DNA of 24,000 nt from Sediminihabitans luteus (GTDB taxonomy: Bacteria; Actinomycetota; Actinomycetes; Actinomycetales; Cellulomonadaceae): NCBI RefSeq assembly GCF_002797595.1, contig NZ_PGFE01000002.1, positions 604,337-628,336 of the forward strand, read 5' to 3'. Position 1 is the first letter of the stretch, and each line of letters opens with the position of its first letter. Positions 1 through 24,000 of the stretch are shown here, piece after piece. The notes beneath the pieces were generated by a model. It had not been told where the DNA came from, searched no databases, and worked only from the letters and a program-made list of their open reading frames with translations. Both the position numbers and the translations under genes were made by a program.

Positions 1-943
1 CGACGTCCACCACCACGCCACCGCCGTCCTCGACGAGGTCGGCACCGCCGTCGTCGGCATGCGCGACACCCTCGAGCTGGCGCTCGCGGCCGTGCTCGCG
101 GGAGGGCACGTGCTGTTCGAGGACGTGCCCGGCCTGGGCAAGACCCTCGCGGCGCGCAGCCTCGCCGCCGCTCTCGGGCTCGACTTCGCACGCCTGCAGT
201 GCACACCCGACCTGCTGCCCTCCGACATCACGGGCTCCTCGGTCTTCGACCCGGCCTCGGGTCGCTTCGAGTTCCGGCCCGGGCCGGTGTTCACGGGCCT
301 GTTCCTCGCGGACGAGATCAACCGCACGGCCCCCAAGACCCAGTCCGCGCTCCTGGAGGCCATGGCCGAGCGCCAGGTCTCGATCGACGGGGTCACGCGG
401 CCGCTCCCCCACCCGTTCCACGTCATGGCGACGTCCAACCCCGTCGAGTACGAGGGCACCTACCCGCTGCCCGAGGCGCAGCTCGACCGGTTCATGGTCC
501 GCCTGTCGGTCGGCTACCCCGGTCGCGACCAGGAGAAGGACGTCCTCGCGCGCCGCATCGGCCGCCGGCAGGAGGCCACGGCCGTGCGCCGCGTCGTGGA
601 CGCCCCCACGGTCCTCGCGATGCAGGCCGCGGTCGAGGCCGTCACGGTCGACGACTCGCTCCTGACCTACTGCGTCGACCTCGCCGCGGCGACCCGCACG
701 AGCCCCGTGCTCGACGTCGGCGCCTCGCCCCGCGGGTCGCAGAACCTCCTGCTCCTGGCCCGCGCCGTCGCAGTCCTCGCCGGACGCGACTTCGTCGTGC
801 CCGAGGACGTCAAGCGCGTCGCGGTGCCCGTCCTCGCGCACCGGCTCACGCTCACCCCGGCGGCCTGGGCCTCGGGCGTGCAGACCGAGTCCGTGGTCCG
901 CGAGATCTGCGACGTCGTCCCCGGCCCCGCGACCGTCGGATGA
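1..943 (+). CDS. MoxR-family AAA+ ATPase, 5' end cut by the window edge
   Basis: The frame is open from base 2 (LDEVGTAVVGMRDTLELALAAVLAGGHVLFEDVPGLGKT), so the M at 59 is internal. Walker A is GLGKT, Walker B is LFLADEINR, and the ATSNP sensor region is present. GC3 is high. Stop TGA at 941-943. Confidence 0.9.
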   Translation, partial: DVHHHATAVLDEVGTAVVGMRDTLELALAAVLAGGHVLFEDVPGLGKTLAARSLAAALGLDFARLQCTPDLLPSDITGSSVFDPASGRFEFRPGPVFTGLFLADEINRTAPKTQSALLEAMAERQVSIDGVTRPLPHPFHVMATSNPVEYEGTYPLPEAQLDRFMVRLSVGYPGRDQEKDVLARRIGRRQEATAVRRVVDAPTVLAMQAAVEAVTVDDSLLTYCVDLAAATRTSPVLDVGASPRGSQNLLLLARAVAVLAGRDFVVPEDVKRVAVPVLAHRLTLTPAAWASGVQTESVVREICDVVPGPATVG

Positions 944-2226
944 CGACCCCCGGATCCACCTGGTCGCCGTCCCGGTCGTACGTCGCGGGCGTCGTGCTCG
1001 GGGTCGGGCTGCTCGGGTTCGGCCTCGTGGTCGGTCGGGCGGACGTCGCGCTGCTCGGCGTGCCCGCGGTCCTGGGCCCCGTCCTCGCCCGGGCACGCAC
1101 CCCCCGGACCGACCTGACCGTGCAGGTGTCCTCCCGTCCGTCCGAGGGTTCCGAGCGCCGCGCGAACCTCCACCTCGACGCCGGGGGCAAGCGTGTCGCC
1201 GCGCACGTGCGCGTCGCCGCCCCCGGGCACGAGCCCGTCGAGCGGGTCGTGCTGGTCGACGGCGAGCGTGACCTCACGGCCACCGCGCGCAGCGTCCGCA
1301 CCGGGCCGCAGGACACGTTCCGCGTCGACCACGTCGGACGGTCGATCCTCGGCGACGTCGTCGGCGTCCCCGCGGTGTCCCACGCCCCTCGCCGGGTCGT
1401 GCTCCCCGGGACCAGCCGGCTCGGAGCCCTCCCGACGCCCGCCCGCCTGCTCGGGCTCACCGGCCCGCACACCTCGCGCCGCCCCGGCGACGGCGACGAG
1501 CTGCGCGACGTCCACGAGCTCGGCCCCGGCGACTCCCTGCGACGGATCGACTGGCGCGCGACCGCCCGGCGCTCACCCACCTTCGAGACCCTGTACGTGC
1601 GCCGCACCTGGGCGACCGCCGAGGCCACCGTCGTCGTCGTCATCGACTCGCGCGACGAGGTCGGGCCCGACGTGAGCACCTGGAACGGCGGCACCCTGCG
1701 CGTCGACGAGGCCACCTCCCTCGACCTCGCCCGCAACGCCGCGGCCACCGTCGCCCGCGCCACGGTCGACCGTGGCGACCGCGTCGCGCTCGAGGACCTC
1801 GGCCGCGCGCGCCGCCCCCTGCCCGCCGCGGGCGGCCGTCGTCACCTGCGCCGCGTCCTGCACGGCCTCGCGCTGTCCCACCCCGTGGGAGAACCCGCCC
1901 CCCGCGCGCGCGCGCCCCGCATCCCGGGCAACGCGATCGTCTACCTGTTCTCGACGTTCCTCGACGACGCCGCCGCCCGCACCGCCGAGGACTGGCGCCA
2001 CGAGGGGCACACCGTCGTCGCCGTGGACGTCCTGCCCGAGGTCACCGGTTGGTCGAGCACCTCCGCGCTCGAGCTCGCCTGGCGCATCACCCGCGCCGAG
2101 CGCGCCGTCCGCCTCGACGCGCTGCGCGCGCACGGCGTGCACGTCGTGCGCTGGCTCGACGAACCCACCGCGGCGCTCGCGGCACTCGCCCGCACCACGT
2201 CCCGCAGCCACCGGAGCCGCGCATGA
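940..2226 (+). CDS. DUF58 domain protein, the usual MoxR partner
   Basis: ATG 940 overlaps the MoxR stop (ATGA). Two N-terminal hydrophobic helices precede the DUF58-type signature DELRDVHELGPGDSLRRIDWRATARR. The 199-939 part of the tracked ORF is an R/P-rich off-frame read of MoxR and is excluded. Confidence 0.8.
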   Translation: MTTPGSTWSPSRSYVAGVVLGVGLLGFGLVVGRADVALLGVPAVLGPVLARARTPRTDLTVQVSSRPSEGSERRANLHLDAGGKRVAAHVRVAAPGHEPVERVVLVDGERDLTATARSVRTGPQDTFRVDHVGRSILGDVVGVPAVSHAPRRVVLPGTSRLGALPTPARLLGLTGPHTSRRPGDGDELRDVHELGPGDSLRRIDWRATARRSPTFETLYVRRTWATAEATVVVVIDSRDEVGPDVSTWNGGTLRVDEATSLDLARNAAATVARATVDRGDRVALEDLGRARRPLPAAGGRRHLRRVLHGLALSHPVGEPAPRARAPRIPGNAIVYLFSTFLDDAAARTAEDWRHEGHTVVAVDVLPEVTGWSSTSALELAWRITRAERAVRLDALRAHGVHVVRWLDEPTAALAALARTTSRSHRSRA

Positions 2227-2840
2227 GCACCGTCCGCACCGCCCTCGCCCGGGCGGTCCGCCGTCCCACGGCCGACGCCGTCGTCGACGAGAACCTGCCC
2301 GAGGTCGGGCTGACCGTCGACGCGACCATCCACGGTGCCGTGCTGCGCATGGCACTGGCCGGCTCCCTGGTCGTGCTGCTGACCCTCGCCTTCTTCCGTG
2401 TCGAAGGCGGGGGGGACAAGTTCACGGTCGAGACGGTCGGCCTGGGCACCGCGACAGGCATCGCCGTGCTGGTCGCGCTGGTCGCGGTCTACTACCGCGG
2501 GCTCCCGTTCACGCAGCTTGCCGTGGCCGCCGCGGCGATCGGGTTCCTCGCCTCGATCGACGGGCCGTTCGACCCCGTCGTGCTCGCCGCGCTCCCGTTC
2601 GCCCACCTCGCGCTGCGTGCCGACGCGTGGTGCACGGCCGTGCCGTGGTCCGCCCGGGTCGAGACGGCCGCCCTGCGCGACGACGTCCGCTCGAGCCTCG
2701 TGGTCCAGTGCGGCACCCAGCTCCTCGGCGTCACGGCGCTGCTGGTCTCGGGGTACCAGAATGTGTGGCTGCTCGGCGTCGCGGCCCTCGCCCTCGGCGC
2801 GCTGACCTACCTCGTGATCCCGCGCGCGTGGTGGTCCTGA
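2223..2840 (+). CDS. Hypothetical multi-pass membrane protein, third gene of the MoxR/DUF58 operon
   Basis: ATG 2223 overlaps the DUF58 stop (ATGA). There are five to six hydrophobic segments (LAGSLVVLLTLAFF, GIAVLVALVAVYY, LAVAAAAIGFLASI, LLGVTALLVSGY, LLGVAALALGALTYLVI). GC3 is high. I recognise no family. Confidence 0.6.
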   Translation: MSTVRTALARAVRRPTADAVVDENLPEVGLTVDATIHGAVLRMALAGSLVVLLTLAFFRVEGGGDKFTVETVGLGTATGIAVLVALVAVYYRGLPFTQLAVAAAAIGFLASIDGPFDPVVLAALPFAHLALRADAWCTAVPWSARVETAALRDDVRSSLVVQCGTQLLGVTALLVSGYQNVWLLGVAALALGALTYLVIPRAWWS

Positions 2841-2960
2841 CCGGGGTGATCGCACGGGCGTGGTGACGGCCACAGCCTCCCGACCTGCGAGCCACGGCCG
2901 CCCGGGTCACGATGGGGACGCGGCGCCAGAGCCGCACCGTCGACCCCGAAGGAGGACCTC

Positions 2961-3536
2961 ATGGCCGCAGAGAACCTGCCCCAGTACACCGTCCCGTCGC
3001 TCACGCTCGCGGACGGCGCAAAGGTCGCGGGGATCCTGCAGGGCCGCCTGCACGCCCTGAACGACCTGCAGCTCACGCTCAAGCACATCCACTGGAACGT
3101 CGTCGGCCCGCACTTCATCGCGGTGCACGAGATGCTCGACCCGCAGGTCGACGCCGTGCGCGCCATGGTCGACGCGATCGCGGAGCGCATCGCGACGCTC
3201 GGCGTCCCGCCCGTGGGCACCCCCGGCGCCCTGGTCGAGGCGCGCTCGTGGGACGACTACTCGATCGGCCGTGCGTCGACCATCGCCCACCTGGGTGCGC
3301 TCGACACCGTGTACCAGGGGATCATCACCGCGCACCGCGAGGCTGCGACCGCGACGGCCGACCTCGACGACGTGACGAACGACCTCCTCGTGGGGCACCT
3401 GCACGAGCTCGAGCTCTTCCACTGGTTCGTGCGCGCGCACCTCGAGTCCTCGGGCGGCGCGCTCAGCACCGCCGACAGCGAGGGCGAGAAGGACTCCGCC
3501 GAGCTCGCCGAGGCGGGCGCGGCCGACGAGGCCTGA
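2961..3536 (+). CDS. dps: Dps family DNA-protection / ferritin-like protein
   Basis: Shine-Dalgarno GAAGGAGG lies 5 nt upstream of the ATG. Dps ferroxidase motifs are present: LKHIHWNVVGPHF, AVHEMLD, DDVTNDLL. An acidic tail of about 30 aa follows the four-helix core. Confidence 0.9.
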   Translation: MAAENLPQYTVPSLTLADGAKVAGILQGRLHALNDLQLTLKHIHWNVVGPHFIAVHEMLDPQVDAVRAMVDAIAERIATLGVPPVGTPGALVEARSWDDYSIGRASTIAHLGALDTVYQGIITAHREAATATADLDDVTNDLLVGHLHELELFHWFVRAHLESSGGALSTADSEGEKDSAELAEAGAADEA

Positions 3537-3554
3537 CCTCCCACGCACCGACCC

Positions 3555-3585
3555 CGGGGCCCCGACGTCACGCGTCGGGGCCCCG
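3555..3585. terminator. Bidirectional hairpin between convergent dps and the DUF4037 gene
   Basis: CGGGGCCCCGACG-TCACG-CGTCGGGGCCCCG is a perfect 13-bp stem. The stop codon of the minus-strand gene (3568-3570) sits in the loop. There is no clear U-tract. Confidence 0.5.
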
Positions 3586-4620
3586 TCGTGGTTCCGGGCC
3601 GAGCGCCGCCGCCGCGACGCGGGAGCGGGCCGTGGGGTCCATGAGCACGGGCACCGACGTGGCCCACTGCTCGACGGACGCCGTACCGGCCGACCAGGCC
3701 CGCACGCCCGCGTCGTCCACGGCGTCGCGCAGCAGCTCCGGCACGTCCCCGACCCCCGCGAAGCCGCGCGTGTGGAACGGCACGACGGCGCTCGCCGCAG
3801 CAGGCAGCCCCGTGTCGCGCTGCAGGTCGTGCAGCGTCTCGAGCGCCTCGACGATCGCGGCCTCGCGCGTGCGCCAGTCGTCCGCGGCGAGCGCGCGGCC
3901 CAGCGGCGCGGCGGTCACGGACGCCCGGGGCAGGCGCGCGTGCAACGTCCCGAGCCATTTCGCGTACGGCGGCCACCGTCGGTCGAGCCAGAACCCCAGG
4001 CGCACGGTGCGCTCGACGAGGCGCGCGGCGACCACCCGCGAGCCGAGGTCGTCGCCCCGCTCCCCCGCACGGCCCACGAACGGCAGCTCCTGCGCGATCG
4101 CCGCCCACTCGCCCGCGAGCACCGCGAGCCACACGTCGTGCGGCATCCACGCGAGTCGCTCGCGCACCGCGGTCAGCTCCCCCGCGACGTCCTCGAACAC
4201 GTCGCCCGCGACGACCTCGAGGACGCTCTGCCCGGTGAGCCCGAGCCACGCGGACGGCTCGAGCGGGGCGGTCGCGTCGACCCCGAGCCGGGAGTGCACG
4301 AACCCGGCGACGCTCGCGACGTCGACGCCGTGGCGCACCTGCGGCGACCACGTCGTGGCGAACCGGGTCGGGAGCCCGTCGAACGCCGGCGGCAGCACGT
4401 CCTCGAGCCACGCGTCGACGTCGGCGACGCGGTCGGCGTCGACCAGCAGCGTGAGCCGGTTGCCCCAGTCGTGGTCCGTCGACGTCCCGTCGTCCAGGCC
4501 GAGGACGTCGGAGCCGCTGCCGAGCCGTCCCGCGGCGTACCCCAGGCCGGGCCAGCGGTCCACGACGAGCGGTCGCACGACCTGCTCCCAGTAGCCGCGC
4601 GCCCGGGACGTCCCGCTCAC
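3568..4620 (-). CDS. DUF4037-type protein with an N-terminal Pol-beta-like nucleotidyltransferase motif
   Basis: The GTG start at 4620 overlaps the upstream stop (GTGA). The N-terminus GRLGSGSDVLGLDDGTSTDHDWG fits the G[SG]...D.D nucleotidyltransferase pattern. Overall it matches actinobacterial DUF4037 proteins as I remember them. GC3 is high. Confidence 0.7.
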   Translation of the reverse strand: MSGTSRARGYWEQVVRPLVVDRWPGLGYAAGRLGSGSDVLGLDDGTSTDHDWGNRLTLLVDADRVADVDAWLEDVLPPAFDGLPTRFATTWSPQVRHGVDVASVAGFVHSRLGVDATAPLEPSAWLGLTGQSVLEVVAGDVFEDVAGELTAVRERLAWMPHDVWLAVLAGEWAAIAQELPFVGRAGERGDDLGSRVVAARLVERTVRLGFWLDRRWPPYAKWLGTLHARLPRASVTAAPLGRALAADDWRTREAAIVEALETLHDLQRDTGLPAAASAVVPFHTRGFAGVGDVPELLRDAVDDAGVRAWSAGTASVEQWATSVPVLMDPTARSRVAAAALGPEPRRGPDA

Positions 4621-5264
4621 GACGCCTCATCCTCGCGCAGCGCCCGCGCTGCGGCCGGCGCCCGGTCGGCCTCCGGGTCGCCGTCGTGCCAGGCCCTGCG
4701 CACCTGCTCGAACCGCGTCGGCAGCGGCGGGCGGATCCCGGCCCAGCGCGCGTTGGTGCGCTGCACGTGCCGACGCCACGAGAGCACGAGCCCCTGCTTG
4801 GTGATCGGCAGGCCGCTCGCGACCGTGACGCCGTTGTCGTGCGTGTGGTGCACCGTGAGCAGCAGTGCGCGCGGCACGGACCCCTCGAGCTCGGCGCAGA
4901 GCTGGGCACGCACCTCGAACCAGCGGCGCACGAGCACGACCTCGCTCGCGTCGAGCCGGTGCTCGCGCACGGTGCGGTGCTTGCCGTGCTGGACCACGAC
5001 CTTCCCCTCGACCGCGCGAGCCGACTCCGGGCCGAGGTCGAACGAGTCCACGGTGCAGCGCAGCAGGTCGCCGTAGCGCGCACCCGTGGCGCGCGTGAGC
5101 CCGACGATCACCGCGAGCCGCACGACCTCGGGCTTGACCGCCGGGTCCATCGCGGCGGTCGCGAGGTCGCGCCACACGGTCTCCGCCTCCGCACGTGTCA
5201 CCGGCGGCCGGGGGTACCTTCCCTGGTCGGGGCTTGTCGGTTCCTGCTCGGGTGTCTGAGCCAT
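4617..5264 (-). CDS. Hypothetical protein with a degenerate, truncated tyrosine-recombinase-like catalytic domain (no HxxR box or catalytic Tyr region visible)
   Basis: GC3 is strong over the whole ORF. LAVIVGLTRATGARYGDLLRCTVDSFDL resembles recombinase box I (TG.R..E...L...D). GKHRTVREHRLDASEVVLVRRWFEVR resembles the K-containing beta-hairpin plus helix. The protein ends before any box II. The fold assignment is inference only. Confidence 0.6.
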   Translation of the reverse strand: MAQTPEQEPTSPDQGRYPRPPVTRAEAETVWRDLATAAMDPAVKPEVVRLAVIVGLTRATGARYGDLLRCTVDSFDLGPESARAVEGKVVVQHGKHRTVREHRLDASEVVLVRRWFEVRAQLCAELEGSVPRALLLTVHHTHDNGVTVASGLPITKQGLVLSWRRHVQRTNARWAGIRPPLPTRFEQVRRAWHDGDPEADRAPAAARALREDEAS

Positions 5265-5279
5265 GAGCGGACTCTATCC

Positions 5280-5296
5280 GCTTGGCATACTATTTT
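5280..5296. promoter_or_regulatory. AT-rich 17-mer GCTTGGCATACTATTTT, copy 1, in a divergent promoter region
   Basis: It matches 7715-7731 at 16/17 positions. On the minus strand it reads AAAATAGTATGCCAAGC, with a TANNNT -10 candidate TAGTAT 22 nt upstream of the ATG at 5264. On the plus strand TATTTT is a -10 candidate about 95 nt upstream of yigZ. Confidence 0.45.
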
Positions 5297-5391
5297 GGTC
5301 AGGTTCGTCGGCGTGTCGGACGACGGAGCCGCGGTCCTCGCGGCGATGCGACTTCACCTGTCCACGGGCAGGGACGACCTAGGCTGGGTCG

Positions 5392-6036
5392 GTGCCCCCG
5401 GACCTGCCCTCGACCGTCGCCGCGCCGGTCTCCGTGGAGCTCGAGATCAAGCGTTCCCGGTTCCTTGCGCACCTCTCCCCCGCCGCCGACCTCAGCGCCG
5501 CCGAGACCGTGATCGCCCGGTGCCGCAAGGAGCACTGGGAAGCCCGGCACCACTGCACGGCGATGATCCTCGGCACGCACGCCGACCAGCAACGCTCGTC
5601 GGACGACGGGGAGCCCGCGGGCACCGCCGGCTCGCCCATGCTCGACGTGCTCCGTCACCGCGCGCTGACCGACGTCGTCGTGGTGGTCACGCGGTACTTC
5701 GGCGGGGTGCTGCTCGGCGCGGGCGGGCTCGTGCGCGCCTACTCCGGGGCGGTGTCGCAGGCGTGCGACGCCGCGACGGTGCTGCGGCGCGAGCGTGTGC
5801 GCGAGCTCGTGGTCGACGTGCCGCACGCCGAGGCGGGGCGCGTGGGCGCGTTCGTGCACTCCTGGGCCGCCCAGCACCGCGCCGTCGCGCTCGACCCCGA
5901 GTACGGCGCGAGCGCCCGCCTGGGCGCACTCGTCCGGCTCGACGACGTGGGGACGTTCGAGGCCGACCTCGCGGCCCTCACGCTCGGCGCCGTGACCGCG
6001 CTCCACGGCGAGGTGCGCGTCGTCAGCGTCCCCTGA
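5392..6036 (+). CDS. yigZ: YigZ / IMPACT family (UPF0029) protein
   Basis: Family motifs are EIKRSRFLAHL, ARHHCTAM, SDDGEPAGTAGSPML and VVVTRYFGGVLLGAGGLVRAY. The start is GTG. Confidence 0.85.
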   Translation: MPPDLPSTVAAPVSVELEIKRSRFLAHLSPAADLSAAETVIARCRKEHWEARHHCTAMILGTHADQQRSSDDGEPAGTAGSPMLDVLRHRALTDVVVVVTRYFGGVLLGAGGLVRAYSGAVSQACDAATVLRRERVRELVVDVPHAEAGRVGAFVHSWAAQHRAVALDPEYGASARLGALVRLDDVGTFEADLAALTLGAVTALHGEVRVVSVP

Positions 6037-6046
6037 GCGCCGCTGT

Positions 6047-6125
6047 CGGTGCGGTTCCGGGCGACTCACGTCCGGCCGGCCCGGTTCCGGCCGGTCTGGT
6101 TCAGGCCAGTCCCGTTCCTGTCAGG
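6047..6125. repeat. Degenerate 15-bp-phased repeat (GGTTCCGG-type core) in a convergent intergenic region
   Basis: Cores are at 6053 (GGTTCCGG), about 6069 (CGTCCGG), 6083 (GGTTCCGG), 6098 (GGTTCAGG) and 6113 (CGTTCCTG). They fall in 15-bp steps. Confidence 0.35.
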
Positions 6126-6130
6126 CAGCG

Positions 6131-6156
6131 CTGCCGTGCGGCCACCCGCACGGCAG
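6131..6156. terminator. Bidirectional hairpin between convergent yigZ and the UGPase gene
   Basis: CTGCCGTGCGG-CCAC-CCGCACGGCAG is a perfect 11-bp stem. It lies 12 nt from the UGPase stop. Confidence 0.55.
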
Positions 6157-6168
6157 GCCGTGGCTCCG

Positions 6169-7578
6169 TCAGGCCGTGATCCCGTCGGGACCCAGCCCCG
6201 CGCCGTCCGGCACCTCGCCGCCCTCGCCGCGCAGGACGGCGTCCCCGGCCACCCGCACGTCCGCGCCGAAGGTCCAGTCCCCCTCGACGGTGAGCGACGA
6301 CGCCTCGACCAGCGACGGGGCACCCGCGGGGAACCGCGCGTCGAAGTCGGCCACGAGCTTGTAGTGCGCGGTGTCGAGGTCGACGAACGGCGCGTCGGTG
6401 CGTGCCACGAGGCGGTAGTCGTCCCCGAGCGCGTACACGTCGGAGCGGAGCACGAGCAGGTCGTTCGTGGTCTTGACGGGCAGGAACCGCGAGCGGTCGA
6501 TCTCGATCGCGAGCGCGCCGTCGAACACCTCGACCGCCGCGCCCATCGCGGACTCGACCTGGACGACCTTCGTCGACGACGCGTCGCGCGGGTCCACGGT
6601 CTTGTCGTTGCGGATCAGCGGGAGCTCGAGCACGCCGTCGGTGCGCTCGAGCTCGGCCGCGAGGGCCTCGAGGTCGAACCACAGGTTGTTGGTGTTGAAG
6701 TACCGGTGCGTGTCGATGTCGCCCGCGGCGTCCTTGTCGGCGTCGAGCACCTGGGCGCTCTCGCGCAGCACGAGCCGCCCGTCCGCGGTGCGCACCACCA
6801 GGTGGCCGCCCTTGCGGTCGGCGGGCGTGCGCCGCGCGACCTCGGCCGCGAAGGGGGCGCCCGTGCCGGCGAACCAGCCGGCCATCGCCGCGTCGGGGGC
6901 CGCGCCGAGGTTGTCGGAGTTCGACACGCTCGCGTACCGGAAGCCGGCGTCGAGGAGCGCGCGCAGCACGCCCGAGGCGTACAGGGCCGTGTAGAGGTCA
7001 CCGTGCCCGGGCGGGCACCACTCGAGCGACGGGTCGGCGGGCCACTCGACCGGCGTGAGGTCGTCGGCGCGCAGCTTGGGCTCGCGGTTCTGCAGGAAGT
7101 CGAGCGGCAGCCCGTCGACGGCGACGTCGGGGTGCGCGGCGAGCGCGGCGAGCGTGTCGTCCTGCGTCGAGAAGCTGTTCATGAGCACGAGCGGGAGCCG
7201 CGCCCCCGTCGCCGCACGGGCAGCGCGCACCTGCCCGACGATCACGTCGAGGAAGGTCAGCGGACCACTGCCGTCGGGGGCGTCGTCCCGCACCGTGAGC
7301 AGGGACTTGGCCCGCTCCATGCCCATCGACGTGCCGAGGCCGCCGTTGAGCTTGATGATCGCGGTGGCCGCGAGGGCCTCGCGCGCGGCGTCCGGGTCGA
7401 CGTCGAGGTCGGCGTGCCGCGGGACGTCGCCCAGCGGGCTCACGTCCGACTCCGGGATGGTCCCCGTCTCGCCCGAGGCGAGGAGGTCGTAGAACCGGCT
7501 GAACACGTCGATCGCGGTGGGGTGCACTCCCCCGTCGGTCATCTTCGTGCGGGCCTGGGCGAGTCCGTCGCTGCTCAT
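6169..7578 (-). CDS. UTP--glucose-1-phosphate uridylyltransferase, UDPGP (eukaryote-like) family
   Basis: KLNGGLGTSMGMERAKSLL is the signature. The start is placed at ATG 7578 (MSSDGLAQARTKMTDGGVHPTAIDVF), which matches typical N-termini. The 49 R/P-rich residues upstream in the tracked ORF are rejected. Confidence 0.85.
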   Translation of the reverse strand: MSSDGLAQARTKMTDGGVHPTAIDVFSRFYDLLASGETGTIPESDVSPLGDVPRHADLDVDPDAAREALAATAIIKLNGGLGTSMGMERAKSLLTVRDDAPDGSGPLTFLDVIVGQVRAARAATGARLPLVLMNSFSTQDDTLAALAAHPDVAVDGLPLDFLQNREPKLRADDLTPVEWPADPSLEWCPPGHGDLYTALYASGVLRALLDAGFRYASVSNSDNLGAAPDAAMAGWFAGTGAPFAAEVARRTPADRKGGHLVVRTADGRLVLRESAQVLDADKDAAGDIDTHRYFNTNNLWFDLEALAAELERTDGVLELPLIRNDKTVDPRDASSTKVVQVESAMGAAVEVFDGALAIEIDRSRFLPVKTTNDLLVLRSDVYALGDDYRLVARTDAPFVDLDTAHYKLVADFDARFPAGAPSLVEASSLTVEGDWTFGADVRVAGDAVLRGEGGEVPDGAGLGPDGITA

Positions 7579-7714
7579 GGGTCTCACGCTAGGCGGTGGG
7601 CGCGTTCCCGGCGCGGCGCGCGTCCCGAGGCGTCGGTCACACGCCGAGCCCACCCCCCGGGTCGTGGCTCGTGGGACGTCACGCGCGGCGGGACGGACCG
7701 TTGCGGGCCGCACT

Positions 7715-7731
7715 GCTTGGCACACTATTTT
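7715..7731. promoter_or_regulatory. AT-rich 17-mer GCTTGGCACACTATTTT, copy 2
   Basis: It matches 5280-5296 at 16/17 positions. On the minus strand it reads AAAATAGTGTGCCAAGC, with the -10 candidate TAGTGT about 140 nt upstream of the UGPase ATG and just downstream of the yciO terminator hairpin. Confidence 0.45.
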
Positions 7732-7742
7732 CTCCGAAGTGG

Positions 7743-7770
7743 GAGATCATCGGGCCTTCGCCCGGATCTC
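7743..7770 (-). terminator. Hairpin overlapping the yciO stop codon
   Basis: The hairpin is GAGATC-AT-CGGGC-CTTC-GCCCG-GATCTC. A second small hairpin, TCTCC-GAAGTG-GGAGA at 7731-7746, shares four bases with it, so the two are mutually exclusive. There is no U-tract. Confidence 0.4.
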
Positions 7771-8398
7771 AGGCGAAGCGGTCGGGGTCCCCCGCGCCCA
7801 CACGCACGACCTCGGGTGCGCCGTCCGACCAGTCCACGACCGTGGTCGGCTCGGTGCCGCACTCCCCCGCGTCGATCACCGCGTCGACGAGATGGTCGAG
7901 CTCCTCCTTGACCTGCCAGCCGTCGGTCAGCGGCTCGGCGTGCTCGGGCAGCAGGAGCGTGCTCGTCAGGATCGGCTCCCCCAGCTCGCGCAGGAGCGCC
8001 GCGACGACCCGGTTGTCGGGGATCCGCACCCCGACGGTCCGCTTCTTGGGATGGGCGAGCCGGCGCGGCACCTCGGCCGTCGCCGGCAGGATGAACGTGT
8101 ACGGCCCCGGCGTCGCGGCCTTGATCGCCCGGAACGCCGCGTTGTCGATCTTGACGAGCTGGCCGAGCTGGGCGAAGTCCGCGCACACGAGCGTGAAGTG
8201 GTGCTTGGCGTCGAGGTGGCGGACGGCGCGGATGCGGTCGGTCCCGTGCGTGTTCCCCATCCGTGTGCCCAGCGCGTAGCACGAGTCGGTCGGGTAGGCG
8301 ATGAGCCCGTCGTCCTGCAGGATCGCGACCGCCTGGGCGATCGCACGGGGCTGCGGGTCGTGCGGGTGGACGTCGAGGTAGCGGGCCATGCCCGCCAT
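7769..8398 (-). CDS. yciO: YciO family protein (TsaC/Sua5/YrdC fold, threonylcarbamoyl-AMP synthase paralogue)
   Basis: The similarity to E. coli YciO as I recall it is close and full length: HP.DPQ.R.I.QAV, YPTDS.YALG, HHFTLVC.D, TPGPYTFIL, VPRRL, KRTVGVR.P, LGEP.L.STL.LP, PTTV.D. Shine-Dalgarno GAGGGAG lies 4 nt before ATG 8398. The gene starts only 11 nt downstream of the preceding stop. Confidence 0.85.
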   Translation of the reverse strand: MAGMARYLDVHPHDPQPRAIAQAVAILQDDGLIAYPTDSCYALGTRMGNTHGTDRIRAVRHLDAKHHFTLVCADFAQLGQLVKIDNAAFRAIKAATPGPYTFILPATAEVPRRLAHPKKRTVGVRIPDNRVVAALLRELGEPILTSTLLLPEHAEPLTDGWQVKEELDHLVDAVIDAGECGTEPTTVVDWSDGAPEVVRVGAGDPDRFA

Positions 8399-8409
8399 GA
8401 TGCTCCCTC

Positions 8410-9018
8410 TCAGCGGGTGCCGCGCGCGCGTCCCGCGGCGTCAGCCATCGCCCGGGCCGCCTCGCGGCTCTGGAACGCGAGCTGCGCCCGCTTGGTCCCG
8501 ACCAGCACGCGCGGGCCGAGCTCGAAGCCGAGCCGCTGCACCCGCGCGACCGCCGCGACGTTGTCCGCGTCAGGCTCGACGACCACCCGCCGCGCCGCGG
8601 GGGCCGCGTACACGAAGCTCTCGAGGACCACCCCGAGCACGGCCCACGCCGACACCGGTGCGGCAGGCTTCGCGCCGAGCAGGAAGTGCAGCCCGACGTC
8701 GCCCTCGGCGACCGGGTACGTCTCGCCGACCGGGTCGTGCGCCGGGTCGTAGGTCTGCAGCAGGACGAACGGCTCGCCCTCCCAGCACAGCAGGAACGCG
8801 TGGTGCGTCTCGAGCGAGTCGACGAACGCGTACGTCGAGCGCAGCTCGTCCCGGGAGAGTCCGCCGAGGCCCCAGAAGCCGCTGCCGCGGTGCGTGACCC
8901 ACGCGTGCACGAGGTCGAGATCGGCGACCGGGTCGAGCACGCGCACGCTCGCCGTGCCGCCGTGCACGGTCGCGGTGTGGACGGTCTCGCCGGGTCGGCC
9001 GCTCAGGAGCAGGGTCAT
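8410..9018 (-). CDS. Siderophore N-acyltransferase, IucB/DesC (Acetyltransf_8-type GNAT) family, second copy
   Basis: ATG 9018 overlaps the acylase stop (ATGA) and is preceded by GGAGGA. It is paralogous to the N-terminus of 11498-13882: VHAWVTHRGSGFWGL vs LHAWLTDPHAAFWAM, YDPAHDP..GDVGLHFLL vs YDPARV..GDLGMHLLV, RVVVEPDADNVAAV vs RVVVEPDVRNTAIA. Confidence 0.75.
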   Translation of the reverse strand: MTLLLSGRPGETVHTATVHGGTASVRVLDPVADLDLVHAWVTHRGSGFWGLGGLSRDELRSTYAFVDSLETHHAFLLCWEGEPFVLLQTYDPAHDPVGETYPVAEGDVGLHFLLGAKPAAPVSAWAVLGVVLESFVYAAPAARRVVVEPDADNVAAVARVQRLGFELGPRVLVGTKRAQLAFQSREAARAMADAAGRARGTR

Positions 9019-11501
9019 CGGTCCTCCGCAGACGTGGTCGGTGTGGTCGCTGTGGTCGCTGTGGTCGGTATGGTCGCTGTGGTCGGGCCGTTCGTACCCT
9101 TCGGGGCTTTCGGAGCGGTCGCGTCCGCGTGCTGCGGGGGCGCCGGGCTGCGTCGCGCGGGCGGACCGTCGCAGGACTCGTCGCGCACGAGCCGCTCCCA
9201 CCGGGTCTCGACCCGCACGGTGCGCCCCGCGAGCCAGTGCGCGTGCTGGTCGGCGAAGTGCGGGCTGCGCGCGTCGCCCGCGGCGCCGAACGGCACGCCC
9301 CACCGGCTCGCGTCGCGGTCCCCCAGGTCCCAGACCCATCGCGCGGCAGGCCCGCGCCAGCACAGGTCGCTCGCGCCGGGCGTGCTCACGGTGCTGCAGA
9401 CGCAGTCGGTGTCGCCGCTGAGCCGTGACGCGCCGCCTGCACCGTCATCTCCTGCACCGTCATCTCCTGCACCGTCATCGCCTGCAAGGTCATCGTCTGT
9501 GCCAGTGCCACCCGTGCGGCCGTCGCCCAGGCCCGGCACCTGAGCGCCTGGCACCCCGAGGAACGCGTGCACCGGCACCAGCGTGTGTGACTCGCCCCAC
9601 GTCGCACCAGCAGGCTCCGTAGCGAGCGACTCCGTGCCCGCCGCCGCCATGACCGCTGTCGTCGTGCCTGCCGTCGTGGTGCCGTCGTCCCGGGCGTCCT
9701 CCGCGACGAGGTCGTCGAGCGCGGCGCGGGCCAGCGCGCGACCGTCGACGCCGAGCGCGGCCGCCGTCCCGCCGCGCGTCAGGTGCTCGATCGCGTCACC
9801 CACGCGGGCGGTCACGTCGAACCACGGAGCGAGCTCGGGCGAGAGACCGTGCTCGGCACGCAACGGCGCGAGCGCGGAATGACCGGCGACGCGGCGCACG
9901 AGGTGCGACCGCCAGCGTGCGTACGTGGCGGCGACCCGCGACCCGGCGTCCATCCGGGCGTCCCAGGCGCGCAGCTCGCGCAGCACGGTCCGCGCGCCGG
10001 CACCCAGGTGCGGGTCGTCGGCGGGCGGCAGGAGGGCGAGCAGCCCCGCGACGCTCGCGAGGAACGTGTCGGCGTGCACCTGCTGCTGCCCCTCGGGCGT
10101 CCCGGGCACCTCGTCGAGCAGGGCGCGGACGCGGCGCGCGCGGTGCGGCGCGGCGTACGCGTGGCCGTACGCGACGTCGGGTCGTTCGTTCGCGTCGACG
10201 GCCACGTCCGTGACGACCACGGGTGCGGGCAGCACGCGGCGTCCGGGTACGGGGTCGCCGTCGGGCGCCTGTGGCAGGTGCCCGTGCGCGGGCGGGACGT
10301 CGGGCACGAAGCCCGCCGTCAGGCGCAGCACCGCGCCCGTGTCGTCGGCGACGAGCACCCGGTTGACCGGTTCGACCCAGCCCGCGAGCGCCGTGGCGAC
10401 GTCGTGCGCGGTCGTGGCGTACAGGAGGGTGCGCATGCTGGCGATGCCGAGGTCGTGGGTGCGGTGGCCGGGCAGGTCGAGCGCGTAGGCGTGCTGCTCG
10501 GCGGCCACGGGTTCGGTCTCCGTGGGGTCCGGCACGGGCGTGACGGGCAGCACGACGCCGCGCGGTGTCGTGCTGCGCCGCACGGGGTGGGTGCGCACGC
10601 CGTCGACGGTCCGCACGGTGAGGTGCACGGTCTCGGTGGGGGCCGGCTCCCAGCCGTGGGGGCCGTGCGCCTCGCGGGTGCCGTCGGTGTGCTCGCGCAG
10701 GTGCTCGTGCGTGACGGTGACCTGGTGGGCGACGGCGTTGGTGATCCCCCAGGCGACGCTGCCGGCGTGGGCGAAGTGCGCGACGCCGGGCACGCCGGGC
10801 AGTGCGAGCCCGAGCACGTCGTACGCGTCGCACGCGAGGCGGACCTGCTGGTAGGTGCCGGGCAGCTCGAGCACGCGGTGCGGGTCGCCGGCGAGCAGGG
10901 GGTGGCCCGTGGCGGTGCGCGCCCCGGCGAGGGCCCACGCGTTGCTGCCGGGGCCGGGGCCGCCGTCCGCGGCGAAGAGGTCGGCGAGCGCGGTCGCGGG
11001 GACGTCGGGGTGGTGGGGCGCGAGGGTGCGCACGACGTGGTCGCGCCAGAGCTGGTGCGGGAAGTCGTTGAACAGCACGTGCGCGACGAGCAGGACGCCG
11101 ATCGGCGTCCACGGCTGCCAGGGGGCCGGGTCGGGCGTGGGGCCGGGCAGCGTCTCGAGGGTGCGGTGCTCGGGGGTGTCGCGGCCGCCGTCGGCGAGGC
11201 CTGCGTTGACGCCGCGCGCGTACGCCTCGACCCAGGTGCGTTCGGGGTCGGCGAGGGCGGCGTACACGCGGCGCGCGGTCTCGTCGAGGCGCAGGTGGGT
11301 CGCCAGGACGTCCCAGTCGAGGGCGGTCTCGCCGAGGTGCGCGGCGAGGCGCGCCTCGGACCGCCACCGGTCGACCTCGATCTGCCAGCCGCGGTCACGG
11401 GCGGTGACGTACCCCTGGGCCTCGGCGAGCGTGAGCTCGTCGGGAGCGCGCAGGTGCGGCACGCCGTGGGCGTCGCGCCAGGTGCGCCAGCGGTGGGTCA
11501 T
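9015..11501 (-). CDS. Penicillin acylase (penicillin amidase) family Ntn hydrolase with no signal peptide
   Basis: ATG 11501 overlaps the upstream stop (ATGA). The N-terminus RDAHGVPHLRAPDELTLAEAQGYVTARDRGWQ is the conserved alpha-subunit start. The autoprocessing and nucleophile site is GPG|SNAWALAG, with the Ser codon at 10944-10946. The C-terminal GDTDCV...ARWVWDL...GDARSPHFADQHAHWLAG matches the family. The 11502-13127 part of the tracked ORF is off-frame junk. Confidence 0.85.
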   Translation of the reverse strand: MTHRWRTWRDAHGVPHLRAPDELTLAEAQGYVTARDRGWQIEVDRWRSEARLAAHLGETALDWDVLATHLRLDETARRVYAALADPERTWVEAYARGVNAGLADGGRDTPEHRTLETLPGPTPDPAPWQPWTPIGVLLVAHVLFNDFPHQLWRDHVVRTLAPHHPDVPATALADLFAADGGPGPGSNAWALAGARTATGHPLLAGDPHRVLELPGTYQQVRLACDAYDVLGLALPGVPGVAHFAHAGSVAWGITNAVAHQVTVTHEHLREHTDGTREAHGPHGWEPAPTETVHLTVRTVDGVRTHPVRRSTTPRGVVLPVTPVPDPTETEPVAAEQHAYALDLPGHRTHDLGIASMRTLLYATTAHDVATALAGWVEPVNRVLVADDTGAVLRLTAGFVPDVPPAHGHLPQAPDGDPVPGRRVLPAPVVVTDVAVDANERPDVAYGHAYAAPHRARRVRALLDEVPGTPEGQQQVHADTFLASVAGLLALLPPADDPHLGAGARTVLRELRAWDARMDAGSRVAATYARWRSHLVRRVAGHSALAPLRAEHGLSPELAPWFDVTARVGDAIEHLTRGGTAAALGVDGRALARAALDDLVAEDARDDGTTTAGTTTAVMAAAGTESLATEPAGATWGESHTLVPVHAFLGVPGAQVPGLGDGRTGGTGTDDDLAGDDGAGDDGAGDDGAGGASRLSGDTDCVCSTVSTPGASDLCWRGPAARWVWDLGDRDASRWGVPFGAAGDARSPHFADQHAHWLAGRTVRVETRWERLVRDESCDGPPARRSPAPPQHADATAPKAPKGTNGPTTATIPTTATTATTPTTSAEDR
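9034..9087. repeat. 9-bp tandem repeat x6 (GTGGTCGST) in the 3' tail of the acylase gene
   Basis: The units are gtggtcggt, gtggtcgct, gtggtcgct, gtggtcggt, atggtcgct, gtggtcggg. They encode PTTATIPTTATTATTPTT in the acylase frame. Confidence 0.9.
9436..9495. repeat. 15-bp tandem repeat x4 (CCTGCACCGTCATCT) inside the acylase gene
   Basis: Two copies are perfect and two diverged. The array is in frame and encodes DDLAGDDGAGDDGAGDDGAGG, inserted just before the conserved C-terminal GDTD block. Confidence 0.9.
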
Positions 11502-13882
11502 GCGCGGGCGGGGTTGGCGAGCGTGCCGGCGTACAGCAGGGACGACGACTGGTCGGTGAGGTCGACCATCTGGAGCGTGTTGCGCAGCTGGAGCCGGTTG
11601 AGGCAGCTGTGGGCGAAGCGCTGGGCGCGCAGGTCGACGCCGGTGCGCAGGTCGGGGTGCTCGGCGCGGTGGGTGTCGATGACGTCGGCGACCTCGGCCC
11701 AGAACGCGGTCTCGGGCAGGGTGCCGTCGACGGCGAGGATCCCGGCGAGGTGCCGCAGCACGCCGTCGAACACGTCGGTGAAGATCGCGAGCGCCTTCTC
11801 GGTGTCGTCGACGACGGCGCGCACGCGCTCGACCTCGGGCGGCAGGGCACGCTCGCCGAGCACGGCGACCTCCTCCCCGATGTCCTTCATGTACGCGCGC
11901 ACGGGCACGTGGTCGCGCAGCACGAGGATGAGGTTCTCGCCGTGGGGCATGAACGCGAGGTCGTGCGCGAGCAGCGCGTGCACGAGGGGCCGCAGGTACA
12001 CGTCGAGGTAGGCGCGCAGCCAGGTGCGGGCGTCCAGGCCCGAGCGGCGTACGAGCGCGGTCGCGTACGAGGCGCCGTGGGCGTCGCGGTGCAGGAGCGC
12101 GGCCATGGTCGCGCAGCGCTCCCCCGGCGCGGTGCGGGCGGTCGGGTTCTCGCGCCAGAGTGCGGCGAGCATCTTGCGGTGCGCGGACGGCGCGGCGGTG
12201 CGGTGGTACACGTCGCCGGTGTAGCCGATCGACGCGTGCTCGCGCAGCACCTCGAACCCGGCGAACCCGGGGTCGCCTGCGACGAGGTCGTGCACCCAGT
12301 CGTTGATCTGCGGCGTGACGCGCATGTAGGCGGGCGACAGGCCGCGCAGGAACCCCATGTTCTGGATCGCGAGCGCGACCTTGACGTAGTCGGCGCCGGG
12401 GCGGGTGCGGTTGAGCAGGGTGCGGATCGACTGCTGCGGCTGGTACTCGTCGGCGCCCGTGCCGAGCGGCACGAGGTCGCCGCGGGCGACGTCCGCGGCG
12501 AACGTGACGGGCACGCGGTGCTGCCACTGCCAGGGGTGCACGGGCAGCAGGTGGTAGGCGGCAGGGTCGTGCCCCCGCGCGGCGAGACGCTCGGTGAACG
12601 CGGCGTGCTCGTCGGGGGTGATCTGCCGCGCCAGGTGCGTGGCCTCGTCGAGGCCCGCGCCGAGCGCGAGGTGCGTGTGGTCGCGGTGCGCGGCGAGCCA
12701 CACGAGGCGCGTGCGGGCGCCGCGCTCGGGCGCGTAGGCGAGGTAGTCGTCGAGGGAGAAGCCGATGCGGCCGTTGTTGGCGACGAAGGCCGGGTGGCCC
12801 TCGGTCATGGCGGCCTCGACGGTCGGCAGGTCGGCGTCGGCGAGCTCGTCGGCGCGCGGGCCGCCCGCGTGGTCCTTCGCGGCGCCGGCGGCGAGCGTCG
12901 AGGAGACCTCCTCGAGGTAGGTCGCGAGCAGCGCGTCGGGGATCGCGAGCACGGGCTGGAGCTCGACCACGAGCGCGAGCGCGTCGAGGTCGGCGGCGGC
13001 GCCGTCGACCGTGCGGGTGATGCTCGGCTCGTCGATCACCCAGTGCTCGAGCGCGAACCGGGCGGCGCGGAACCGGTGCACGACCAGCCCGTGGTCGGTG
13101 TCGAGCGCGAGCTCGAACCAGGCCCACGTGGCCCGGTCCTGGGGGTCGGCCTCGGCATCCCCGAGCGCGCGGGGCGCGAGCAGCCGTTCGTGGCTGAGCT
13201 CCGCGAGGGTCTTGGCGACCAGGTGACGGTGCGCGCGGGCCATGGGTGACGCTGCGTCGCCGGTGTCTGGCGTGCCGGCGTCCGGCACGTCGGCGCCCGC
13301 GCGCAGGTGCGGCGCGAGGTCGACCCCGTCGCCCAGGGGGCTCGCGGCGAAGTCGTCGCGGGTGCAGACCGAGAGCGCGGCGCGCTTGCCGGGCAGGTCG
13401 ACCTCGCGCAGCACGCGGAACCCGGCGGCGGCGTTCTTGGCCGCGATCGCGGTGTTGCGCACGTCCGGCTCGACCACGACGCGTGCGGCGCCGAGGCCGT
13501 GGAGGCAGAACCGGACGACGGCGCTCATGAGCGCCGACGTGAAGCCGTGGCGGGGCGCGTCCCCGGGCGGGGCGACGAGCAGGTGCATGCCGAGGTCGCC
13601 GGGGGCGGCGTCGTGCACCTGGTCGAGCAGCACGCGCGCCGGGTCGTAGGTCTCGACGTAGACGGCGGGCTCACCGTCCACGGTCCCGAGCCACGGGGCC
13701 TGCGCCGGGTCCTGCACGAGCGCGTCGAGGTAGTCGCGCACCTGGGACAGGTCGTGGTCGCCCATGGCCCAGAACGCGGCGTGCGGGTCGGTGAGCCAGG
13801 CGTGCAGGGTCGGGGCGTCGTCGCGGGTCGCGGGACGCAGGACGACGGTCCCGACCCGTGTGCGGACAGTGTGCTCGTTCAT
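11498..13882 (-). CDS. Fused siderophore N-acyltransferase (IucB/DesC-like) and IucA/IucC-family NIS synthetase with an FhuF-like C-terminus (DfoC-type architecture)
   Basis: ATG 13882 overlaps the upstream stop (ATGA). The first roughly 180 aa are a GNAT domain, described under 8410-9018. The remainder carries IucA/IucC hallmarks: HPAFVANNGRIGF, LPVHPWQWQ, QQSIRTL, YVKVALAIQNMGFLRGLSP and PHGENLILV. Confidence 0.88.
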   Translation of the reverse strand: MNEHTVRTRVGTVVLRPATRDDAPTLHAWLTDPHAAFWAMGDHDLSQVRDYLDALVQDPAQAPWLGTVDGEPAVYVETYDPARVLLDQVHDAAPGDLGMHLLVAPPGDAPRHGFTSALMSAVVRFCLHGLGAARVVVEPDVRNTAIAAKNAAAGFRVLREVDLPGKRAALSVCTRDDFAASPLGDGVDLAPHLRAGADVPDAGTPDTGDAASPMARAHRHLVAKTLAELSHERLLAPRALGDAEADPQDRATWAWFELALDTDHGLVVHRFRAARFALEHWVIDEPSITRTVDGAAADLDALALVVELQPVLAIPDALLATYLEEVSSTLAAGAAKDHAGGPRADELADADLPTVEAAMTEGHPAFVANNGRIGFSLDDYLAYAPERGARTRLVWLAAHRDHTHLALGAGLDEATHLARQITPDEHAAFTERLAARGHDPAAYHLLPVHPWQWQHRVPVTFAADVARGDLVPLGTGADEYQPQQSIRTLLNRTRPGADYVKVALAIQNMGFLRGLSPAYMRVTPQINDWVHDLVAGDPGFAGFEVLREHASIGYTGDVYHRTAAPSAHRKMLAALWRENPTARTAPGERCATMAALLHRDAHGASYATALVRRSGLDARTWLRAYLDVYLRPLVHALLAHDLAFMPHGENLILVLRDHVPVRAYMKDIGEEVAVLGERALPPEVERVRAVVDDTEKALAIFTDVFDGVLRHLAGILAVDGTLPETAFWAEVADVIDTHRAEHPDLRTGVDLRAQRFAHSCLNRLQLRNTLQMVDLTDQSSSLLYAGTLANPARA

Positions 13883-15177
13883 CGGGCACCCCCGTCGGGC
13901 AGTCCGAACTGCTGGAACGCGATGCGGCGTTCGACCGGGTAGGGCTCGTGGCCGAGGATCGTCGAGAGGATCACGGCGTTGCGCCAGGCCCCCATGCCGA
14001 GGTCGGGGGCGGTCAGACCGTGCGTGTGCTCCTCGGCGTTCTGCACGTGCAGGGTCCGCGAGGGCTCGACCGTGTAGTCGCGCGTGACGGCGAGGCGTCC
14101 GCGCGCGTCGCGGTCGAGCAGGTCGCGCACGGGGCCCAGGAACGCGGGCTCCGCCGCGGCGTACCCGGTCGCGACGACGACGGCGCGCGTGCGGTGCGTC
14201 GTCCCACGGTCGAGCTGGGCGTGGTGCAGGCGCAGCTCGATGCCGTCGACGTCCGTGCTCGCCGCGACGACCTCGGTGTCGGTCAGGAGGGTCGTGGGCA
14301 CGCGGTGCTCGAGGCTCAGGCGGTACAGGGTGTCGTAGATGTCGTCGACGAGGTCGCCGCTGATGCCCTTGTACAGCCCGCGCTGCTCGCGCCCGAGCCG
14401 GTCGCGCAGCTCGAGCGGCAGCGCGTGGAAGTGGTCGGTGTACTCGGGCGACGTCATCTCGAGCGTGAGCTTGGTGTACTCCATCGGGAAGAACCGCGGC
14501 GAGCGCGTGACCCAGTCGAGCCGGTCGAGCGGGCCGCCGCCGTGCGGCGTGCGCAGCTCGCCGAGCAGGTCGCGGTAGATCTCGGCAGCGGACTGCCCGC
14601 TGCCGACGACGGTCACGTGCCCGGCGGCGAGCAGCACGGTGCGGCGCGCGAGGTACTGCGCGGAGTGCACCGCGCTGTCGCCGAGGTCGCGCAGCGCGGG
14701 CGGCAGCACGGGGCTCGTGCCCGTGCCGAGCACCACGTGGCGGGCACGGTAGGTCTCCACGGTGCCGTCGGCGAGCTCGGCGCGCGCGACCCAGGTGTCG
14801 GCGTCACGCTCGAGCGAGACGACCTGGCGGCCCCAGCGCAGCGACCCGAGGCGGGCGGCGGCCCACCGGCAGTACGCGTCGTACTCGGCGCGCAGCGGGT
14901 AGAAGCTCTCGCGGATGTAGAACGGGTACAGCCGCCCGACGTCCTTGAGGTACGCGAGGAACGAGTACGGCGACGTCGGGTCGGCCATGGTCACGAGGTC
15001 GGCGAGGAACGGCACCTGGATGGTCGCGCCGTCGATCATCATGCCGGGGTGCCAGCGGAACTCGGGCGCCTGGTCGACGAACACCGCGTCGAGGTCGAGC
15101 GGGTCGGCGAGGCACGCGAGGCCCAGGTTGAACGGGCCGATGCCCACGCCGAGGACGTCGTGCACGTGCGCGCTCAT
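13879..15177 (-). CDS. Lysine/diamine N-hydroxylase, FAD-dependent (IucD/DesB/PvdA family)
   Basis: ATG 15177 overlaps the decarboxylase stop (ATGA), with GGAGG 8 nt upstream. The FAD motif is GVGIGPFNLGLA and the NADPH motif is VVGSGQSAAEI. The upstream 15178-16284 portion of the tracked ORF is R-rich junk. Confidence 0.9.
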   Translation of the reverse strand: MSAHVHDVLGVGIGPFNLGLACLADPLDLDAVFVDQAPEFRWHPGMMIDGATIQVPFLADLVTMADPTSPYSFLAYLKDVGRLYPFYIRESFYPLRAEYDAYCRWAAARLGSLRWGRQVVSLERDADTWVARAELADGTVETYRARHVVLGTGTSPVLPPALRDLGDSAVHSAQYLARRTVLLAAGHVTVVGSGQSAAEIYRDLLGELRTPHGGGPLDRLDWVTRSPRFFPMEYTKLTLEMTSPEYTDHFHALPLELRDRLGREQRGLYKGISGDLVDDIYDTLYRLSLEHRVPTTLLTDTEVVAASTDVDGIELRLHHAQLDRGTTHRTRAVVVATGYAAAEPAFLGPVRDLLDRDARGRLAVTRDYTVEPSRTLHVQNAEEHTHGLTAPDLGMGAWRNAVILSTILGHEPYPVERRIAFQQFGLPDGGAR

Positions 15178-16661
15178 CGGCTCGCCTCCAGGTCGAGCAC
15201 GCCGGCGCCGTCGAGCAGCCGGTCCGGGTCGGCGAGCACCTGCGCGGTCGTGCGCACGAGCTCGAGCACGCGCAGCACGTCCTCGAGGCGCGAGTCCGGG
15301 TTGAGCAAGGTCAGCTTGAGGCAGGGGCGGCCGTCGATGACGGTCTTGGTCACGATCGCCCGACCGGAGTCGAACAGCAGCCGACGCACGGCCGGCACGA
15401 TCGCGTCGGCGCGCGCCGGGTCGAGCCCGGCGGGCTCGTAGCGGAACAGCACGGTGCTGAGCTGGGTCGGGGCCACGACGTGCAGGTCGGGGTCGTCCGC
15501 GAGCGCGGCGTGCACCTGCGCGGCGAGGTCGCACACGGCGTCGACCATGCGCCCGACGCCGTCGGGGCCGAGCGCGCGGAGCGTGACCCAGAGCTTGAGC
15601 GCGTCGAACCGGCGCGTCGTCTGCAGCGACTTGTCGACCTGGTTGGGCTCGGCGTTCGCGAGCGGGTTGAGGTAGTCGGCGTGCCACGCGACCGGTGCGA
15701 GGTCCGCGGGCTCGCGCACGACGAGCGCGCTCGAGGACACGGGCTGGAAGAAGCTCTTGTGGAAGTCCACGGTGACGCTGCGCGAGCGCTCGACGCCCGC
15801 GAGCAGGTGACGCCGCGTGGGCGAGACCAGGAGCCCGCAGCCGTAGGCCGCGTCGACGTGCAGCCACGCCCCGGTCGGGTCGCAGGCGTCCGCGATCGCG
15901 TCGAGCGGGTCGATGCAGCCGCGGTCGGTGGTCCCGGCGGTCGCGACGACGGCCATGACGTGCTGGCCCGCGGCCGCGACGTCGTGCAGGACGACGCTCA
16001 GCGAGGCCGGGTCCATGCGCCCGGACGCGTCGGCGGGCACCTCGACGACGGCGTCGTGCGCGAGCCCGAGCAGCAGCGCGGACTTGCCGACGCTGAAGTG
16101 GCTGGACGCGGTCGCCAGGACGCGCAGTCGTGCGGTCGCGGCGGTGCGCGCCTCGCCCTCGGCGGCGCCGAGGGCGCGCAGCGCGGACTCGCGGGCGAGG
16201 AACAGCGCCTGCAGGTTCGACTGCGTGCCGCCCGAGGTGAACACGCCGTCGCCCTGCGCGTACCCGATCCGGCGTGCGGTCCACTCGACGAGGCGGCGCT
16301 CCATGAGCGTGCCCACGGTCGACTGGTCGTACGTGTCGACCGAGGTGTTGACCGCGGCGAGCACGGCCTCGGCGGCCACGGCGGGCAGCGCGACCGGGCA
16401 GTTGAGGTGCGCGGTGTACGCCGGGTCGTGGAACCAGACCGCGTGGCGCAGGTAGAGGTCGCCGATCTCGTCGAGGGCGGCCTGCGTGCCCTCCCCCGCG
16501 GTGTCGAGGTCGACGGCGTCGACGAGCTGCTCGAGCTGCTCACGGCTCGCGCCGGAGAACGGCTGCGTCGTGGTCGCGAAGCGCTCGGCGAGCGTGTCGA
16601 CGACGCCGTGCAGCGTGGTGGCGTAGCGTTCCGCGGTCGCGGCGGACAGCAGGGCGGACAT
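15174..16661 (-). CDS. PLP-dependent amino-acid decarboxylase (group II; DesA/DfoJ, or L-2,4-diaminobutyrate/lysine decarboxylase-like)
   Basis: FTSGGTQSNLQALFLAR and the PLP-lysine box SVTVDFHKSFFQPVSSSALV are present. GGGAG lies 7 nt upstream of ATG 16661. It is the first gene after the iron box. Confidence 0.9.
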   Translation of the reverse strand: MSALLSAATAERYATTLHGVVDTLAERFATTTQPFSGASREQLEQLVDAVDLDTAGEGTQAALDEIGDLYLRHAVWFHDPAYTAHLNCPVALPAVAAEAVLAAVNTSVDTYDQSTVGTLMERRLVEWTARRIGYAQGDGVFTSGGTQSNLQALFLARESALRALGAAEGEARTAATARLRVLATASSHFSVGKSALLLGLAHDAVVEVPADASGRMDPASLSVVLHDVAAAGQHVMAVVATAGTTDRGCIDPLDAIADACDPTGAWLHVDAAYGCGLLVSPTRRHLLAGVERSRSVTVDFHKSFFQPVSSSALVVREPADLAPVAWHADYLNPLANAEPNQVDKSLQTTRRFDALKLWVTLRALGPDGVGRMVDAVCDLAAQVHAALADDPDLHVVAPTQLSTVLFRYEPAGLDPARADAIVPAVRRLLFDSGRAIVTKTVIDGRPCLKLTLLNPDSRLEDVLRVLELVRTTAQVLADPDRLLDGAGVLDLEASR

Positions 16662-16681
16662 GGGCGGGCTCCCGACTCGTC

Positions 16682-16700
16682 TGAGGTTTGGCTGGCCTAA
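16682..16700. promoter_or_regulatory. IdeR/DtxR/DmdR-type iron box upstream of the siderophore operon
   Basis: TGAGGTTTGGCTGGCCTAA matches the palindromic consensus TWAGGTWAGSCTWACCTWA at 15/19 positions. It lies 21-39 nt upstream of ATG 16661. It overlaps a minus-strand TANNNT candidate, TAAGTT, at 16699-16704. Confidence 0.6.
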
Positions 16701-16852
16701 CTTAGCCCATCCTCACTCGGGCGAAACACCCCATCTCCCACTCCGGGCACCGGGCATTCGCGACGAACCCTCCGCGCCCACGGGCGGCGCGCGCGTTTAC
16801 CGCGGAACGGTGCGCCTCGCCGCACCCCGCCGGGACGCGGCTGTCGCGGACG

Positions 16853-17899
16853 TCACACGTACCGCGCGACGTCCGCCCGCTCCGCCGGGCTCACGTTGCC
16901 GCCCGTGAGCGCCACACCCACCCGGGCGCCCGCGAACCGACCGGGGTCGGCCAGCACGGCCGCGAGCGCCGCGGCACCGGCCCCCTCGACCACGGTGCCG
17001 GTGCGCACGAGCAGCGCGGCCTGCGCGCGCCGCAGGTCGGCGTCGTCGACGAGCACGAAGTCCGCGAGGTGCTCGGCGAGCACGCGCTGCGTGAGCGCGA
17101 ACCCGGCCCCGGTCGCCAGGCCCTCGGCGAACGACGTGTTCGATCGCTCGACGAGGCGGCCGGTGCGCCACGAGTCGTGCGCGGCGGGCGACGACGCGGA
17201 CTGCACGCCCACGACCGCGCAGCCCGGGGCGAGGTGGGCCGCGGCGAGGCAGGCGCCCGCGGCGCCGCTGCCGCCGCCCACCGGGACGAGCAGGACGTCG
17301 AGGGGCGCTTCGTCGAATGGCACTGTGCCGGTGTGCGGGAGGTCCTCGAGCATCTCGACGTAGGCCGTGGCCGCACCCGCCACGATCTCGGGCTCGCCCG
17401 CGGCCGTGACGTACCGGGCGCCGTCCTGTGCCGCGAGGACCTGCGCGTGCTCGGCGGCCTCGGTCAGGGTCGGGCCGTGCAGCACGAGGCGCGCGCCGAG
17501 GGCCTCGACGGCCGCGGCCTTGGTGGGGTTGGGATGCTCGGGCATGACGATCGTGCACGCCGTGCCGGTCTCGCGCGCCGCGTACGCGAGCGCCTGCGCG
17601 TGGTTGCCGGTCGAGTACCCGACGATCCCGCGGGCGCGCTGCGCGGGCGCCATGGCGAGCAGCAGGGTGAGCGCGCCGCGGAGCTTGAAGGCTCCGGTGA
17701 CCTGCCGCTCCTCGTGCTTGACGACGACGCGGGTGCCCGTCAGGTCGTCGAGCGCGGCCCAGGTGCGCGTCGGGGTCCGCACGACGCTGCCGTGGGCGGC
17801 CAGGAGGTCGCGGGCGTGCCGGACGTCGTCGAACGTCGGCACGCGCGGGGACGGGCGGGTCGACGCGGTCGGACGGGCGGCGAGCGGGCTCAGGGTCAT
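16853..17899 (-). CDS. PLP-dependent threonine/serine dehydratase family enzyme (Trp-synthase beta-like fold)
   Basis: The start is placed at ATG 17899 (MTLSPLAARP), with GGAGG 2 nt upstream. The PLP-lysine motif is QVTGAFKLRGA. STGNHAQALAYAA and the glycine loop VPVGGGSGAAG are present. Confidence 0.8.
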   Translation of the reverse strand: MTLSPLAARPTASTRPSPRVPTFDDVRHARDLLAAHGSVVRTPTRTWAALDDLTGTRVVVKHEERQVTGAFKLRGALTLLLAMAPAQRARGIVGYSTGNHAQALAYAARETGTACTIVMPEHPNPTKAAAVEALGARLVLHGPTLTEAAEHAQVLAAQDGARYVTAAGEPEIVAGAATAYVEMLEDLPHTGTVPFDEAPLDVLLVPVGGGSGAAGACLAAAHLAPGCAVVGVQSASSPAAHDSWRTGRLVERSNTSFAEGLATGAGFALTQRVLAEHLADFVLVDDADLRRAQAALLVRTGTVVEGAGAAALAAVLADPGRFAGARVGVALTGGNVSPAERADVARYV

Positions 17900-17922
17900 G
17901 CCTCCACGGTCGCAACTGGGCG

Positions 17923-17975
17923 ACCCATCGGTCCAATACCTGTTCTCGCTGGAACCATCGATCGATCCGATGGGT
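17923..17975. promoter_or_regulatory. Candidate LysR operator in the divergent intergenic region
   Basis: The 9-bp inverted repeat ACCCATCGG (17923-17931) / CCGATGGGT (17967-17975) is present. A nested CCATCG-N7-CGATGG lies at 17955-17973. TCGATCGATCCGA at 17958-17970 fits T-N11-A. The spacer is relatively AT-rich. Confidence 0.4.
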
Positions 17976-17993
17976 GCGGCGTAGCCTGGGCTG

Positions 17994-18998
17994 ATGGACC
18001 TGCACCGTCTGCGCATGCTCGTCGCGGTCGCGCACGAGGGCACGATCACCGCCGCCGCGGAGTCGCTGCACACGTCCCAGCCGTCCGTCTCGCACCACCT
18101 GGCACGCCTCGAGGCCGAGGTCGGGGTCCCGCTGCTGCAGCGCGACGGTCGGGGCGTGCGGCTGACCGCCGCGGGCGCCCTGCTCGTGCGCCGCGCCGAG
18201 GAGCTGCTCGGGCGCGTCGAGGCGACGCGTGACGAGCTGCGGACCCTCGCCCACCTGGGTGCGGGGCGCGTGCGGCTCGCCGCGTTCCCGTCGGCGCTGG
18301 CGACGCTCGTGCCGGCCGCCGTCGCGGCCCTCGTGCGCGCGCACCCCGGCGTCGACGTCGAGCTCGTCGAGGCCGAGCCGCCCGAGGCGCTCTCGCTCGT
18401 GCGGCGCGGGACGGTCGACGTCGCGCTCGTGTTCGAGCACGATCACGCCGCGAACGACCGCCACGGGCTCGCCGCGCACCCCGTCATGACCGATCCCGTG
18501 CACCTGATCACGCCGCTCGGGGGCGTGACAGCTGACGGCGCGACAGGTGACGGCGAGTCGGGCGGCCGCGCGGAGCACGACGGGTCGGCGCCCGAGGAGC
18601 CGGAGGAGGACGGGTCGGACGGCGGGTCGGACCTGGCCCGGTGGCGCGACGTCCCGTGGATCGCGGGCTGCGAGCGGTGCCGCGCCGACCTGCTCGGGCG
18701 GTGCGAGCGCGCGGGCTTCACGCCGCGCATCGCGTTCGAGACCGACGACTACGTCGCGGTGCAGGCCCTGGTCGCCGCCGGCATGGGCGTGAGCCTGCTG
18801 CCCGGCCTCGCGCTCGCCGCGCACCGTGACCCGCGCGTGCGCGGCGAGGCCGTGACCGACGCGCACCGCACCGTGCTCGCAGTGACGTACGCCGACCGGC
18901 CGCCGCCCGCCGCGGGGGCGCTGGTCGACGCGCTCGTGACCGCCGGGCGCGCGACCGCCCACCCGTCCCCGCCACAGGCTGACCCGGTCACGCGCTGA
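17994..18998 (+). CDS. LysR family transcriptional regulator
   Basis: The N-terminal wHTH is LRMLVAVAHEGTITAAAESLHTSQPSVSHHLARLEAEVGVPLLQRDGRGVRLTAAG. It is divergent from the dehydratase gene, the classic LysR layout. Confidence 0.9.
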   Translation: MDLHRLRMLVAVAHEGTITAAAESLHTSQPSVSHHLARLEAEVGVPLLQRDGRGVRLTAAGALLVRRAEELLGRVEATRDELRTLAHLGAGRVRLAAFPSALATLVPAAVAALVRAHPGVDVELVEAEPPEALSLVRRGTVDVALVFEHDHAANDRHGLAAHPVMTDPVHLITPLGGVTADGATGDGESGGRAEHDGSAPEEPEEDGSDGGSDLARWRDVPWIAGCERCRADLLGRCERAGFTPRIAFETDDYVAVQALVAAGMGVSLLPGLALAAHRDPRVRGEAVTDAHRTVLAVTYADRPPPAAGALVDALVTAGRATAHPSPPQADPVTR

Positions 18999-19077
18999 CC
19001 CCGTCGCCCACTGACCCGTCGACCACTGGCCCGTCGACCACTGACACCGTCCCGCGCAGACCCCGTCGCACGCGGAC
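18979..19077. repeat. Degenerate 15-16-bp tandem units (CTGACCCGTCGACCA-like) spanning the LysR stop
   Basis: The units are ctgacccggtcacgcg, ctgaccccgtcgccca, ctgacccgtcgacca, ctggcccgtcgacca, ctgacaccgtcccgcgca and gaccccgtcgcacgcg. They grade into the perfect array that follows. Confidence 0.6.
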
Positions 19078-19152
19078 CCCGTGTCACCGGCGCCCGTGTC
19101 ACCGGCGCCCGTGTCACCGGCGCCCGTGTCACCGGCGCCCGTGTCACCGGCG
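19078..19152. repeat. Perfect 15-bp tandem repeat x5 (CCCGTGTCACCGGCG)
   Basis: Five identical head-to-tail copies end 17 nt before ATG 19170. The array is intergenic. Confidence 0.95.
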
Positions 19153-19169
19153 TCGGGCACGATGCCCCC

Positions 19170-20918
<1,749 letters not shown>

Positions 20919-20988
20919 TTACGAGCCTCGGAAATACTACCCCACATTCAGGGGCTGGTCCGACATCCCCGCGACGGACGACGCGACA

Positions 20989-22509
20989 TCAGCGCTTGCG
21001 CTTCTCGCGCACGCGCACCGAGATCTCGATGGGCGTGCCCTCGAAGCCGAACTCCTCGCGCAGGCGCCGCTCGATGAACCGGCGGTAGCCGGCCTCGATG
21101 AACCCGGTCGCGAACAGCACGAACCGCGGGGGGCGCGTCGAGGCCTGCGTCGCGAACAGGATGCGCGACTGCTTGCCGCCGCGCAGCGGGTGCGGGTGCG
21201 CGGCCACGAGCTCGCCGAGGAACGCGTTGAGGCGACCCGTGGGGATGCGGCGGTCCCACGAGGCGAGCGCGCGCTCGAGCACGGGCACGAGCCGCTCGGT
21301 GTGCCAGCCGGTGCGCGCCGAGACGTTGACCCGCTCGGCCCACTGGAGCTGCACGAGTTCCTTGTCGATCTCGCGCTCGAGGTAGCGGCGACGGTCGTCG
21401 TCCATGAGGTCCCACTTGTTGTACGCGATCACGAGCGCGCGGCCTGCGTCGACGACCTGGGACAGCACGCGCGTGTCCTGCTCGGTCAGCGGCACGCTCG
21501 CGTCGAGCAGCACGACCGCGACCTCGGCCTTCTCGATCGCGGCCTGCGTGCGCAGCGACGCGTAGAAGTCCGCGCCGCGCGTCTGGTGCACGCGGCGGCG
21601 GATCCCGGCGGTGTCGACGAACCACCACGGCACGCCCTTGAGCAGCACGAGCTCGTCGACCGGGTCGCGCGTGGTGCCCGCGATCTCGTCGACGACGACG
21701 CGCTGCGAGCCCGCGATCTTGTTCAGCAGCGACGACTTGCCGACGTTGGGGCGGCCCACGAGCGCGACGCGGCGCGGCCCCTCGGGCCGCAGCTCGCCGT
21801 GCGCGGACTCGGTCGGCAGCACGTTCATCGCGGCCTCGAGCAGGTCGCCCGTGCCGCGGCCGTGCAGCGCCGAGACCGGGTACGGCTCGCCGAGGCCCAG
21901 GCTCCACAGGTTCATCGCGTCGGCCTCGCCCGAGGCGCCGTCGACCTTGTTGGCGCACAGCACGACGGGCTTGCCCGAGCGGCGCAGCAGGCGCACGACG
22001 CGCTCGTCGGTGTCGGTCGGGCCGACCACGGCGTCCACGACGAACACGACGGCGTCGGCGAGCGAGATCGCGATCTCGGCCTGCTCGGCCACGCGCGCGT
22101 CGATCCCGGCGACGTCGACCTCCCAGCCGCCCGTGTCGACGAGAGTGAACCGGCGTCCGGCCCACTCGGCCGGGTAGCTCACGCGGTCGCGCGTGACGCC
22201 CGGCTTGTCCTCGGTGACGGCCTCGCGGCGCCCGAGGATGCGGTTGACGAGCGTCGACTTGCCGACGTTGGGGCGGCCGACGACGGCGAGCACGGGCAGC
22301 GGGGCCTCGGGGGCCTCGACCTCCTCGTCCTCGTCGTCGCGGTCGAGCAGCGAGAAGTCCTCGTCGCCGAGCTCGTAGTCGTCGAGGCCCGCGCGCAGGG
22401 CTCGTTCGCGCGCGGCGTCGTCCGCGTCGGGGGCGATGGTCTCGACGCCGGCAGGTGCGTCGTCCTCGGGCACGATGGCGGGAACGTCGGCGTCGTCGGG
22501 GTGGGTCAT
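20989..22509 (-). CDS. der: Ribosome-biogenesis GTPase Der (EngA)
   Basis: There are two tandem G domains: [22 protein letters not shown] and [25 protein letters not shown]-like C-terminus follows. The start is chosen at ATG 22509 (MTHPDD), with GGGAGA 9 nt upstream. ATG 22518 is an alternative. The tracked extension to 22683 overlaps plsC and is rejected. Confidence 0.9.
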
Positions 22510-22588
22510 GCCCACCATTCTCCCAGGCTCGGGCGACTTCACCGAACCGACGCACGCGAGACGTGCGACACCCGTGGCACGGGCACCG

Positions 22589-23299
22589 TCACAGGTGCCG
22601 CGAGCCGCCCTCGGGCCCGTCCGTGGGCAGGGCCACGCCCGTGCGCGCGACGGCCCGCGCGACGAGGTCCGCGAGCGCCGCACGCACCTGCTCGTTGGCG
22701 TCGGCGAGCGCCTGGCGGCCGCTCGTGCCCGGCGCGCGGCGCACCGTGACGGGTGCGCCCATCTCGACCTCGATGCGCCGGCGCAGACCCGGCAGGTGGT
22801 TCGTGGACTCCCCCGTGCGCCGCGTGCCGAGCATCGCGACGGGCACGACGGGCGCTCCGCTGTGCAGCGCGAGCCATGCGACGCCCGCCCGGCCCGACGA
22901 CGCGTCGCCGCGACCGCGGTTGCCCTCGGGGAATACGCCGACGGCGTCCCCGCGCTCGAGCACGGCGCGCGCGGTCACGAGAGCGGCGCGGCCGCCGTCA
23001 CGGTCGACGGGGATCTGCCCGGCGGCGCGCAGCACCGCCCCGACGGGCCCGTGGAACATCTCCTGCTTGACCAGCACGTGCAGCCCTCGCGGCGCGACGC
23101 CGAGCAACAGGGGGCCGTCGACGACGCCCGTGTGGTTCGCGGCGAGGATCACCGGGCCCGTGGCGGGCACGTGCTCGGCGCCGGTCACGCGGGTCGACCA
23201 CACGACCGTCGCGGCGAAGCGTCCGACGTGGCGCGACCACGCCGGGCCGCGCGGCGACGGGACGGCGGGTCCGTCGGCGTGGGTGCCGCCCGTGCTCAT
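22589..23299 (-). CDS. plsC: 1-acyl-sn-glycerol-3-phosphate (lysophospholipid) acyltransferase family protein
   Basis: The HX4D motif is [10 protein letters not shown] and the FPEGNRGRG motif is present. GAGG lies 9 nt upstream of ATG 23299. It sits between cmk and der. Confidence 0.85.
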
Positions 23300-23309
23300 C
23301 GCGGGGGCC

Positions 23310-24000
23310 TCAGCGGTTCGCGTGCTCGCGGACCACCCCGAGCACGGCCTCGACGGTCTGGGCGAAGTCGAGTGCCGAGGAGTCGACGGTCACGACCCCG
23401 TCGGCCGCGACGTGGAACTGCGAGACCGCGGAGTCGTCCTGGTCACGGCGCAGCACCTGGTCGCGGGTCGCCTCGACCGCGGCGTCGCCGGCCTCGCCGT
23501 GCACCTCGAGCGCGCGGCGCGCCAGACGCGCCTCCTCGCTCGCGGTCAGAAGCACCCGCGCGTCGGCGTCGGGCGCGACGACGGTCGTGATGTCACGACC
23601 CTCGGCGACCATGCCGCGACCCTGCGAGAACCCGCCCGTGCGCTCGGCGTCGATCGCCTCGCGCTGCAGGCGGCGCAGCTCGGCCCGCACGTCGAGGTTG
23701 GTCGCGACCGCGCTCACGGCTGCCGTGATCGCGGTCGAACGGATCGCCTCACCGACGTCGGTGCCGCCGACGTGCACGCCCGGCGCGGCCGGGTCGACGC
23801 CCATGACCAGCGGCATCACGCGGACTGCCGCGGCGACGGCGTCCGCGTCCGTCAGCTCGACGCCCTGCTCGACGCACCACCACGTCGCCGCCCGGTACAT
23901 GGCCCCCGTGTCGAGGTACGCCAGGCCGAGCTCGCGCGCGACGGCCTTCGACACGCTCGACTTGCCCGAGCCGGACGGGCCGTCGATCGCGACGACGAGC
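23310..24000 (-). CDS. cmk: Cytidylate kinase, 5' end beyond the window
   Basis: The frame stays open upstream of the M at 23954 (LVVAIDGPSGSGKSSVSKAVARELGLAYLDTGAMYRA). It contains the P-loop GPSGSGKS and the cmk-typical LDTGAMYR. Confidence 0.9.
   Translation of the reverse strand, partial: LVVAIDGPSGSGKSSVSKAVARELGLAYLDTGAMYRAATWWCVEQGVELTDADAVAAAVRVMPLVMGVDPAAPGVHVGGTDVGEAIRSTAITAAVSAVATNLDVRAELRRLQREAIDAERTGGFSQGRGMVAEGRDITTVVAPDADARVLLTASEEARLARRALEVHGEAGDAAVEATRDQVLRRDQDDSAVSQFHVAADGVVTVDSSALDFAQTVEAVLGVVREHANR

Follow-up and report, generated by a model that had tools for sequence, protein, structure and literature searches.

The five minus-strand genes at 16661..8410 of the 24-kb window (the whole stretch of DNA from Sediminihabitans luteus, Cellulomonadaceae, that was analysed) make up what is most probably an ordinary iron-regulated desferrioxamine operon, desA-desB-desCD-desG-desH, and the last two, which a first-pass annotation of this DNA had singled out as surplus to the pathway, are the already published accessory pair desG/desH. 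We put at about 70% the joint probability that the locus is a single iron-repressed, translationally coupled operon for a desferrioxamine-type hydroxamate siderophore and that DesG and DesH carry out an acyl swap, a role proposed from the Streptomyces coelicolor model and the family relationships found here. The four junctions are ATGA overlaps (TCAT on the plus strand) at 15174-15177, 13879-13882, 11498-11501 and 9015-9018, exactly where the first-pass annotation had placed them, and the NCBI gene calls on the same DNA (GCA_016863455.1) are identical to its own in lengths and junctions. Pfam also agrees with the claimed order and product types for all five proteins, of 495 aa (PF00282, E 4e-58), 432 aa (PF13434, E 4e-113), 794 aa (PF13523, PF04183 and PF06276), 828 aa (PF01804, E 2e-123) and 202 aa (PF13523, E 5e-36).

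Desferrioxamine-type assembly starts from lysine or a similar diamino acid, which DesA decarboxylates; the resulting diamine is N-hydroxylated by DesB and then succinylated by the DesC domain, and the DesD domain oligomerises the units. Gene desA (15174..16661) encodes a PLP-dependent diamino-acid decarboxylase of the DesA/DfoJ type with DfoJ (5o5c, E 1e-125) as its nearest relative of solved structure; its orthologues, 59-75% identical, head the operon in related loci, and its best NCBIfam match is a diaminobutyrate decarboxylase model, on which it falls far under the cut-off, leaving cadaverine, putrescine and diaminopropane as candidate diamines. Gene desB (13879..15177), which starts in the ATGA overlap with desA and has GGAGG 8 nt upstream, encodes an FAD-dependent diamine N-hydroxylase of the DesB/DfoA type matching 6xbb (E 6e-144), DfoA 5o8p (E 2e-126) and the putrescine N-hydroxylase 7us3 (E 2e-113) in the PDB. 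Gene desCD (11498..13882) is a DfoC-type fusion of an N-terminal PF13523 acyltransferase domain (about 13394-13825), an IucA/IucC synthetase domain (about 12089-12823) and a FhuF-like C-terminal domain (about 11576-12025); its product gives a full-length match to DfoC (5o7o, E 2e-195, residues 10-792) and matches DesD structures at E 1e-160, and by a rough test about 32 of 63 related loci likewise have desC and desD as one continuous reading frame. The four Pfam families by which a desABCD core is recognised within 5 kb (PF00282, PF13434, PF13523 and PF04183; PMC12161575) are all there, in genes overlapping by 4 nt. Together with the close homology to the characterised DfoJ, DfoA, DfoC and DesD, this bears out the earlier assignment to a DesABCD/DfoJAC-type NIS pathway with two accessory genes. 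Activities and order are those of Erwinia amylovora DfoJ-DfoA-DfoC and Streptomyces DesABCD; the former also shares the acyltransferase-IucA/IucC fusion but lacks desG and desH, whereas in Streptomyces desC and desD are separate and the transport and reductase genes desE/desF adjoin the cluster. Pfam scans of every neighbouring gene found no transporter or ferric-siderophore reductase gene in the window, which upholds the earlier claim that none is adjacent.

A DtxR/IdeR/DmdR1-type iron box, recognised by sequence match and listed without a strand, lies at 16682..16700, 20 nt upstream of the desA ATG at 16661; the first-pass annotation was right about such a box before the first ATG, but its spacing of 21 nt was not. 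On the coding strand the box reads TTAGGCCAGCCAAACCTCA; compared with TTAGGTTAGGCTAACCTAA it matches at 14/19 positions, or 15/19 on the opposite strand, as the top match of the window, and a weaker match (13/19) overlaps it at 16697-16715, also upstream of desA. An iron box (13-17/19) is found upstream of desA in 62 of the 62 related loci having that gene; in a control of 400 random 260-nt windows from related loci, at least 12 matches were reached in three, with a maximum of 13. Iron boxes also lie upstream of the stand-alone desGH of Arthrobacter/Pseudarthrobacter and, at 18/19, between desJ and desG of Streptomyces rochei.

The reference for orthology to the Streptomyces pair was an S. rochei locus of the published layout (SIP gene, iron box, amidase, GNAT, cupin, SDR), and both S. 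luteus proteins prove to be orthologues of the pair encoded there. DesG (9015..11501), an S45 Ntn-hydrolase of the penicillin-acylase family, is 40% identical over its full length to the DesG of this desJGH locus (E 7e-123). DesH (8410..9018), a second PF13523 N-acyltransferase and DesC paralogue whose start overlaps desG and has GGAGGA 4 nt upstream, gives 42% and 138 bits against S. rochei DesH versus 32% and 68 bits against the window's own DesC domain. The pair is recognised by PF01804 and PF13523 within 1 kb (PMC12161575), either in a des cluster or in a separate iron-boxed locus; here the two genes overlap and sit inside the des operon behind its iron box. The S. coelicolor desJGH locus (SCO4048-4050) likewise has a PF01804 amidase gene directly ahead of one for a PF13523 acyltransferase, both under a box of the DmdR1/IdeR type, but it includes desJ (a SIP-type reductase), which the window lacks, and in Streptomyces desGH form a separate locus whereas here they belong to the desABCD transcription unit. 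Micrococcus CH3/CH7 also carry desGH inside the des cluster, fused there but separate and ATGA-coupled here; G-H fusions are reported in Micrococcus and S. atratus (PMC12161575), desG and desH are continuous in one frame in five of the related loci, and database entry P0102 is a fused G-H protein.

The caution that an association of acylase and siderophore genes might not be unique was well placed. The acylase and second GNAT co-occur with the siderophore genes in colinear desA-B-C-D-G-H order in 61 of the 80 genomes having a DesG homologue, the majority layout in the relatives sampled, with genera that include Cellulosimicrobium, Isoptericola, Cellulomonas, Microbacterium, Agromyces, Mumia and Promicromonospora; in a further five of the 80, contigs break off at desD-G-H. 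A desH orthologue (43-59% identical) directly follows desG in 75 of the 80 loci. Judged by these roughly 60 equivalents, an in-operon desGH is the common arrangement outside Streptomyces.

DesG is predicted to process itself between Gly185 and Ser186 (Ser codon 10944-10946) at a conserved motif, giving the N-terminal Ser nucleophile that S45 enzymes obtain by autoproteolysis at a Gly-Ser site. Residues G185-S186-N187, H208 and R209 are invariant in 79 sequences, and in alignments with 35sz and 4hsr S186 falls on the first residue of the mature beta chain. The AF2 model (pLDDT 86, pTM 0.88) shows the alpha-beta-beta-alpha Ntn fold of S45 enzymes, with its alpha and beta segments, and Foldseek pairs it with over 50 S45 structures at probability 1.00; disorder in the model is confined to the inserts. 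These are an insert at aa 662-688 (nt 9438-9518; 15-nt repeat at 9434-9499) and a C-terminal tail at aa 791-828 (nt 9018-9131; 9-nt repeat at 9034-9085), both species-specific; such repeat-derived disordered insertions distinguish this DesG from those of Streptomyces and Micrococcus. The canonical S45 precursor is exported and carries an N-terminal signal peptide (PMC11241749), but DesG does not: neither a signal peptide nor a hydrophobic leader occurs in the window protein or in 19 homologues aligned in full, and in all of these the conserved RDxxGxPH motif comes within about 20 residues of the N-terminus. The missing signal peptide agrees with the earlier description of the acylase as cytoplasmic and fits action on cytoplasmic intermediates.

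Among characterised enzymes, the best fold match to DesG is the D-succinylase of Cupriavidus sp. P4-10-C (7eby, E 1e-32), then class III and class I glutaryl acylases, and these succinyl/glutaryl acylases rank ahead of MacQ, PvdQ and the penicillin G acylases; by sequence, 4hsr matches at E 4e-41, 7eby at E 3e-18 and PvdQ at E 2e-5. Like DesG, 7eby and the glutaryl-7-ACA acylases (4hsr, 1keh, 3s8r; fold matches from E 1e-32 to 1e-25) have the S45 fold, Gly-Ser site and Ser nucleophile, and they cleave C4/C5 dicarboxylic-acid amides as is proposed for DesG, but they are 16-27% identical to it, and in place of hydroxamates their substrates are beta-lactams or N-acylated amino acids. Such relatives fit a dicarboxylic-acyl substrate, a specificity for which the nearest fold neighbours, at 22-27% identity, are only suggestive.

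The novelty that the first-pass annotation implied for the two genes does not stand. The name desG was given to the acylase gene of Micrococcus sp. CH3/CH7 in 2017 (Cruz-Morales et al., PMC5812494), and desG and desH were knocked out in S. coelicolor in 2025 (Augustijn et al., PMC12161575), where LC-MS of the null mutants showed desferrioxamine B down about 1000-fold (desG) and 16-fold (desH) and more desferrioxamine E, both mutants being complemented; S. coelicolor is the only organism from which lower B-type desferrioxamine on loss of either gene is known (PMC12161575). In the published model, DesG strips succinyl from N-hydroxy-N-succinylcadaverine and DesH adds acetyl to the amine (PMC12161575). 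The gene pair, its desferrioxamine link, its iron regulation and its occurrence in Micrococcales des clusters are all published, and the cap/de-cap and acyl- or aryl-cap ideas put forward from the sequence are two hypotheses already in the literature (PMC12161575; PMC5812494), so the discovery value is small. The statement that no biochemical description of the pair was known is right for in-vitro work, both enzymes still being termed "putative" in July 2026 (PMC13495013).

We propose that DesG is a cytoplasmic Ntn-hydrolase which, after self-cleavage at Gly185/Ser186, would use Ser186 as nucleophile to cleave the succinyl hydroxamate of an N-hydroxy-N-succinyl-diamine, giving the free N-hydroxy-diamine. 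DesH would then re-acylate the free amine with a different acyl-CoA, acetyl as in the published model or possibly another acyl or aryl group, and the resulting chain-terminating cap unit would shift the output from cyclic or all-succinyl to linear capped products of the desferrioxamine B type. Micrococcus strains that carry desGH within the des cluster reportedly yield aryl-capped, not acetyl-capped, desferrioxamines (PMC5812494), so an acetyl cap is not assured for S. luteus. It also speaks against the acyl swap that it implies a cycle wasting succinyl-CoA, and that the effect of the desG knockout far exceeds that of desH. This difference is no obvious outcome of simple precursor editing, so DesG may act on something else, for instance a linear oligomer. 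DesG would in that case take the terminal N-succinyl off a linear dimer or trimer (e.g. desferrioxamine G1) and DesH would cap the exposed hydroxylamine, which we regard as quite unlikely; the stronger desG phenotype is easier to explain if DesG gives access to a route that DesC is unable to circumvent, the modelled DesG has the full-size S45 fold seen in enzymes that accept bulky leaving groups (such as cephalosporin nuclei), and the G-H fusions and ATGA coupling are compatible with hand-over of any intermediate, but the published authors prefer the monomer (PMC12161575).

The original 2017 hypothesis for desG, which was also the alternative offered by the first-pass annotation, is that DesG and DesH jointly install phenylacetyl or long-chain caps, with DesG either catalysing synthesis or providing the acyl donor, so that aryl/acyl-desferrioxamines would take the place of an acetyl-capped product. 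The aryl-desferrioxamines reported from Micrococcus CH3 and CH7, with desG in the des cluster (PMC5812494; S3 table, PMC12161575), speak for it, and the cluster type in the window (in-operon desGH, order Micrococcales) is nearer to Micrococcus than to Streptomyces. Such capping nevertheless seems unlikely to us: the phenylacetyl-acting penicillin G acylases are distant (alpha subunits at E about 1e-7 to 1e-9 by sequence, Foldseek rank 20 and below) and succinyl and glutaryl acylases far closer, an acyl-CoA-dependent DesH would be a simpler source of any cap, and S. coelicolor has desGH without aryl products (PMC12161575). The comparison with Pseudomonas aeruginosa PvdQ survives as a conceptual likeness, since this Ntn-hydrolase of a siderophore locus deacylates a siderophore intermediate, as proposed for DesG, and the fold-level family resemblance is real; PvdQ, however, is periplasmic and removes a fatty acyl group from an NRPS product, and its similarity to DesG is weak (Foldseek rank 17 and below, well under the succinyl/glutaryl acylases). 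That DesG strips a temporary acyl group off a finished precursor during export, as PvdQ does for pyoverdine, or frees iron by hydrolysing ferric siderophore after uptake, is highly improbable, given that it lacks the signal peptide with which PvdQ and canonical S45 enzymes are exported (PMC11241749), scores 32 bits on the NCBIfam bi_acylase_PvdQ equivalog against a cut-off of 950 and adjoins no transporter gene, and that the S. coelicolor knockout shifts which siderophore is made and has no maturation or uptake defect (PMC12161575). It is rather unlikely, too, that the in-operon DesG of Cellulomonadaceae and other Micrococcales, in place of the succinyl-to-acetyl swap on the monomer, acts on linear oligomers or as a transacylase and with DesH yields a desferrioxamine congener, capped with an aryl or other acyl group, that is undescribed in these bacteria; if it did, the DesG proteins without signal peptide would form a separate S45 branch, cytoplasmic and specific for hydroxamates, with a new substrate class.

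For the acyl swap, which we prefer, the succinyl/glutaryl-amidase fold relatives and the clade without signal peptide narrow the DesG substrate hypothesis, and the roughly 60 equivalent loci offer many candidate enzymes for in-vitro biochemistry of DesG and DesH. Desferrioxamine B is in clinical use as an iron chelator, so the installation of its acetyl cap is of some applied interest.

The best PDB sequence match to DesG is 35sz (E 2e-72), which is closest to a Gordonia acylase (62% over 57% of the query, the query being the recovered part of the 35sz chain). In the Gordonia nocardichelin-type locus (G. rubripertincta CWB2, PMC12161575, and a locus of Gordonia sp.) an acylase directly follows GNAT and IucA/IucC genes, with a decarboxylase and an N-hydroxylase nearby as in the window, but NRPS modules are added and no desH comes right after the acylase. 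One 45%-identical DesG homologue lies in an unrelated sugar-type cluster, so members of the acylase clade also occur outside siderophore loci.

The two genes that the first-pass annotation regarded as surplus to the siderophore pathway of this operon are already named and studied as desG and desH, and the locus is a further member of a known, widespread cluster type. Cruz-Morales et al. (2017) described a penicillin-amidase gene conserved within the Micrococcus des cluster, named desG, for which a role in phenylacetyl cap addition was proposed; iron-boxed desG copies at other sites in Arthrobacter and Streptomyces genomes and DesC-DesD fusions were described in the same paper (PMC5812494). According to Augustijn et al. 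(2025), desJGH (SCO4048-4050) is a DmdR1-controlled operon of S. coelicolor; desferrioxamine B was ~1000-fold lower in the desG null mutant and ~16-fold lower in the desH null mutant, and desferrioxamine E was raised in both (PMC12161575). In the model proposed there, DesG de-succinylates N-hydroxy-N-succinylcadaverine and the freed amine is acetylated by DesH. That study also reports that desG and desH share an operon, that they are fused in Micrococcus and S. atratus, that strains without desGH make uncapped products only, and, in a supplementary table, that carriers of desGH include Micrococcus, Salinispora, Micromonospora and Pimelobacter (PMC12161575). The acyl-capping and de-capping step suggested earlier for the amidase and the second acyltransferase is essentially this published model. 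A July 2026 paper still terms both DesG and DesH putative (PMC13495013), and our literature search found no in-vitro or structural study of DesG.

As judged from sequence, the five-gene operon encodes the desferrioxamine NIS pathway in the version with a DfoC-type fusion. Pfam profiles bear out the assignment of all five products: desA (15174-16661, minus strand, as are all five) encodes a PLP decarboxylase (PF00282), desB (13879-15177) a lysine/ornithine-type N-hydroxylase (PF13434), desCD (11498-13882) a 794-aa PF13523 acyltransferase fused to an IucA/IucC synthetase with an FhuF-like C-terminal domain, desG (9015-11501) an 828-aa penicillin-amidase family protein (PF01804, E 2e-123) and desH (8410-9018) a 202-aa second PF13523 acyltransferase. 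The closest solved structure to the decarboxylase is DfoJ (5o5c, E 1e-125), and those closest to the hydroxylase are 6xbb and DfoA (5o8p, E 2e-126). For the fusion, the match to DfoC extends over the full length (5o7o, E 2e-195) and that of its synthetase part to DesD structures reaches about 1e-160; the best structural-database match of DesH is the N-terminal domain of DfoC, followed by NcdE. By Pfam content and spacing, the window classifies as both "desABCD" and "desGH" under the operational rules of PMC12161575.

The five ORFs span 16661-8410 and are joined, as first described, by four ATGA stop/start overlaps at 15174-15177, 13879-13882, 11498-11501 and 9015-9018; the public NCBI gene calls for the S. 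luteus genome agree in every length and junction, and the window DesG is 100% identical to the NCBI entry "penicillin amidase [Sediminihabitans luteus]", a species of Cellulomonadaceae, Micrococcales. Longer starts were considered and rejected for desG (ORF to 13127, which would overlap desCD by 1.6 kb) and for desH (ORF to 9363; in the 202-aa form, the Pfam domain begins at residue 29), in both cases in agreement with NCBI. Inspection of the junctions across the operon revealed GGAGG/GGGAG Shine-Dalgarno-like motifs upstream of desA, desB and desH and none upstream of desG, which would fit re-initiation at the ATGA. The iron box noticed before the first ATG is present at 16682-16700, with a spacing of 20 nt and not the 21 first given; with 14-15 of 19 positions agreeing with the DtxR/IdeR consensus, it scores highest in the window. 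A scan of 7600-17100 for sigma-70 promoters and intrinsic terminators, which is uninformative at 75% GC in an actinobacterium, found none; the GC content of the window is 73-78%.

The association of the acylase and the second acyltransferase with siderophore genes, left to neighbourhood analysis by the first-pass annotation, proved to be the majority arrangement in the relatives sampled. Scanning one genome per species yielded 80 loci with DesG homologues (39-52% identity), and 61 of them carry a colinear desA-B-C-D-G-H arrangement. The others comprise D-G-H on short, cut contigs (five), B-C-D-G-H (one), G-H alone (eight), G alone (four) and A-B-C-D-G without H (one). A rough reading-frame test indicates C-D fusion in about half of the loci and G-H fusion in five. 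An iron box of 13-17/19 lies within 250 nt upstream of desA in all 62 loci that have this gene; of 400 random windows used as a control, one scored 13 and none scored 14. Four of the G-H-only loci of Arthrobacter/Pseudarthrobacter have a 14-17/19 box directly before desG.

Comparison with the Streptomyces operon relied on the S. rochei homologue P0163, whose locus is arranged as published, with a SIP/FAD_binding_9 gene and an 18/19 iron box, then genes for a 689-aa amidase, a 210-aa PF13523 protein, a cupin and a short-chain dehydrogenase. The window DesG and the S. rochei amidase share 40% identity over the full length (E 7e-123). Against the S. rochei GNAT, the window DesH reaches 138 bits (42%), compared with 68 bits (32%) against the DesC domain of its own operon, whereas that DesC domain scores 93 bits against the S. 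rochei DesH; these cross-scores indicate that DesH and DesC are distinct paralogue lineages, and they place the small GNAT of the window in the DesH lineage, apart from DesC. The same split was seen in every related locus compared. P0163 took the place of P0064 (Streptomyces sp. NPDC046862, locus L081), which was rejected as a link to desJGH: it lies in an unrelated sugar/aminoglycoside-like cluster without a GNAT. At 5430-8085 of L081, this 45%-identical acylase homologue stands among NUDIX, APH, GHMP-kinase, aminotransferase, glycosyltransferase and NDP-sugar genes, and since neither a PF13523 gene nor a des gene was found in that cluster, at least one member of the acylase clade occurs outside a siderophore setting. 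In Gordonia sp. NPDC127522 (L085, 1801-14985), an expanded locus holds NRPS, GNAT, IucA/IucC, acylase, condensation-domain, decarboxylase and N-hydroxylase genes and is similar to the nocardichelin-type cluster treated in PMC12161575. Its acylase is called in two pieces (512 and 332 aa), which may reflect a frameshift or assembly error.

Our analysis of DesG suggests how it may be activated and which acyl group it may remove. In a 79-sequence alignment, there is no variation at G185-S186-N187, H208-R209 and N438 and almost none at H242; the "A437-N438" motif presumably supplies the S45 oxyanion-hole Asn. In alignment, S186 falls at residue 1 of the mature beta chain in both 35sz and the class III cephalosporin acylase 4hsr, and DesG is therefore predicted to be activated by self-cleavage at Gly185|Ser186. 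The AlphaFold model built from the same alignment (pLDDT 86, pTM 0.88) has low-confidence segments of at least 10 residues at 614-623, 662-688 and 791-828 and a short one at 236-240. Searched by Foldseek against a PDB fold library extending to April 2026, in which 35sz is not an entry, the model retrieved the D-succinylase 7eby/7ea4 first (E about 1e-32), followed by a class III engineered cephalosporin (glutaryl) acylase, class I glutaryl-7-ACA acylases, and then the AHL acylase MacQ, PvdQ and penicillin G acylases; the sequence search ranked these relatives in the same order. As the nearest characterised relatives cleave succinyl or glutaryl amides, de-succinylation fits DesG better than either the phenylacetyl role proposed in 2017 or the fatty-acyl trimming of PvdQ, against whose NCBIfam model DesG scores 32 bits (cut-off 950). 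At 16-27% identity, these fold and sequence neighbours are a pointer to a de-succinylating enzyme, not proof of one. The canonical S45 precursor has a signal peptide, but DesG has none: in a 20-sequence alignment, all proteins begin near a conserved RDxxGxPH motif and lack a hydrophobic leader, which would place DesG alongside cytoplasmic intermediates. PDB 35sz, a "Penicillin acylase family protein" of a 195-aa alpha and a 576-aa beta chain, is the solved structure nearest to DesG by a wide margin (E 2e-72). No publication describing it was found; 414 of its beta-chain residues, rebuilt from the HMMER alignment, had no exact match in the protein database; the best hit was at 51%, and a partial protein from Gordonia reached 62%. 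35sz may be the first structure of the DesG type.

Compared with most homologues, the window DesG has 60-130 additional residues, owing to a (GDDGA)n insertion, a C-terminal tail and extra length in a variable loop around residue 615. The insertion, of 30 residues, is encoded by an in-frame 15-nt tandem repeat (9434-9499, x 4.4), and the Thr/Ala/Pro-rich tail derives partly from an in-frame 9-nt repeat (9034-9085, x 5.8). The (GDDGA)n loop and the Thr/Ala-rich tail occur in none of the 19 homologues aligned in full, and all three segments are predicted by AlphaFold to be disordered. The tail resembles the linker of fused DesGH proteins such as P0102; desG and desH lie one frame apart at their ATGA, so the split and fused forms would be separated by a single frameshift.

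To the right of the operon lie genes for a PLP enzyme, a LysR regulator, an aldo-keto reductase, tRNA-Pro, Der GTPase, PlsC and Cmk, and to the left those for Sua5/YciO, UDPGP, an IMPACT-family protein, DUF4037, Dps, DUF58 and MoxR. All are unrelated to siderophore transport, so the earlier statement that no transporter is adjacent is correct. The PLP enzyme (PALP, 16853-17899) was rejected as a cluster member: the iron box separates it from desA, and LysR-PALP-Sua5-UDPGP are contiguous elsewhere. When window positions 7769-17899 were compared with related loci L015 (12755-16870), L002, L004, L005 and L020, this block was found downstream of desH in Paraoerskovia (immediately so) and Cellulosimicrobium; in the window, the entire 8.3-kb des operon lies between PALP and Sua5. 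Since these two genes are split here and contiguous in relatives, the operon appears, from gene order, to have moved as one unit inside a shared neighbourhood.

An Rfam scan of the window returned tRNA-Pro only. At its 5' end, the longest aldo-keto-reductase ORF overlaps this tRNA-Pro(GGG) gene (20811-20885, minus strand); the reductase gene must therefore start further downstream, in agreement with the NCBI call. A 215-aa ORF at 4617-5264 (minus strand) has a weak, sub-threshold Phage_integrase match (E 3e-4, 20.9 bits against a cut-off of 27.1). A small ORF of 143 aa at 19170-19601 (plus strand) is without a Pfam match; between it and the end of the LysR gene (18998) lies a perfect 15-nt tandem repeat in five copies (CCCGTGTCACCGGCG, 19078-19152), which is preceded by degenerate 15/16-nt repeats (CTGACCCGTCGACCA) at 18978-19082.
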